From the NCBI GenBank assembly GCA_963775465.1, contig CAVZIW010000003.1:332205-396204 (forward strand): DNA of 64,000 bases. The letters run 5' to 3'. Under the pieces are notes generated by a model that did no database searches, had not been told where the DNA came from, and saw only the letters and a program-made list of their open reading frames with translations. Shown here one piece after another: positions 1 to 64,000 of the stretch; the first letter of the stretch is position 1; every line of letters starts with the position of its first letter. The stretch comes from Candidatus Bathyarchaeota archaeon (GTDB taxonomy: Archaea > Thermoproteota > Bathyarchaeia > Bathyarchaeales > Bathycorpusculaceae). The position numbers were made by a program, and so were the translations under genes.

Positions 1-533
1 TTTTCTGAATCGTATTGTGCAATGCCAATCAGGTCTTCGATGATCTTGCGGCGTTCAACCGCGGTTAAATCAGTTAAGCGAGTAATCGTACCCTGCGGAA
101 TGATGTTGTTGCTTATACTGCTGATTGCAGCCATGGACAAAGTTTCGGTTATGTGAGTGCGGGACATTCTGCGACCATTTAGGCGGTAGACGCTCTGTCC
201 GTTGCGAAAAACTTCCCTTGATATTGTAACAGTAGTAGTGTCCACAGGCATGGTTCCATCTGTGTTGTCAAATTGGACCACTACTTTTGCCATCTTTGCT
301 TTATCCTGCCCTGCTTTCTCTGAACCGTGAAAAATCAGTTTAGCCGAGTTTTCGGCACGGAGTCTTTTTGTGCTAAGTTCCCCAAGTGAAAAGAGTAGGG
401 CATCCATGATGTTAGTTTTGCCGCTTCCGTTTGGACCAGTTATGGCTGTGAATCCCTTGTCCAAATTAACCTTGACTGTTTGTGGTCCAAAAGACTTAAA
501 GCCTTTTAACTCGATTTTTTTTATGTAGGGCAT
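1..533 (-). CDS. smc: Chromosome segregation protein SMC, N-terminal part (runs off window edge)
   Basis: Manual translation from ATG at 533: MPYIKKIELKGFKSFGPQTVKVNLDKGFTAITGPNGSGKTNIMDA; GFKSF plus Walker A, Q-loop IIPQG near the edge. Absent from ORF track. Confidence 0.95.
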   Translation of the reverse strand, partial: MPYIKKIELKGFKSFGPQTVKVNLDKGFTAITGPNGSGKTNIMDALLFSLGELSTKRLRAENSAKLIFHGSEKAGQDKAKMAKVVVQFDNTDGTMPVDTTTVTISREVFRNGQSVYRLNGRRMSRTHITETLSMAAISSISNNIIPQGTITRLTDLTAVERRKIIEDLIGIAQYDSE

Positions 534-746
534 TTAGTCTTTATCCTCTCGGAAGCAAATATCTATCTTTTAACATCTCTCAGCAACATATGTATAAAAG
601 CTTATAGCGGTTCTTCTGCGTTTATACACTATCACTTAGATTTCAGAAATCTTATAGGTTCGAGGACCTTTTAGGTTTTTTGTAGAAAAACATTTTGGCT
701 CCGTTAAAACGGATGCCATCAGACAATCCGGCTACCGTTTAAGATA

Positions 747-989
747 TTATCGAACAATAGGTAATTTTTGATTGAATTTAGAAAATTCATTTGGATTAAC
801 TTTTTGTTTTTCCGTTTTTCTTACTTCAATTAACAGAGTTAATGCCTCATCATTAGTTATTCCAAAAGGAAGAAAATTGGCATGAAACCGTTCAAAATGA
901 AGCCTCACCGCAGCTATGGCCTCTTCTTCGCCATAAAAAGTGCCAAAAACATAACCACAAGGACATTTTCCGTATAGTTTCTTTTTCAA
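747..989 (-). CDS. Small putative zinc-binding protein
   Basis: CPCG...HFERFH ligand pattern, GGA upstream of TTG. Confidence 0.6.
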   Translation of the reverse strand: MKKKLYGKCPCGYVFGTFYGEEEAIAAVRLHFERFHANFLPFGITNDEALTLLIEVRKTEKQKVNPNEFSKFNQKLPIVR

Positions 990-1386
990 TTAATTCCACT
1001 CAATTAGGATTTACAAATCTTATAATGTTAAATTAGAACATAAACTGTAGTGACTGTAGCACCACAGTTACAACTTTACGCCTTAGGGTTAAATTAAAGT
1101 GATTCAAATGGTTTATTTATTTTCTTTTTCCCCTTAAAAAATTACGGAAGAATGATCCATATCGCGAAACTAAGGAAAGTATACTTTCTTCATAATAATG
1201 GTTTGTAAACATACGTAACAGACTTAAAGGTCGAAACGGTATTTTCCCAAGAGGCCAAATAACACTTTACAGTCTCGATCAGAAAATCTCAATTTACCAC
1301 AAAACTTAGCGGGTTTGATCTTGAGAACTTTTCTTTTCGCATGAAATTGTGAGACCGGGCGTTTTTGGGTAAATAAACAATAGGAA

Positions 1387-2565
1387 ATGAGCGCATTGAC
1401 TGCTGAAAAATTAGTTTTGGAAAATGGTGCAAGACGCGTCGCTTATTTGAGCACTTACCCTCCAAGAGAATGCGGAATTGCAAACTTTACAAGAGATTTA
1501 ACTGACTCTATGTATGCATTAGGTGGGCGCACCCCTTACATAATTGCAATTAACGAAAAAGGTGCGATTTATCACTACGACAAACGAGTTAAATTTACAG
1601 TTGACCGAGATGTTGCCGAAAACTACATCAAAGCAGCCAAATGCGTTAACTCATCAAATATTCAGCTACTAATTGTGCAACACGAATTCGGACTCTTCGG
1701 AGGTGACCAAGGAGAATATATTAAACTCTTTCTAGAAAACCTCAAAAAACCCGTCATCACCACACTTCACACAGTTCAACCTAATTTTGACAAAAAATCC
1801 ATTGAAATCCTGCGGTACCTGGTCGAAAGAAGTGAATCAATAGTGGTGATCGCCCACGCAGCAATTGACATGCTAAAAAATCAAGGGATACCTTCCAACA
1901 AATGCGTTGTTATTCCACACGGCTGCCCAAATATCGATTGCACAAACAGTGAATCAATCAAAGAATCATTAGGTCTTGAGGGGCGTCTGGTCGCTTCCAC
2001 ATTCGGGCTAATAAGTAGTGGAAAGGGCGTCGAATATGCTATTCAAGCTCTTCCAGAGATTATCAAGAAAGAACCTGGAATAATCTATCTCATAATTGGT
2101 GAAACTCACCCAGAAGTCAGGAAACAAGAGGGTGAAAGGTATCGAAATGAACTGATGAGACTTGTTAGTGAACTTGGATTGGAAGAACACGTTAGATTTA
2201 CAAACCGATTTGTTACCAAACGGGAATTAACAAAGTTTCTTCAAGTAACCGATATTTACCTAACTCCTTATACTTCCCCCAACCAAATTAGTAGTGGTAC
2301 CCTTATCTATGCTCTTGGCGCCGGAAAAGCGATCGTATCTACACCATATTACCACGCCCAAGAGGTTCTTGCTAATGATCGAGGAATACTATGTAAGTTC
2401 GAGGACTCTGCCTCAATAGCAGAAGCTGTAAAAAAACTCTTGGATGAACGCGTCCGTAGTGAGATTCAGAAAAAAGCTTACAAATACAGTAGACGATTCC
2501 TCTGGAAAAACGTGGCGAGAAAATACATAAACCTAATTGAAGCAGTAACTGAGAATAGTGAGTGA
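1387..2565 (+). CDS. GT4 family glycosyltransferase
   Basis: STYPPRECGIANF, QHEFGLFGG, FGLISSGKG, QISSGTL, STPY motifs. Confidence 0.92.
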   Translation: MSALTAEKLVLENGARRVAYLSTYPPRECGIANFTRDLTDSMYALGGRTPYIIAINEKGAIYHYDKRVKFTVDRDVAENYIKAAKCVNSSNIQLLIVQHEFGLFGGDQGEYIKLFLENLKKPVITTLHTVQPNFDKKSIEILRYLVERSESIVVIAHAAIDMLKNQGIPSNKCVVIPHGCPNIDCTNSESIKESLGLEGRLVASTFGLISSGKGVEYAIQALPEIIKKEPGIIYLIIGETHPEVRKQEGERYRNELMRLVSELGLEEHVRFTNRFVTKRELTKFLQVTDIYLTPYTSPNQISSGTLIYALGAGKAIVSTPYYHAQEVLANDRGILCKFEDSASIAEAVKKLLDERVRSEIQKKAYKYSRRFLWKNVARKYINLIEAVTENSE

Positions 2566-2573
2566 ACTAAGCA

Positions 2574-3614
2574 TTGTCAACTTTCCCTTTAAAACTAGAT
2601 TTTGTTAGAGCACTGACGGACGATTTAGGAATGCTTCAACATTCCAAATACGCTACACCTAATAGAAAAGAAGGCTACACAACCGATGATAACTCACGAG
2701 CACTTATTGCTTGCACGGATTACCTTATGCGGTTTAATGATTTAAGTGTCAAGAGATTGATTGACACGTATCTGGGTCTTTTGTTCTATATGCAAAGATC
2801 TGATGGAAAAATGCACAATTACCTTAGCTACGATCGCAAACTTTTAGATGAAATAGGTTCTGAGGATTGCATGGGTCGAACACTTTGGGCATGTGGCTAC
2901 TGCTTAAACTCAAAATTGCCCGAAGAGATGAAACTTCTTTCTAAGGATATTTTTGACAAAGTGTTCAAATGGAGTTCTAATTTTACATCACCAAGGGCAA
3001 AAGCATACTCAATTATGGGTCTATTCCATTATCAGAAAGCCTACTCGGAGGATCAAAATCTCAAACTGAACATTATAGCTCTCGCTAATCAATTAACCAG
3101 ACAATTTGAATTGGAAGCCTCAAATGGTTGGGATTGGTTTGAATCCTGTCTAACATACTCAAATGCACGATTATCTCATTCACTTTTTTTAGCTTACGAA
3201 GCCACAAGAGATGATAAATATCTTCAGATAGCCTCAAAATCCATGAATTTCTTAATCAATACTCAAACAATAAACAAAACCTTTGTGCCTATCGGAAATC
3301 GGGGTTGGTTTAAAAAAGGATCTAAACGAGCAATATACGATCAACAACCCATAGAAGCATCCTGTACCACAGATGCGGCAATCGCTGCTTATCGAAACAC
3401 AAAAGACGAACGTTACCTCGAGGCAGCCTACTTAGCCTTTGACTGGTTCTTAGGAAGCAATCTAAAAGGTCTATCGCTGTACGATCCAGAAAACGGGAGT
3501 TGCTGCGACGGTATAACGCCCCACGGATTGAATCTGAACAAAGGTGCTGAGGCCACTTTAGCCTACCTTCAAGCTCGCCTAACACTCGAAGAACTAAAAC
3601 ACAATAGCAGTTAA
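2574..3614 (+). CDS. Six-hairpin (alpha/alpha barrel) glycosidase-like protein, GT4-associated
   Basis: LTDDLGMLQH, GYTTDDNSRAL, WFE..LTYSNARL, DQQPIE, N.GAE motifs of the domain usually fused C-terminal to this GT4 type. Confidence 0.8.
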   Translation: MSTFPLKLDFVRALTDDLGMLQHSKYATPNRKEGYTTDDNSRALIACTDYLMRFNDLSVKRLIDTYLGLLFYMQRSDGKMHNYLSYDRKLLDEIGSEDCMGRTLWACGYCLNSKLPEEMKLLSKDIFDKVFKWSSNFTSPRAKAYSIMGLFHYQKAYSEDQNLKLNIIALANQLTRQFELEASNGWDWFESCLTYSNARLSHSLFLAYEATRDDKYLQIASKSMNFLINTQTINKTFVPIGNRGWFKKGSKRAIYDQQPIEASCTTDAAIAAYRNTKDERYLEAAYLAFDWFLGSNLKGLSLYDPENGSCCDGITPHGLNLNKGAEATLAYLQARLTLEELKHNSS

Positions 3615-3727
3615 CTAAAGACACATACAGTACCAATTCAAACACTTATCTCAATTCTCCGAGCCGAAAATATTCTAATTGGGTTTATTAATTCGTAAAC
3701 CTAAAATAAAGTTGGAGGCTCGCAGTT

Positions 3728-4102
3728 ATGATGACTCGCGATTTAATGTTAAAAGATGTGGTTACTGCATATGGAAACATCTCCGTAAGAGAGGCAATTG
3801 AGCTCCTTTTCAAAAGACATATTGGCTCTATAGTCATTATCGACGATGCAGGAAATTGTATAGGCATATTTACCGAACGTGATGCTATAAGAGTAGTGGC
3901 GCAAAATGTATCATTAGACGCAGTATTAGAAAAAGCGATGACGAAAAACCCTTTTACTGTAAACGAAGATTCTACTTTTGAAGAAGCAAAAAGTATTATC
4001 AAACTTCACAAGATTCGGCATCTTCCTGTGACGTCCAAGGAAGGAAAACTCGTTGGATTGATATCCGTCAGAAATATATTAGATGAGCTAAACGAACTGT
4101 AG
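3728..4102 (+). CDS. CBS domain pair protein
   Basis: GIFTERD and IRHLPV..GLIS motifs; GGAGG SD. Confidence 0.92.
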   Translation: MMTRDLMLKDVVTAYGNISVREAIELLFKRHIGSIVIIDDAGNCIGIFTERDAIRVVAQNVSLDAVLEKAMTKNPFTVNEDSTFEEAKSIIKLHKIRHLPVTSKEGKLVGLISVRNILDELNEL

Positions 4103-4134
4103 CTAAAAAATATTGACTCTGGAGGGAAGGATAA

Positions 4135-5028
4135 GTGAAAAGGTACTCTCATAATCCAATACTTGAGCCTATAGGTGCCCATTCTTGGGAATCAAGCTTG
4201 GTTTTTAACGCAGCAGTTTTTGCCACCGACAACCGTGTTCACATTCTCTACAGAGCAATGGGAACCGACAACGTATCACGCATAGGTTTAGCATCCTCTT
4301 CTGATGGATATTCGATAGACGAGCGTTTACCCCTCCCTGTTTTTAGCCCATCGAATGACACAGAAAGCCAAGGTTGTGAAGATCCAAGACTAAGCCTATT
4401 TGGCGATACACTAATTATGGCATATACCGCATTTGGAAACCATTTCAATCATCAAGTTTACCAGATTGCCCTGACATCCATAAAAACAGACGATTTTTTG
4501 GCTAGAAGATGGCAATGGGGCGAAAGAATCTTGACTTTTCCAGGGATCCATAACAAAGATGCTGTTCTATTTCCACAGAAATTTAACGGTGACTATGTAA
4601 TGTTTCACAGATTCGAACCTGATCTTTGTATTGCACGTTCGAACGACCTGCGCCGTTGGTATGGTTTAAAATACGTCATAGGACCAAGGGAAAGAGGTTG
4701 GGATTCCTGGAAAGTAGGTGCTGCAGGACCCCCTATGTTGATAAATGAAGGCTGGCTTCTGATCTATCATGGCGTAAGCGTAGAAAGAGTCTACTCATTA
4801 GGTGTTGCTCTACTGGATAAGAATGACCCTGAGCAAGTTCTTTATCGCTCCGAAGAACCAATTCTGACACCTACAGAAGATTATGAACGCTATGGCAAAG
4901 TCCCAAACGTAGTTTTCAGTTGCGGGCAAGTCATGATGGATAACCAACTTCTAATCTATTATGGTGCTGCGGATAGCTCTTTGTGCGTTGCCAATGTTGA
5001 GCTTGCTGAACTTTTACCCAAAAAATAG
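4135..5028 (+). CDS. GH130 glycoside hydrolase / mannoside phosphorylase family
   Basis: NPIL, VFNAA, ILYRA, GCEDPR, NKDAVLFP, LIYHGV, VPNVVF, YYGAAD. Confidence 0.92.
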   Translation: MKRYSHNPILEPIGAHSWESSLVFNAAVFATDNRVHILYRAMGTDNVSRIGLASSSDGYSIDERLPLPVFSPSNDTESQGCEDPRLSLFGDTLIMAYTAFGNHFNHQVYQIALTSIKTDDFLARRWQWGERILTFPGIHNKDAVLFPQKFNGDYVMFHRFEPDLCIARSNDLRRWYGLKYVIGPRERGWDSWKVGAAGPPMLINEGWLLIYHGVSVERVYSLGVALLDKNDPEQVLYRSEEPILTPTEDYERYGKVPNVVFSCGQVMMDNQLLIYYGAADSSLCVANVELAELLPKK

Positions 5029-5172
5029 GTAGGTTGTCACGATTATCAGTAAATTTGCTGATTCTTTTAATACTTCCATAATTTAGTCGAGTCACATAAG
5101 AAATCGTGGAAAACGGAAAAGCATTTTTTTTTATCTTCCCTATCAAGGACTACAATATTAGACAAATGGCTC

Positions 5173-5403
5173 TCAATGGGTTGGCAGAGGATTATTCGAA
5201 ATAATAAAATTTCCAATTTCCAGGCTCAAAATTAATTGGTTCTGCTCGACAAAATTAGCTAGCATCTTATAGGAGCCAGCATCAATCGAATTTTTTTCAA
5301 TATATAATACAAGACCGTCATCGGCTGTATCTAGCATTTTGGTATCTATGCCACAGTTTGCTTGAATTTCTCTTTTGTATTTCATTGCCTCAGACACATT
5401 CAA
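5173..5403 (-). CDS. Hypothetical protein
   Basis: 76-aa ORF with GAGGAG SD upstream of TTG. Confidence 0.55.
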   Translation of the reverse strand: MNVSEAMKYKREIQANCGIDTKMLDTADDGLVLYIEKNSIDAGSYKMLANFVEQNQLILSLEIGNFIISNNPLPTH

Positions 5404-5795
5404 TTTTAACTTCTCCTCGTTATGATTGGTTTCAAAAGGAAAGAAGACATGTTTAGCAAATAGAGAGGGCCTGATGTTTATGTATTACTACAGAAGCACG
5501 GTTCAAAATGCATGAAAAATCTGTATATGTCTAGAGCTGCCTTTTAAACGAAACTATATTCCAATAGATTAGAAAATATGGTCAAGGGGATTATGCCACT
5601 TTAACTTTATAGAAACCATAAAAGGTCAACTCAGAGTTAAAATTTCGAGTTCCTATCCTCGGGTGAAGGATTTCAAATACAAAACCTGATAAAATAGCAT
5701 TAGCAGGAGGTAAAAATAGAGCTTGAGGATATTGGTTCACGTAAAGGTTAAATCATTCAGTCTGTGTAATATTGTGTTTTTCTGAGGGTAATTAC

Positions 5796-7025
5796 GTGAC
5801 AAATAACAAACCTATTCCCTTATCTTCTGACGTCAACTGGGTGGGAGTCAACGACGCAGAAACTCCTCTTTTCGAAGAGCTATGGAGCATCCCTGAAGGT
5901 GTTTCTTTTAACTCTTACCTAATCAAGGGCTCAAAAAAAATTGCGTTAATTGATTCGGTCAATCAAAAATTCGCGCCTGAACATTTTGACAAAATTAGTA
6001 AACTGACTGACCTCGTAAACATAGACTATCTGGTCATTAACCACATGGAACCTGACCATACAGGGGCCGTACCTGAATTCCTTAAGAAAGCACCCAACGC
6101 AAAAGTCGTCTTTACGCCCATCGCCCAAACCATCTTTAAAAAGTTCTACGGCTTTGACCCATCTGCGATCATAGTAAAGGGCGAAACAGACGAAATTTCC
6201 TTAGGAAACAAAAATTTGAAGTTCATTCAAACACCCTGGCTTCATTGGCCAGAAACCATGAGTACCTACCTCGTGGAAAACCAGATTCTGTTCTGTTGCG
6301 ACGCTTTTGGTGCCTTCAAAAAATTACCCAGTGATGCGATATTAGAATCCGATATAGATATGGTCAAGCAGAATCTTGACGCGAGCTCTCAAAAATACTT
6401 TGCCTCAGTCTTCAATGGGCAACGCGAATGGGTTCTAAAAGCCATTGAAAAATTTGACAAAATGAACCTTGAAATTAAAGTCTTAGCGCCAAGTCATGGT
6501 CCAGTTTACACTGACAACGTCAAGAAAACCATAAGCAAATGGAGTTCTTGGAGCAAAGGTAATTACACGAAAACTGTTGTCGTGGTGTACGATACCATGT
6601 ATGGAATGACTGCAAAGTGCCTGGATGCAATTGGTAAGGGAGTTGGAGAAGTTGGAGGTAGAGTTCTAAGCTTTAATCTTTCTAAAGACACCGCTGTCGA
6701 TGCATTAACTGCCTTGGTAGAGGCTCCAGCATTAATAATTGGTTCACCAACCTATGAACATGAGATATTTCCAAAGGTAGTTGATTTCTTGAATTTGCTT
6801 AAGACCAAAAAATTTTCAAACAGATGCGCTAGCAGATTCGGAAGCTTTGGATGGAGTGGAGAAGCGATGCGAAAACTCTCAGATGAGCTAACTACGTTGG
6901 GTTTCGAACTAGTAGGGGAACCGCTTTCATTTTTTGGTAGTCCTACAGAAGAAGACCTTGAAAAAGCAAGACAACTTGGCAAAGCTGTAGCGGAAAAGGC
7001 TTTTTCCAAATATAACATTATTTAA
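5796..7025 (+). CDS. fprA: Flavodiiron protein (FprA, A-type flavoprotein)
   Basis: NHMEPDH, LHWPET, CDAFG, PSHG diiron ligands plus flavodoxin domain (TMYGMT, GSPT, FGSFGWSGEA); likely start GTG 5796. Confidence 0.93.
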   Translation: MTNNKPIPLSSDVNWVGVNDAETPLFEELWSIPEGVSFNSYLIKGSKKIALIDSVNQKFAPEHFDKISKLTDLVNIDYLVINHMEPDHTGAVPEFLKKAPNAKVVFTPIAQTIFKKFYGFDPSAIIVKGETDEISLGNKNLKFIQTPWLHWPETMSTYLVENQILFCCDAFGAFKKLPSDAILESDIDMVKQNLDASSQKYFASVFNGQREWVLKAIEKFDKMNLEIKVLAPSHGPVYTDNVKKTISKWSSWSKGNYTKTVVVVYDTMYGMTAKCLDAIGKGVGEVGGRVLSFNLSKDTAVDALTALVEAPALIIGSPTYEHEIFPKVVDFLNLLKTKKFSNRCASRFGSFGWSGEAMRKLSDELTTLGFELVGEPLSFFGSPTEEDLEKARQLGKAVAEKAFSKYNII

Positions 7026-7111
7026 CTTCAGCGTTTGAGATTGTGACAACTTATTTCCCAAACATTAAAATCATGAATAAAAAATGAGCGCCAAATGGAA
7101 CGTGCATAATT

Positions 7112-8131
7112 CTATTTTTTAATTCTCTTTTTCTTGCTTTTTTTGCACTTTAAAGGTTTGTCTTTCCTTTTTTTCCTTTTAGATTTTATGGTTGAGAGTG
7201 TTTCTGAAAGAAGCTTTAGTTGTTCAATGTTTAATTTTGCCTCGTAAGCACGCGGTCTTATTTTGATGTTTTTTAGTAGGTGATAAAATTGGTCTCTTTC
7301 CAAGACAAATTTCTTTAAAACTTGGCTTGCGAGGTGGAGGTCACCTTCATCAGTTTCTAACCGGATTTTATCAAAGACTCGGGCTAATTGAATTAGTATT
7401 TTGCCACGTTGCTTGTTCAAATCAGCTATGTAAATTAAGTCGCCGAGTTTAAGCTCTCTAAAAGCGTTATAGCCAACGTCTCCTACTATTAGAAGTTCTT
7501 TTCCCAAATTCGTTTCCTTTCTTATTTTCTGAACTGTCTTTTCTGGAAAACGATTGAGAACTCCGATGTACCATTTATTAGCACATTCATCTGACCAATC
7601 CAAAATATTGGTATGTTCCTTAATTTTTTTCAAGCGGCAAGTTGCCTTTTTTTTATTTAAGCTCCACAACTTCTTGTGATTCTTTAAATCGCCTATTGAT
7701 TTTGCGTATTGCCATAAATTTTCAGTGAAAAAATTTTTTATTTTATTTATTTCTGCATTTTCTATTAGTACCCCAACATTAATGCCGCTTGAGAAGTCAG
7801 TTTCTATTAGCTCTGCTGAAGTTACTATTGCAGCATTATCAAATATGAAAATATTTGACTCAACCCTGTCACATGCTTTGACACTATCTTTAAAGTGTTC
7901 TCGCAAATACTGAAATTCATATGGATTAATTTCGCTATGCTTTACTGTTGTATCGTTTAGGGGAAAGACAAACCGAATGTCTACTGGAGGACACTTTAAA
8001 ATTTCTTGTGAAAGAATCTTGTGCGCATCTGTCCCAAGCTGCAAAGAACTTACCCATAGAGTTTCTTTGGACTGGGAAGATAGACGTTGAATTATTTCAT
8101 ACAGTTCAGAATAAGAGAGAAATTTAGCCAT
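7112..8131 (-). CDS. Phospholipase D-like domain protein with degenerate HKD motif and basic tail
   Basis: LWVSS..., VESNIFIFDNAAIVTSAEL...INVGVLI matches the HxKxxxxD...GSxN...NxExG fold with substituted catalytic residues. Confidence 0.6.
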   Translation of the reverse strand: MAKFLSYSELYEIIQRLSSQSKETLWVSSLQLGTDAHKILSQEILKCPPVDIRFVFPLNDTTVKHSEINPYEFQYLREHFKDSVKACDRVESNIFIFDNAAIVTSAELIETDFSSGINVGVLIENAEINKIKNFFTENLWQYAKSIGDLKNHKKLWSLNKKKATCRLKKIKEHTNILDWSDECANKWYIGVLNRFPEKTVQKIRKETNLGKELLIVGDVGYNAFRELKLGDLIYIADLNKQRGKILIQLARVFDKIRLETDEGDLHLASQVLKKFVLERDQFYHLLKNIKIRPRAYEAKLNIEQLKLLSETLSTIKSKRKKRKDKPLKCKKSKKKRIKK

Positions 8132-8417
8132 ACACTTACAAGTGCTTTTTCACATAAAAATTTTTCACATAAACAAGAAGGCTGAGAGTGTCTAAACTGT
8201 GGTTTGTTCCATTAAGATCTATTTGCTTGCACTTGTTTCTGTGAATTAGCCTTTTGAGAATTCCTGCAAATTTAGTTAATCCCAGAGTTAAAAAGAAAAC
8301 GCTGGCGAAATCTCTGCTGTAAGCCTATCTTTAGAATTTAATTATTTTTTAGGAACTTAAAGTAAGCTTGAATTGGTAGACTATCATTTCGTTTAGTACA
8401 TATTTGCAGTTTTGTGT

Positions 8418-8705
8418 TTATGGGCAATTACGGTAATTTTTAATTGGCGACATCGGAATGGTGAAAGTCTCTAACACGCCCTCAACTAAGCGAATCTTGT
8501 CGCTAACAAAATGCAGCGCATTGGCGTTAGTGTCGGCTTGGAATAAAACGGCAAAATCCCATTCGCCAAGCATTTGATATGCTTCTTCTAGTTTTACTCC
8601 ATCGATGGGTTGTTGGCTGAATTCCATTAAGGGTTCATAAATCTTAGCAGCCATATTGGGGCTAATCTTAATTAACGTAAGGTATTTTTGACCAAAATTG
8701 CTCAA
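8418..8705 (-). CDS. GYD / Lrp-AsnC ligand-binding-like small protein
   Basis: YQMLGEWDFAVLF...IRLVEGVLETFT; AGGTG SD then TTG. Confidence 0.7.
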   Translation of the reverse strand: MSNFGQKYLTLIKISPNMAAKIYEPLMEFSQQPIDGVKLEEAYQMLGEWDFAVLFQADTNANALHFVSDKIRLVEGVLETFTIPMSPIKNYRNCP

Positions 8706-8777
8706 GGATCGCACCTAAAAGCAAACTGTTAATGCACCCTAAAAAACATAATGCTCGAAAGCTAGAGCAGCGTTATT

Positions 8778-10808
8778 TTAAGCTTTTTTGGGTTTGAATA
8801 TTCTTTTTCTATAAATAGTCAACAGAACCAAAATTGCAATTCCTGCGACTGCAATCAAATAGTAAATAGTATTCAAGCTGTTACTGTTGTTACTGCTGTT
8901 AACCACAACAAAAGGACGCATCATCTCATTGTCTTCATGGTCTAGTATGTGGCAATGCCAAACGTAACCTGGTCCACTTGTGGGGTCAAATTGGTAGTTT
9001 GAGCCATCTTCGGAAGCAAAACGGATTCTAATGGTTGTAACCGAACCTGCATCAGCTTGAATTGTATCCTTCCAACATTGCTCATTTAACTTAGGCTTAG
9101 TAGGGGAACCCAAAAGATAGGAATCTAACGAAGAAACATTTACAGTTGTGTGATTAAGTGGCGGTTCTCCATTAAGATTAATCCAACTTTCCAGGTAATT
9201 CGCAGAATTAAGAAGTTGACGTTGGACTAGTTGAAACTGAACAAGATGTAAATGAATCGGATGTGAACCCATTGTTGGATTAACAATAACCCATTCTTCT
9301 GTTGTGCCCAATTCAGGTTTTTCAGAGGTAGGAGCACCCCAAAGTTGTCCGTCGAGTAGCAATGCTACAGTTTTTGGAAAAACGCCTTGTTCAATCAGGG
9401 TGAAGGTTCTGGTTTTTGTTGGAGCGGGTAAGGATGGAAAATCACCGTTGAGTGTTGGGTTTAGGTTAGTGGGTAATGTTTTTGGTGTCTCACCCTTTTG
9501 TGAGGCGACGGTAAATTGGGCAATTTGGCCGACTGTTTTTTTCTCATCAGCGTTTAAAAATATACCCTGATTTTGAAGCGTTACTTTTTCTCCTGGTTGC
9601 AGCTTAGAAAAGTCAACTAGTAAATCTACTCTTTCTCCAGGTGCAATTGTTAGGGAAGTAAGTTGGGCAGGAGTCTTAAGGTAACCTCCATCGCTGCCTA
9701 TTTGAGTGAAGGCCATGCTGTTGGAGAAATGTAATGTGTAGTAGCGGGAGTTTGAGCCATCCAAAATTCTGAGGCGATATTGACCTTGCTTCACATCCAT
9801 GTTTGGCCATACTTTGCCGTTAACCATAATGGTATTCCCCAGAAAAGTTGGGTTCCAATAGGGGTGAACACTGGGATCGGTGCCTTCAGAGGGAAAGTAA
9901 AGAGATCCATCGGTAAGAAAAGTTCTGTCTTGAATGACAAGCGGAATTTCATATTCGCCGCTAGGTAACAATGTTGCGATGGGATCCTCTATGCCGTTAA
10001 GGAGGTAAAAGCCTGCAAGACCTGACATGACAGTTAATCGAGTTATCCCCAATGAATGGTCATGGTACCAAAGTGTTGTGGGTGGTTGTTGATTCGGGTA
10101 AATCATAATCGCTGAATTCATATCTGTTGGTACCGCAGTGTTATAATCAGGACCATGTAACCCGTTTGCCGTCCACCATGCAAGAGGATTTCCATCTGAC
10201 GCTGAAGGAGTTTCTCCTCCATGTAAGTGAATAGAGATCGGTACAGGGCTTTGAGCATCAGTATATCCAAACGGGAATTCTGAGGCAGTTGCTGGGTTTG
10301 GCATCTCCATGCTATTTGGGTTTGCCCAATGGATAGTTGGGTCAACTTTAAACAGGTTAACTAAAGGATTGCCAGATGTGTCAACTAAATCATTTGTCCA
10401 TTTCACTTGAATAGGTATTCCTTGGTTTGCTTCGAAAGTTCCTCCTGGAGTGCTTTGAACTGAACCTAAGCTTATCCCCGAAATTGAATTGCTTGCTTCG
10501 CCTTCAAATCCCCAAACTGTAGTTAACTTAAAGTCTGTTGGTTTCCCATCGGAGTCTAGCGTAGGTAGTATTTGCTGTTTAAATTCAGTTACGTTAATTG
10601 CGTATTCTTGGCGAATTAATGTTCCTGTAGTATCAGTGATGTTTATAGGCGTGTATACAGGAGGAATTTCCAACTTATTTGTCCACTGAGGAATCGACAT
10701 TGGATCTAAAATGTTGGGAGTTTGAGCATTGACGTTTTGAACAATAATGCTTGGAATAAACCCTAACAAGAAGGTCAATATCAATACCATTGAAGCTATC
10801 TTTTTCAT
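8778..10808 (-). CDS. Secreted, membrane-anchored multicopper oxidase (CotA/bilirubin oxidase type)
   Basis: HLHG, WYHDH, HPIHLH, WHCHILDHEDNEMM; N-terminal signal peptide, C-terminal TM helix followed by basic tail. Confidence 0.95.
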   Translation of the reverse strand: MKKIASMVLILTFLLGFIPSIIVQNVNAQTPNILDPMSIPQWTNKLEIPPVYTPINITDTTGTLIRQEYAINVTEFKQQILPTLDSDGKPTDFKLTTVWGFEGEASNSISGISLGSVQSTPGGTFEANQGIPIQVKWTNDLVDTSGNPLVNLFKVDPTIHWANPNSMEMPNPATASEFPFGYTDAQSPVPISIHLHGGETPSASDGNPLAWWTANGLHGPDYNTAVPTDMNSAIMIYPNQQPPTTLWYHDHSLGITRLTVMSGLAGFYLLNGIEDPIATLLPSGEYEIPLVIQDRTFLTDGSLYFPSEGTDPSVHPYWNPTFLGNTIMVNGKVWPNMDVKQGQYRLRILDGSNSRYYTLHFSNSMAFTQIGSDGGYLKTPAQLTSLTIAPGERVDLLVDFSKLQPGEKVTLQNQGIFLNADEKKTVGQIAQFTVASQKGETPKTLPTNLNPTLNGDFPSLPAPTKTRTFTLIEQGVFPKTVALLLDGQLWGAPTSEKPELGTTEEWVIVNPTMGSHPIHLHLVQFQLVQRQLLNSANYLESWINLNGEPPLNHTTVNVSSLDSYLLGSPTKPKLNEQCWKDTIQADAGSVTTIRIRFASEDGSNYQFDPTSGPGYVWHCHILDHEDNEMMRPFVVVNSSNNSNSLNTIYYLIAVAGIAILVLLTIYRKRIFKPKKA

Positions 10809-11062
10809 TTTTAGTCTCTTAAAAACAGTATCTACTACTACCTTAGCTCCACGGAATATTTAAGAATAATGCGAAACCAATTATTTTTCGTTAGTGGCGG
10901 ATATTTTTGAGAATTATTTAACAACTTTTATTTTTTCAATATTACTGTATTGCTTGTTAGAAATAGAAATTTCATGTTTTCTACGAAAAATAAAACGAGT
11001 TGAAGGCAGAAAATTAATATTTCGCCCTTACTCAAAACATGCGAGTGTAAGGTGAAGTAGAG

Positions 11063-11275
11063 TTGAGTTTTGGAGGGCTGAAAGAATTAAGCGCGATTCA
11101 GCAAGCATTAGTTTTTGGTTTGTTGCTGTTGTCGATTTTAACGATCTATTATGTTGACATTAGTTGGACCTTCAAGTTAGGAATAGGCGTTTTGACGTTT
11201 GCACTTATTTTCTTAGTAATATCTGCAACTGCACTACTTAGGCAACAAAAAGAAATGAGAAAAGCCCAATCTTAA
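11063..11275 (+). CDS. Small two-TM membrane protein
   Basis: Two hydrophobic segments; AGGTGA SD. Confidence 0.65.
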   Translation: MSFGGLKELSAIQQALVFGLLLLSILTIYYVDISWTFKLGIGVLTFALIFLVISATALLRQQKEMRKAQS

Positions 11276-11594
11276 ACAATTCCTTTTGTCTGTCACTTTC
11301 AATGTCCTCCCCATTATTGCTTAATGTTGTTATGATGCAGCTTAAATCAGCAAAAACGAGAGAAAACTCTTCGTGAAGAAAAGAGACAAAAGCAATGCGG
11401 CAGAATCTTGTTAAACCATCCGTTGTTTAAACGACCAAAACTAAAAAGTGTTTTTCATTGAACATACCTGGTGTGATGAGCTTTTTTCAAGGTTTGCTCA
11501 ATGCGGTTTTGTTGTCCTTTTTGTGTCACCCTCCGTGCTTTTTTCACAATGAAACAATCTGTCGACACAAGTTTGATGAATGCAAAAGAATTAT

Positions 11595-11846
11595 TCAAAA
11601 TTCAGTTGAATCCTCTGGCTGTCTGATCCAGACTTTAACATTACTTTGGAGCCGGATTCTTCCTTCTGTCTGCATGAGCTTTATTTGCGTGTGAACAAAC
11701 CTATCATCTTCACAATTAAATTCTTTCTTTACAACATCTTCAAGCTTAGGTAGCGAGATGTGTTCGACCGCGCCAACAATATCCCAGAAATGAACCTGAA
11801 TCTTTTGCCTCTTCTTCTGATATTCAATTTCAGAAGGTTTAACCAT
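11595..11846 (-). CDS. Small hypothetical protein, possible winged helix
   Basis: Likely start MVKPSE at 11846; helix-helix-EGRI-beta-hairpin pattern. Confidence 0.5.
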   Translation of the reverse strand: MVKPSEIEYQKKRQKIQVHFWDIVGAVEHISLPKLEDVVKKEFNCEDDRFVHTQIKLMQTEGRIRLQSNVKVWIRQPEDSTEF

Positions 11847-12233
11847 ATCTGTTCTATCTCGCGCAGTAAGGCCATTCATTCTTTTCCTTATGATGCCTAA
11901 CACATTCTTCACAATTACCGTGTCGTGGGCAATCTCTATTGGGACAAGGACAATTAGGCGCTGTAACTGACATAACCAATAATTACTTGCGCTAAGAATA
12001 TATTCATTAAGTATTTGTACGAAATTTACTTCCGTGTTCAATAACATTTTTTATTGAGGGGAAAACTACCGAAATTGGCTCGCTCATTTATGGCTGAGGA
12101 TCACTGCTTTGGTGCGCATATTGTGTTGTCTAAAAAATTAGTCGTTTTTAAGTAAGATTCACTTCCCAATGTGGCGGTTTCTTTTCTATCAGGTGAATTA
12201 GTTTATCTGCTAAATGTACGAGCTTTAGAAAGT

Positions 12234-14192
12234 CTAAAGAAAAAGTGCTAGCAGCCTAAACGCTAAGCCCCCGATTAGAAGGGCGGCGCCTATGTTGGCT
12301 GCTGTAATCACCGTTGTGGCTTTCCAACCGAATTCTTTTGCGAGAATAGCCATTGTCGACAAGCACGGTATATACAGCATCGCTACAAGCGCTATAACAA
12401 TCAGCTGGATCGGTGTAAAAAAGAGACCCAGATTGGTGGAGCCAAAAATTGCTACCGCACCCAAAATAATTAGTTCTTTTCGTACCACGCCAAGAACTAG
12501 TAGAATTCCAGCAGCAGCTGGCAGTCCAAGCCACAAAACAGTCAAAGGTGACAGTGCATTGCTAATCGGCGTTATCACATTGTAGACATAGAGCGCTTGA
12601 ACCAGAGCACTGCCAACGATGTATATGGGAAAGACAATGTAGATTATTGATTTGGTTCGTGTCCAAGTTTGCTTTGCTACAATCCTTATGGAAGGTCTTT
12701 TGAAAGAACTCATTTCCATGATTAAGCCTGTAGATTTACCGGGAACAACCTTCATGGCGACTCTGCCTAAAGCGAAGATAATGGCAATATCAACAACGTA
12801 GAGAAGTAGTGCCCATTGTATGCCGACAAATAATCCAACCATGCCGAACAGCACAATTGTTCTTGCTGAGCAAGGCGCGAATGTTATGGCAAAAGCTGCT
12901 AAAAGTCGTTCTCGTCTGGTTTCCATAATTTTACATGCGTGAATTGCTGGTACACTGCACCCATAGCCAAGAATTATTGGAATTAGTGCTTTTCCGTGTA
13001 AACCCATTTTGTGCATTGCGCTATCCATCATAAACGCCACTCGTGTTAGAACACCCGAATCTTCAACTACCGCCAAAAGAAAATAAAACGGGATAACGAA
13101 TGGGATGATCAAGGTCAAACCTGCATTGAATCCGCCCCAAACCCCATTCAGAATTATCGACAAAATTGGTTGGGATGCCGACAAAGCAGGGTCAACAGGT
13201 TTGATTACACTCAACGCCCCTGAAATTAAGTTTGATAAACCATTACCCACAAAAAACGTCCAAAGCAACAAACCAGCAATGACTCCAACTGCAGTGAAAT
13301 ATCCCAAAATATGATGAGTAGTTAACCACTCAAGCTTGTCGGAAAAAGTGCTTTTCACTTCGCTTTGTTGAAGAGCAGACGCTGCGATAGAATTCGCAAT
13401 GGCATAACGTTCAGACGCAATGACTGAAAAGCATGCTTCTTGACAAAGAGTCGACATTTCCTTCGATATTCGTAATGCAGACTCTATAGTCACCTTCGAT
13501 TGGGCGGAGACCATCTTAATAATTTCTGTATCGCCTTCCAGTAACTTTATAGCAAGCCACCGAGGCGGATAATTAAGTTGAATCCCTTCTCTTTCAACAA
13601 TATTTTCGAGCTTTTTAATGCTCTCTTCAACGTTTTTTCTGTAATTTAGAGGTTGCGTTTTGGGATGGGAAAGAGCAACATTCACCGCTTCGCCCATGAG
13701 TTCATAGATTCCCTCACCACGGGTAGCAACAGTAAACACGACTGGAACGCCCAAAGCTTCCTGCAACTTTTCTTTGTCGATAATTATGCCTTTTTTCTTA
13801 GCTTCATCCACTTGGTTTAAGCAAACAACTAATGGGGCGCCCATTTCAATTAGTTGTATTGTAAAGAAAAGGTTACGTTCAAGAATCGAAGCATCAAGTA
13901 CATTAATTACAACATCAGGCTTCTCAAGAGCTATATAATCGCGTGAAACAAGTTCTTCCATCGAAAAAGTTGAAAAAGAATAAATCCCAGGCAGATCAAT
14001 TACCCTAATATCATAACCTTCATAGTGCAAGGTACCTTCTGCGCGGTCAACAGTTTTTCCCGGCCAGTTTCCGATAATCTGATTTGAACCAGTTAACTGA
14101 TTGAAAAGCACGCTTTTTCCGACATTAGCGTTTCCAGCTAGTGCTGCAGTAAATAAATTTCTGTCTGTTTTGTTATTTTTCTTATCAGTCAG
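12234..14192 (-). CDS. feoB: Ferrous iron transporter FeoB (non-canonical start, probably CTG 14192)
   Basis: G1 GNANVGKS lies upstream of the ORF-track start; [33 protein letters not shown]. Confidence 0.95.
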
Positions 14193-14216
14193 AATAATTA
14201 ATCACCTAGACTTTTC

Positions 14217-14930
14217 TTAACCTTGAGGATCAACGAAAACTTTTGAGGCTATACCTCTGCCTAATGCCAATTTAGAGCCTCGAACTAAAACTTGAATGGG
14301 GCCCTCGAAGGGTGCTGCTTTAATCAAGGTTATTTTTGTACTAGGGGTTAGCCCCATATCTAAGAGTCGTTGAAGAACATTATGACCGCCTCTAATGAAG
14401 GAAATTCTGCCAGTTTGTCCTTCTTTGAGTTCGCTTAAAGCAATGAGGTTTTCTCTTCTCTTACCTACTTCTTCTAGACCTTGATTGTGGAGTTGGATGC
14501 ATTCTTCGCAGCTAGAAAAAGGTAAGTTGCATGCTGGAATTGTCTCGCCATCGTCAGAACATGTATCGGGATGTTTTAAGAAACGGCATAACGATTCTTC
14601 TGCCTCGTCGGAGAGGGTATGCTCCATTTGGCAGGCTTGGGTATGGACTTTATCTTTTCCTATGTGCAAGATGTCTGACAGGAAGGTTTCAAGTAAGCGG
14701 TGTTTTCGGGCTACTTTTTTTGCTTCTTCAAGACCTTTTTCGGTGAGGGTGCTGCCGTGGTAAGGTGAGTAGTCTATGTAACCTTCGTGAGCGAGTTTCT
14801 TGAGCATTTCAGTGACGCTAGCTGGAGCTACGCCTAGTTTTTCAGAGATTTCTGTTGTGTTAACGAGTTCTTCGTTTTTTGACAAACTGTAGACAGTTTT
14901 TAAGTAGTCTTGGGTTGATTTTTGTGCCAT
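14217..14930 (-). CDS. DtxR/MntR family metal-dependent repressor with C-terminal FeoA domain
   Basis: QDYLKTVY, ASVTEMLKKL, RKHRLLETFL, ACQMEH; RLLDMGLTP...LALGRG. Confidence 0.93.
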   Translation of the reverse strand: MAQKSTQDYLKTVYSLSKNEELVNTTEISEKLGVAPASVTEMLKKLAHEGYIDYSPYHGSTLTEKGLEEAKKVARKHRLLETFLSDILHIGKDKVHTQACQMEHTLSDEAEESLCRFLKHPDTCSDDGETIPACNLPFSSCEECIQLHNQGLEEVGKRRENLIALSELKEGQTGRISFIRGGHNVLQRLLDMGLTPSTKITLIKAAPFEGPIQVLVRGSKLALGRGIASKVFVDPQG

Positions 14931-14944
14931 CTTTACTCACCTTT

Positions 14945-15000
14945 TTTAGGCATACCTAAATTTGTGGTTTAAACCTAATAAATGTTTAGGCAAGCCTAAA
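14945..15000. promoter_or_regulatory. Two DtxR/MntR-type operators flanking the promoter
   Basis: TTTAGGCATACCTAAA (14945-14960) and TTTAGGCAAGCCTAAA (14985-15000), with GGTTTAAACC between. Confidence 0.85.
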
Positions 15001-15127
15001 AAATTCTGATCAAAAAAACTAAAAAAATCATAAATCACCCAAATCCTTCAACATCACCCATCCCAGTAATGGCTAAATACTGCAAAGCCTACTTCCGTTG
15101 ATGATTCAGCATAGGTGAAACAGGAAA

Positions 15128-16465
15128 ATGGAAGACCTGCCCGAATTAGTTGCGGACTTAATTGAAGCAAGCCGCAAACACGAACAGTACCGAGATAAAC
15201 AATGCATAAACATGATAGCTAGCGAAGGACTCAAATCACCTGCAGTTAGTCAAATGCTAGATCTCTCACATGACCTCGCATCACGATATGCAGAAGGCGA
15301 AAACGACGCCCAGGGGCACGTAAAAAAACGTTACTATCAAGGGCAAAAATACATGTCCCAAATTGAAGACTGTGCAACGGACATTATGAAAAGCCTCTTC
15401 AAAGCAACTTGGGCAGATGTACGTTTAGTTTCAGGAACCCATGCAAACCTTGCAACCTTCAAAGGTTTATCGCTAGCTTCAAAAAACAATAAGATGGTGG
15501 TAACCCCGCTGAGTTGTGGTGCCCATATAAGCCACGACTACACAGGCTTAGCCGGTAACATTCTGGGTTTAGATAATATTAACCATGTTTACAATGTTGA
15601 TGAATTCAATATCGATGCCGAAAAATCTGCGTATGTCATCCGTGCTGCAAAACCAGGCATAGTCACATTTGGCGGCAGCTTGTTTCTGTTCCCACATCCA
15701 ATCGAAGAATTAAAAGAAGTTTGCCATGAAGTTGGTGCCTACATAGCCTTTGATGCTTCACATGTCTTAGGCTTAATCGCAGGTGGACAATTCCAAGACC
15801 CTCTCCATGAAGGAGCTGATTTTATCACTTCTTCAACCCACAAAACTTTCCCTGGACCCCAAGGCGGAGTTATACTAGGCAGCCCAACTACCCCTGCACT
15901 GGAGAAAGCAGTAAAGAAAATTCAATTCGCAGTTTTTCCCCTTAGTGCTTCAAGCACTCATTTAGGTAGACTGCCTGCTTTGGGAATAGCAGCCTTAGAA
16001 ATGAAGCTTTTTGGACAACAGCTTGCAAGTCAAATTGTGAAGAATGCTCAAACGGCGGCACAATATCTCTATGAAAACGGCGTCAAAGTTTTAGCTGAAC
16101 AAAAAGGCTTTACTCGTAGTCACCAAATAGCCCTTGATGTCCGAAGTTTTGGCGGTGGCAACAAAATCGCCCAAGACCTCGAAGACGCAAACATAATTCT
16201 CAATAAGAATCTCTTGCCTTACGATGACCAAAGCAGCAAAGAGAATCCCTCGGGTTTACGTGTTGGTTTTCAGGATATAACTCGTCGAGGTTTCTGTGAA
16301 GGCGACGTTAAACATCTCTGTGACCTTATGATTGATGTAATCAAAGGCAAACGCACACCTACTCAGGTCAAAATGGATGTATTAGGGCTAAAGAAAGAGT
16401 TTTGTGGCGTAAAATATGGGTTCCAAACTGTTGAAGAAGCTTTGCATTGCATAAAAAGGGCTTAA
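15128..16465 (+). CDS. glyA: Serine hydroxymethyltransferase
   Basis: INMIASE, RYAEG, GAHISH, DASHVLGLIAG, STHKTFPGPQGG. Confidence 0.96.
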   Translation: MEDLPELVADLIEASRKHEQYRDKQCINMIASEGLKSPAVSQMLDLSHDLASRYAEGENDAQGHVKKRYYQGQKYMSQIEDCATDIMKSLFKATWADVRLVSGTHANLATFKGLSLASKNNKMVVTPLSCGAHISHDYTGLAGNILGLDNINHVYNVDEFNIDAEKSAYVIRAAKPGIVTFGGSLFLFPHPIEELKEVCHEVGAYIAFDASHVLGLIAGGQFQDPLHEGADFITSSTHKTFPGPQGGVILGSPTTPALEKAVKKIQFAVFPLSASSTHLGRLPALGIAALEMKLFGQQLASQIVKNAQTAAQYLYENGVKVLAEQKGFTRSHQIALDVRSFGGGNKIAQDLEDANIILNKNLLPYDDQSSKENPSGLRVGFQDITRRGFCEGDVKHLCDLMIDVIKGKRTPTQVKMDVLGLKKEFCGVKYGFQTVEEALHCIKRA

Positions 16466-16532
16466 CGCATTTTTCTTCTTTTACCCCCTAAACATTAATT
16501 AAGATACCTTTTAATTTTAGCAATGAAAACTT

Positions 16533-16817
16533 ATGACCTTTGATCTCCTTTCAATGCTCTTCTTAATAACCGCCATAGGCATTGTGGTTTTGTTCATCTT
16601 GCTTCCAAGGTACGGTCCACACTATATCTCAAAACTAACTTGCCCAAACTGCAGAAAAAGCTTCAATTTCCATTGGGTTCCAGGTGCTACCTTGACTTCA
16701 CTTATTAACCGAAGCACTAGGCAACTGAAATGTCCATACTGCCACATAAAATCCACATATGACATAGCATCAACGAGAGTTAGCAGACAAAAAGCCGAAA
16801 CGAAAAAGAAAGCTTAA
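16533..16817 (+). CDS. Membrane-anchored zinc-ribbon protein
   Basis: N-terminal TM, CPNC...CPYC. Confidence 0.7.
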   Translation: MTFDLLSMLFLITAIGIVVLFILLPRYGPHYISKLTCPNCRKSFNFHWVPGATLTSLINRSTRQLKCPYCHIKSTYDIASTRVSRQKAETKKKA

Positions 16818-16892
16818 CGCATAAGTCTACGGCTTTTTTCAGAGAGCTTTATTATTCAGTTGTACAATCAACTTTTCCGTGGAGAATCTCTG

Positions 16893-18077
16893 ATGAAAGT
16901 ATTGTTAAACGATGGTTTAGAGAAAGACGGTTTAGCGCTCTTTAAAGAAGCTGGCATCGAAACAGACACAAGAAAACGCGATTCAGCCACTTTGATCTCG
17001 GAGATCGGTAAATATGACGCCTTGATTGTAAGGAGCGCCACTAAAGTCACCCGTGAAGTGCTCGAAGCTGGTGCGAGAGGTAAACTCAAAATAGTTGGCA
17101 GAGCCGGCGTTGGGTTTGACAATATTGATATTGTTGCTGCCTCGGAATTTGGAGTAGTTGTAAAAATTGCGCCTTATGGAAGTACCAATGCCGTCGCAGA
17201 ATTAACAATTGATTTAATGCTTAGCATCTCAAGAAAGACACCCCAGGCTCATAGTTCCCTAAAAAATGGAGTTTGGGAAAAAAACAGCCTCAAAGGAAAC
17301 GAAATCGCATACAAGACTCTGGGGCTTTTAGGTTGCGGAAGAATTGGACAAAAAGTTGCTCAAATCGCAAAACGCGGCTTTGAAATGGAAGTCATCGGTT
17401 ATGATATTAGACCGTGCTTTGAATCAGGCATCAAGTTTCTGACAAAGGACGAAGTTCTCAAAAAGGCTGATTACATAAGCATCCACACTGGAGGCAAGGA
17501 AGTAGTTGTGGGAGAAAGGGAATTTAACCTAATGAAACCGACCGCTTACATAATTAACACTTCAAGAGGGAGTAACATTGACCAACAAGCTCTATACAGA
17601 GCGCTGAAAGAAGGTAAAATCGCAGGAGCTGCAACTGACGTTTACGCTGAAGAGCCCAAAGTCGAGGGTGCAGAATTCAAAGACAAATTGATTGACTTAG
17701 ATAATGTTGTGTTAAGCAGCCACCTTGGTGCATCCACAATTGAAGCTCAACGTGAAACATCAACCGAGATTGCCCGCGTAATTTCTGGTTACCTCTTAGG
17801 TGGCGACTTCACTAACGCCATAAATGCAGGGGAAAGTATTGAGGTTGAAGAAAAAACCGTTCACACTCTGTTTATCCACCATCGAGATGTGCCAGGCGTA
17901 TTTGCAAACATCGACAAGGTTTTAGCGGATAATGACATTAATATCCGGGCAAACTATTCAAGACAAATTGGCAGAAGCGGCTATGCAATATCTGTTTATG
18001 TCCTTCACCAGAAGGTTGATGATAAGGTTCTGCAAGCTATCAAAAAAATAGATAACGTGTGTGCTGTGAAAATCTAA
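16893..18077 (+). CDS. serA: D-3-phosphoglycerate dehydrogenase with ACT domain
   Basis: RSATKVT, RAGVGFDNID, GCGRIG, NTSRG, HLGASTIEAQ, HRDVPG. Confidence 0.93.
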   Translation: MKVLLNDGLEKDGLALFKEAGIETDTRKRDSATLISEIGKYDALIVRSATKVTREVLEAGARGKLKIVGRAGVGFDNIDIVAASEFGVVVKIAPYGSTNAVAELTIDLMLSISRKTPQAHSSLKNGVWEKNSLKGNEIAYKTLGLLGCGRIGQKVAQIAKRGFEMEVIGYDIRPCFESGIKFLTKDEVLKKADYISIHTGGKEVVVGEREFNLMKPTAYIINTSRGSNIDQQALYRALKEGKIAGAATDVYAEEPKVEGAEFKDKLIDLDNVVLSSHLGASTIEAQRETSTEIARVISGYLLGGDFTNAINAGESIEVEEKTVHTLFIHHRDVPGVFANIDKVLADNDINIRANYSRQIGRSGYAISVYVLHQKVDDKVLQAIKKIDNVCAVKI

Positions 18078-18133
18078 GTCCAAAGTCTGATTCAAGCAGG
18101 AATATTAACCTCTCATTCTTCTTTTTAATTACC

Positions 18134-18814
18134 ATGCGATTAGGTGTTCTATTCTCAGGTGGTAAGGATTCTACACTTGCCCTTCACCTGGCAGAAGAAA
18201 AGGAGGAAGTAGTTTGTCTAATCACTCTTGTTTCAAAGAACCCGGAAAGCTACATGTTTCATACTCCAAACATTACCGTTACAGAGCTTCAAGCTAGAGC
18301 TCTGGGTTTGAGGTTAGTTACAGTTGGTACTGAAGGGAAAAAAGAAGAGGAACTTGCCGACTTGAAGCACGCTATTGTAGATGCAAAAACCAAATTCAAA
18401 ATAGACGGCGTAGTTACAGGAGCAGTAGAATCCGTTTACCAAGCTTCCCGGGTTCAACGCATATGCAACAAGCTGGGTTTATGGTGTTTTAACCCCTTAT
18501 GGAAGCTTGACCAAAAAATGCTTCTAGAAATGCTTATTGAAAAAAACTTCAATGCCATAATTTCTGGGGTTTTCGCTTATCCACTCGATGAGACATGGCT
18601 TGGAAAACCAATAAATGAGCAATTCATAAAGAGGATAGTTATTCTTCAGGAACAGTATGGAATTAGTCCTTCGGGAGAAGGCGGAGAAATCGAGACGACA
18701 GTTTTGGATGCGCCTCTTTTCACGCAGAAAATAGCTGTTACAGATTCGATGATTGATTGGCGGGGAAGCAGTGGCACCTTTCAGATTAAGCGCGCCAAGT
18801 TGGTGCCCAAATGA
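18134..18814 (+). CDS. dph6: Diphthine--ammonia ligase (diphthamide synthetase)
   Basis: LFSGGKDS, SYMFH, GAVESVYQ, PLW, GEGGEIET; likely ATG 18134. Confidence 0.92.
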   Translation: MRLGVLFSGGKDSTLALHLAEEKEEVVCLITLVSKNPESYMFHTPNITVTELQARALGLRLVTVGTEGKKEEELADLKHAIVDAKTKFKIDGVVTGAVESVYQASRVQRICNKLGLWCFNPLWKLDQKMLLEMLIEKNFNAIISGVFAYPLDETWLGKPINEQFIKRIVILQEQYGISPSGEGGEIETTVLDAPLFTQKIAVTDSMIDWRGSSGTFQIKRAKLVPK

Positions 18815-19359
18815 TTTTGATTGTTGACCTGAATTGGAAACGAAATTCTTTGTCTTTTTCTGAATTTGTTTCGCCAATAATTTCTGCAGTTGAAGCCTTC
18901 GAGGATTGTGAGGTCAAACACTACTTAGATATCAAGCCTACACACCTAAGCAGTTATAGCAAGACTATTCTTTCTGGGACACCTCTAAAAGATAATGCTA
19001 CCTTAAAGAACGTAGAAAAATTCATCTGGCTGACAAAATTCCACAAGCCCATTTTGGGTATTTGCGCGGGAATGCAAACCATCAACCTTGCCTTCAACGA
19101 ACCGTTAAAACCTTGCTTGCAGGTGGGAATGGCAGAAATCAAAACACTTAGAGAAAACTCCCTATTTCACGGAAATTTTAACGCTTATACTCTTCATAAT
19201 TACTCAGTTGCGTCTTCGCAAACTTTCGAAACGCTTGCAATGTCAGCCAAATGTATCCAAGCAATAAAACACAAACAAAAAAGCATCTATGGCCTTCTTT
19301 TCCATCCTGAAGTTAGAAACCCCGAAATTTTAAAACGCTTTCTGCAAATGGAAAAATAA
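18811..19359 (+). CDS. Stand-alone class I glutamine amidotransferase
   Basis: ILSG, PILGICAGMQ (Cys), FHPE (His-Glu); ATGA overlap with dph6. Confidence 0.88.
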   Translation: MILIVDLNWKRNSLSFSEFVSPIISAVEAFEDCEVKHYLDIKPTHLSSYSKTILSGTPLKDNATLKNVEKFIWLTKFHKPILGICAGMQTINLAFNEPLKPCLQVGMAEIKTLRENSLFHGNFNAYTLHNYSVASSQTFETLAMSAKCIQAIKHKQKSIYGLLFHPEVRNPEILKRFLQMEK

Positions 19360-19495
19360 CGCTACTTCCATGCAAATAAAAATGCTAACAATGGCAGGTA
19401 CTCAGGCTTGGATTTTACTGGATTTATCGATTTGTGGGTTTAGTTAAAAGTTAAATGTAAGTTTTTGTTGTAGTTTATTTAGCGGAGGATACATT

Positions 19496-21907
19496 TTGAT
19501 TAATAGGTTACCAGTCGAGAAGTTGAGGAATGTCTGTGACCCCAGTTTTATGCATTGTGAATCAACAAAAGACCTGATTCCGATTAGCGAAATAATCGGT
19601 CAAGAACGAGCAGTTCGGGCCCTGAAATTCGGACTCGGTATCAAGGACCACGGTTTTAACGTTTATGTTGCAGGTTACCCTGGAACAGGCAGAAAAACCG
19701 CCGTGAAAAGCTTTGTGGAAGCTCAAGCTAATACACAACCAGTTCCGCCAGATTGGTGTTACGTTAACAATTTTAATAACCAGTATGAACCAAAAGCCCT
19801 CAAGTTGCCGCCGGGAAAGGGCAAAGTTTTCGAAGAGGATATGAAAAATTTTATAGAGAACGTGCGTAATGCGCTTCCGAAAGCTTTTGAGAGTGATGAT
19901 TATGCCGCAAAAAGAGAAGCAACAATTCGAGGATTAGAAAACCAACGTAAACAACTAATTGAAGAATTAAACACGAAAGCGCGAAGTGAAGGTTTTGTAA
20001 TTCAAACAACACCCATAGGGTTGGTGCTTATTCCGATTTTAGACGGCAAACCCCTCAGTGAAGAAGAGATTTTGGCTTTGCCTCAGAATTCCAAGGATAA
20101 ATTAGTTGAGAAACGGGAAAAGTTGGAAGTGGAATTCAGAAGCGCAATGCGACAACTAATCGACATGGAACGAAAAATCCATGACTCGCTCAAACAACTC
20201 AACAAAGAAGTCGCACTATATGTTATTGGGAGCCAAGTAGAGAGCTTAATCGAAAAGTACAGAGCAACCTCTGAAGTCACTAGTTACCTTGAAGAGGTTG
20301 AAAATGACATCTTGGATAACTTGCCACAGTTTGTCCAGCGAGGAGGATCAGAACAAAAACTATCTTTTTCAATGCCGTGGATGAGAGAAGATCCGTACAA
20401 GAAATATCGAGTAAACGTAGTCATCGACAACTCTGCCACTAAAGGCGCACCAGTAGTCATGGAAACCAATCCCACTTACCATAACCTTTTAGGCAGAACA
20501 GAAAAAGAAGCCCAATTTGGGGCACTAACTACAGATTTTAGCATGATACGCCCAGGCGCAATCCACCGAGCCAATGGTGGATATCTAATAATACCCGTAG
20601 AAGAATTGCTGCGCAACATGTTATCATACGATGGTTTGAAACGAGATCTGAAAGACTCAAAGATACTAATTGAGGAACCAGAAGAACGCTATGGATTTCT
20701 GAGTATTAAAACCCTCAAACCCCAACCTATCTCATTAACTACCAAAGTAATTCTCATCGGTTCCCCCGAATTGTACCAGCTGCTTTTCACAATGGATGCG
20801 GATTTTCAAGTGCTCTTTAAAATAAAAGCAGAATTTGACTCAACTATGCCAAGAACAGAAGAAAAAGTACGACAATATGCCGCTTTTGTTTGTTCACTAT
20901 GTGAAAAAGAGAGTCTAAAACACCTTGATGGTACAGCACTGGCAAAAGTAGTTGAGTATAGTTCAAGAATAATCGAAGACCAATACAAACTGTCAACACA
21001 ATTCAATAACATAGCCGACATAATCAGAGAGTCCAATTACTACACCACGCAAGAGGAAGCCGAATTTATAACAGGAAACCATGTAAGAAAAGCTATCGAA
21101 GAAAAATTGTACCGCTCCAGACTCGTACAAGAAAAAATCCAAGAAATGATAACCCGTGGATTATTCCTTATAGACACTGTCGAAGAAAAGGTTGGGCAAG
21201 TAAATGGCCTCTCTGTAATGGGGTTAGGTGATTTTGCTTTCGGAACCCCTTCACGTGTTACCGCGAGCATTGGCTTAGGCAGAGAAGGCGTAATTGACAT
21301 AGAACGGGAAGCAAAAATGGGAGGACCAATCCACACTAAAGGAGTACTAATCTTGAGCGGGTACCTCAACGATAAATATGCCCGTGATAACCCTTTGAGT
21401 CTGTCTGCTAGACTAGTTTTTGAGCAGAATTACGGAGGTGTAGAAGGCGATAGTGCATCCAGCACCGAACTCTATAGTATTCTTTCTTCACTTTCGGGAT
21501 TACCGATTAAGCAGTACTTTGCAGTTACGGGTTCGGTGAATCAAAAAGGAGAAGTGCAAGCTATTGGTGGCGTTAACGAAAAAATCGAAGGTTTCTTTGA
21601 AGTATGCAAAGCCAGAGGTCTAACTGGGCAGCAAGCTGTTATGATTCCTGAAAGCAATGTCCAGAACTTGATGCTTAAAGAAGAAATTCTAGATGCAGTT
21701 AAAGCAGGCAAATTTAGTATTTACTCAGTTAAAACAATCGACGAAGGCATCGAAGTCCTTACAAATACCAAAGCTGGAACGCGCAAACCAGACGGAACCT
21801 ATGAAGAAGGGACAGTCAACTACCTAGTGGACAAGCAACTGCGCGGAATGGCAGAGAAACTAAAAGAGTACCCTGTTAATAGAACAGCAAGGAAAAAAAC
21901 AGAATAA
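19496..21907 (+). CDS. Soluble Lon-like S16 protease (LonC/AAA_32 type)
   Basis: IIGQERA, DWCYVNNF, ANGGYL, GPIHTKG, EGDSAS, TGSVNQ, IGGVNEKIEGF; no TM insert. Confidence 0.92.
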   Translation: MINRLPVEKLRNVCDPSFMHCESTKDLIPISEIIGQERAVRALKFGLGIKDHGFNVYVAGYPGTGRKTAVKSFVEAQANTQPVPPDWCYVNNFNNQYEPKALKLPPGKGKVFEEDMKNFIENVRNALPKAFESDDYAAKREATIRGLENQRKQLIEELNTKARSEGFVIQTTPIGLVLIPILDGKPLSEEEILALPQNSKDKLVEKREKLEVEFRSAMRQLIDMERKIHDSLKQLNKEVALYVIGSQVESLIEKYRATSEVTSYLEEVENDILDNLPQFVQRGGSEQKLSFSMPWMREDPYKKYRVNVVIDNSATKGAPVVMETNPTYHNLLGRTEKEAQFGALTTDFSMIRPGAIHRANGGYLIIPVEELLRNMLSYDGLKRDLKDSKILIEEPEERYGFLSIKTLKPQPISLTTKVILIGSPELYQLLFTMDADFQVLFKIKAEFDSTMPRTEEKVRQYAAFVCSLCEKESLKHLDGTALAKVVEYSSRIIEDQYKLSTQFNNIADIIRESNYYTTQEEAEFITGNHVRKAIEEKLYRSRLVQEKIQEMITRGLFLIDTVEEKVGQVNGLSVMGLGDFAFGTPSRVTASIGLGREGVIDIEREAKMGGPIHTKGVLILSGYLNDKYARDNPLSLSARLVFEQNYGGVEGDSASSTELYSILSSLSGLPIKQYFAVTGSVNQKGEVQAIGGVNEKIEGFFEVCKARGLTGQQAVMIPESNVQNLMLKEEILDAVKAGKFSIYSVKTIDEGIEVLTNTKAGTRKPDGTYEEGTVNYLVDKQLRGMAEKLKEYPVNRTARKKTE

Positions 21908-22035
21908 TTACACCTTTTTTATTTTTATAAGAGCACAAATTCAGATTTGTTGTTGCCTCTATACAACCACAATTTCATTAATACTCGTTTGAGGCTTGTA
22001 GTTTGTGAGAAATATCATCTAAGAGAAACCCCCAA

Positions 22036-22142
22036 GCTTGGCGGGTCAAAGTTAAACAAGTCGCGGATCTGTAAAATCCCTGAGAAGAATTAGGGTGCTA
22101 TTTTTGATTCGTGCTTTGATTTAACGAGTTGATCTGCCAAGC
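22036..22142 (+). ncRNA. Candidate structured ncRNA (long interrupted hairpin)
   Basis: Five stacked helices, six G-U pairs that work only on the + strand, upstream TATA-like TTCATTAATA, downstream T-run. Confidence 0.6.
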
Positions 22143-22232
22143 CTGCTTTTAGTTCAGTTTCGATTGTGTTTAGTTGGATTCTTATATAGAATTTATTAAG
22201 GTTAACTGCAATGCTACCATTCGTGAGTCACC

Positions 22233-22592
22233 TTGAGCTATAAACAACATATGCACCCTAAAGTGAGTAAAGCAGAAATTGAAGTTTTCAAAGCGCTAAG
22301 CATGGCTGGACTAACCACTGGTATGATTACTCAAAAACCAATAATTTTAAAATCAACTATACCTGACTTCTGCTGGACAGAAAAACGTAAGATAATCTAC
22401 ATAGACGGCATACCCGTCCACTCTAAAGATAAACAGTTGGAAAAAGATGAAGAAATCGACAACCTCTTGACGGCACAAGGTTGGGATGTGCTTAGAATTC
22501 CGTATGATCCACCTTTAACTGAGAAAACTTTGCAGAAAATTATGTTAACGATAAAACGTTTTCTCAATGTAGATGAGGAAGACATAACCTGA
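22233..22592 (+). CDS. DUF559 / Vsr-like endonuclease domain protein
   Basis: SKAE, PDF, IDG..VH, D...D..L...GWDVLRI. Confidence 0.8.
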   Translation: MSYKQHMHPKVSKAEIEVFKALSMAGLTTGMITQKPIILKSTIPDFCWTEKRKIIYIDGIPVHSKDKQLEKDEEIDNLLTAQGWDVLRIPYDPPLTEKTLQKIMLTIKRFLNVDEEDIT

Positions 22593-22883
22593 CGTCTAAC
22601 CATTTATTTTGCTCAGCAACTTTCATTATTCACCACTATATTGAATCAATGTGATTTTTGGCAGTAAAAAACGCAAGTTTCATTTAAACAAACTGATTCT
22701 GTATGCAGATGGACTAAACCTCATTTGAAAAGTGGTTTACATAGTTTTTGAGTCATCGGTCTTGGCAAAGGCGGAGTTGAGCAACAGGTGTAATATTCAT
22801 AAAATATTAAAAAAAAATTAGAAAAGGAGTGGAGGATTTTTTCTTGCTTGATATTTCTTTTTAGCAGTGTTTTTATTTGTCGA

Positions 22884-24011
22884 TTAGGCTCTGGAGAATT
22901 TCACCCAAGAATCAATTTCTTCAACTGTTGGTCTATCGTCTATTGTGACTTTTTCTTTTGCAAGATTTACCTTAAAGACTGCATTTATTTTTTGGGCAAG
23001 ATCTATCGAATCTTGTTGGGCGAGGCTTTTTCGATCTGTGATGTTGAGTTCTTCCAAAAGCAAAAGATCCTTCTCTTTCAGGCCTGGAATCATTGAGAGT
23101 TGTGCTCGTCCCTGCAACTTTTCAACAGTTTTATCAGAAGAACCCATTTTTTCCGCGATGACTTGGGGATCTGCCATGATTAGATCTCCCGCGCTTTCTA
23201 TTCCAATCTCCCTGAGTTCAGTGGCTTTGTTGGGCCCTATCCCTTTTACATCTTCTACATTACTTTGGCTTGTGAGCATCGACTGAGGGCAAATCAACGA
23301 ACTTTCCAATTTTTCCAGTTTTAGCTTGATCTCTTCGATTTCTTTGTTTTGCTTAGTTATGGAATTTCCTGTTTTTTCTTCCCTTGACTCAAGTTTAGCT
23401 AAAGAATTCTTGAATTCAGTTAATTGCGGTCGTACATTGTCAGTCAAATTAGCACCTATGCTTTGAATTAATGTGGCTTGTTCACCAAGTGTCTTTTTTA
23501 AGGCGTCTACGTGTTTATCGACAAGCAATACTCGTCCTTGCACGCCGTCTAACATCTTCTGTTGGCTCTGGTCACTAGCTTCCACGCTCTGCTTAATTGC
23601 ATCTCCCTGGTTATTGAGTTCTTTTGAAAGTTTACTTGATGTGCGGTCAATGTTTTCATCAACCATTGAAACTTTGTTTTGAACGTCTTCTAACGTGTTT
23701 CGTTGGGTCTCTTGACTGTCCTGTAACTGATCTGTTTTTGCATTAAGTGCCAGAATTTCATCTGCAACAGATAAATCACTAACTAGTTTATGCGAAGTAG
23801 CTCCCAGAAAAGCCAGCGTTGCGATAATGGAAATTATCATGTAAACATAAATTGGAATTGCTCCAGTTAAGTCTCCAACTAAATAAGGCGTAAAAGTTGC
23901 TGTCGGTCCCGAATTGAACCACATTATTGTTGCATTAATTACGTTTGCTGCTGCTAAGAAAGAAAAAAAGCCCAGCACCCATATTGCTATACCTTTCAAT
24001 GTCATAATCAC
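22884..24011 (-). CDS. Membrane-anchored coiled-coil protein with C-terminal helix-hairpin-helix (DUF4332-like) domains
   Basis: Two N-terminal TMs, heptad-rich middle, VKGIGP and IPGL HhH motifs, RPTVEEIDSWV. Confidence 0.75.
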   Translation of the reverse strand: MIMTLKGIAIWVLGFFSFLAAANVINATIMWFNSGPTATFTPYLVGDLTGAIPIYVYMIISIIATLAFLGATSHKLVSDLSVADEILALNAKTDQLQDSQETQRNTLEDVQNKVSMVDENIDRTSSKLSKELNNQGDAIKQSVEASDQSQQKMLDGVQGRVLLVDKHVDALKKTLGEQATLIQSIGANLTDNVRPQLTEFKNSLAKLESREEKTGNSITKQNKEIEEIKLKLEKLESSLICPQSMLTSQSNVEDVKGIGPNKATELREIGIESAGDLIMADPQVIAEKMGSSDKTVEKLQGRAQLSMIPGLKEKDLLLLEELNITDRKSLAQQDSIDLAQKINAVFKVNLAKEKVTIDDRPTVEEIDSWVKFSRA

Positions 24012-24171
24012 CTGAATGTTGCTTCTATCTCCTATAGGATGAGTTCGTATTATAAGATTTTCCCATTTTGTTCGTTAAAATTTTCGAGGCAGGCGTCTTT
24101 TTTTAGCACAAAAATTGCTAGACTCTATTATTTTTTATTTCTTCTGTAAGAGCGATGGTATTTGATGATCA

Positions 24172-24642
24172 TTATGGTGATTTCAATCCCATCTTTTCAG
24201 TTACTTCAAGTTTTATTATGAGAATTTCTTGTTTTTCTGAAAATTTTTCCCATTCTGATCCCTTTGAAAAGCCATGAGCAACAAGAAAGTTTGAGGAAAG
24301 TTTGCTTTTGCCTACCTCTGCCATTTTCTGTATAGCTGTTTTTCTTTCCTCCGGGTTTTTTACTGGTTTAAGCTTTCCAGTCAGGACCACAAAAGCGTAT
24401 TCGCTAAGATCCTGGGTGTATCTTTCGATTTCCACTGAAACAGGAGTACCTTGCTCAAGAAAATTCATTTTCTTGCCGTATTGGGTGAAATGCAAGTAGA
24501 TTGTCCCTTCAATAACTGCGTATTGGAAGGGTGCGATGTAGGGGTATTTATTTCCTTTAAAAGCTACTCTGCACAAAAATTGTTGACTTATTAGTTCTTC
24601 TATTTCTTGTTCTTGCATTTTGGGCATCTTGACTGTTTCCAT
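24172..24642 (-). CDS. Pyridoxamine 5'-phosphate oxidase / NimA-like flavin-binding protein
   Basis: CRVAF..YPYIAP.Y...IYLH..GKK...VSVEI, G.KS C-terminus. Confidence 0.85.
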   Translation of the reverse strand: METVKMPKMQEQEIEELISQQFLCRVAFKGNKYPYIAPFQYAVIEGTIYLHFTQYGKKMNFLEQGTPVSVEIERYTQDLSEYAFVVLTGKLKPVKNPEERKTAIQKMAEVGKSKLSSNFLVAHGFSKGSEWEKFSEKQEILIIKLEVTEKMGLKSP

Positions 24643-24715
24643 AATGGATCCCTCAATCTGTTGATTGTACTTATTCTATCTGTTTTTATTTGTTTTTTGC
24701 CTATTTACGTTTCTG

Positions 24716-25699
24716 CTATTTCCAGTATTCTTTTGCCATAAATTCGGCACTAAAGCTGTCAAGATCGCCTAATTCTTCTGGGTATGGCTCGAGAAATGTT
24801 TGGTTAGCAAGATAATCGTTTTTGAATCTTATTATCCACGACTTGAGGATATTTATGTTTGCACTTAGTGGTAGTCTTCCTTCTTTGTATTTTTCTAAAG
24901 ATTTGATGAAGAAGGATTTTTCTTCTTTTGAGAGTTGATTTGAGAAATAGCCCATAATCTTTAACATGACGTTTATGTTTGATCCAGCGGTTGGAATTCG
25001 TGCAAAAGCTCTGCAAAGGCTTCTTTCAAAGGAATTGAAGATCTCATTAGTTGGTTTTTGTTCTTGGTTAGCAGCTATTTTTCCCATTATCCTGAGTTCT
25101 ATTTGACTATGAGCTGTAAACAAATACTTGTTTTGAGATTGAAATTGGACGAGTTCTCTTATTTTTCCTGATTTTTTTATTTCTCTAAAACTTGTAAAAG
25201 TGAATAGTTTTGTTAGGAAATGTTCCTTTATTCTTGGATTAAGAAGTCGACGTTCGTCTTCAATTGCTAAACAAGGAAACTTTTCAAGCACTGCTTTTCC
25301 AAAGAATCCGGGTCCTTTTCCTATTGAAGCTGAGTTCTCAAGTTTAGGATAAATCTTGACGTTTTTAAATCCACTACTGGGAGAACCGCTTTTTAGTATA
25401 AAGCCATCTACTTCTTTTAATGAGATTAAGAATGATTGTGCAAATCCATTCATTTTTTCAGTGAAGTCAAGACCTGTTGATGGTTGCATAAGCCTGTTTT
25501 CGCCATTTACTAGCACAATGCGTATTGGCTTGCGGGGTACGCTAAATCCTATTTCCACCTCAGGACATATTGGAATAAAATTTACGTGGGGTTTTAGTTT
25601 TTCTACAAAATCGCTTGAAATTATTGTGCCATCCCATCTAACTGGTGAAAAGGTAATGCATTTGGAGACTACTACTGTGGGTTTGGAAAATTTCCTCAA
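24716..25699 (-). CDS. DUF523 + DUF1722 (YbgA; TudS/RudS-like) protein
   Basis: VSKC..VRWDG, CPEVEIG, LKS.SPSSG, KY.FTAHS, GYFS, YLANQTFLEPYP. Confidence 0.88.
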   Translation of the reverse strand: MRKFSKPTVVVSKCITFSPVRWDGTIISSDFVEKLKPHVNFIPICPEVEIGFSVPRKPIRIVLVNGENRLMQPSTGLDFTEKMNGFAQSFLISLKEVDGFILKSGSPSSGFKNVKIYPKLENSASIGKGPGFFGKAVLEKFPCLAIEDERRLLNPRIKEHFLTKLFTFTSFREIKKSGKIRELVQFQSQNKYLFTAHSQIELRIMGKIAANQEQKPTNEIFNSFERSLCRAFARIPTAGSNINVMLKIMGYFSNQLSKEEKSFFIKSLEKYKEGRLPLSANINILKSWIIRFKNDYLANQTFLEPYPEELGDLDSFSAEFMAKEYWK

Positions 25700-25836
25700 T
25701 GAAGAACCTCCTTTTCTGTAGCCTTAATACTAGTTAATTAATACATTTCATAAGTTTTTGCATTACAGAAAGACTATCAAAATTGCCTAATAGCGGATAT
25801 TAATCGAAATAGTTTTACGAATAAATTTTAATAAAT

Positions 25837-25950
25837 TGGCGCCGGGAGGGGGATTTGAACCCCCGCGGCCCCGAGAGGCCACAAGCTAACAGGTACACCC
25901 TGAAGAGTGAATCTCCAGGCTTGCTCCCTGCCTGGCTAGGAGACCCCGGC
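25837..25950 (-). tRNA. tRNA-Ser(GGA) with 25-nt intron at 37/38 (25888-25912), encoded CCA
   Basis: GCCGGGG/TCCCGGC acceptor, CAAGC-CTGGAG^A-GCTTG anticodon arm, long variable arm, TTCAAAT T-loop. Confidence 0.93.
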
Positions 25951-26249
25951 AATTTAAAACCACCACTTAAAGGATGATTTGCACCTTTTCTCTGAGTTAG
26001 GCACAATTTAAAGCTTTATCGAAAAGCATGATTTTCGCGTTTGCTTTAGAGAATTTGGTTATTTTTGTTTGAATTGGTTAAGTTTCCATCAATCTTAACA
26101 TTAAAGAAAACGCCAGAACGCCATAAATTGAAGGGGCTCCGACAAAAAGACAGAATGTAAAGGCTCTCCATGGTTTAAATCAAGGATTTAGGGTTCCGAA
26201 ACCTAAAATAAGTGCGTGACAAAAGTATAGCCATTTGAGGTTTAACCTA

Positions 26250-27506
26250 TTGTCATCAATCATCGAGGACCTCATTGCCCGAAAGATTTTCAATAACCGT
26301 GGAGAAGAAACAATAGAGGTCGACGTTATAACTACTGCTGGTTTTGGACGCTCGGGGGCACCAGCAGGCAAAAGTCGAGGAAAAGCTGAAGTGGTCTATT
26401 ACCCTCAAGGCGGCGTAGATGCAGCCGTAAAGAAAATCGACGACTTAATTGCCCCCGAACTCGCTGGACTAAACGCTGATTTTCAGGAAGAAATCGATAA
26501 CACTCTTCACGAAATTGATGGTACAGCAAACTTCAAAAACATCGGTGGCAACACTGCATTTGCAATTAGTTTAGCTAACGCAGAGGCTGCAGCCAATTCG
26601 CATGGCTTATTATTATTCCAATTTTTGGGTGGAAACGCCGCAAACACTCTGCCTTTTCCACTTGGCAACTGTATAAGTGGAGGCGCGCATGCACGAGGCG
26701 GCAAGACTCCAAGTATCCAAGAATATTTGGCGCTGCCTCATGGTGCTGAGAGTTTTTTGGAAGCCCAAACTGCTAACACTCAGATTCATAAAAGAATTGA
26801 GTCAGCCCTGAAAAAGAAGAGTACTACTTTTACAGGCGGTAAAAGTGATGAGGGTGCATGGATTGCTAACATTGACACCGATGATGCTTTCGATGTTATT
26901 GCCAAAGCCTGTGAAGAAGTCGGTAATCAGATGGATTTTGAATGTGGGTTTGGCATTGATGTTGCGGCCTCATCGTTTTGGAAGCCTAAAGAAGAAAAAT
27001 ACGTCTATGAAATGGAAGGTAAAAAACGTGACACTGCCGAACAGCTCGAGTACATGTTGGAGCTTATCGAAAAGTATCATTTGACATATGTTGAGGATCC
27101 GTTTGCGGAAGATGATTTTGAAAGTTTTGCTGAATTAACAAAGAAAGCAAGGAATTGCATGATTTGCGGAGACGATTTATTCACAACCAATACTGAAAGG
27201 TTAAATAATGGATTAAAGATTAACGCTGGAAACGCTATCATCATAAAAGTCAACCAGATAGGCACCTTAACTGATGCGGTTGAAACAATTGAGTTAGCGC
27301 AAAGACACGGTTACGATGCTGTAGTTTCCCACCGCTCAGGTGACACATGTGATTGGCACATTGCCCATTTGGCTGTAGCCTACAAATGCCCTGTGATCAA
27401 AACTGGTGTAGTTGAAGGCGCACGTATAGCCAAACTAAACGAACTAATACGAATTGAGCATTTCCTCGGTAACCGCGCCAGAATGGCTGAATTAAAAATG
27501 CGATAA
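26250..27506 (+). CDS. eno: Enolase
   Basis: NNRGEETIEV, GGAHA, SDEG, GIDVAAS, EDPF, GDDLF, IKVNQIGT, SHRSGDT. Confidence 0.96.
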   Translation: MSSIIEDLIARKIFNNRGEETIEVDVITTAGFGRSGAPAGKSRGKAEVVYYPQGGVDAAVKKIDDLIAPELAGLNADFQEEIDNTLHEIDGTANFKNIGGNTAFAISLANAEAAANSHGLLLFQFLGGNAANTLPFPLGNCISGGAHARGGKTPSIQEYLALPHGAESFLEAQTANTQIHKRIESALKKKSTTFTGGKSDEGAWIANIDTDDAFDVIAKACEEVGNQMDFECGFGIDVAASSFWKPKEEKYVYEMEGKKRDTAEQLEYMLELIEKYHLTYVEDPFAEDDFESFAELTKKARNCMICGDDLFTTNTERLNNGLKINAGNAIIIKVNQIGTLTDAVETIELAQRHGYDAVVSHRSGDTCDWHIAHLAVAYKCPVIKTGVVEGARIAKLNELIRIEHFLGNRARMAELKMR

Positions 27507-28319
27507 GTGAAGATGAACCGTATGTCTGAAGATCAAATAAAAGAAAATCAACCAGTTGAAAACCAACCTGAAGAGCCTGAAGAAGTTATGGAAGAGGCTC
27601 CTCAGGAAGAAGTAGAATCAACTGAAAACGTCGCTACAGACGTTGAAGATGAAGTTGAAGAAATAGAAGAAGAAGTAGTGGAAGTTAGAGAAAGCCAGCC
27701 AGAAGAAACCCTTCTGTTGCCAAGAGACACTTTGTTGTCAGCTGGTATACACATCGGAACTAGGATGAAAACTCTGGACATGGAGCCATTTATCTATCGT
27801 GTCCGACCTGACGGCTTGTTTGTTTTAGACGTTAAAAAAACAGATGAACGAATTCGAACAACAGCTAAATTCCTTTCACGTTATGAACCAGCCAAGGTAG
27901 CGGTTGCAGCTACGAGGCTTTACGCTCATGAACCTATCAGAATGTTCTGCAAATTAACTGGTGCAACGCCTCTGATTGGTAGATTCATTCCAGGACAACT
28001 TAGTAACCCCCAATACAGTAGTCGTATTGATCCAGAAGTTATCGTTGTGACAGATCCTCGTGCAGACGCTCAGGCAGTTAAAGAAGCGAGCAAAGTCGGA
28101 ATACCAATTGTTGCGTTATGCAGCACTGACAACGAATTTGTTGGAGTTGATTTAGTTATCCCGACAAACAATAAGGGTCGCAGAGCTCTCGCAGTTGTAT
28201 TCTGGTTACTCGCACGTCAAATTCTTCGTGAAAGAGGCGAATTAGCGCCTGATCGTGATCCTCCGGCAACAATCGAAGACTTCGAAGCCAAAGTCACACG
28301 TGAAGAGGACGAGGAATAG
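27507..28319 (+). CDS. rps2: 30S ribosomal protein uS2 with acidic N-terminal extension
   Basis: AGIHIGT, RPDGL, GRFIPG, DPRADAQAVKEA, IPTNNKGRRAL. Confidence 0.96.
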   Translation: MKMNRMSEDQIKENQPVENQPEEPEEVMEEAPQEEVESTENVATDVEDEVEEIEEEVVEVRESQPEETLLLPRDTLLSAGIHIGTRMKTLDMEPFIYRVRPDGLFVLDVKKTDERIRTTAKFLSRYEPAKVAVAATRLYAHEPIRMFCKLTGATPLIGRFIPGQLSNPQYSSRIDPEVIVVTDPRADAQAVKEASKVGIPIVALCSTDNEFVGVDLVIPTNNKGRRALAVVFWLLARQILRERGELAPDRDPPATIEDFEAKVTREEDEE

Positions 28320-28326
28320 CTCGAAG

Positions 28327-29178
28327 TTGCCAACGATTCGGCGTCCAACAGTTGCTTCTCAATTTTATGAGAGCGACGCCGAAGCGCTTAAGGCACAAAT
28401 TAGTTCTTGTTTTTTAGACAAAATTGGTCCGCAGAAGCTCCCCAGAGTTAATTTTCATAATCACCCTCGAAATGTCGTGGGGCTGATTTGTCCGCATGCA
28501 GGTTATCTTTATTCTGGTCCCGTGGCGGCGCATGGTTTTTACGAGTTAGCTTTGGATGGGAAGCCTGACTCGGTTGTCCTTTTGGGTCCTAACCATACTG
28601 GTTTAGGCAGCGCCCTGTCAGTTATGAGTGAGGGTATCTGGCGAACGCCTCTTGGTGATGTTGAAGTTGACTCTAAGTTGGCAGATAATATTTTGCACGA
28701 AACTCAAATTGTTGATGTTGACGAAGCAGCTCATCGGTTTGAGCATTCTATCGAAGTTCAGCTGCCCTTTCTTCAGTTTTTGTATGGCAACGCGTTTAAG
28801 ATTGTGCCCATCAGTTTTCTGATGCAAGATTATGAATCAGCAATTGAGGTTGGTAGGGCATTGGTGGAGGCTTTGGATGCAACAAATACAGTTGTTATTG
28901 CTTCTTCTGATATGACTCACTATGAATCCGCTAAGTCAGCTGCGGCTAAGGACCAAGCTGCACTGAAAGCTGTGGTTGATTTGGATGAGAAGCGGTTCTA
29001 TCAAACTATCGAGACCCAAAAAATTACTGCTTGTGGATATGGACCCATAGCCAGTTTGCTCACCTATGTTAAAGGAGTTAACGCCAAAGCTACTTTGCTT
29101 AGCTACCACAATAGCGGTGATGTGACTGGTGATTACTCAAGTGTTGTTGGGTATGCTTCAGTTTGCTTTAGAAAATAG
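28327..29178 (+). CDS. MEMO1 family protein (AmmeMemoRadiSam B)
   Basis: PHAGYLYSG, GPNH, EHSIEVQLPF, ASSDMTHYE, CGYGP; likely TTG 28327. Confidence 0.93.
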   Translation: MPTIRRPTVASQFYESDAEALKAQISSCFLDKIGPQKLPRVNFHNHPRNVVGLICPHAGYLYSGPVAAHGFYELALDGKPDSVVLLGPNHTGLGSALSVMSEGIWRTPLGDVEVDSKLADNILHETQIVDVDEAAHRFEHSIEVQLPFLQFLYGNAFKIVPISFLMQDYESAIEVGRALVEALDATNTVVIASSDMTHYESAKSAAAKDQAALKAVVDLDEKRFYQTIETQKITACGYGPIASLLTYVKGVNAKATLLSYHNSGDVTGDYSSVVGYASVCFRK

Positions 29179-29180
29179 GT

Positions 29181-31511
29181 TTAGTCTGTTGGAAATTGTA
29201 CAGTAAATGTTGTGCCTTTGGATTCTTGGGTTTCGAAACTAATGCTGCCACCTATGGCTTCTGTCATTCTTTTAACTACAGCTAATCCAAAGCCTTGACC
29301 TTTGGATTTGGTTGTTATCAAGGGCGTAAACAGTTTGGCTTGGACTTGTTGAGGTATTCCTTCGCCAGTATCTTGGATGGTTATTTTGATTTGCTTTTTC
29401 TCACTTGTTGTCTTTATTGTAAGGTTGCCTCCGTTAGTCATTGCTTGAACTGCATTCTGGATTAGATTAACTAATATGCGTTTTAGCATAGTTGAATCTG
29501 TATTTAGAAGAGGCAAATTATTTTGGGTTGCAACTTCAACAACAATGTTTGCGGGTACTTTCACTATGTTTAAAGAGTCTTTGATTGCTTGTTCGACTTC
29601 CACATGTTCTTTCTTAGGATTTAGTGGTCTAGCGAAATCTTGTAGGTCGGCTACAATCTTGTTTATGTAAAACACGTTTTCTTCAATGCTGCTGATGCTT
29701 TCTTGCAGGTTTTGTTTAGCCTTGCCGTCCGGTAAAGATTCGATATCTGATCTTTCCAAGTATAACTCGCTGATCATGGCTTGTAGTGGGTTACGAATGT
29801 CATGACCTACCATACCTGCCGTTTGACCGATAGCGGCTAACCGTTCAGAGTCTCTGAGTTTTTGCGCTCTTTCTTCAGCTAGATCCTCCATTCTGGAAGC
29901 ATATTCTTCGACTTCAGAGGCTTTAATTTCAAGTTTTGATTGGAGATCTTTTTGTTTTTGGAGGGATTTAGCCAATTTAAGGTTGGAATAGCTTAGTTTT
30001 GAGATCATATCGGATAGTTTAGAGTAGAAAGCCATCAGGTCTTGGACTCTTTTTTTGTCAAATCGTGGAATGCGGTCAAATGCTTCCAAGTATTCTTTTT
30101 TGTTAAAGTCGTATTTTTCTGCTTGCGAGGCGAACAAGTCTCTGTTGACTTTTTCGTCGTCGAAGAAAAATTGGCCGAAGAATACATTTCCAACGTGTTT
30201 ATCACCCATAAACAGTGGTGTCACTGCGTCCCACAAGTTGTTTTTGCATTTGTAGAGCTGGATTTCGCCTTTTTTTAGCCCACTTGATAGCTCCAGATCG
30301 CTCTCGATGCAGTTTTTGCATGTTAGGGGGTTGACTCGATGGAATTTGGTGCAGATGTCTTGCCAGCCTGTGCCTGCAAGCACATTCCCTTTGAGATCTA
30401 TGAGTGCAAATCCCATGTTTGTAACGTCGAAGAGCAGGTTCATCATTGCTTGTAACGGTGGCACGTCAATTATATTGGTCAGTTCTTCTTCGCCTAATTC
30501 GACGTTGGGTGAAAGTACAGAGTTTAGCTTTAGTTGTAGTTGTTCTTGGCTTTCTTTTAGGGCTTCTTGGGTAGTTTGGCGCTCTTTTATTTCTGTTTCT
30601 AGATTTTTGTTAGCTTCAGTTAATTCTTCAGCTCGGATTTCTAAAGCTTGCTCGTTTTGTTTTAGGTTTCGAAATAGCAGTTCATAGGGTCTAGTGAGTC
30701 CTGTTTCGACAAGTGCTCTGTAGATGAAATAGAATGAAAGAACTTCAAGAAGATGTCCCGCTATGTTTGCGATCCCGTAAACATCAACGTAGAGTGTGAA
30801 GGCCATTTCAGTGGCGATTGCCAATGCTGTGCCTAAAAGGAGCAGTTTGAAAACGTGATCGCTGAACTCTTTTCGATTCTTTATCAATAAACCTATGGAA
30901 ATCAGAATCAGTATTGAGATTGCGTATTCACTTGCTATCTTAAAAGTTGTTAACCCAACGTCGTCAATGTATGCTAAGGGGAAGTTTTTCCAATAGAAAA
31001 TAGAACCAACCAGTATAACCGAAACTGCGAAATAACCGATAGCGATGAAGGATGGTTTAATCTTTCGTTTTATAAGTAATAGAGAAATTATTAAAGTAAA
31101 TGCAAGTATGTATCTTGTGACAATCCAAAGTTGAGTTGCTAAGTTAGAACCTGGGAACCCTGGAAACAGGTTCATTCCCTTGTAGGCTAATGTGTGGAGA
31201 AGGTCAAAACCTGCGACAAAAAGGAAGGCTATGCCTATGAATAGGAAGAAATTGCTGTCTACCATGCGTCTGCTGTTCCACGCAATGGTGAAGATGGAAA
31301 AGGCAATTACGATGGTGAAGATTTCTACAGCGTTATGGAACAGTAGATAACTGTAGTTGCTGAGAAGGTACAGACCTACGAGTATTAGCATAATAGCGAT
31401 GACGGTTATTGAGTTTCTGAGATAGATTGCTTTTGTGGATTTCTGTGCGTTTCCATTTGGATTGTCGCTTTGCACTTGAGCTTCATCAAAACCCGCTTCT
31501 TGTGTTGTCAT
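29181..31511 (-). CDS. Sensor histidine kinase MASE3-PocR-HisKA-HATPase
   Basis: YLLFHNAVE/DLLHTLAY (MASE3), WQDICTKFHR..C...YKC (PocR), GHDIRNPL, NAVQA, DTGEG, GFGL. Confidence 0.92.
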   Translation of the reverse strand: MTTQEAGFDEAQVQSDNPNGNAQKSTKAIYLRNSITVIAIMLILVGLYLLSNYSYLLFHNAVEIFTIVIAFSIFTIAWNSRRMVDSNFFLFIGIAFLFVAGFDLLHTLAYKGMNLFPGFPGSNLATQLWIVTRYILAFTLIISLLLIKRKIKPSFIAIGYFAVSVILVGSIFYWKNFPLAYIDDVGLTTFKIASEYAISILILISIGLLIKNRKEFSDHVFKLLLLGTALAIATEMAFTLYVDVYGIANIAGHLLEVLSFYFIYRALVETGLTRPYELLFRNLKQNEQALEIRAEELTEANKNLETEIKERQTTQEALKESQEQLQLKLNSVLSPNVELGEEELTNIIDVPPLQAMMNLLFDVTNMGFALIDLKGNVLAGTGWQDICTKFHRVNPLTCKNCIESDLELSSGLKKGEIQLYKCKNNLWDAVTPLFMGDKHVGNVFFGQFFFDDEKVNRDLFASQAEKYDFNKKEYLEAFDRIPRFDKKRVQDLMAFYSKLSDMISKLSYSNLKLAKSLQKQKDLQSKLEIKASEVEEYASRMEDLAEERAQKLRDSERLAAIGQTAGMVGHDIRNPLQAMISELYLERSDIESLPDGKAKQNLQESISSIEENVFYINKIVADLQDFARPLNPKKEHVEVEQAIKDSLNIVKVPANIVVEVATQNNLPLLNTDSTMLKRILVNLIQNAVQAMTNGGNLTIKTTSEKKQIKITIQDTGEGIPQQVQAKLFTPLITTKSKGQGFGLAVVKRMTEAIGGSISFETQESKGTTFTVQFPTD

Positions 31512-31644
31512 ATCTTTTAGGGTGCTCTCCGGTTGGCGAATGTTGACTCCACTAAACGTTTTGAGGTTTAAAAACATGTACAAATATTTTTGAATAGCCT
31601 TATTTCGTGGGTGTAGGTAGATTAAGGAACTTTAGGTTTTATGG

Positions 31645-32412
31645 CTAATATTTTTGGAGTAGGTCTTCGAAAAAGATTTTGGTTTTGGCGATTTCTTCTG
31701 TAGAAGTGTTGTGGTTAAGCTCTAATGTTATGGGACCATCATAACTGTAGCTGTGCAGGGCGTTTAGGAAATTTGTTAGTTCTGAGGTTGTTTTTATAAA
31801 GGGTTTGTGGGATTTGTTTGCCATATGTACGTTGCAGACTCGTTTGCCATAAGCTTCTAATAAGCTGTCCATTACTTTTGTTTCTAATGCGTGGCACAAA
31901 TCAAAGGTTATGCCCATCTCACCTTTTGGGTCGATGACGCCCAGTACCTCATCTATTTGTTCAACGTTTTTTCCAAACCCCGTTGAGTTAAACGACAAAT
32001 TCTCCAATGACAACTTTACTCCCAATTTTTCAGCAAATGGTTTGATCTCCCCATAAATTTCCCTTAAACATCTCTCTCTAACTCGGGTTGTTAGCTTTTT
32101 CGAGATGTTTGAGTGAACAGTCATTAACGGCGCGTTGAGGGCTTTTGCGCATTCAAGTGAAATTTTGCCATAATAAACAGCTTGATGTACCTCTATTGGG
32201 TCTTTCACATGTAGAACTGCTGCGTGATGGGTTATACAGTTCAAGCCTGAGGTGGATAGCGCTTTTTGTTCGCGGTAAACGTCTGTGTCGTGTTCTTTTT
32301 TTATTGATTTCATGTTAAACTCTATGTTTTTAAACCCGAGTTTTTTTGCGGCGTTGAAATTTTCATTTATCGGGAGTTTGCTGAAGATTCCGTTGGATAA
32401 ACTTAACTTCAA
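31645..32412 (-). CDS. Sugar phosphate isomerase/epimerase (xylose isomerase-like TIM barrel)
   Basis: LGF..IE, LEN, FDLCH, VH, TLE motifs. Confidence 0.85.
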   Translation of the reverse strand: MKLSLSNGIFSKLPINENFNAAKKLGFKNIEFNMKSIKKEHDTDVYREQKALSTSGLNCITHHAAVLHVKDPIEVHQAVYYGKISLECAKALNAPLMTVHSNISKKLTTRVRERCLREIYGEIKPFAEKLGVKLSLENLSFNSTGFGKNVEQIDEVLGVIDPKGEMGITFDLCHALETKVMDSLLEAYGKRVCNVHMANKSHKPFIKTTSELTNFLNALHSYSYDGPITLELNHNTSTEEIAKTKIFFEDLLQKY

Positions 32413-32514
32413 TGTGTAGCATCCACCGTTTATGTGTGGGAATTGTTGCTAAAATTGTTATTTGGTCTGCGGAAGGTTAATTTCTCTATTTTCTTATAGT
32501 TGCATTGATGTCTA

Positions 32515-32805
32515 GTGGAAGTCAAAATTCGTTTTTTTACTAATCTTAGAGAAATTGTGGGTAATCGTGAAGAGACTCTAACGTTTGCTCAAGCTGAGCC
32601 TGTTACAGTTAATTTTGTTCTTCATGTTCTATCTGAAAAATATGGTTCCCGGTTCACTGATTACTTATACGCTAGTACGGGGCAACCGAAGAATTTTTTG
32701 CAGTTTCTTGTTAACGGAGTAAGCGTGTCTACTTTAGATGGCTTTGAAACTTCTCTTAAAGATGGCGATGTCTTGGCGATTTTGCCCCCTGTCGGTGGGG
32801 GCTGA
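32515..32805 (+). CDS. MoaD/SAMP ubiquitin-like sulfur carrier
   Basis: FF..LRE, LVNG, DGDVLAILPPVGGG. Confidence 0.92.
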   Translation: MEVKIRFFTNLREIVGNREETLTFAQAEPVTVNFVLHVLSEKYGSRFTDYLYASTGQPKNFLQFLVNGVSVSTLDGFETSLKDGDVLAILPPVGGG

Positions 32806-32854
32806 AGCATAGCTTTTTGGAAGTGCTTTAATTCAACAACTGCATAGGCTTTAG

Positions 32855-33433
32855 GTGGCGAATGCTTTGCGAGAGTTCCTGTTGTTTTCACGTCTTGGCC
32901 AAACCAGTCCCAACTTTGACAGCTTGCATGATGCTGGAAGATTGGATATTGTGCATGAATGTATAGTTAGCAGCTTATTTTTTTCTCATGGTTTACGCAG
33001 AAACGTAACTTTTCATGCTATTCTAAATGGCGCTCCAAACCCTCCTCTGCATATTGAAATCGATGGCAGAGCCCTCTATGACGTTAGAACTGATATGGAT
33101 ACTTGGAAGCAAATCCTTAAAAAAACAATGGCGGGTAAGCCTCACCCAGGTCTTACGTCCAAAAGATCCGGTTTCGAGGTTTTATTGAAGGAGCGAGCTC
33201 AAACTCACGAGATCTACGTTTTGGAAGAGGATGGTAAAGACATTTCTTGTTTTGAATTTGGCGAAAACTGTCTGTTTATCCTCGGTGACCATGTAGGGCT
33301 GCCTAAAAAAGCTGAAACGTTCGCTTTGCGTTACGGCGAAAAAATAAGTCTGGGAAAACAACCATACCTTGCCGCGTCTTGTATCACGATTATTAACTAC
33401 GTTTTGGATCAGCAAGCTAAATCGGGCTCTTGA
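32855..33433 (+). CDS. trmY: tRNA (pseudouridine54-N1)-methyltransferase
   Basis: GRLD, SHGLRR, LEEDG, FILGDHVG, ISLG..YLAA.CI SPOUT motifs. Confidence 0.88.
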   Translation: MANALREFLLFSRLGQTSPNFDSLHDAGRLDIVHECIVSSLFFSHGLRRNVTFHAILNGAPNPPLHIEIDGRALYDVRTDMDTWKQILKKTMAGKPHPGLTSKRSGFEVLLKERAQTHEIYVLEEDGKDISCFEFGENCLFILGDHVGLPKKAETFALRYGEKISLGKQPYLAASCITIINYVLDQQAKSGS

Positions 33434-34421
33434 AATGCTCCCATCCGCGCGCCTCAACCGCCTGACGTTTGCCATCGGCGGTTAGGAATATGCCTTGTTT
33501 GCTGGTTGCTTTTCCAATTCTCAAGAGTTGCCCACCAACTGCTTCTACAGCTTCTTTTGCAACTTTCCACATCTCTGGTTTTACAGTAACTATTATCTCG
33601 TATTCTTCTCCGCCGTAGAGAGCCAACTCTAAGGCTTCGATTCTATTTGTTAGTGCAAACTCGACGACTTCCTCTGCAATTGGAATATTGTCTATCTCAA
33701 AACCAATCTTGCTTAGTTGAGCGATTTCATGTAGGCTCCATGCTAACCCGTCACTCGAATCTATTGATGCAGTGACTGCGCCGCATTTAGAAAGTGCTAA
33801 TCCTTCCTTCAACCTTGCCTGGGGCAAAAAGACGGATCTTAGCAGTGTCTCTCGCGATTTTTTATCAGCATTGCAGTTTTTGTCTTGAAGTAAACGTATT
33901 CCTGCTGAAGGTTTGCCAAAAAAACCTGTAGCTGCCAAAATATTGCCCTCTTTGCTGCCGTTTCGCAACATCAACTTGGATTTTTTTGCTATGCCGAAGA
34001 GTGAGATTGATACAATGAAGTCTGAAGCCTCGTTTGTATCTCCGCCAATTACGTAGGTGCCGTATTCTTGGGCGCCGGCATCTAAACCGCGGGCAATTTC
34101 TTTTATGTCTTTTTGTGTAAATTTCCTGGGAAGTCCCAAAGCAACAAGAGCTGCAGACGGTTGCACGCCTTTGGAAGCAAAATCGCTTACGTTCATGACG
34201 ATTGCTTTTCTTGCGGCTTGGTAGAGGCTCATCTTTTTTGGTACATCAGTTTTGCTTACGAGCATGTCGGTTTTGAGGACCGCGACCGTTTCTTTATCGA
34301 TGTTTATTGCTGAAATGTCATCTCCAAAAGGCACAGGCATGTTTGGTAGAGTTAGGTTTTTTTGTATGATTTGGATGATTTTGTGTTCTCCTAACTTTGT
34401 GGTGTTTTTTTTGTGTTTCAT
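33417..34421 (-). CDS. thiL: Thiamine-monophosphate kinase
   Basis: FGDD, NVSDFASKG, GGDTNE, IDSSDGL, GGEEYE, GWEHF. Confidence 0.94.
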   Translation of the reverse strand: MKHKKNTTKLGEHKIIQIIQKNLTLPNMPVPFGDDISAINIDKETVAVLKTDMLVSKTDVPKKMSLYQAARKAIVMNVSDFASKGVQPSAALVALGLPRKFTQKDIKEIARGLDAGAQEYGTYVIGGDTNEASDFIVSISLFGIAKKSKLMLRNGSKEGNILAATGFFGKPSAGIRLLQDKNCNADKKSRETLLRSVFLPQARLKEGLALSKCGAVTASIDSSDGLAWSLHEIAQLSKIGFEIDNIPIAEEVVEFALTNRIEALELALYGGEEYEIIVTVKPEMWKVAKEAVEAVGGQLLRIGKATSKQGIFLTADGKRQAVEARGWEHFKSPI

Positions 34422-34512
34422 GTTCGCTGCGCCTTTGTTGTTCTGATTGTGTGATTTATGTTTGGGTTTGTGAAGATTTAAAAATTGGTGTTTCCTTGTT
34501 TAGCATCTTGGT

Positions 34513-34589
34513 GCCCCGATGGCTCAGCCTGGTAGAGCGGCTGCCTCGTAAGCAGCAGGCCGCGGGATCAAAGCCCGCTCGAGGCTCCA
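34513..34589 (+). tRNA. tRNA-Thr(CGT), encoded CCA
   Basis: GCTC-AGCCTGGTA-GAGC D arm, GCTGC-CTCGTAA-GCAGC, GCGGG-ATCAAAG-CCCGC; TTTAAAAA about 30 nt upstream. Confidence 0.9.
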
Positions 34590-34696
34590 TAATTTTTACT
34601 ATTGCGTATTTGTGTTGTGCAGTTGGGTTGTTTTTTTTGTGCTTGACAAAGTTTATTAAATGTTGCGATACAAGAGGATTGTGAAGGAAACGTCGG

Positions 34697-35032
34697 ATGC
34701 ACCTTTTTTCCCACGGTTCGGAGGAAAAACTCCATTGCCCATACAAAGGCTGTGAAAAAAACTTTGAAAAGCCAACCGTGATTACGGATACGTCAACTAT
34801 TCCTCGACAGAATCATTACGCTTGTCCATTTTGTATGTCAAAACTGGAGATTATTACTGAGAAAGAGAAAATTGTTGGAGTTAAAGCAACTGAGTATCCA
34901 ACTGTTTTTGATTCTCCAGCTAAATGTGCGCATTTTAGTGGGCTTCTTAATGCGCCACCTGGATGTGGATTAACTTTGGATGAATGCTTGATTTGTCCCA
35001 AAGTGCTTCAATGTGACAAACGCAGAAAATAG
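34697..35032 (+). CDS. Cys-rich putative zinc-finger protein
   Basis: CPYKGC, CPFC, CAHF...ECLIC..C. Confidence 0.7.
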   Translation: MHLFSHGSEEKLHCPYKGCEKNFEKPTVITDTSTIPRQNHYACPFCMSKLEIITEKEKIVGVKATEYPTVFDSPAKCAHFSGLLNAPPGCGLTLDECLICPKVLQCDKRRK

Positions 35033-35252
35033 GGTTAGTTGCAATAAATGTTTTAATTAACATAGGTTTGTGCAAAGCTGATTGGAAAATTGTTTATAGA
35101 GTGCTTTCTGTTAGAGATTGCAAATTATAATATGTTTAAAGATGTATCGCACCAAGGGAGCATATTTATAGCATATTTATTGAAAAATGGCTTCTATTTC
35201 AGAACAACATTCATATCCTCTTCTAGTTTCTTAACCAAAACAGGTGAAACCA

Positions 35253-35378
35253 ATGGCTAAATGTACTAGTTGTGGAAATGAAGTTGAAAAACCTTCAAAA
35301 GAACTAGGTAATGATTCTTTTACTGTAGAAGAGTATTTTTGCTCTAACTGCCATAATTGGTTTAAGATTGTTAGATAA
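35253..35378 (+). CDS. 41-aa zinc-ribbon micro-protein
   Basis: AGGTGA SD; MAKCTSCGNEVEKPSKELGNDSFTVEEYFCSNCHNWFKIVR; below ORF-track cutoff. Confidence 0.8.
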   Translation: MAKCTSCGNEVEKPSKELGNDSFTVEEYFCSNCHNWFKIVR

Positions 35379-35415
35379 CTACGAAACTAGCCTCAGGTTT
35401 CAGCTGGTTTGCTAC

Positions 35416-35748
35416 TTATCTTAGATATCTCTGCCATCTTCGAGCAGGAAGAAGGAATTGGTTTTCCTTGTTTAACGCTCTTATAATTGATTTAGCAAAT
35501 TCAGAATTACCCTTTTTTGATGGAACAATCAACTGCAACTCTTCTTCAAACTGGATATAACCCATTAGATTTTCAACTTTAGTCACCAAAGCAAGCAAAC
35601 TATCAACTTGAGATGTATCCATGCCAGCTTCAATGCATATGCAGATGAAAGGATACCTTTCACAATCAGCAATGGAAGCCAACAAAGACACTTGACTTTC
35701 AAGTTTCTTAAGCCTAACATCAAAATCTATTGAATCCATAAAACCCAC
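35416..35748 (-). CDS. YhaI/DUF1878-like protein
   Basis: RLKKLE.QV.LL...D.ERYPF....E.G pattern recalled from Bacillus YhaI. Confidence 0.5.
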   Translation of the reverse strand: MGFMDSIDFDVRLKKLESQVSLLASIADCERYPFICICIEAGMDTSQVDSLLALVTKVENLMGYIQFEEELQLIVPSKKGNSEFAKSIIRALNKENQFLLPARRWQRYLR

Positions 35749-35805
35749 TCCTATTCTAAGTCAAATTTCAAATCAATTTAATACTTTTGGGAATCACACT
35801 CTAAA

Positions 35806-35896
35806 CTATTCATAGCCAAGGTTGGGGCATTTCTCAGCTTTAGAATCTATCTTAGCTTTACATTGTGGACAAAACTTTGTATTTCTTTTTTAACAA
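35806..35896 (-). pseudogene. Degenerate zinc-ribbon micro-gene
   Basis: GAAGGAG SD + TTG; with one A removed from an A6 run it reads MLKRNTKFCPQCKAKIDSKAEKCPNLGYE (last Cys lost). Confidence 0.5.
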
Positions 35897-36022
35897 TTGG
35901 CTCCTTCACAATAAGACCCAAAATACTGTTCAACTTGTTTTAGTTAAAAGGTTTTAGTTAACGTATATGAGATAGTCTCCATTTGAAGCCTCTAAAATCA
36001 GTCCCAAACTGAAGGATTACAG

Positions 36023-36455
36023 ATGAAGTATAAATGTGTTAAATCTGTGTGTGAGGTTTGTGGTAAAGTCTCTACTATTCAGTTATTTTTCAGAAGCATC
36101 GGAGAGTTAGCGTATGGCAGAGCTAGACACTATTTAGGTAAGAAGGAAGATAAACCTCAGTTTGAGATATCATCCTCAAAGCATAGAGACTCTGAAAACT
36201 TTATTAAAAACACAATCTATCTCTGTGACTACTGAAAAGGCTAATGATGGTCATATAGGTCACCTGCAGAATGATGACCAACTTGAGCATGAAAATAGCC
36301 TTAAACAGCAAAATAGTTGGGGCCATCGGCTAGCTTGGTCTAGGCTTGTAGACTTGGGCTCTATAGACTCCGGTTCAAATCCGGGTGGCCCCACCATATC
36401 ATTTCTGGATTTAACCCTGAATCGTCTTCTTCAAATCAAATTGGATGATTCATAA
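36023..36455 (+). pseudogene. Frameshifted CxxC/His protein reading through tRNA-Pro; possible split-integrase N-fragment
   Basis: ORFs 36023-36235 and 36162-36455 join by removing one base near 36167 (QFE-YHPQS). Confidence 0.45.
36319..36396 (+). tRNA. tRNA-Pro(TGG), encoded CCA
   Basis: GGGGCCA/TGGCCCC acceptor, GTAGA-CTTGGGC-TCTAT, CCGG-TTCAAAT-CCGG. Confidence 0.93.
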
Positions 36456-36659
36456 GTGTGGAAATTGCTAGAAGAAACATCGACTGTTCTTATCTATAAC
36501 TTTTAAGTGGTATGACGCTGTTTTGAAACAGTTTTTTTGCTTTTCTAATTTAACTATGGCCGATCTGGAATCTGCAAATTTGATATGCTAAATTTTGAAA
36601 TGTGTTTTATAGCAAGTTTTATCTTGTTAGATTTTTATTTATTAAAAGGGGAACATTTG

Positions 36660-36805
36660 TGACTAAGGAGAAAGCGAAAATTAGGATTATTTTTTTACCT
36701 TTTGCAATTGTTTTTTGGGGGTTGGGCTGGTTTTTGAGTTCTGTCGGTGAAAAAAAGTCAAAGAAAGCAAGTGTTAGCTTTTCTCATTTTTCGAGAAAGC
36801 ATTAA
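36660..36805 (+). CDS. Small single-TM protein
   Basis: AGGGG SD before GTG 36660; IIFLPFAIVFWGLGWFL.SVG. Confidence 0.45.
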
Positions 36806-36898
36806 TCCAAAATCTGTTTACCAAATTTGTTGTGTCTTTTTGTAATCACACATATTCTTATTCGTTAATTTGTTAATAGTTAAGAGGAGAATGAAATA

Positions 36899-37105
36899 AT
36901 GACTGTTGTGAAAATAGTTGAGTTAATTGGGACTTCACCAAATAATTGGGAGGAAGCTGTTAAGAATGCTTTGGCGCAGGCGGCAAAGACAATTAAAAAT
37001 ATCAAGTCTATTTATGTTAAAAGCTGCAAAGCAACGGTAGAGAACAACAAAATTGCAGAATACCGAGCTGTAGTCAAAATAGCTTTTGTCGTTGAAGGCA
37101 GTTAA
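36899..37105 (+). CDS. Dodecin family protein
   Basis: KIVELIGTSPNNWEEAVKNA..A.KT...YR..KIAF; GAGGAG SD. Confidence 0.92.
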   Translation: MTVVKIVELIGTSPNNWEEAVKNALAQAAKTIKNIKSIYVKSCKATVENNKIAEYRAVVKIAFVVEGS

Positions 37106-37382
37106 GATACTGCTATACTGTTCCTTTTATGCTCCTCGAACTAACTGTTTCAGTTTTGTCTGTGGTACTTTTTGTTCATTAAGGTAGGTGACTATGAACT
37201 TTGGGTTACCCAAGGTTTAGCTGTAACTTTGTTTGAAAGAACGTAGTTTCTGATTAATTGTTAGAATTTTGTTCCTTAGTATCTGCTTATGGGACCATTT
37301 ATATTTAGAAAAAGCTTGTTTTGGTGCGATAATCTTCTAAATTATTATAGTTGAAGAACTATGCATCTTTAGGGACGATAAT

Positions 37383-37643
37383 TTGACGAGTGATTATGAG
37401 CCTAAACGTTTTGCTGTTAATTTAGATAACTTGGATTTTGCTAAAATCAAGCGGGTGGGCGATAAAGTTATGCAAATGTTAAACAAAAAAGTGAGTAATC
37501 CGGTTGAGGCATACTTTCTTCTTAAATTGTTGTGTTTCTCCATTGAGGCTTCTGAAGGTTTTAAGTTGATGCCTGAAGACGAGGAAAGATTGCGGGAACT
37601 TTGTTTTAAGCCATCAGGGACTGATTTAAAAGATACTCCTTGA
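37383..37643 (+). CDS. Hypothetical protein
   Basis: 86-aa ORF with helical composition. Confidence 0.5.
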   Translation: MTSDYEPKRFAVNLDNLDFAKIKRVGDKVMQMLNKKVSNPVEAYFLLKLLCFSIEASEGFKLMPEDEERLRELCFKPSGTDLKDTP

Positions 37644-37863
37644 TATGGTGTAAAAATGATAAACGGGTAAGAGTTGTGTGGATATGCAAGTGTGATGGCG
37701 AGCCACCAATGCATTCCCTCTTAACCCAAACTGTGGTAAGGTAGTTTTTAGTCTAAAGCTTTGTGAAGCTTGAATTCATATTAGCAATCAGTTTGACGAA
37801 AAATTAGATTTTTGCTGATAGATTAGCGTTTTGTTGTTTTGTGTTTTTGAAGATTAGGAGGTT

Positions 37864-37927
37864 GGGTCAGCGACGATTGACGATTTCTCACAGCCTAGGG
37901 CTCGAAGCCGTCGCCTCACATCATCCC
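37864..37927 (-). ncRNA. Box C/D methylation guide sRNA
   Basis: GGG-ATGATGT(C)-GAGGCGACGGCT-TCGA(D')-...-TGTGA(C')-GAAATCGTCAATCGTCG-CTGA(D)-CCC; terminal GGG/CCC stem. Confidence 0.75.
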
Positions 37928-38312
37928 GCGCTTAATTTGATGTAGGGGCGGATTTATCTATTTTGGGTTCGGGATAAAATATTGCAAAGATTAAAGAATA
38001 AATGTCAATTACGAAACAACTTGGTTTATGAATCTTGAGCTCGGGTGTTGCGGTTTTGGCGGCTTCTGATTTTAATATTACGGCTTTATTTGAATATGCT
38101 GGTATAGATTGTTGGATTTGTGCTGTCTTGTCTGGTTTGGTTGCATTGCAGTTGCACTTTGTCCCAATAGTTATTCTTGAGGTGCAGGGTACAGAGCTGC
38201 GAATATTGATAGAACTATATCAAGTGTGTTTTCTTTTTTGTTAAATTATGTTTCTCAAAAAGAGTACAAAAAATAGTGCACAAAACATGTTTTTCTTGGG
38301 AGCTTGTTGAGC

Positions 38313-38348
38313 GATTAACGTCAGTTGACGAATCTAAATGTTTAAACT
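38313..38348 (+). promoter_or_regulatory. Palindrome plus TATA box of the micro-peptide gene
   Basis: GATT-aa-CGTCA-gt-TGACG-AATC immediately upstream of TTTAAACT. Confidence 0.45.
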
Positions 38349-38401
38349 TACGTAAGAGCAGGGTATCCTAAATGCTGTTTCGTTGGAGGTGAAAAGGTTA
38401 C

Positions 38402-38470
38402 ATGATATTCGAAGAAGATGAGGAATGGGAAGAGGGCGAAGATGAGGAATGGGAAGAAGAAGAATGGTAA
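38402..38470 (+). CDS. 22-aa acidic Trp-repeat micro-peptide MIFEEDEEWEEGEDEEWEEEEW
   Basis: GGAGGTGA SD (38385-38392) 9 nt before ATG, TATA upstream, T-rich tract downstream. Confidence 0.75.
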   Translation: MIFEEDEEWEEGEDEEWEEEEW

Positions 38471-38628
38471 GCTAGCTCTTAGTGCGAAAATTTTGTAATC
38501 TTTCTTTAATTTTAATTTCTTCTTGTTTATTTTTGATTTATTTTTTTGTTGCCGATTGGATTAGTCTTGAGTTTTTTTTGGGTTTATATTTATAACTGAC
38601 TTGTGGGATTCATTAATCGAAGTTTATC

Positions 38629-40482
38629 ATGACGCGGATCGCTGTCTTAAACGCCGACAAGTGCAAGGTCAAAAAATGCAATCAACTTTGCGTAAGCTAT
38701 TGCCCCATGGTGCGGAGTCGAGTGGAAGCTATACGCGTGGAGGGTAACAAAGCTCTTATCTCTGAAGTGCTTTGCAGCGGGTGTGGTATCTGCGTCAAAA
38801 AATGTCCTTTTAAGGCCATTAGTATTGTGAATTTGCCTGATGAGCTTGAAAAGGATTGTAGTCATCGATTTAGCGCTAACAGTTTCAAGCTTTTCCGTTT
38901 GCCTATGCCTTCGCCGGGTACTGTTTTGGGGTTGCTTGGGCAAAATGGAATTGGAAAAAGTACCACATTGAAGGTTTTCTCAGGGGAAATTAAGCCTAAC
39001 TTGGGTAAATTCGATTCTGCACCTGACTGGCCGGAAATCATTCAGTACTATCGCGGTTCTAGCTTGCAAGATTATTTTCAGAAGTTAAGCAAGAATCAAC
39101 TTAAAGTTAGCAGTAAACCTCAGTATGTTGATAAGATTCCTAAAGCTGTTGAAGGTAAAGCTGGAGATTTACTGGAAAAAGTTGATGAGCGTAAACAGCT
39201 TGATGCGATTGCTGAAGAGTTAGAGCTTAAGAAAATTTGGGATCGTGCTCTTGATGTGCTTAGTGGTGGGGAGCTTCAGCGTGTTGCGGTTGCGGCGGCT
39301 CTTAGTCGTGATGCGGATGTTTATCTTTTTGATGAGCCTTCGAGTTATTTGGATGTGAAGCAGCGTCTTGTGGTTGCTAGGGCGATTCGTAGCCTTAAGG
39401 AGCAGCAAAAAACTATAGTTGTTGCTGAACATGATTTGGCTATTATCGATTACTTGTCTGACCAAATCTGTGTTTTCTATGGTGAGCCGGGAGTGTATGG
39501 TGTTGTTTCTCATGTGCATGGTGTGCGTACTGGCATTAACATATACCTTCAGGGTTACATAGCTGATGAGAACATTTTGTTTAGAAAAGAATCTATTGTT
39601 TTTCATGAGAAACCTCCAGCAACTGCAGGTACCCTGATTGGTGAGCCTTTGCTCAAGTGGGATAATATGGAGAAGACCTTCCAAGGCTTCAAACTTGCCA
39701 TCGAACCAGGAGAAATCAGGGCTAGCGAAATCATCGGAATTCTTGGACCCAACGGGATAGGTAAAACAACTTTTGTTAAGATTCTTGCGGGTCTTGAAGA
39801 AACTGACGATAAACGTCAGCTTAGTAAGTTAACGGTTAGCTATAAGCCTCAGTATATAGCTCCAGATTATGAAGGTACCGTGCAGGAGTTGTTGATGAAT
39901 GTGGCAAAAGATAACTTTACTTCTAGTTGGTATAAAACCGAAATTGCTCAGCCCCTTCGGCTTCAAGTTTTGTTGGATCGTAACGTAATGGAGCTTAGCG
40001 GTGGGGAACTTCAAAAAGTTGCCATAGCTGCTTGTCTTAGCCGTAAAACCGATCTGTTCCTGCTCGATGAACCTAGTGCCTATTTGGATGTTGAGGAGCG
40101 TTTAAACGTTGCAAAGACGTTGCGGCGTGTGGTCGAGGCTCATGGAATTCCTGCATTTGTTGTTGAACATGATGTTGTGACGCAAGACTTTATCGCTGAT
40201 CGTCTCATGGTTTTTAATGGGCAACCGGGTGAGAGTGGAAAAGCTCATCCTCCGACAACGTTGCGTGCCGGGATGAATACATTCCTTAAAGAAATGGACA
40301 TTACTTTCCGACGAGACTCAACTACCTTCCGGCCTCGTGTTAACAAGGAAGATTCACAGATGGATAAGTTCCAAAAAGACATCGGTGAATATTATTATAC
40401 AAAAGTAACCAGAGACAAAGACGAAAAAGAGGATAAGGCTGCAAAAGAGGCTTCAAAGAAGATGGAATCAGCTAAGAAATAG
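38629..40482 (+). CDS. rli: Ribosome recycling ATPase ABCE1 (RLI)
   Basis: N-terminal 2x[4Fe-4S] Cys motifs, GQNGIGKST/GPNGIGKTT, two LSGGELQ, hinge ITFRRD..RPRVNK. Confidence 0.97.
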   Translation: MTRIAVLNADKCKVKKCNQLCVSYCPMVRSRVEAIRVEGNKALISEVLCSGCGICVKKCPFKAISIVNLPDELEKDCSHRFSANSFKLFRLPMPSPGTVLGLLGQNGIGKSTTLKVFSGEIKPNLGKFDSAPDWPEIIQYYRGSSLQDYFQKLSKNQLKVSSKPQYVDKIPKAVEGKAGDLLEKVDERKQLDAIAEELELKKIWDRALDVLSGGELQRVAVAAALSRDADVYLFDEPSSYLDVKQRLVVARAIRSLKEQQKTIVVAEHDLAIIDYLSDQICVFYGEPGVYGVVSHVHGVRTGINIYLQGYIADENILFRKESIVFHEKPPATAGTLIGEPLLKWDNMEKTFQGFKLAIEPGEIRASEIIGILGPNGIGKTTFVKILAGLEETDDKRQLSKLTVSYKPQYIAPDYEGTVQELLMNVAKDNFTSSWYKTEIAQPLRLQVLLDRNVMELSGGELQKVAIAACLSRKTDLFLLDEPSAYLDVEERLNVAKTLRRVVEAHGIPAFVVEHDVVTQDFIADRLMVFNGQPGESGKAHPPTTLRAGMNTFLKEMDITFRRDSTTFRPRVNKEDSQMDKFQKDIGEYYYTKVTRDKDEKEDKAAKEASKKMESAKK

Positions 40483-40670
40483 ATAACGCATAGGTTTAGC
40501 TGTCAAACCATTAATTTTACATTTTTAGCGCAAAAATATTCATGTAAGTCTGTCTCCGTGTGCTTCTAAAACGTGGCTTTTATACTTAGAGTGCAGTTAA
40601 CTTAAAGAACCACCAACAAATATACTTAGCATTCGCAAAAACAAAACGGGGAAAGTGGTGTAAGCAGCAA

Positions 40671-42197
40671 GTGGCTCAAGCAACATTCGAAGAAATTTCG
40701 GCATCTGACTTTTTTTACCGTAACCGTGACATCGCAGGCTTAACAAACCCCTCGCGTAGCATCTTTGTTGCCATTCGTGAAGTTGTTGAAAATAGTCTTG
40801 ACGCTGCTGAGAGCCAAAAGATTCCTCCGAATATTTATGTGCGTTTGTCTTTTGAGTCAGAAGCAACTAAGGCTACTCAAATCTATAAGCTTCATGTTGC
40901 AGACAACGGCAGTGGGATTCCTCCAAAGTTTATCCCTTCCGCGTTTGGACAGGTTCTCTATGGCAGTAAGTATAAGCTCAAACAGGCCCGAGGTACTTTT
41001 GGGCTTGGTGGCAAGATGGCGGTGTTGTATGGGCAAATCACTACGCACCAGCCTGTTTTTGTAACTTCGAGCACTGGGCAGGAAAAAATCTACAGTTTTA
41101 AACTGATGATTGATATCCAGCGGAATAGGCCTATAATTTTGGATCGTAAAGTTCTGATAAATAAGGATCGTTGGCAGGGAACAATAATTGAGTTCACGTT
41201 GGAAGGTGACTATTTGCGTGCTATGCCTAAAATTATTGATTACTTTAAGCAGACAGCCATGGTTAACCCGTATGCAAATATCACTTTTGTGGATCCTAAG
41301 GGTAGGCTCTACAAGTTTGTAAGGGCAACAACAGTTATGCCTGATCCGCCCAAAGAGACTATGCCTCACCCTTACGGTGTTGATGTTGAGTTGTTGCAGC
41401 GGCTTATCCAAATTACTGAATTTAATAACATGAGTAGTTTTCTGAGAGGGCATTTTCATAGAGTCGGGGAAATTACGGCGCAAAAGTTTTTGGATTTTGC
41501 TGGTATCTCTCCGAAGAAGAATCCGAAAAAACTTGCTCATGAAGAAATAGTGCGGTTGATGCAGAACCTTAAAAGGTTTAAAGACTTCCTTCCGCCCGAT
41601 GCTAACTGTCTTTCACCTTTGGGTGAAGAGTTGCTTAAGGCTGGTGTTGTGAAAGAGTTAAACCCTGAGTATTTGGTTGTGCATCAGCGTAAGCCTTCAA
41701 CTTATGCAGGTCATCCGTTCATTGTGGAGATGGCTATGGCTTACGGTGGGAACGTGCCTAAGAGCGGTACTTTTGTTATCTATCGTTTTGCTAACAAAAT
41801 TCCGCTTCTTTATGATGAAGCCAGTGATGTTTCTTATCGTGTGATTTCGGCTATGAATTGGCGTCGTTATAAGGTGCATCCTGAGATGCCGATCGCTATT
41901 GTGGTGCACATTTGCAGTACCAAAGTGCCCTACAAGACTGTGGGCAAGGAATTCATAAGTGATCGTCCCGAAATAAGGCGGGAGGTTGCGAATGCGCTTA
42001 GGGAGGTTGCACGGCAGATTCAGCATTTTCTTGCTAGGCAAGAGCATGTTCATATGGAGAAGAAGCGGTTGGGGATTTTTAGCAAGTTTCTGCCTAAGAT
42101 CGCGGAGTTTTCAACTATTCTTGCGAGGCAGGAGAAGAAGCCTGATATCGAAAAATTACTAAAGAGTGTGCAGAAGTATGGATCAGAAGAAAGCTAA
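40671..42197 (+). CDS. top6B: DNA topoisomerase VI subunit B
   Basis: EVVENSLDA, DNGSG, RGTFGLG, PHPYG, RFANKIPL, STKVPY. Confidence 0.97.
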   Translation: MAQATFEEISASDFFYRNRDIAGLTNPSRSIFVAIREVVENSLDAAESQKIPPNIYVRLSFESEATKATQIYKLHVADNGSGIPPKFIPSAFGQVLYGSKYKLKQARGTFGLGGKMAVLYGQITTHQPVFVTSSTGQEKIYSFKLMIDIQRNRPIILDRKVLINKDRWQGTIIEFTLEGDYLRAMPKIIDYFKQTAMVNPYANITFVDPKGRLYKFVRATTVMPDPPKETMPHPYGVDVELLQRLIQITEFNNMSSFLRGHFHRVGEITAQKFLDFAGISPKKNPKKLAHEEIVRLMQNLKRFKDFLPPDANCLSPLGEELLKAGVVKELNPEYLVVHQRKPSTYAGHPFIVEMAMAYGGNVPKSGTFVIYRFANKIPLLYDEASDVSYRVISAMNWRRYKVHPEMPIAIVVHICSTKVPYKTVGKEFISDRPEIRREVANALREVARQIQHFLARQEHVHMEKKRLGIFSKFLPKIAEFSTILARQEKKPDIEKLLKSVQKYGSEES

Positions 42198-43275
42198 GGT
42201 TGCAGAAAGAAAAGAAGAAGTTGTTTCTTGTCTGAAGAGGTTTGGTACTGAGATCTACAATCAGTTAGATCAGGGTGTTTTCCCCACGATTAACATGCCG
42301 AGTCGTTCTACTGAGAACATTACTTATGATTCTGCGCTTCGTCAGTACATTTTAGGTGAAAGGGTTGTTACTCGTAGTGCTCGTAACATTCGTCATATAA
42401 GGCCTTTTACTCAGCTTGCTTGGGCGGCGATGTTTGGTAATGAGTTGACTACTCAGCGCAAGACCTCAACGTTGAGAGATGTGTATTATTCGGCTCAGGC
42501 TTATGAGATGACTTTTAATGATCAGCAGGAATCGAACAATATAATTACTGATCTTGAGACTTTGACTGGGTTTGCTCGAGAGGATTTTCATATTTTTCCT
42601 GAAGAGCGTAGTGCTATTTTTGGTGACTTAGATATCGGTTATACTGTTCCAGGTTACGAGGGTAAATCGCTTAACTTGACTAGCCATCCTGATGGAGTTT
42701 TGATCGGGCCAGCGTTGACTACTTCTGAGTTTTTAGGAACTAAGGCTGATAAGGTCATTGCGATTGAGAAGGGTGCTTTGTTTACGAGGTTTATTGAAGA
42801 AAATGTTCACAATAAGCATAAGTCTCTGCTTATTTCGTGTGGTGGTCAAGCTCCTAGGCAGACTCGTAGTTTTATTAGGCGTTTGCATGATGAGTTGAAT
42901 TTGCCGGTTTATATTTTAACTGACGGTGACCCGTGGGGGATGCATATTGCTCAAGTTATCATTTCAGGTTCAGCTAATGCTGCGCATCTTCGTGAACTTA
43001 ATACGCCTGATGCGGTTTGGAGTGGAGTTTGGGCAAGTGATATAGTTGAGTATAAGCTGCCAACTGATCCGCTCGATGAGGTTGATATTAAGCGTCTGTA
43101 TGAGTTGCAGAGGGATCCGCGTTATCAGAATGATCCTTTGTGGCAGCGAGAAATTAAGTTGTTTCTTAAGATTAAGCGCAAGGCGGAACAGGAAGCTTTC
43201 AGCAGGTACGGATTAACCTACATTGTGGATGAATATTTGCCTACTAAGCTTGAAGGTGCAAAGGGCAAAAAGTAG
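42178..43275 (+). CDS. top6A: DNA topoisomerase VI subunit A
   Basis: TLRDVYY catalytic Tyr, IEK, GQ, DGDPWG, KAEQEA. Confidence 0.97.
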   Translation: MDQKKAKVAERKEEVVSCLKRFGTEIYNQLDQGVFPTINMPSRSTENITYDSALRQYILGERVVTRSARNIRHIRPFTQLAWAAMFGNELTTQRKTSTLRDVYYSAQAYEMTFNDQQESNNIITDLETLTGFAREDFHIFPEERSAIFGDLDIGYTVPGYEGKSLNLTSHPDGVLIGPALTTSEFLGTKADKVIAIEKGALFTRFIEENVHNKHKSLLISCGGQAPRQTRSFIRRLHDELNLPVYILTDGDPWGMHIAQVIISGSANAAHLRELNTPDAVWSGVWASDIVEYKLPTDPLDEVDIKRLYELQRDPRYQNDPLWQREIKLFLKIKRKAEQEAFSRYGLTYIVDEYLPTKLEGAKGKK

Positions 43276-43576
43276 TGTGGTTGGTTGTTTACTTTTCTTT
43301 TTGACAGAAATTTCTGAATTGGCTAAGAATGGTTAATGTATTTTTTTAGCAAAGAATGCTTTGTAGGCTAGCTTAGAAAAAGGGGGATCGCGGGAAATAC
43401 CCTTGACCTGATTTTGATGTTGTTTCTTAGCTGTTGTGAAGGATGGTTGCTTATTGCATGATATGCGAGGTCGAATCGGTTGAGGTTCATTACTTTGTTT
43501 CATGTTGCTACGAAGTAGTGCAGCAACTTCTTCTATGGGTCCTCTCGCGTCCCTGTCGAACTTGTCTGTGATCTGA

Positions 43577-45037
43577 TTATTCGTTTTTTACGCCTTTGGC
43601 GATGCGGTCGCCGACTTCTTTATCGATGTTGCGCCAGTATTCGAATGCTCGTTGTAGCACGGGTTCGGATACGCCGTTTTTCAGATGTCCTACCACATTG
43701 GACACCAACCGGTCTCGTTGCGCATTGTCCATTACTTTGCGTACCAGGGTGCCGGGCTGGCCGAAGTCGTCGTCGTCTTTGCGTTTGTTGTAGGCTGCGC
43801 GTGTGAACTCGCCGTTGGCGCTCCAGATGGTGACCTCGGGGTACTGCTCTGGGTCTGCTTTTGGGCCGCCTTTTGAGTTGGGTGCATAGACGGGGTCGGT
43901 GACGTTGTTTATTCGCATTGCTCCGCCTTTGCTGTAGCTGTGGATTGGTACTTTGGGTCGGTTGACTGGAATCTGTTTGTAGTTGACTCCTAGGCGAGCT
44001 CGGTGGGCGTCGGAGTAGGAAACCAGGCGGGCGAGTAGCATTTTGTCTGGGCTTGGTCCGATTCCGGGGACGAGGTTGTTTGGTTCGAATGCTGCTTGCT
44101 CGATCTCAGCTTGAAAATCGTTGGGGTTGTGGTTTAGCGTCAGTTTGCCCACTTCGTGTACTGGGTAGTCTTCGTGGGGCCAGACTTTGGTCAGGTCGAA
44201 GGGGTTGAATCGGTAGGTTTCGGCCTCTTTGAAGGGCATGATTTGGACTTGTAGAGTCCAACTGGGGTAGTCTCCTTTTTTGATTGCTTCGAACAGGTCG
44301 CGGCGGTGGTAGTCGGCGTCAACACCGGCAATTCGGTCGGCCTCTTCTTGGGTTAGGAAGTCGATGCCTTGGTTTGTCTTGAAGTGATATTTCACCCAGT
44401 AGCGCTCGTTTTTGGCATTGACCCACATGTATGTGTGGCTTGAGTAGCCGTTCATGTTTCGATAGCTTTTTGGGACTCCACGATCGCTCATCAAGATGGT
44501 GACTTGATGGGCTGACTCGGGTGAAAGGGTCCAGAAGTCCCACTGCATGTCGTTATCGCGCAGGCCGTTTTCTGCACGGCGTTTTTGGGAGTGGATGAAG
44601 TGTTGGAATTTCATAGGGTCGCGCACGAAAAAGACAGGGGTGTTGTTTCCCACCATGTCATAATTGCCTTCTGTGGTGTAGAACTTTAGTGCAAAGCCGC
44701 GTACATCTCGCCAGGTGTCGGGGCTGCCGCTTTCGCCGGCTACGGTGGAGAAGCGGGCTAGCACCTCGGTTTTGGTGCCTGGATGGAACATGGCTGCCTT
44801 TGTATAAGCGCTGACGTCTTTGGTTACCTCGAAGTATCCGAAGGCTCCGGAACCTTTTGCGTGGGGTTGGCGGTCTGGGATCATCTCTCGGTTAAAGTTT
44901 GCCATCTGTTCCATCAGGTAGTGGTCCTGTAGCAGGATTGGGCCATCAGGTCCAACTGTAAGAGAAAACTCTTGGCTGGCTACTGGGATTCCGGCATCGG
45001 TTGTTGTGGGTTTTTGTTCGTCTTTTTTTGTGGTTAT
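43577..45037 (-). CDS. katA: Monofunctional heme catalase, small-subunit type (non-canonical start, probably ATA 45037)
   Basis: [37 protein letters not shown]; conserved [22 protein letters not shown] arm lies upstream of the track ATG. Confidence 0.95.
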
Positions 45038-45131
45038 GATAAAACAACTCCTCGATTTGTGTAAAGATGTTTTATTTTCATCTGTAAAAAACTCCTTTTT
45101 GTCTGTTATAGGATAGTGGAAAAGGTTTATT

Positions 45132-45155
45132 TAAGAATTATTATTATCTAATAAT
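45132..45155. promoter_or_regulatory. Per/Fur-like box between katA and perR
   Basis: TAAGAATTATTATTA (11/14 match to TTATAATnATTATAA) overlapping palindrome ATTATT-atct-AATAAT. Confidence 0.6.
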
Positions 45156-45159
45156 CGAC

Positions 45160-45600
45160 ATGACAACTGATCATTTTAAATCAGATTCCTCCGCAATTGA
45201 AGCTCTGCGAAGTAAAGGCTACAAGGCAACTCCGCAGAGAATAGCCATCTGCCGAATTGCCCTCAACAGTCGAGATCACCCGTCAGCCCAAGCAATCTAC
45301 AAGAAAGTTAAGAAGATCCATCCGACAGTCAGTCTAGCAACTGTCTACAAGACACTAGAAGTGCTTAAAGATTTAGATTTAGTGCAGGAGCTTAATTTTC
45401 CTAAGGGGCAGGCAAAGTTTGACTCTTACATGGCGCCTCACATTAACCTAATCTGCCTAAAATGTGGAGAAATCGTTGACTTAGATGATGCGGTTGCAGG
45501 GGAGATCTCAAAGATGGTGAGTGCAGTATCAAATTTCAAGCCAAACGGGCAACGGCTTGATGTATACGGTGTTTGCCAAAAATGCAGTGCCCCAAAATAA
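45160..45600 (+). CDS. perR: Fur family regulator, PerR-like
   Basis: TPQR, HPSA, SLATVYKTL, FD....H, CxxC twice; divergent from catalase. Confidence 0.88.
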   Translation: MTTDHFKSDSSAIEALRSKGYKATPQRIAICRIALNSRDHPSAQAIYKKVKKIHPTVSLATVYKTLEVLKDLDLVQELNFPKGQAKFDSYMAPHINLICLKCGEIVDLDDAVAGEISKMVSAVSNFKPNGQRLDVYGVCQKCSAPK

Positions 45601-45855
45601 ATGTATTTTAGTTTGCAGCAGCCAGCTTGTTTCAAAGGTTGTTTTTGGAAATATGGGGGGTTTATTTTGGTTTGTTTTTTGATTTAGGGTTTGTGGCTTT
45701 TGTAGGTTGCGCTCATGAAGGTCAGGTGTTTTCTAGTTGTCAGTGCTTGGCGGGATGGTTTTAAGTTGCTATTGGAATGCAAAAAAGGGGTTTTTGTTGC
45801 TAAACGCTTTTATCGTACAACTTTGACTAAAAAGATATTAAAAGAAGGTTTGACT

Positions 45856-46035
45856 ATGGTTGAAATTAAAGTAAGCGATAAATGTACTGGATGCGAAACA
45901 TGCGTGAACACTTGCCCTGTATGCGTCTACGAAATGAAAGACGGCAAATCTGTACCAGTGCGAGTCGACGAATGCATTGTATGCCGAACATGTGAATCTT
46001 CCTGCCCAGAAGGCGCAATTCAAGTCATAGAATAA
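45856..46035 (+). CDS. 2[4Fe-4S] ferredoxin
   Basis: CTGCETCVNTCP and CIVCRTCESSCP; start ATG 45856. Confidence 0.92.
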   Translation: MVEIKVSDKCTGCETCVNTCPVCVYEMKDGKSVPVRVDECIVCRTCESSCPEGAIQVIE

Positions 46036-46174
46036 GCATAGAGCGGCGTAAAATCCGATTTCTCCTTCGCAGAAGCGAGTAAATCTTGAACGTTAGTTAA
46101 ACCGAAAGGTTTAGCTTCGTCACTTTTTCCCTTGATTTGTTTGATTTAGAATTACAATTCTTGAAGTGATAAAA

Positions 46175-48115
46175 ATGCCTCGTGAAATAGTGCTTGGAAA
46201 CGGTTGCCTGACAGTTGCCATTGACAGCAAAATGAGCATTAGAGATTTTTCATACCCCCAAGAAGGTTTAGAAAATCACGCCAAGGGGCATCCATTTCGT
46301 TTAGGAGTGTGGGTTGACGGGGTTTTTTCGTGGGTAGGTGATGAGTGGAAGGTTTCTTTGAAGTATTTTCCAGATACTCTAGTGAGCAAATGTACAGCTT
46401 TTAACCCGAAGCTAAAACTTGAATTGAAGATAAACCACACAGTGGATAGTTTTCTTAACATATTTATAGAAAAAGTTCTTGTCAATAATTTGTCTGAAAA
46501 AGAACGAGATATTAGAGTGTTTTTTTCTCATGACTTTCATATCTACGGCGAAGAATCGGGAGATACTGCTTTTTATGAACCCGTCCACGAGTCAATTGTG
46601 CATTATAAGCGTTGCAGATATTTCCTCATTAATGGTGTAACTCGATCTAATGATGGGATATATGAGTTTTCAACAGGTCAAAAAGAAGCGTTCGGAAGAG
46701 AAGGCACTTGGAAGGATGCAGAAGATGGAAAATTAGAAAAGAACCCCATCGCACAGGGATCTGTTGATTCCACAGTTTCTTTCAAGCTTGAACTAAAACC
46801 AAACGCATCAGACATTATTTATTATTGGATTGCATGTGGACAAAACATCAAAGAAGTTAAAGACCTGAATGTTTTGGTTAAGAAAGAAAAAGTAGAGCAT
46901 TTACTTTTGAAAACAGAAAACTATTGGAGTGCATGGACTAACAGGCGAAGCATCGATCTTTCGGTTTTGCCTCGAGAAATATCGAGTATAGTGAAGAGAT
47001 CGCTTCTAACTATGAGAAATCATGTTGGCGACAACGGTGCAATAATCTCCTCATGCGACTCCGATGTTCTATTTTACAATAAGGATACATACGCCTATGT
47101 TTGGCCAAGAGACGCTGCAATATGTGCTATGGCGTTTGATGCTGCAGGTTTTCAGGAAATTTCTCGATTATTTTTCAATTTTTGCGAAAGAATAATCTCT
47201 GATGAGGGGTATTTTGCTCATAAATATTGGTCTGATGGCTCTCCGGGAAGCAGTTGGCATGCATTAATTGATGAGACTGGTCGTCATCAGCTTCCAATTC
47301 AAGTGGATGAGACGTCTCTTGTTTTGATTGCCCTTTGGAAACACTTTGAAAAATATCAAGATGTGGAATTTATTAGCAAAGTTTACCCTAGATTAATTGT
47401 TAATACGGCGGATTTCTTAAGAAGCTACGTTAATCCGGAAACGGGGTTGCCAAAACATTCATTTGATATGTGGGAAGAGCGGGCTGGGACTTTCACGGCT
47501 AGTGCTTCTTGTGTCTGTGCTGCTTTGTCTGCTGCGGCTAGGTTTGCTGAGGTTTTTTATGATAGAAAGCGCCAAACGGAGCTCAACAATGTTGCTGATC
47601 AAATGAAGTCTGCAATTGTGAAATATTTATATGATGATCATCTTAAGCGGTTCATTAGAGGTTTCTACCCGAACGGTCAACTCGACACAACTTTGGATAG
47701 TAGTTTAAGTTTTGTTTTCTTGTCTGAGACTTTTGGGGTTCAAGATAAAGGTGTCGTGGAGACAATGAATTCTTTGGAAGAGACCCTTTGGAATTCCGGT
47801 TCTTTTGGAGGGATGGCTAGATATGAAAACGACGAGTATTATCGTGTTTCAAGAAATGTTGTAGGTAATCCTTGGGTAATTTGTACTCTTTGGCTCGCTC
47901 GATGGTACATTGCAAAGGCAACTTCAAAGAATGATTTAAAGAAACCTTTGGAGTTGCTTGGTTGGGTAGAGAAAACTGCTTCTCCGACAGGCCTTTTAGC
48001 AGAACAACTTGATCCTTTTAAAGGAAATTTAATTTCAGTATCTCCCTTGACTTGGAGCCACGCGGAATTTGTCTTGGCTGCAAGTGAATTTGTGGAAAAA
48101 TTTAAGAAAATGTGA
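46175..48115 (+). CDS. GH15 glucoamylase/trehalase family glycoside hydrolase
   Basis: YAYVWPRD, GSSWH, QVDET, DMWEER, RYENDEY, LAEQ, PLTWSHA. Confidence 0.93.
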   Translation: MPREIVLGNGCLTVAIDSKMSIRDFSYPQEGLENHAKGHPFRLGVWVDGVFSWVGDEWKVSLKYFPDTLVSKCTAFNPKLKLELKINHTVDSFLNIFIEKVLVNNLSEKERDIRVFFSHDFHIYGEESGDTAFYEPVHESIVHYKRCRYFLINGVTRSNDGIYEFSTGQKEAFGREGTWKDAEDGKLEKNPIAQGSVDSTVSFKLELKPNASDIIYYWIACGQNIKEVKDLNVLVKKEKVEHLLLKTENYWSAWTNRRSIDLSVLPREISSIVKRSLLTMRNHVGDNGAIISSCDSDVLFYNKDTYAYVWPRDAAICAMAFDAAGFQEISRLFFNFCERIISDEGYFAHKYWSDGSPGSSWHALIDETGRHQLPIQVDETSLVLIALWKHFEKYQDVEFISKVYPRLIVNTADFLRSYVNPETGLPKHSFDMWEERAGTFTASASCVCAALSAAARFAEVFYDRKRQTELNNVADQMKSAIVKYLYDDHLKRFIRGFYPNGQLDTTLDSSLSFVFLSETFGVQDKGVVETMNSLEETLWNSGSFGGMARYENDEYYRVSRNVVGNPWVICTLWLARWYIAKATSKNDLKKPLELLGWVEKTASPTGLLAEQLDPFKGNLISVSPLTWSHAEFVLAASEFVEKFKKM

Positions 48116-48143
48116 TTAGAACAGATAGCTGAGGAGAAAATTT

Positions 48144-48455
48144 TTGGTGTTGCTCAAAGTTTGTGACTTAGATATTGCACCTTCGCCGGGGAGCCTCAAG
48201 GCGTTCAACGTTGGGTCTTTAGAGATCTTGATGTCTAACGTTAATGGACAGTTTTACTGTACGAGTGCTAGGTGTCCTCATTCTGGAGGTGCACCACTGT
48301 CTGAGGGAACTCTGGATGGAATATTGTTAACTTGTCCTTGGCATGAAGCTCAATTTCGAGTGACTGATGGACAACTAATTAGGGGACCTGCCAAAGAGAA
48401 TTTGCGCGTTTACAGAAATGTTGTTAAGGAGAATCAAATTTTTGTTGAAGTATGA
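48144..48455 (+). CDS. Rieske [2Fe-2S] ferredoxin
   Basis: CPH...CPWH, GPA. Confidence 0.92.
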   Translation: MVLLKVCDLDIAPSPGSLKAFNVGSLEILMSNVNGQFYCTSARCPHSGGAPLSEGTLDGILLTCPWHEAQFRVTDGQLIRGPAKENLRVYRNVVKENQIFVEV

Positions 48456-48514
48456 ATCTTCCTGATGTAGCTTCATTGTTTGTTTGCAGACAGAGTTTGG
48501 GTCTGCTGTCTTGG

Positions 48515-48751
48515 TTACTTTGTTTTCTTTATGATTATGTGTATTGTCTTGTCTTCTTTGTTGCTTTTGATTATTTCGTAGTCTAAATGCTTGACGAGGC
48601 TTTGTATGTCTGATTCGGCGGCGGGGTCGTCGGCGATAACTTCTAGTGTTTCTCCGATGTTTAGTTTATCTAATTCTGGTCTTGTTCTGAATACTGGTTC
48701 GGGGCAGGTTAAACCTGTGAGGTCGAGTTTCTTGTTTGCGTTGGGGTTCAT
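48515..48751 (-). CDS. tusA: TusA/SirA sulfurtransferase
   Basis: LDLTGLTCPEP, DDPAA..DI. Confidence 0.92.
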   Translation of the reverse strand: MNPNANKKLDLTGLTCPEPVFRTRPELDKLNIGETLEVIADDPAAESDIQSLVKHLDYEIIKSNKEDKTIHIIIKKTK

Positions 48752-48796
48752 GTGATCTTTTTCCTGTTTAAGTATTTGTTTATGAAAAGTTGTGGT

Positions 48797-49168
48797 TTAG
48801 AACCACATGGTGGCGTTGGCGTTTAGCGCTAAGTCGTTTAGGGTTGCGGCTCCTACAATTTTGACTCCTGGAATTAGGGTTACGTTGTCCCATCCGAGCA
48901 TTTGTTTGGATGCTTCACATACGTCGATTTCAATTCCCATCTGGAGGGTCTTTTGTAGCATTTCTGCAACGCTTGGGAATGATCCGAGTTTTATTTTTTC
49001 AGCTGCACCGGGGTGGAGTATTCTTAGGGCTTGTCCTAAATAGTAGACTTTGGGGTTTAAACCCATGGCTTTAGCTGTTTGTGCTAAGACTAAGGGCGAA
49101 TATTGCCTTTCGGGGTTGTCGCTGGTTTGTACATATAGAATAAATTTTTCATCTTTCAAAAAATTCAC
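48797..49168 (-). CDS. DsrE/DsrF-like protein
   Basis: PER..SPL.LA..A.AMG, VCEAS, VGAATL. Confidence 0.8.
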   Translation of the reverse strand: MNFLKDEKFILYVQTSDNPERQYSPLVLAQTAKAMGLNPKVYYLGQALRILHPGAAEKIKLGSFPSVAEMLQKTLQMGIEIDVCEASKQMLGWDNVTLIPGVKIVGAATLNDLALNANATMWF

Positions 49169-49379
49169 CTGTTTTTTCCTGTGCGTATTTAATTCGGGTG
49201 CCCATAATTAAATATAACGGTGTTATATTTGTTTTTTTATTATCAAATTGTCGACAAAGAGGTTGCTCATTAGGATGGTCCGGGGTGCGTTGCTGTAAAG
49301 ATGCACTGCAACAGCCTAAGCTTCGTTTTAGCCATAATTCATAAAGTTGGAAGCCTTGCCGCGCTTTAAAAATTAAGGT

Positions 49380-49838
49380 TTATGGGAAGCCTGATATCAG
49401 ATCATACAGGTAGTTATCCCATTCTTTTGATTCTTTGTCTAAAATTTCAAGTACTTCTTTTAGAATTCTGTGATGTTTCTTCTCATCTTCTAAAATATTC
49501 AATATGAGTTGTTTAATTTTCTTGTCTGCTACAATTTCGCTGATGTCTTTTGCTTGTTTTAGCATTTGGGCTTCTTCTTCGATGTGGCTTGCAAGTTCTT
49601 TTTGTCCTATGGCTTTGCTTTCATCGCCTATTAATGCGTTTGAGTTAAGGTCTATGAGCATTTGATAAGTGTCTGAGTGTCTCATCGTGTCTAAAATTAT
49701 GCTGTGTATAAACAGTTTAATGACTGGGTTTTTTGCTGATTCATACATAGGAGTTAGCTTCTTAGCTGTTTGGTCTTCAAACTCTTTTTGTTTCTTAATT
49801 TTGCTAAGTGCATCTTCGTCTAATATTTTCCATGACAA
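49380..49838 (-). CDS. Ferritin-like (rubrerythrin-type) domain protein
   Basis: DTMRH, HIEEE, DEKKHH; likely TTG 49838 after GAGGA. Confidence 0.8.
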   Translation of the reverse strand: MSWKILDEDALSKIKKQKEFEDQTAKKLTPMYESAKNPVIKLFIHSIILDTMRHSDTYQMLIDLNSNALIGDESKAIGQKELASHIEEEAQMLKQAKDISEIVADKKIKQLILNILEDEKKHHRILKEVLEILDKESKEWDNYLYDLISGFP

Positions 49839-50070
49839 CTGGGGTTCCTCATGTATTTTCAGGAACATTTCCTATTTAACTTTTTTAAAAATCATGAAAT
49901 TAAATCCTTCGGTATTATTTTTGATGAAATTTGGAAGGTGCTCTTGTTCTGGTATTTTACTTTGTTATTGTTGTAAAATTCGAATTAGTTTGAATCAAAA
50001 TATGGGAATTGGATAGCTATTTCCGAAACCTTGATGAACTAGGCTTAATATTGTCCAATTGGTTTTGAGA

Positions 50071-50550
50071 ATGGAGTCTAATAATAAACTTCTTGCCTTT
50101 TTGAGAAATCAGGTTGTTGTTGAGAATGAGATTGTTGCTTCTCTTGAAAAAACGCTAGTTGATATAAAGAATCCGGTGGTTAAGAGTGTGCTTAAAGGTG
50201 TTTCTTTGGATTCTGTGAAGCATGCTGACCTTTATTCGGCTGCTATAACTTTGTTGACGCAGTCTTCTACAGCTTTAAATCAAGACAATCTAGATACTCA
50301 GCGCGCTTTGGTGCAGAAACACATCAACGTTGAGGCGGAGCTGATAAAGACTCTTCAAACAATGATACCTACTATTGAAAACGAGAAAGTCACGTTTCTG
50401 TTGAAATCCATTTTGAACGATGAAACTAAGCATCATGCTATGCTAAAGATGGTTTTGGAGATAATTGTTCATAGAGAAACTATTACCGAAGCTGATTGGT
50501 GGGAAATGCTTTGGGAAGGCTCGCCTTTCCATGGTGGACCCGGCGGCTAA
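50071..50550 (+). CDS. Ferritin-like domain protein with PFHGGPGG tail
   Basis: DSVKH, HINVE, DETKHH. Confidence 0.8.
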   Translation: MESNNKLLAFLRNQVVVENEIVASLEKTLVDIKNPVVKSVLKGVSLDSVKHADLYSAAITLLTQSSTALNQDNLDTQRALVQKHINVEAELIKTLQTMIPTIENEKVTFLLKSILNDETKHHAMLKMVLEIIVHRETITEADWWEMLWEGSPFHGGPGG

Positions 50551-50649
50551 GAAAATTAGTGAAATAGCACCAATATGGTGAGCTAAGTAACTTGAGAAAA
50601 AAAGTTCACTTGTTAGCAGCATCTTAAGGTGGAGCTTTTCGAGGCTTTT

Positions 50650-50928
50650 TTAGTTCTTGCCAGTCTCAACTTTGGTTACTTCAATTATCGATTCAGCAGG
50701 GAAGTCGATCTTTTCGAGTGCTGCTTCAAGAGCCTTTTTGGAGGGGGCTTCAAATTCGATGAGGGCTTTTTCCACTTCTGCGTTCGACTCAGGAGCACAG
50801 CAGTAGCAAGTTTTTAAAATGACATCTTTAATTCCGTTTTTCTCAAATATGTTGGTGGTGCCTATAACGCAGGTGAGGCGGTTAAGTTGGATTTGTGGTA
50901 CCTTCGAGTTAACTATGAAACGTTTCAT
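50650..50928 (-). CDS. Small protein, DUF4242-like
   Basis: EFEAPSK.....L.....P.ESI.EV pattern; CYCC. Confidence 0.5.
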   Translation of the reverse strand: MKRFIVNSKVPQIQLNRLTCVIGTTNIFEKNGIKDVILKTCYCCAPESNAEVEKALIEFEAPSKKALEAALEKIDFPAESIIEVTKVETGKN

Positions 50929-51218
50929 GGTTTGTGTCTCTCGAATTTAAAATAAAACTAAGTGTCTAATAAGTTAAGCGTTAATATGACAAAGGTGGCG
51001 GTGCCGAACTAAAGAGCTGGGTTATTGCTCATTCTGGTAGTAAAATAAGTAACTATTTTTTCTCTGTATAGCATTGAATAACTTGGTGCGACTGTTGCTC
51101 TTTTTTCTTGTGCAATGCTCGAAAAATTAATAATTTTGAAACGATTGATTTAGACGTATTTGGGATATGCTTGAAGTTTGTCTGTTATGAGAAGCTCTTT
51201 ACTCTTGACAACTTGAGG

Positions 51219-51566
51219 ATGAAGAGCGATGATTGGTTCATAGATAAAACGGTGTTTGGTTCAGAGATTAAGACGGTTGAAGTTCGTATCGGCAAAACTT
51301 TGAGTTGGGAGAGGTTGGCGCAGTTGTTTCCTGAGGCGATATTTACAGAGCCATTAACATCTCAGTTTGTTATGAAATTTGACGGATTGACTTTTGTGAG
51401 GTTGAAGGATACTGATAGATTGGGTGAAACTGAGTTTGTTATCGAAGCTTGTGATGAGTTTGGCTACTGGCTTTTAGATGTTAAGACAGGAAAGCGTCTG
51501 TGTGATTCCCTTTTGGGGGCAGATGATAGGGGTGGAGCTAATAATTGTCTTCCGCAATGTCGATAG
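51219..51566 (+). CDS. Hypothetical protein
   Basis: Open frame from MKSDDW; no family recognised. Confidence 0.45.
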   Translation: MKSDDWFIDKTVFGSEIKTVEVRIGKTLSWERLAQLFPEAIFTEPLTSQFVMKFDGLTFVRLKDTDRLGETEFVIEACDEFGYWLLDVKTGKRLCDSLLGADDRGGANNCLPQCR

Positions 51567-51653
51567 TATGGTGTTGGTGGTTTAGGCGTGGTTGATTGGT
51601 GTTCCACAAAGCATATATGGTGTAGTAATATATGGTGTATTCGGAGTTGTACT

Positions 51654-52304
51654 TTGACTTCGAACCAACAACCAGAAGCTAAAAAACCTTTTTTTGATAA
51701 TAAACGACTCGCTTTTACCGCAACAATACTCATAGTCGTTGCTTTAGCAGTGGCAGTATTAAGCTACGGTTCTCTTACAAACAACACAACAAACGATAAT
51801 CTCCAAAACACCGCGGACGATTCAGCGCAGCCATCCGCTACTTCTCAGATTCAATCGCCAACCTCATGGATGACAAAAGGTGCCTACGCAGTCTATGAAG
51901 GGCAAGCAGAAATCCTCTCGATTAGCCTAGATTTTAACGCTCGCATGGAAGTAATCGACGTAAACAGCACCCATGTTGAAATCTCCACTTCTTTTGATAT
52001 GGACTCATCTTTTGGTTCCTCAGAAAACACTACTTCTATGTGGGTTAGCAGAGAAGAAATGAATTTTCAGCCTGAAGGCTTAAACCTAAACAGCAGCTAC
52101 ACAACACAAATAACTTTGCCAAACCTTGGCACCCGAAACTGCATAGTCTACCAATACAGCGATCAAGATTTTTCAGCCACATACTACGTTGATAGCACTC
52201 TTCAATGGCCGCTAAAGATGGTAATAACTTCTCCTACTTCGGATGATGGGCAATCCTATAGTATGGATGTAAACCTGGTAGACTCAAACATACCTGGTCT
52301 CTGA
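51654..52304 (+). CDS. Membrane-anchored extracellular Ser/Thr-rich protein
   Basis: GGAG SD + TTG, single TM, W..KGAY..Y and YYVD..L.W beta-rich domain. Confidence 0.7.
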   Translation: MTSNQQPEAKKPFFDNKRLAFTATILIVVALAVAVLSYGSLTNNTTNDNLQNTADDSAQPSATSQIQSPTSWMTKGAYAVYEGQAEILSISLDFNARMEVIDVNSTHVEISTSFDMDSSFGSSENTTSMWVSREEMNFQPEGLNLNSSYTTQITLPNLGTRNCIVYQYSDQDFSATYYVDSTLQWPLKMVITSPTSDDGQSYSMDVNLVDSNIPGL

Positions 52305-52383
52305 TCCATCTTTTTTATTTTGTTTAGTTTGTTTTTTAGAATTCAATATATTTAGAGTTCCGATTAAATGGTCATTTTAACCA

Positions 52384-53364
52384 TTAAATGGGGTAGTTGC
52401 CGCATATTCTGCAAAAACCAATCTTTGTTTTCACGTATGCCTTACATTTTGGGCACTGTCTTCCTTGCTTTTCTGGGTATGCTTCTGTTGGGGAACCGTG
52501 CCGACTTCTGAAAATCTCGTAATAGAACATTTGTTCTTTATCGTTGAGTTCGACTTGGTCTTTTTCAAGGTAGGTTTGTTTCTTTTTGGAAAATTCTTCG
52601 TTTGAAATTTTTTTGCTGAAGACATTCTGAAGTTTTGCTGTTCCTGTTCCTTTTTCTAATGCGATTTTTGGTCGCCAGATAACCTCGCTGGGGATTGCGT
52701 CTTCGTATGCTTTTCGTAGTAACCATTTGCCGTATTGGGTTCCTTTTTCAAAGTTTATTTTCATTCTAAGGGGCAGTTTTTTTGCGAAATTCATGAATTC
52801 AGGGTCTAAATAGGGGGTTTTGACAGCTATTCCGATTGCTTTTCCTAAGGGTATTGATGAGAAGGTCATTTCTTCCCACATGTTTTGGAGGTTTTCTGCG
52901 AGTTCGTTTTCGGTTAGGTGGAATAGCCATGGATAGCCGAAAAGTTCATCCATTCCGTCTCCGGTGAAGACGCTTTTTAACTTTTTTTCTTTTGCTTTTG
53001 TTAGGCCGATGTATTCGGTAATTGCATGTCTGATTTGCATGGGGTCGAATATTTTTAGAATTTCAATTACCTTTTTTGCTGCGTTGGCTGCATCTGTGGC
53101 GTTGAAGATTTGAAATTCATGGTCCAGTTTTAGATAGGCTACCATTCTTTTTACAAATTCGATGTCTTCGGGCGTTCCTTGTTCGAAAATAAGTGTCATC
53201 GCTTTTAGATCTGGCTTAAATTTTAGTGCTTCGTAGGCGAGGATGCTTGTGTCTGTTCCGGCTGAAAACAGTAAGCCTTCTGCCAGGTTTTTTTGGATGA
53301 CTTTGTTTAGGAGGACTCGTAATTCTGAGAGAAGAACGGTGTTTTCGGTTTGGTTGATGGTCAT
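52384..53364 (-). CDS. Asparagine synthase C-terminal-domain protein with zinc ribbon, no GATase domain
   Basis: FSAGTDTS PP-loop, TGDGMDELF.GY, PYLD, GKWLLR, RPK, CPKC..CRICG. Confidence 0.85.
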   Translation of the reverse strand: MTINQTENTVLLSELRVLLNKVIQKNLAEGLLFSAGTDTSILAYEALKFKPDLKAMTLIFEQGTPEDIEFVKRMVAYLKLDHEFQIFNATDAANAAKKVIEILKIFDPMQIRHAITEYIGLTKAKEKKLKSVFTGDGMDELFGYPWLFHLTENELAENLQNMWEEMTFSSIPLGKAIGIAVKTPYLDPEFMNFAKKLPLRMKINFEKGTQYGKWLLRKAYEDAIPSEVIWRPKIALEKGTGTAKLQNVFSKKISNEEFSKKKQTYLEKDQVELNDKEQMFYYEIFRSRHGSPTEAYPEKQGRQCPKCKAYVKTKIGFCRICGNYPI

Positions 53365-53492
53365 ATAATTCCTTTTAGAGATGTTGAGACAAATGAAAAT
53401 TTTGTTGACACTATTTAAGACTATCCGTGTGCGATAAATCGTCAAATTTGTTTTGATGGATTTGTTGGTTGTTTTTTGGTTTAGGTTTTTTG

Positions 53493-54584
53493 TTAGGGTT
53501 GTGGTTGAAGGCTTATTTTTTCAACTGTTCTGTTTAGGGTTACTTCGGCGATTTCTTTGCTGTATTCTACGATTTTTCTTGTGTTATCCAAGACTAATCT
53601 GTAGATTGTGAGTAGGTTTGGGTTTATGTTTTTGTTGAATAGTAGGGTTAAGAGGTCGTTTTCTAGTCCGAGAAATGATTCTAGTCTGGAGAGTATTTTT
53701 TCGGCTTGTGCGTATTCTCTTTTGAAGAGTGATTCTAGGCTTTCTTTGAAGAGTTGTTGGGTTAAGGAGTTGAAGGAGTCGATTTGGTTGTAGACTTCTT
53801 GGTCAAGGTTTTCTTTTAGAATTATGAGTTTGTCGTCGATTAGTCGTTTTAGGGTTTTTATGTTTTTTTCCAAGTTGTTTGCGTTTGCTGCGATGTTTTT
53901 TATGTTGTTTGCGACTAGTCTGTAGCCTAAGTATTCTTTTGTGGGTTCGAGTCCTAAATCGCCGAATAGATTGTGTTCGATTCCGTATGTTAATTGTCGG
54001 ACAACGTATAGGTTTAGTCGTTCTACGTCCATTTTTTTTAAGTAGATATAGCGTGTTTTGTCTTGTTCTAGGCTTTTTAGGGCGACAATGGAGTCTTTGT
54101 GTGCGGAGGTAGCTAAATTGGCCATTCTGCTGATGGCTTTTTCGATTGGTAGTTCGGGATGGTTGATTAGGACTTGGAGACTGATTTTCTCTGTTGTTTC
54201 TTCAACGATTTCGGTTCCTAAAAGTAAGTTTCTTACGAGGTTTGTTATGGCGTTTTTGAATTCTTTGTTGTTTTCTGTATTCTTGAAATTGAGGTGGATT
54301 AGTTCTGCTCCGGTTGCATATAGCGATGTTAGTTTGCGGCATACTGAGTCGGGGTCGCTTTTTTGGTTTATTTCAATAGAGTATTCTTTTAGTTTTTCTG
54401 GTGTGTTTTTTTTGTGTTCCATCTTTTGGGGGGTTAGGACTAGTGCTTTGTCTGTGTTGATTTTTATGGATATTTGGCTTCCTTTGTCTATGCCTATCTC
54501 TTGAGCCCATTTTTTTGGCAGTGACATCGTGAAGGTGCCTCTGCCTGTGGACTGCACTGTTCTGTATCCTAACTCTTTTTCCAT
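53493..54584 (-). CDS. AbrB/MazE-PhoU family regulator
   Basis: RTVQSTGRGTFTMSLPKKWA..GI.KG plus two helical PhoU repeats. Confidence 0.85.
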   Translation of the reverse strand: MEKELGYRTVQSTGRGTFTMSLPKKWAQEIGIDKGSQISIKINTDKALVLTPQKMEHKKNTPEKLKEYSIEINQKSDPDSVCRKLTSLYATGAELIHLNFKNTENNKEFKNAITNLVRNLLLGTEIVEETTEKISLQVLINHPELPIEKAISRMANLATSAHKDSIVALKSLEQDKTRYIYLKKMDVERLNLYVVRQLTYGIEHNLFGDLGLEPTKEYLGYRLVANNIKNIAANANNLEKNIKTLKRLIDDKLIILKENLDQEVYNQIDSFNSLTQQLFKESLESLFKREYAQAEKILSRLESFLGLENDLLTLLFNKNINPNLLTIYRLVLDNTRKIVEYSKEIAEVTLNRTVEKISLQPQP

Positions 54585-54820
54585 GGCTTTTACACACATG
54601 CAATGAATATATTTCATATGTTTTTTGTTGGTTATTGTGAGGTATGTTTTGTTTTGCCTTAAATGATTTGTGAGGGTCTCTCGTGTTGGGTGGGTATTTG
54701 TTGGTTTGCAGAAAAATTTTGGGTGGTTAAATGTAGGGGATTGTTTTTGGGGTGTTTTGGGTTAGTTTTGGTTTGTTTGATAAAAAATGTAGGTGGTTGA
54801 AAGAAAATTGGGGGGGAGGT

Positions 54821-56410
54821 TTATTCTTCTAGGATTTTGTTTGCTTCTTCGCTGTATGCGTCCATTACGTAGGATATTCCTGAGATTTTTGATGCTTCTT
54901 CTGTTAGTGCCATGAGGTCTTTGCGGGTTATGGTTGAGAGGTTAAAGTTTCTGCTTCCCGCCATCAATTGTTGTAATCCGACTTTGAATTTTTGGCAGTA
55001 TGTGTAGATGCCTACTGCGCCTAAAGGTATGTCTTTCATTCTTGAGCCGTATTTTTCTTCGAGTTCTGCGTATGCGACAAAGATTTCGTTGGCGGTGCTG
55101 CCGTATTTTGATATGGATTTTGGTAGGTTGCCTTCTGCTATCCAGTTTTCTATGTTTTTTCCGACCATGCCGGGGATCATTAGGCCTCTTCCCATGCATA
55201 CTGCTTTGACGTATGGGCTGCCCATTGCGAGTGCTTTGAATACGCCGTCTTCGGATGAGAATCCGCCTGCCATGGCGATGTCGGGGACTTTTATGCCTTT
55301 TTTTGTTAGTTTTTGGCAGTAGTTGTATGCGAGTGCTTGTAGGTAGAATGTTGGGATGCCCCATTCGTTCATCATTGGTCTTGGGCTCATTCCTGTGCCT
55401 CCTGGTGCTCCGTCGATGGTTAGTAGGTCTAGTTTGGCTTCGGCGCCGTATCGTAGTGCCATGGCTAGTTCTACTGCGGAGTAGGCTCCGGTTTTTAGTG
55501 TGATTCGTTTGAATCCTACGTCTCGGAGTCGATCGGTTTCTTCTAGGAAGGCTTCTTTGGTTACGAATCCTAGTCTTGAGTGGCGTTCGAATTCTTTGAT
55601 TGCTCCTTTTTCGAAGGCTGTTTGGTTTTCGTGTAGTGTGGGGTCGGGGGAGACGACGTAGCCTCTGTTTTTTAGTTCCGTTGCTCGTTTTATGCTTTCA
55701 ACTTGGATTTCTCCGCCGATGCATTTGGCGCCTTGTCCCCATTTGAGTTCGATGGTGTCTAGATTGTGTTTTGATGATACGTATTCGGCTACTCCGAATC
55801 GGGTGTCTTCTACGTTCATTTGGATGAGGAGTTCTCCGTAGCCTTCGTGGAATTTGTTGTAGATTTCTATTCGGCGGTCCATTTCGGGTGATTTGGTGAT
55901 TTTGCCGTTGTTGTCTAGTTCGAGTTGGGGGTCGATTCCGCAGACGTTTTCGCCGCAGACTAGTGTGATGCCTGAGATTGCTGCTCCTATGGCGAAGTGT
56001 TCCCAGTTTTTTCTGGCTATTTCGGTTGAGCCTAGTGCGCCTGTGAATATGGGGACTCGCAGTTTGACTTTTTTTTCCCATCCGTATTGTGTTTCGGTGT
56101 TGACTTTTGGGAATAGTGCGGTGTCTGGGCCTGGTTGTTCTCCTTGTGGTAGGCCTTTTGCGCCTCGTGCGTAGCCTTGTATGTTTAGGTGGGAGTAGTC
56201 TACGGGGTAGTTTTTGTCTGCTCCGGCGGTCATTGTTCCGAATGGTCCGGGGTAGAGTACTTCGCGTCCTCTGAATGTTGATAGCCATATTTCGCAACCG
56301 CCTTTACATCCATCGATGCAGTTTGAGCATATGCCTGACATGGGCGTTACATCTTTTGATCGGTTGAATGTGCCGGTTGACTCGTTTGCGTTTGGTTTTC
56401 TCAAGTTCAT
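54821..56410 (-). CDS. FMN-binding glutamate synthase family protein (stand-alone)
   Basis: ELKWGQGAK, DGAPGGTG, WGIP, AGG, KALAMG, MGR; N-terminal CxxCxxxCxxxC. Confidence 0.9.
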   Translation of the reverse strand: MNLRKPNANESTGTFNRSKDVTPMSGICSNCIDGCKGGCEIWLSTFRGREVLYPGPFGTMTAGADKNYPVDYSHLNIQGYARGAKGLPQGEQPGPDTALFPKVNTETQYGWEKKVKLRVPIFTGALGSTEIARKNWEHFAIGAAISGITLVCGENVCGIDPQLELDNNGKITKSPEMDRRIEIYNKFHEGYGELLIQMNVEDTRFGVAEYVSSKHNLDTIELKWGQGAKCIGGEIQVESIKRATELKNRGYVVSPDPTLHENQTAFEKGAIKEFERHSRLGFVTKEAFLEETDRLRDVGFKRITLKTGAYSAVELAMALRYGAEAKLDLLTIDGAPGGTGMSPRPMMNEWGIPTFYLQALAYNYCQKLTKKGIKVPDIAMAGGFSSEDGVFKALAMGSPYVKAVCMGRGLMIPGMVGKNIENWIAEGNLPKSISKYGSTANEIFVAYAELEEKYGSRMKDIPLGAVGIYTYCQKFKVGLQQLMAGSRNFNLSTITRKDLMALTEEASKISGISYVMDAYSEEANKILEE

Positions 56411-56596
56411 GTTAAAACATCCTTTAGTTCTATGGGCAATCTATATTTTTCGTATATATGTTTATTCATAATACTCTATATGTGAAAAATTATTTTCATA
56501 TGAAATCAATAGATTTGTGGGGTTGAAGTTTCACAAAATTTTTAAGCAATAACCAAAGCAATATCTACGTAGCAGAAATGTTGGGAAGGATGAGAA

Positions 56597-56851
56597 ATGC
56601 CCTGTGCTTATGTCTTGTTTAATGTCAGTTCAGGTTCAGAGGATCGAGTGCTTGAAAAACTAAGGAGCATAGCTGGGGTTGAGGAAACTTTTTTTTCTTA
56701 TGGCATATATGATTTGGTGATCAAGATTAAGACAGATTCGATGGAGCAACTAAATGACCTGTTAAGCCATCGTCTTAGAGTTTTGGATGATGTGCAATCA
56801 ACGATAACGCTGATACAGGCGGAAGAGAAAAAATTGCTTGTTAATGTTTAA
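56597..56851 (+). CDS. Lrp/AsnC ligand-binding domain protein
   Basis: AYVLFNV..G.E, YGIYDLVIK, STITLI. Confidence 0.88.
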   Translation: MPCAYVLFNVSSGSEDRVLEKLRSIAGVEETFFSYGIYDLVIKIKTDSMEQLNDLLSHRLRVLDDVQSTITLIQAEEKKLLVNV

Positions 56852-57172
56852 AATTCTGTAAGGATATGTTCCCTTGCTTAAGGTTCTGTGTAGTTGGGGA
56901 TTGTTTTTTGTTTGTAGTTGAGGCGGTCTAGTCTTTGTTGGAGTTTTCTTTTCTTTTCTCTTTGTTCTAGGGGGGAGAGTGGTGCGAATGCGAGAGCGGT
57001 GAGAAAGTGCTCGATTTTTTTGGTTTTCTTCAAGTGAGGGTCATCTTGCTTGTTTATTGAGATTTAAGATGTTTTTAAGTCCTGCTGTTTTTAAATATAG
57101 ATTGCTGATGAGTCTTCGTGTTTGGAAATCAACGTTATTTTTCTTCTTTGTTGTTTTGGTGTACAGCGTCTT

Positions 57173-57583
57173 TTAACCGTCAACTTGGAGTTGTTTGTTT
57201 GCTGAGTTTTTGTTTGTCGCTTTAGGTTGCATTTTTGATTTGGCTTCGATGTATTCTTTGAGTGCGTTAGCATTGTTTAGTTTTTCTTCCTTAGAGCTAA
57301 AAACAAAGGTTACTTTGCTCTGTTTGGCTTCTTTAGTTAACTTCGATAAGGTTTCTTTTTTGTCTTCGAGTTCTTTCCAGTAACGTTTTTTGAACTCGGT
57401 CCATTTGGTTGGGTCATGATTGTACCATTTGCGGAGTTGGGTGCTGGGTGCGACGTCTTTGGGCCATTCGTCGATCTTTGCGTCTTCTTTTTTTAGTCCT
57501 CTTGGCCAAAGTCGTTCAACAAGAATGCGTTTGCCGTCTTCAGTACTAGGTTTTGTATACACTCGTTTTAGAGAAATGGTCAT
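57173..57583 (-). CDS. DUF488 (YeaO) family protein
   Basis: KRVY, DGKRILVERLWPRG, APS..LRKW, F..RY, NNA. Confidence 0.9.
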   Translation of the reverse strand: MTISLKRVYTKPSTEDGKRILVERLWPRGLKKEDAKIDEWPKDVAPSTQLRKWYNHDPTKWTEFKKRYWKELEDKKETLSKLTKEAKQSKVTFVFSSKEEKLNNANALKEYIEAKSKMQPKATNKNSANKQLQVDG

Positions 57584-57653
57584 GATGTATCTCCAGAGTT
57601 TTGGTTAATTCCTTTTTGTGTCGTTTGCAGAAGGAGGGTAATTTTTTTAGGCG

Positions 57654-57890
57654 TTAAACCAAGACTCCGATTGGTTTGGTTTTTTCCATAACGTCTTCGG
57701 AATGGGGGGCGGTGTCCATTGCTTCTGTCAAGTCTTCGCCTGCTACGTGACCTAAGTGGTCGCCGTCTGTCCACAAGTTAGAATCGGTTACGTCGTAGAC
57801 TTTTCCTTTGTAAGCAACATATGCTGGCTTGCCGTTTTTTCCGTTAAAACCACTTAATTCTTGAATGGTGAATTTTTGAGTTTTTTCCAA
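57654..57890 (-). CDS. Cytochrome b5-like heme/steroid-binding protein
   Basis: FT..EL..FNG, YVAYKGKVYDVT, H.AGEDLT, APH; likely TTG 57890. Confidence 0.9.
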   Translation of the reverse strand: MEKTQKFTIQELSGFNGKNGKPAYVAYKGKVYDVTDSNLWTDGDHLGHVAGEDLTEAMDTAPHSEDVMEKTKPIGVLV

Positions 57891-58090
57891 GTTTGTATCT
57901 TCCTGCTTTTGTTTTTGTTTACAAGTTAGTTTGTTGACTTTCAGGGCAATAACTCTCTGTGGTTGTTGTCTAACAATCACACAAGCAAGCTCTGTGGTTA
58001 CTGTTTGGTTGTTTTTTATTGTTTTGTTTCTTTGTGGGGATGGGTGTTTGTAGAGTTGTCCCGTCCCATCTTTTGGTTGTGGGAGGGTTT

Positions 58091-58239
58091 GGTTTTTTGG
58101 TTTGGGTTGTTTTTTTGTTTGTGTTGGGATGGGGGAAGCGGCTTTTTTTCTCGTTGGCAGGGATGGGTGGGTGAGGGGGGTTTTTTGGTTTGGGTTGTTT
58201 TTTTGTTAGTGTTGGGATGGGGGAAGCGGCTTTTTTTCT
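58091..58239. repeat. 61-bp direct repeat, two copies, period 88 bp, G/T-rich
   Basis: 58091-58151 and 58179-58239 differ at one position; both followed by GGATGGGTGGG. Confidence 0.85.
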
Positions 58240-58609
58240 TGTGGGTTATGTTGGATGGGTGGGATGAGGATGGGTAGAATGTTTTTTTCTTGGTTTATTG
58301 TCAGGTTACTTGGTCTTTTGGCGTCTTAGGGCAGTGTTTTTTCTGTTTCACTTTTCAGCTTAAAAACCACTGGCAAATAATGCGATGGAGTCTGACATGG
58401 TTTGGGGGTGGAGTGGGATTAGGACCCTTCAATAAGGGTTTGGCATCACCGCTTTTTACGAGTTTTCCGCTGTTTCTCTTTTTTTGTGGTTGCTCAGTCC
58501 TGATTACCCAATGTAAAGTTTGGTCTTGTTGATGGACGGGAAAACCTTATTGAGCACTTTGATATGGAGAGAGCTAAAAAAGCTGTTCAAAGCTTGCAAG
58601 GAAAGCATT

Positions 58610-59134
58610 TTACCCTTGTTTTTTGAAGAATTTATCGAGAACCAGATTTAGGTGATATAGGTAGTCTTCTTCGGGTCCAACGTAAGTTTGAACCACCAAC
58701 ATGGCCCTTTCTTTGATTTTAGCTTCTGAGACGTTTGCCTTTTTGATGCAGGCTTCTATGTCTTGCATGTCTCTTTCGTTTAGCCGCCCGATTTTGGTTA
58801 CGATTATATCGACTGGTTGGAGAGCCCTCAGTAAAATATGGCTGAATTCTTTGATTTTGATGCTTTTCTCCAAGTAATCGTTGGGCAGTGTTTGGCAGAA
58901 TATGCATCCGTCAGTCCATCGGTCAACTTTGTAGCCGGGTGGATTGCTTTTTAGGGCTTGCTCAAATTCTATTCTGTCGCAGCCTGGAATTGTAAAGTCG
59001 ATGTCGATGGTGGATGGTTTTAGGTCAAGTAGAGTCATGGCTGTGCCGCCTGCAGCAACCAAGGTGATCTTCTTGGTTAGGTCTTCGTTTAGTACGCTTA
59101 GAAAGTCGAAGAGAGCGCTTTTGTCACAGGGCAT
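58610..59134 (-). CDS. DUF6036 / AbiEii-like nucleotidyltransferase
   Basis: GGTAM...K.STIDIDF, DII.TK..R..ERD..DI. Confidence 0.8.
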   Translation of the reverse strand: MPCDKSALFDFLSVLNEDLTKKITLVAAGGTAMTLLDLKPSTIDIDFTIPGCDRIEFEQALKSNPPGYKVDRWTDGCIFCQTLPNDYLEKSIKIKEFSHILLRALQPVDIIVTKIGRLNERDMQDIEACIKKANVSEAKIKERAMLVVQTYVGPEEDYLYHLNLVLDKFFKKQG

Positions 59135-60176
59135 TGTAGAGTTCCAGCTTTTGCCTTATACTATTTTCATCTGCAGGAAGTTCTTGTGGGTTTATCGCTT
59201 TTAAGATTTTTACTGTTTTGTCAACTTCTGGTTTAGGGTTTGTTTGCCGCAGGATGTTTAGTATTCCCAAAAATCTGGGTGACACTTCATACTTTTGGCT
59301 AAGAAACGCTAGCAGGTTACTGTTAAAACTGTTCTTGGCAAGAATAACCGCCACCGCATCCAGTCCCTCGTGCCTCTTCCCTAAGAAGCAAAGAGGTTGC
59401 TATGTACTCAATGCAGAATTTTTTTCCCTGGGCAATGTTGGTGCCAAATTCGCTGTATCCAAACCTATTAAGGTTAAAGTTTAGGTCTGAATCGGGGATG
59501 CTTAGCGGTTTAGTTTCGGCTTGTAATGTTTTGATTTGGTTTTTTTGGGCTATTTCTTTAATTTGGCGCCAGAACGCTTGAGGATTGTAGAGGGTAATCT
59601 GTTGACTTAGGGCTTCTCGGACTGGGTTAATTTCATCTGAGGTCAACAAATCAAAGAAATCATTGGTATCTAAGATTAGGTTGTTTATTTTTAGGTTAAA
59701 TTTTCGTTGTAGGCTTAGAGCGATTTTTTGGAGCTCTATTGTCTGGTCGAGATAATCAGGAGTTTCATTAAGGACAAGAGCAGTTCGATTCGATTTAGTT
59801 TAGCGTTTTTTATTGGGTTGATTGCGCTAATTGATCTAATGCTGCCTTTGTCACTTAGAGCTTTGTCCATATCGGCAAAGAATGAAAGTAGGTTCGTTTT
59901 ATTGGATAGGAATGCCAGTTTCTTTTCTATTTCCATATCCGATAGAGTATCAATTAAAAGGTAGTTCTCAAAATTCAGTTTGATGCTGGAGGATCGGCCG
60001 ATTGGTTCAAGATTGAGCAAACCTTTCTTTTTTAGGTTTTGTAGTTTCTCGTAAATGTTTGCGTAGTAAGCGGATCCATACTTGCTTTTCATTCGGTTGG
60101 TTAATTCGTTAATTGATAAAGAGTCACCTATGTTGGAGGAAATTGTGTCTAGGATTCGAATTGTGGCTTTATCCAT
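59124..60176 (-). pseudogene. wHTH-containing putative antitoxin/regulator (~350 aa) broken by two single-base frameshifts
   Basis: Three ORFs join at ~59775 (IELL-F-VLNETPDY) and ~59366 (EEAR-GLDAVAVIL); ends IRQKLELYNAL overlapping the next ATG. Confidence 0.7.
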
Positions 60177-60196
60177 TGCTTTTTCCCGCTAATCAC

Positions 60197-60239
60197 TATA
60201 GTAAATTTACTATAATATTATAGTATTGTAACTATAATA
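60197..60239. promoter_or_regulatory. Tandem operator palindromes TATAGT-N6-ACTATA
   Basis: TATAGTAAATTTACTATA (60197-60214, perfect) and TATTATAGT-attgta-ACTATAATA (60216-60239). Confidence 0.8.
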
Positions 60240-60445
60240 AAGATGTTGTTTGCTATCGGAGAATCCGCGATTTAAATTTCAAGCTTTTCATAAAAGTAAA
60301 AGACTGTTAGTATTCTTGCACGTATACCATATGGACCAAGGGTTGATAACCAATAAAATTCTCGGTACGGGAGCAAAACTGTGGTTTGGAATTAGAACTA
60401 TATCGGGAGTATGCTTTCACGAATAGTTTTGTTTTAGGTTTATTT

Positions 60446-61672
60446 TTATGGGATTAGAGTTGTTGTTTGATTTGTTTCTTGTTTGGGTGGTGTTTTTCTT
60501 TTCCATATAAGGTAAGTTGCTTGTATGGTTTGGGCTGTTAGTATCGTTACGGCTAGACCTATGGCTCCGAGAACTTGTCCGAGTACTGCAACTCCGACGA
60601 TGAGGGTGATCATATAGGTTATTCCTCCGGTGAAGACGATTCTGCTGCTTCCTCTTCCCAGTAAGGTAGCGTTTAAGATAGCTACTACGGTGGCGGGGAT
60701 AACAGCTAGACGCATGATTCGTACAATGGGTATTGAGTCTAAGAAGTTAGGGAAGAATTTTTCTATAACTGTGGGGAGAGATAATAGTGCCGCTAAGGCT
60801 GCAAGTATTGAAAATCCAAGGCCTATCAGTTTTATTGTTCTGTTGTTTTTTCCGCTGGATTCTTCGGGTAGTAGGTAGGAGTAAAGGCTCAGAGGTATGA
60901 TGCTTAAGAACATGAAGAACTGGAAAGCTAATTGGTAGAGGCCAAGTAGGTAGTACCCGAAGAGTGGAGCGATTACAAGTTTATCTATGTAGAGCGTGAA
61001 GTTGCGAATGATGTTTGCTCCGTAGCTGTGTAGGGCAAAGTTGCGTTTTAGTTTTATTTCTTTGAACTGTAGTGTGAAGTTCGGGATGGCTCTTGATAGG
61101 TATTTGAAGCTGAAGAGTAGGTTGCCTGCGAAGTAGCCGACCAGTATACCTGTGATGCCGAAGGGGAAGTACAGGATGATGGAGAATACTATCTGTGCAA
61201 TTCTTTGGGCTATAATAAGAAATGCGTATTGGCGGTAGGTTCTTTTGCCTAGTGTTTCTGCTAGGGTCATCATGAAGAAGATCATCGATGCTGCTAGTAT
61301 GCCTGCGGTCCATACGTAGATTGAAAGGATCAAACCTATTACTAATGCAGAAATTAGTGTCAGTGAAGTGGCTTGGTAGTGGATGTTTTTTTCGCCTTTT
61401 GCCAGGAAAGTGATCATCGTGGAATCTAAGCCGACTAAGCCGATGGCGAAGAAAACGTTGGCTAATGCGATGTAGTAGTTGACGACGCCATAGTTGTCGA
61501 CTGCAAGCAATCCAGCCAATGCAAACCAGAATAATCCGCCTAAGACAGATGCGCCCATGTTTCCGATGGTGGTGTACACTAAGCCGGTTTCTTTCTTTAG
61601 AAGACCTCTGGCTTTGTGGAATAAGTTTTTAATTGATAGTTTGCTGGGTTTGAAGTCGGGGATTCTGTCCAT
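60446..61672 (-). CDS. Oligosaccharide flippase (Wzx/MOP family)
   Basis: About 12 TMs, LL....YG, IDKLVI..LFG...LGLY..A. Confidence 0.88.
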   Translation of the reverse strand: MDRIPDFKPSKLSIKNLFHKARGLLKKETGLVYTTIGNMGASVLGGLFWFALAGLLAVDNYGVVNYYIALANVFFAIGLVGLDSTMITFLAKGEKNIHYQATSLTLISALVIGLILSIYVWTAGILAASMIFFMMTLAETLGKRTYRQYAFLIIAQRIAQIVFSIILYFPFGITGILVGYFAGNLLFSFKYLSRAIPNFTLQFKEIKLKRNFALHSYGANIIRNFTLYIDKLVIAPLFGYYLLGLYQLAFQFFMFLSIIPLSLYSYLLPEESSGKNNRTIKLIGLGFSILAALAALLSLPTVIEKFFPNFLDSIPIVRIMRLAVIPATVVAILNATLLGRGSSRIVFTGGITYMITLIVGVAVLGQVLGAIGLAVTILTAQTIQATYLIWKRKTPPKQETNQTTTLIP

Positions 61673-61887
61673 ACTGCAACATGGGTCCTAGGATGGAAAT
61701 TTCGGTGTGATCTACTTAAGAGTTGTTCATTTGGTATAAGTGTAATAACGCGGCAAATTTGTGGTTTGTTGCTGCTGTTTGGTTTATTCTGTTTGTTTTT
61801 TTTGGTTTGGCTAAGAATTTTTGGTTTTAAAAAAAGGAAAGTAGGATGAAAAAGCTCTCTCTCAACTTTTTCATTTTGTTTATTTGT

Positions 61888-63671
61888 TTAACTCGTTATG
61901 CTAAAGTTGTCGCCGTAGATTGTCATTGAGTTCTGTATGCGGTAGGTGTATATTATGCCCATGTCTACGCTTGTGACTGTCGAGTAGCTGCCGGTGTTTG
62001 ATTCTAAGATTTTTTCTCCGTTAACGTACATTGCTGCTATGGAATTTGCTGCGTCCCATTGCAGTGATACTGTGTAGTATTGATCGGTGTCTATGGATAT
62101 TGCTGAGGAAGTGCTTGCTCCGTTTGTGTAGAGTACCCATTTGTCAACGCCATTTTGTTTTTGAATTCCTGCCCAGGCTATGTCTCCGTGATCATCGGCT
62201 AAGCGTATGAGGTAGAGTCTGTCGTTGTTGTCTGCTAGAATTGATCTGCTTGAGTAGCTGTTGTCGATGTAGAAGTTTCCTGTTGCCGTTGCTGTTTGAA
62301 GGTTGACATCTTTGGTTAAGTAGGCGTTTTCTCGTCCGCGTGAACTTCCGCTGGTGTAGAAACGTGCGTCGTAGTCGCCTTGGATTGGGACGCTGTCGTC
62401 TATGGTTACTCTGTCACGGCTTGTTGTGGTTGTGTCGCTCCAGCTGTTTAGGCTTGCAGATTCAAATCCGTCTTGGAATATGGTGTCTGATGATGGAGGT
62501 AGCGTAGGTGGTGTAGGCGTGGTGGGGTTGTGGGTGTTGGTGTTGGAGAAGAGTCGGGTGTGAAGACTGCGTTTAGGGTATGTGTTGTTCCGCTGTTTTG
62601 TGTTGGAATGGTTACTTGTGTTTGGGTGCTGTAGGTGTTTCCGTCGAATTGCCATTTGTCAAAGTTGTATCCTGAATATGGGTTAGCTGTTGCGGTGAAT
62701 GTGTTTTGTGTGTTGACTTGGAATGTTCCTTTCTGGTTGACTGTGCCTCCTGAGCTGGCTGTGACTGTGATGGTCCATTGAGATGTTGTTTGGGTTGGAG
62801 GTGATGTTGGCTGCGGGTTTGTCACTGTTGGGAAGCTTATGCCTAATGATTGGTATCGCGGTAGGTTGTTTAGGTTTTCGTTCATCCACACTGTGTTGCC
62901 TATGCCTAAGTTTGCACATTGCGCCATGAAGGTGTTTAGTTCATCTACGGTGGCTGAGGTGTAGCTGTTGTATTCGTTGAAGTCTGCGCCGATTTCTGTG
63001 TTTATGATTTTGATGCCTCTGCTTAGGGCTGAGTTCATCTGTGACATAGCACCGCCGGGACTCCAACTGTTGAAGTAGTAATGATAGCCCTGGTAGGTGT
63101 TATCCAATGGGTCGTTTATGACGGTCCATGGTTGGTTCCATTTGTCTACTACGATTGGGTTTGTGTAGCCTGCTGATCTGATGTCGTTAACTAATTGTTG
63201 CATGAGAGTGTAGAAGTCGTTTGAGACGTATTCGTTGATGAGTTCGACTGCGACGCGTGGGTTGTTTGGCCAAGTTTGAAGGGTTTCGAAGATGCTGTTT
63301 CTTACTTCATTCCAGTTGCTGCGGGCTGCTGAGGCGCTTGATTCTGTTGGCGGATAGAGATGATTTCGGTCGACGATTATCATATAGTTGCTGTGGTCTA
63401 GGAAGTATTGGACGTACTGTTGGCGGTATGGGTGTGGACCGCTGGCCCATGTCGGGTTGAAGCTCATTCTGTAGGTATTCAAGTCGTTTGCGTTCATTGT
63501 GTTTATTATGGTTTGTACCTGTGATGTTCCTGTGGGGTAGCCGCTTAGTCCTAGGAAGGCATCGTTTGTTGTTGCAGCTTTAACGGTCATTGTTGAGGTC
63601 AACATTGCGGTTGGGATAAGGAGCATTGTTATCAAAAAACTGTAGCATACGAGTCGGTTTATTTTGATCAC
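61888..63671 (-). CDS. Secreted GH5-like glycoside hydrolase + beta-repeat + PT linker + lectin-like domain; one frameshift near 62527
   Basis: Signal peptide, YRMSF, ELINE (acid/base), YHYY, NTEIG (nucleophile), ANPYSGYNFDKW, IFQDGFE. Confidence 0.7.
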
Positions 63672-64000
63672 TTAGTTCCCCCTGAATTTGTTTAACTTTC
63701 GTCAACATTTGGTTAAAGTGTTTTTGCAAAATTCTCTTCGCAAAATTTCCAACATGCGTATATCTTTATGTTTACGATGCTTTTTGGCTCTGCAAAGGAT
63801 GCCTAACAAGGCGCTTTTTTAGTAATTGGGGTTGAAAAAAATTTGGACCTTACTGATTCTTATGAACGGTTGGCTTTTGTTTATCTGGTGTGTTTATATA
63901 TTATTTTACAGTTGATCCTTGTTAGGTGTCACTTTCTGATTCCTTTTAGGAAGGAGTTTTTTATTTTTGAATAATGTATCCTATTTCGTAATAATGCTTT

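Follow-up and report, generated by a model that had tools for sequence, protein, structure and literature searches.

A gene of only 22 codons, which lies upstream of the ABCE1 gene in a bathyarchaeal genome, is real, coding, conserved among relatives and syntenic with ABCE1. Its product is a member of a family of extremely acidic, tryptophan-dotted micro-proteins, and this family is conserved over Thermoproteota, namely in Bathyarchaeia, Desulfurococcales, and Sulfolobales- and Thermoproteales-type lineages. It is unannotated and undescribed in Pfam, NCBIfam or the literature that we found, and its usual place beside ABCE1, a gene of ribosome recycling, suggests that archaeal translation has a small participant not described so far. 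The gene and its surroundings (Table 1) were analysed within a window, that is, the whole stretch of 64,000 nucleotides under study. All the elements which the original prediction had noted there, i.e., palindrome, TATA box, Shine-Dalgarno sequence, ORF, internal repeat, T-rich tract, and a separate TATA-like box for ABCE1, were found in the sequence. Fifteen of the 22 residues of the peptide are acidic, its three Trp residues form three EEW units, and its charge is about -15. The acidic run begins after three residues (residues 4-8 are EEDEE) and continues almost unbroken.

Table 1. Coordinates of the micro-protein gene, its flanking elements and ABCE1 in the window
Position	Strand	Feature	Basis
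38313..38346	+	Promoter block TTAACGnCAnTTGACGAATCTAAAnnnTTTAAA, TATA-like box at its end	Genus alignment
38319..38330	.	Palindrome CGTCA-GT-TGACG within promoter block	Read from sequence
38341..38346	+	TATA-like box TTTAAA, ~56 nt 5' of ATG	Read from sequence
38385..38392	+	Shine-Dalgarno sequence GGAGGTGA, 9 nt 5' of ATG	Read from sequence; genus alignment
38402-38470	+	Micro-protein gene MIFEEDEEWEEGEDEEWEEEEW, 22 codons and stop	ORF list
38414..38461	+	Tandem 24-nt (8-codon) duplication EDEEWEEG / EDEEWEEE, units at 38414 and 38438	Repeat search
38491..38581	+	T-rich tract 3' of the micro-ORF stop	Read from sequence
38583..38595	+	TATA-like box of ABCE1 TTTATATTTATAA, 34-46 nt 5' of the ABCE1 ATG	Read from sequence
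38629..40482	+	ABCE1 (Rli1-type twin-ATPase, N-terminal FeS domain), 617-aa ORF	Syntenic partner gene

Does such a short frame represent a gene at all? As many as 76 ORFs of at least 20 aa overlap positions 36000-41500, and a lone ORF of 22 codons means nothing by itself. Its composition is rare: among 46,534 ORFs of at least 15 aa in the whole 2.42-Mb genome, only two, the micro-ORF being one of them, reach 60% D/E over the 18 residues at the C-terminal end. The second acidic micro-ORF of the genome is Cys-rich and is present only in G000 and its closest relative, and therefore gives no clue to function. When 19 same-genus loci, which collapse to 11 distinct DNAs, are aligned, variation in the 18-codon core is limited to 11 columns, each of them at codon position 3; nine of the variable codons are purely synonymous, and two exchange D and E. 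Absence of frame-preserving conservation in relatives had been proposed as the refutation of the gene, and the conservation turned out to be strictly frame-preserving. The two units of the tandem duplication are 88% identical, with their first 20 nt the same, and this internal repeat must be old because its units differ synonymously in relatives.

It can be argued that there is no gene, and that the ORF has arisen by chance in a purine-rich spacer, belongs to a non-coding RNA, or overlaps a coding sequence in another frame or on the other strand. Indeed, several frames tend to stay open in GAR-rich DNA, the +1 frame contains a Lys-rich ORF at 38418-38498, and Phe-rich antisense ORFs occur in relatives. 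Against this stands the confinement of variation to the third positions of the Glu/Trp frame. These columns correspond to position 2 of the +1 frame and to position 1 of antisense codons, so that residues there would change, and coding in alternative frames and on the antisense strand was rejected on this pattern. Furthermore, GAT/GAC variation destroys the +1-frame ATGs in some relatives, no antisense ORF of at least 20 aa covers the gene in the window, and it is the Glu/Trp frame whose Shine-Dalgarno sequence and ATG are conserved. A search of Rfam 15 over 37600-38900 (E<=10) returned sub-threshold matches only, the best of which scored 19 bits where 70 is the gathering score. We give the absence of a gene hardly any credence, and consider it close to refuted already.

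The elements around the ORF are consistent with a gene of its own. In the 19 same-genus loci, the promoter block is near-invariant while its flanks vary freely, TTTAAA or CTTAAA is kept at the column of the TATA box, and GAGGTGAAAA of the Shine-Dalgarno sequence is unchanged in all 19. The T-rich tract is likely to contain one or more archaeal oligo-T terminators, and a TTTTCTTT-type run about 30 nt past the stop recurs in the genus alignment. The palindrome is possibly a candidate site for a regulator; it is imperfect in most relatives, where the left arm reads CGACA. We also considered a regulon sharing the promoter motif. The conserved 20-nt core of the promoter has a single exact site in the genome, besides three more sites with three mismatches each, which is about the level of the backwards control, and a regulon was therefore rejected. 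Since no Shine-Dalgarno sequence precedes ABCE1, its mRNA is supposed to have a short leader. Thus, the invariant Shine-Dalgarno sequence, the conserved promoter block and the third-position variation bear out the earlier claim that a true gene for a peptide is present here together with signals for its expression, and the micro-ORF is presumably translated in vivo.

The family amounts to 107 distinct peptides from 142 loci, which are 20-55 aa long with a median of 27 aa, and which consist of 63.6% E, 15.8% W, and only 1.6% K, R and H together. Their common architecture is Met, one to five hydrophobic or aromatic residues, three to nine units of Glu3-8-Trp, and EEW at the C-terminus. The residue directly after Met is hydrophobic or aromatic in 88 of the 107, and all 107 end in EEW, an invariance that is for its EW part partly by construction, as the search patterns required an acidic residue, Trp and stop. 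Of 201 Thermoproteota genomes sampled, 68 have the clean C-terminal signature W-(D/E)3-6-W-stop (a tally read by eye), as against two of 151 genomes of an outgroup phylum. Matches were translated in 41 of the 68, of which 39 gave family peptides and two gave chance matches. Carriers include, by record name, Thermogladius sp. 4427co and Pyrodictium delaneyi, and there are Sulfolobales-type genomes as well. ABCE1 itself is present in 41 of 41 relatives and in 198 of the 201 Thermoproteota genomes. In several families, among them the ammonia-oxidiser-like f16, ABCE1 is present and no member of the peptide family is detectable; therefore, ABCE1 does not need the peptide.

Such peptides slip through the usual searches. 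The window peptide and three relatives matched no family in Pfam (E<=10) or NCBIfam, an exact look-up of five peptides in a collection of 15 billion proteins found none of them, and a homology search with a 43-aa member gave three candidates, none of which was scored. The profile of alignment A3 had no match among 1.84 billion representatives, and this negative is uninformative because the same profile returns nothing from the known carrier genomes G123 and G085. ESM Atlas contains a 55-aa member, whose nearest clusters (0.79-0.82) are unnamed, bacterial and below a useful level. No description of the family was found in the openly accessible full texts that were searched.

What connects these peptides with translation is their position on the chromosomes. 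In this genus, 19 of 21 loci have the micro-gene within 1.5 kb upstream of ABCE1, and a 20th has it 2,179 nt upstream. Over the phylum sample, it lies no more than 2.2 kb from the ABCE1 start in 41 of the 59 signature genomes with known ABCE1 coordinates. Among loci in named records, ABCE1 is found within about 1.5 kb of 38 out of 50, including those of Ignisphaera, Hyperthermus, Ca. Aramenus and Desulfurococcaceae. Even in families negative for the signature, a variant is situated directly 5' of ABCE1 in seven of 20 genomes. The usual arrangement is the micro-gene upstream of ABCE1 on the same strand (33 of the first 49 genomes tallied, often 44-100 nt away), while a whole family (G170, G043, G085, G231, G224 and G184) has the two genes divergent, as does G131 from another family. 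Intervening sequences also occur. Unrelated genes of 850-920 nt have been inserted between micro-gene and ABCE1 within this genus with the ORF kept, an RPB9-type Zn-ribbon gene lies between the divergent genes at L177 (the one locus on which Pfam was run for this), and a Sulfolobales-type locus has a TATA-like box inside the 50-nt gap before ABCE1. Besides, there are stand-alone copies whose only downstream genes are convergent (L191-L194, L177-L181). The original prediction had allowed that the adjacency may be incidental. This is not so, since the synteny persists across Thermoproteota classes, and the proposed link to ABCE1 and ribosome recycling gains support from it.

The synteny has its exceptions. 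Seventeen of the 59 genomes have the signature unlinked to ABCE1, two of these being chance matches. In a Thermoproteaceae-type family, ABCE1 is hundreds of kb off in six of the seven genomes examined, and in the seventh some 12 kb separate it from the closest copy. Most of the Thermoproteaceae-type genomes have the micro-gene about 125-250 nt 5' of an AdoMet decarboxylase gene (confirmed by Pfam on one), and at L074 and L103 a neighbour resembles EF-2 by eye. At the loci inspected, no neighbour other than ABCE1 recurs across lineages. A natural fusion of the peptide with ABCE1 was considered as well, and was rejected: the ABCE1 frames of about 915 aa in family f29 contain an intein-like insertion rather than an acidic/Trp extension.

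How might so small and so charged a product work? We tentatively prefer, with confidence a little short of even, the explanation that this is a free-standing translated micro-protein gene whose product, a disordered acidic-aromatic peptide, would act in trans by binding to the machinery of translation recycling. Copies that stand alone, that are divergent from ABCE1 or that are parted from it by insertions speak for such a peptide and against a leader ORF. The peptide would be expressed from its own promoter, Shine-Dalgarno sequence and T-rich terminator, and the likeliest target would be ABCE1 itself. A candidate site is the peptide cavity of NBD1 which is used by the tail of the stalk protein aP1, near the place of the eIF3j N-terminus, and an alternative one is provided by the basic rRNA-binding faces of ABCE1. 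Once bound, the peptide may tune ATPase activity, ribosome binding or release of ABCE1. The interspersed Trp residues and the hydrophobic N-terminus may let the ribosome complete so acidic a chain. Residues P164, Y166, I170, V219, A220, A223 and R227 are invariant in 22 ABCE1 sequences of Bathyarchaeia, and their match to the cavity of P. horikoshii ABCE1 is one of identical residue numbers only. A complex prediction from alignments of ABCE1 and the peptide scored 0.00, which speaks neither for nor against binding; the partner is shorter than anything in the calibration of the tool. What speaks against the trans-acting ligand is that its linkage to ABCE1 is not universal, and that the short same-strand spacing in many lineages would also suit a leader ORF.

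Such a leader ORF is the main rival, although we think it rather unlikely. Acidic runs make a translating ribosome fall apart stochastically, most strongly at the very N-terminus. This intrinsic ribosome destabilisation (IRD) rises at low Mg2+, bulky residues work against it, and MgtL-type leaders employ it as a sensor (10.1101/2021.02.02.429294). It also takes place in eukaryotes, where it is tied to 40S recycling (PMC12673854). The micro-ORF might then be a cis-acting sensor, whose completion rate would report ribosome stability, i.e., Mg2+, polyamines and recycling capacity, and thereby set expression of the downstream gene, be it ABCE1 or, in Thermoproteales-type genomes, AdoMet decarboxylase. 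In that case the peptide would only be a by-product, and its Trp residues would tune the sensitivity. The early and almost continuous acidic run of the micro-ORF fits IRD, as do its frequent place closely upstream of ABCE1 and the polyamine-synthesis gene downstream of it in Thermoproteaceae-type genomes. Like MgtL-type leaders, it is very short, and the acidic run lies within the first ~10 codons, straight after the start codon. MgtL-type leaders, on the other hand, belong to bacteria and without exception stand before the gene that they regulate, whereas the micro-gene is not always directly 5' of, and co-transcribed with, a gene to be regulated, has no Pro, and contains bulky Trp and a fixed C-terminus. 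A sensor in cis is also hard to reconcile with conserved copies having no same-strand gene downstream, with the family divergent from ABCE1, with retention of the ORF behind the insertions in this genus, and with the presence of its own T-rich tract, and of a TATA-like box for ABCE1 here and at the Sulfolobales-type locus. Neither does IRD require an invariant C-terminal Trp, an invariance stemming partly from the search patterns, and the literature covered contained no demonstration of IRD in archaea.

It is likewise doubtful, though conceivable, that the peptide acts in trans on a target other than ABCE1, and that the synteny merely reflects co-expression with translation genes in general. 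The extreme charge with almost no basic residues would suit a partner of strongly basic ribosomal or chromatin proteins that serves them as chaperone or nucleic-acid mimic, a buffer of polyamines or divalent cations, or a DSS1-like glue subunit, and the unlinked copies beside AdoMet decarboxylase or the EF-2-like gene are in line with these options. Still, ABCE1 is the only gene found beside it in one order after another, and this neighbourhood has outlasted inversion as well as insertion. Much less probable is a role in Fe-S delivery, in which a peptide with a terminal Trp, or with iron-binding poly-Glu, would help to load the two 4Fe-4S clusters of ABCE1 as a tag or adaptor. Eukaryotic Lto1 reportedly depends on its C-terminal Trp for the delivery of Rli1/ABCE1 to the Fe-S targeting complex, which is not known in archaea. 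Two reports describe Yae1-Lto1 as an adaptor serving Rli1 specifically (PMC4523923) and a C-terminal signal, [LIM]-[DES]-[WF]-COO- (PMC10245660). The neighbouring ABCE1 is an Fe-S protein, and the micro-proteins share with that tripeptide a free terminal Trp after an acidic residue (EW-COOH in 107 of 107, partly forced by the search pattern). Position -3, by contrast, is Glu in all 107 and never Leu, Ile or Met, a deca-GX3 domain is absent, and Fe-S genes other than ABCE1 do not recur beside the micro-gene.

All archaea and eukaryotes possess ABCE1 and depend on it, and in the literature we found no description of an accessory factor whose gene lies next to it in archaea. Should the peptide have ABCE1 or the ribosome as its target, the step from recycling to initiation would gain a component, and this in the archaea whose ribosomes resemble those of eukaryotes most; should it be an acidic-run sensor, we would know of no earlier archaeal case of ribosome-destabilisation sensing. 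With 107 variants or more in Bathyarchaeia and Thermoprotei, missed by gene callers and profile searches, the family also shows that composition-biased micro-genes are a systematic blind spot of annotation. The family is directly testable, since some of its carriers, to judge by record titles Thermogladius sp. 4427co and Pyrodictium delaneyi, are strains in culture.

Which known systems does the micro-protein resemble? Sem1/DSS1, eIF3j and the ribosomal P-stalk had been named at the outset, and membership in these was not borne out: the peptide matched no Pfam family, profile methods being blind to a composition like this, and the likeness that can be claimed is one of kind only. DSS1/Sem1 and CSNAP are free-standing, disordered and hyper-acidic eukaryotic micro-proteins, whose key Trp residues help to attach them to larger complexes, at surfaces that are basic or hydrophobic. 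The archaeal micro-protein is similarly small, free-standing and very acidic, with few or no basic residues and conserved Trp residues as likely anchors. It differs from DSS1/Sem1 in being three to four times shorter, in its regular (Glu_n-Trp) repeat, in its obligatory C-terminal Trp, in its occurrence in Thermoproteota, and in having ABCE1 as the recurrent neighbour, while no proteasome gene recurs at the loci inspected. The window peptide and three relatives did not match DSS1_SEM1 of Pfam (E<=10), a type of search in which the family's own profile also misses members.

The eIF3j/Hcr1 protein likewise has an acidic stretch with a conserved Trp and works with ABCE1. Unlike the micro-protein, whose 22 residues leave no room for a core and match no eIF3j/Hcr1 profile, it is larger, dimerises through a helical core and has its C-terminal tail placed in the mRNA channel. 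Its Trp pocket is on the RRM of eIF3b, which, as far as we know, is absent from archaea. The conserved Trp is the contact residue of its N-terminal acidic motif (PMC2824034), and its N-terminus lies on ABCE1 close to the NBD1 ATP site, similar in location to the aP1-tail cavity (PMC7780240). That cavity binds the C-terminal 18-mer of aP1 with a Kd of 3.9 uM, and the tail activates the ABCE1 ATPase on the ribosome (PMC6125642). The aP1 tail is also an acidic linker with a hydrophobic or aromatic end, although it is tethered to the ribosome and makes contact through terminal Leu/Phe on a short helix, whereas the micro-protein is free, repetitive, Trp-using and far more acidic, lacks the dimerisation domain of stalk P1/P2 and any match to these in Pfam or NCBIfam, and ends in EEW. 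The two may compete for the NBD1 site. One might go further and speculate, with more doubt than belief, that Thermoproteota possess a dedicated ABCE1 cofactor, a free poly-Glu/Trp peptide of 20-55 aa that would sit in the NBD1 cavity or mask the rRNA-binding faces and gate the hand-over from splitting to re-initiation, with Trp spacing that lets ribosomes survive a self-aborting chain: a functional counterpart, and possibly a forerunner, of the acidic-Trp N-terminus of eIF3j.

The micro-ORF, a 22-codon gene for an acidic, Trp-containing peptide, is a real and conserved micro-protein gene that has not been described so far, with ABCE1, the Rli1-type ribosome-recycling ATPase, as its genomic partner. 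How can such a short frame be told from chance? Short ORFs are commonplace here, since 76 of at least 20 aa overlap positions 36000-41500. At least 60% Asp/Glu over the last 18 residues is found in two of the 46,534 ORFs (at least 15 aa) of this 2.42-Mb genome (40.5% GC), the micro-ORF being one. All elements of the original prediction (ORF, Shine-Dalgarno (SD) sequence, TATA, palindrome, repeat and T-rich tract) were found in the sequence and are listed in the table. No Rfam family matches the micro-ORF region. The ~600 nt 5' of the promoter block (37715-38312) lack any ORF above 70 aa, likewise match nothing in Rfam and show no conservation that can be aligned within the genus.

Features of the micro-ORF locus in the window, and genes inserted between micro-ORF and ABCE1 in other loci
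Feature	Position	Strand	Remark
tRNA-Thr(CGU)	34513-34589		ordinary neighbour
tRNA-Pro(UGG)	36319-36396		ordinary neighbour
Dodecin gene	36899-37105		PF07311; ordinary neighbour
Palindrome CGTCAGTTGACG	38319-38330		read from sequence
TATA-like TTTAAA	38341-38346		read from sequence
SD GGAGGTGA	38385-38392	+	ATG 9 nt downstream
Micro-ORF	38402-38470	+	encodes MIFEEDEEWEEGEDEEWEEEEW
Tandem repeat, 24-nt unit	copies at 38414 and 38438
T-rich tract	38491-38581		3' of micro-ORF stop
ABCE1 gene	start 38629	+	preceded by own TATA-like box, 38583-38595
Topoisomerase VI B and A genes	40671-43275		directly 3' of ABCE1; Pfam
Insert genes, type 1	L007 785-988 and 996-1424; L008, L012, L013 alike		68 aa and ~130-143 aa; no Pfam match
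Insert genes, type 2	L016 679-1002 and 1124-1438; L017		ribbon-helix-helix/PIN toxin-antitoxin-like pair, by eye

ABCE1 was taken with 1.5-kb flanks from 40 relatives. Of the 21 loci from the same genus, 19 have the micro-ORF upstream of ABCE1 and on its strand; one of the other two has just 139 nt of DNA upstream, and in the second the ORF is 2,179 nt upstream. Other families of the order contributed nine loci, five of which have the micro-ORF. Over the gap-free 18-codon core, the 19 genus sequences fall into 11 distinct DNAs. Eleven columns vary, every one at codon position 3; in nine codons the changes are purely synonymous, and in two they exchange Asp and Glu. The SD GAGGTGAAAA and a promoter block of ~34 nt are kept in the genus alignment, and the DNA around them is not alignable. 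Thus, with variation confined to codon position 3 and a conserved SD and promoter block, the lack of frame-preserving conservation on which the original prediction was to fall is clearly not what relatives display, and we have little doubt that the micro-ORF is a coding gene. The same columns are position 2 in the +1 frame and position 1 in the antisense frame; therefore, the Lys-rich and Phe-rich ORFs that the GAR-rich DNA also opens are not selected frames and were ruled out. Antisense to the micro-ORF, no ORF of 20 aa or more exists in the window; a Phe/Pro-rich one of 60-93 aa (..PFFFFPFFIFAFFPFIFFFEYH..) occurs at L007 474-659(-), L039 1474-1755(+), L014 1022-1255(-) and L090 1474-1659(+). 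It could be misread as a membrane protein by gene callers and is, by codon positions, not the selected frame.

The pattern search for relatives that had been proposed as a check uncovered a family that spans the phylum. With one genome taken for each prokaryotic species, the degenerate pattern W-EEEE(x)-W-stop gave at least 120 loci. Among the matches listed, at least about 80 are short ORFs like the micro-ORF, with record titles of Bathyarchaeia, Desulfurococcaceae, Ignisphaera, Hyperthermus, Pyrodictium, Thermogladius, Thermoproteus, Thermoproteales, Ca. Aramenus (Sulfolobales) and 'Nitrososphaerota', and the bacterial loci are C-termini of unrelated long ORFs outside the family. Pooled, 142 loci yield at least 107 distinct peptides of 20-55 aa (median 27), consisting of 63.6% Glu, 15.8% Trp, 4.5% Asp and 1.6% Lys+Arg+His. 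Each has three to nine Trp, except one with two, most commonly spaced by five residues; a hydrophobic or aromatic residue directly follows Met in 88 of 107 (MIF, MVF, MLWL, MKWLIL and others), and all 107 end in EEW, a terminus partly imposed by the search patterns. In an evenly drawn phylum sample of 201 genomes, a loose pattern matched 97 and the clean C-terminal signature W-(D/E)3-6-W-stop, judged by eye, 68; matches translated in 41 of these 68 were 39 family peptides and two chance hits (G119, G200). An outgroup phylum, to which a record titled Thermoplasmata belongs, matches the loose pattern equally often (68/151), and the clean signature appears in just two of 151 genomes, both of minimal length. 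The signature undercounts the family, because 7 of 20 genomes from signature-negative families still carry a variant upstream of ABCE1, ending for example in ...EEELEEEW or ...DFEEEEW. Some families of the phylum seem to be without the peptide: no member is found up to 2.5 kb from ABCE1 in f16, f24, f26, f33, f36, f39, f40 and one f7 genome, and in five genomes from such families an acidic-Trp-stop micro-ORF is absent genome-wide. Two contigs titled Krumholzibacteriaceae bacterium (L069) and Nanoarchaeia (L117) carry a typical Bathyarchaeia-type micro-ORF, the former also the start of an archaeal ABCE1, and are probably mis-binned. A record titled Hadarchaeota (L110) has a 94-aa frame ending at 1521, Cys-rich and Zn-ribbon-like by eye, with the terminus ...EAEEDYWGWEEEEW; it may be a family-type tail fused to a folded domain.

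ABCE1 was detected in 198 of the 201 genomes. Of the 59 signature genomes with known ABCE1 coordinates, 41 have the micro-ORF no more than 2.2 kb from the start of ABCE1, mostly upstream on its strand by 44-400 nt; in one it lies 2.3 kb past the ABCE1 3' end, and in 17, including the two chance matches, it is unlinked. It is divergent from ABCE1 in six f17 genomes (G170, G043, G085, G231, G224, G184) and in G131 (f30), and an RPB9-type Zn-ribbon gene intervenes in L177, the one f17 locus put to Pfam. Among the matches listed for named records with ~1.5-kb flanks, ABCE1 flanks 38 of 50 family loci; in 35 of these it is downstream on the same strand, and in three it is divergent. Because named records overlap sampled species and related genomes are not independent, these counts are descriptive and not a test. 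The pairing is met again in lineages with an ABCE1 that shares just 41-50% identity with that of the window, and persists through inversion and insertion. A functional tie of the micro-ORF to ABCE1 or translation is, in our estimation, slightly the better bet. ABCE1 itself varies in places. One same-genus genome has two tandem ABCE1 genes (G008:C8:22721-24547 and 24672-26483; L020), 84% and 69% identical to that of the window, with the micro-ORF 5' of the first. In f29 (G089, G073, G143, G081, G112, G058) it is an open frame of ~915 aa (e.g., L223 941-3688, G089:C11), in which an intein-like insertion, ending ...VVHN and followed by Cys, splits the second FeS-domain Cys cluster between CIGCGIC and CVKKCPF.

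The clearest exception to this linkage is a Thermoproteaceae-type family with the peptide pattern MP.[WY][FY]REEEEWEEEEELWEEFEEEWEEEEEW: in six of seven genomes examined, hundreds of kb separate the micro-ORF from ABCE1, and in the seventh, with three micro-ORF copies, the nearest is ~12 kb from ABCE1. In most of them the micro-ORF is ~125-250 nt 5' of an AdoMet decarboxylase gene (L200-L202, L205, L207, L066, L108; PF02675 confirmed on L200); a different gene follows in L206 and L208. Of the three copies in G074, two are within longer ORFs. Members of 52-55 aa stand tail-to-tail with an elongation factor 2-like gene, by eye, in L074 and L103 (titled Nitrososphaerota). A second stand-alone acidic micro-ORF, MVFEEEDDCGCDEDCNCEECEDEE, lies ~22 kb 5' of the window start (G000:C3:310131-310205(+); also L226, L227). 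It starts with MVFEEE as the window peptide does, has six Cys in place of Trp, an SD-like AGGTG upstream and a T-run after the stop, and by a strict pattern is present in two of 41 relatives, just this genome and its closest relative G022.

Does the peptide act after its release, or does its translation control the gene downstream? As a leader ORF the micro-ORF would fit the many lineages with a short same-strand gap to ABCE1, and its peptide is a textbook sequence for intrinsic ribosome destabilization (IRD), in which a translating ribosome falls apart on an N-terminal acidic run. IRD is reported to peak for acidic runs straight after the start codon, to be enhanced by low Mg2+ and to be counteracted by bulky residues (10.1101/2021.02.02.429294), and is described also in eukaryotes, with a link to 40S recycling (PMC12673854). 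Following this work, such an acidic chain may owe it to its hydrophobic N-terminus and evenly spaced Trp that it can be translated at all. However, conserved copies have a convergent next gene (L191-L194, L177-L181), the micro-ORF is divergent from ABCE1 throughout f17, and 850-920 nt of unrelated genes separate the two in six loci of the window's genus. Moreover, the micro-ORF has its own T-tract and ABCE1 its own TATA-like box, and separate signals (promoters read by eye) are seen even in a Sulfolobales-type locus with a gap of only 50 nt, in which both genes appear leaderless. The convergent, divergent and insertion-separated copies and the separate signals therefore favour a trans-acting product, and a general leader role is not favoured.

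Where could a trans-acting peptide bind? The acidic/hydrophobic C-terminal 18-mer of aP1, a stalk protein in archaea, is reported to bind a cavity in NBD1 of ABCE1 with a Kd of 3.9 uM, binding that the ATPase requires for its activation on the ribosome (PMC6125642). The eIF3j N-terminus is placed at a similar position on ABCE1 in native 43S complexes (PMC7780240), and its acidic motif is described to act via a conserved Trp (PMC2824034). Seven of the contact residues given for the cavity, P164, Y166, I170, V219, A220, A223 and R227, are invariant at identical numbers across 22 ABCE1 sequences from Bathyarchaeia; judged from matching residue numbers, they would be equivalent to the cavity contacts of P. 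horikoshii. A free acidic-Trp peptide would be a natural candidate ligand for this cavity, and the basic rRNA-binding faces of ABCE1 are an alternative candidate site. Direct binding to ABCE1 is, in our view, somewhat less likely than not; the best-supported reading is a putative acidic-aromatic ligand that would act in trans on the recycling machinery.

Every test run for membership in known acidic families failed (Pfam, NCBIfam, C-terminal residues); an Fe-S targeting tripeptide is contradicted by Glu at position -3 in 107 of 107 pooled peptides. Exact look-up of five family peptides in a collection of 15 billion proteins found none, profile searches gave no matches, such profiles being demonstrably blind to the family and missing known carriers, and full-text literature searches found no description of it. 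In kind, the family resembles free acidic micro-proteins such as DSS1/Sem1, and the acidic-aromatic linear motifs of the eIF3j N-terminus and the aP1 tail.
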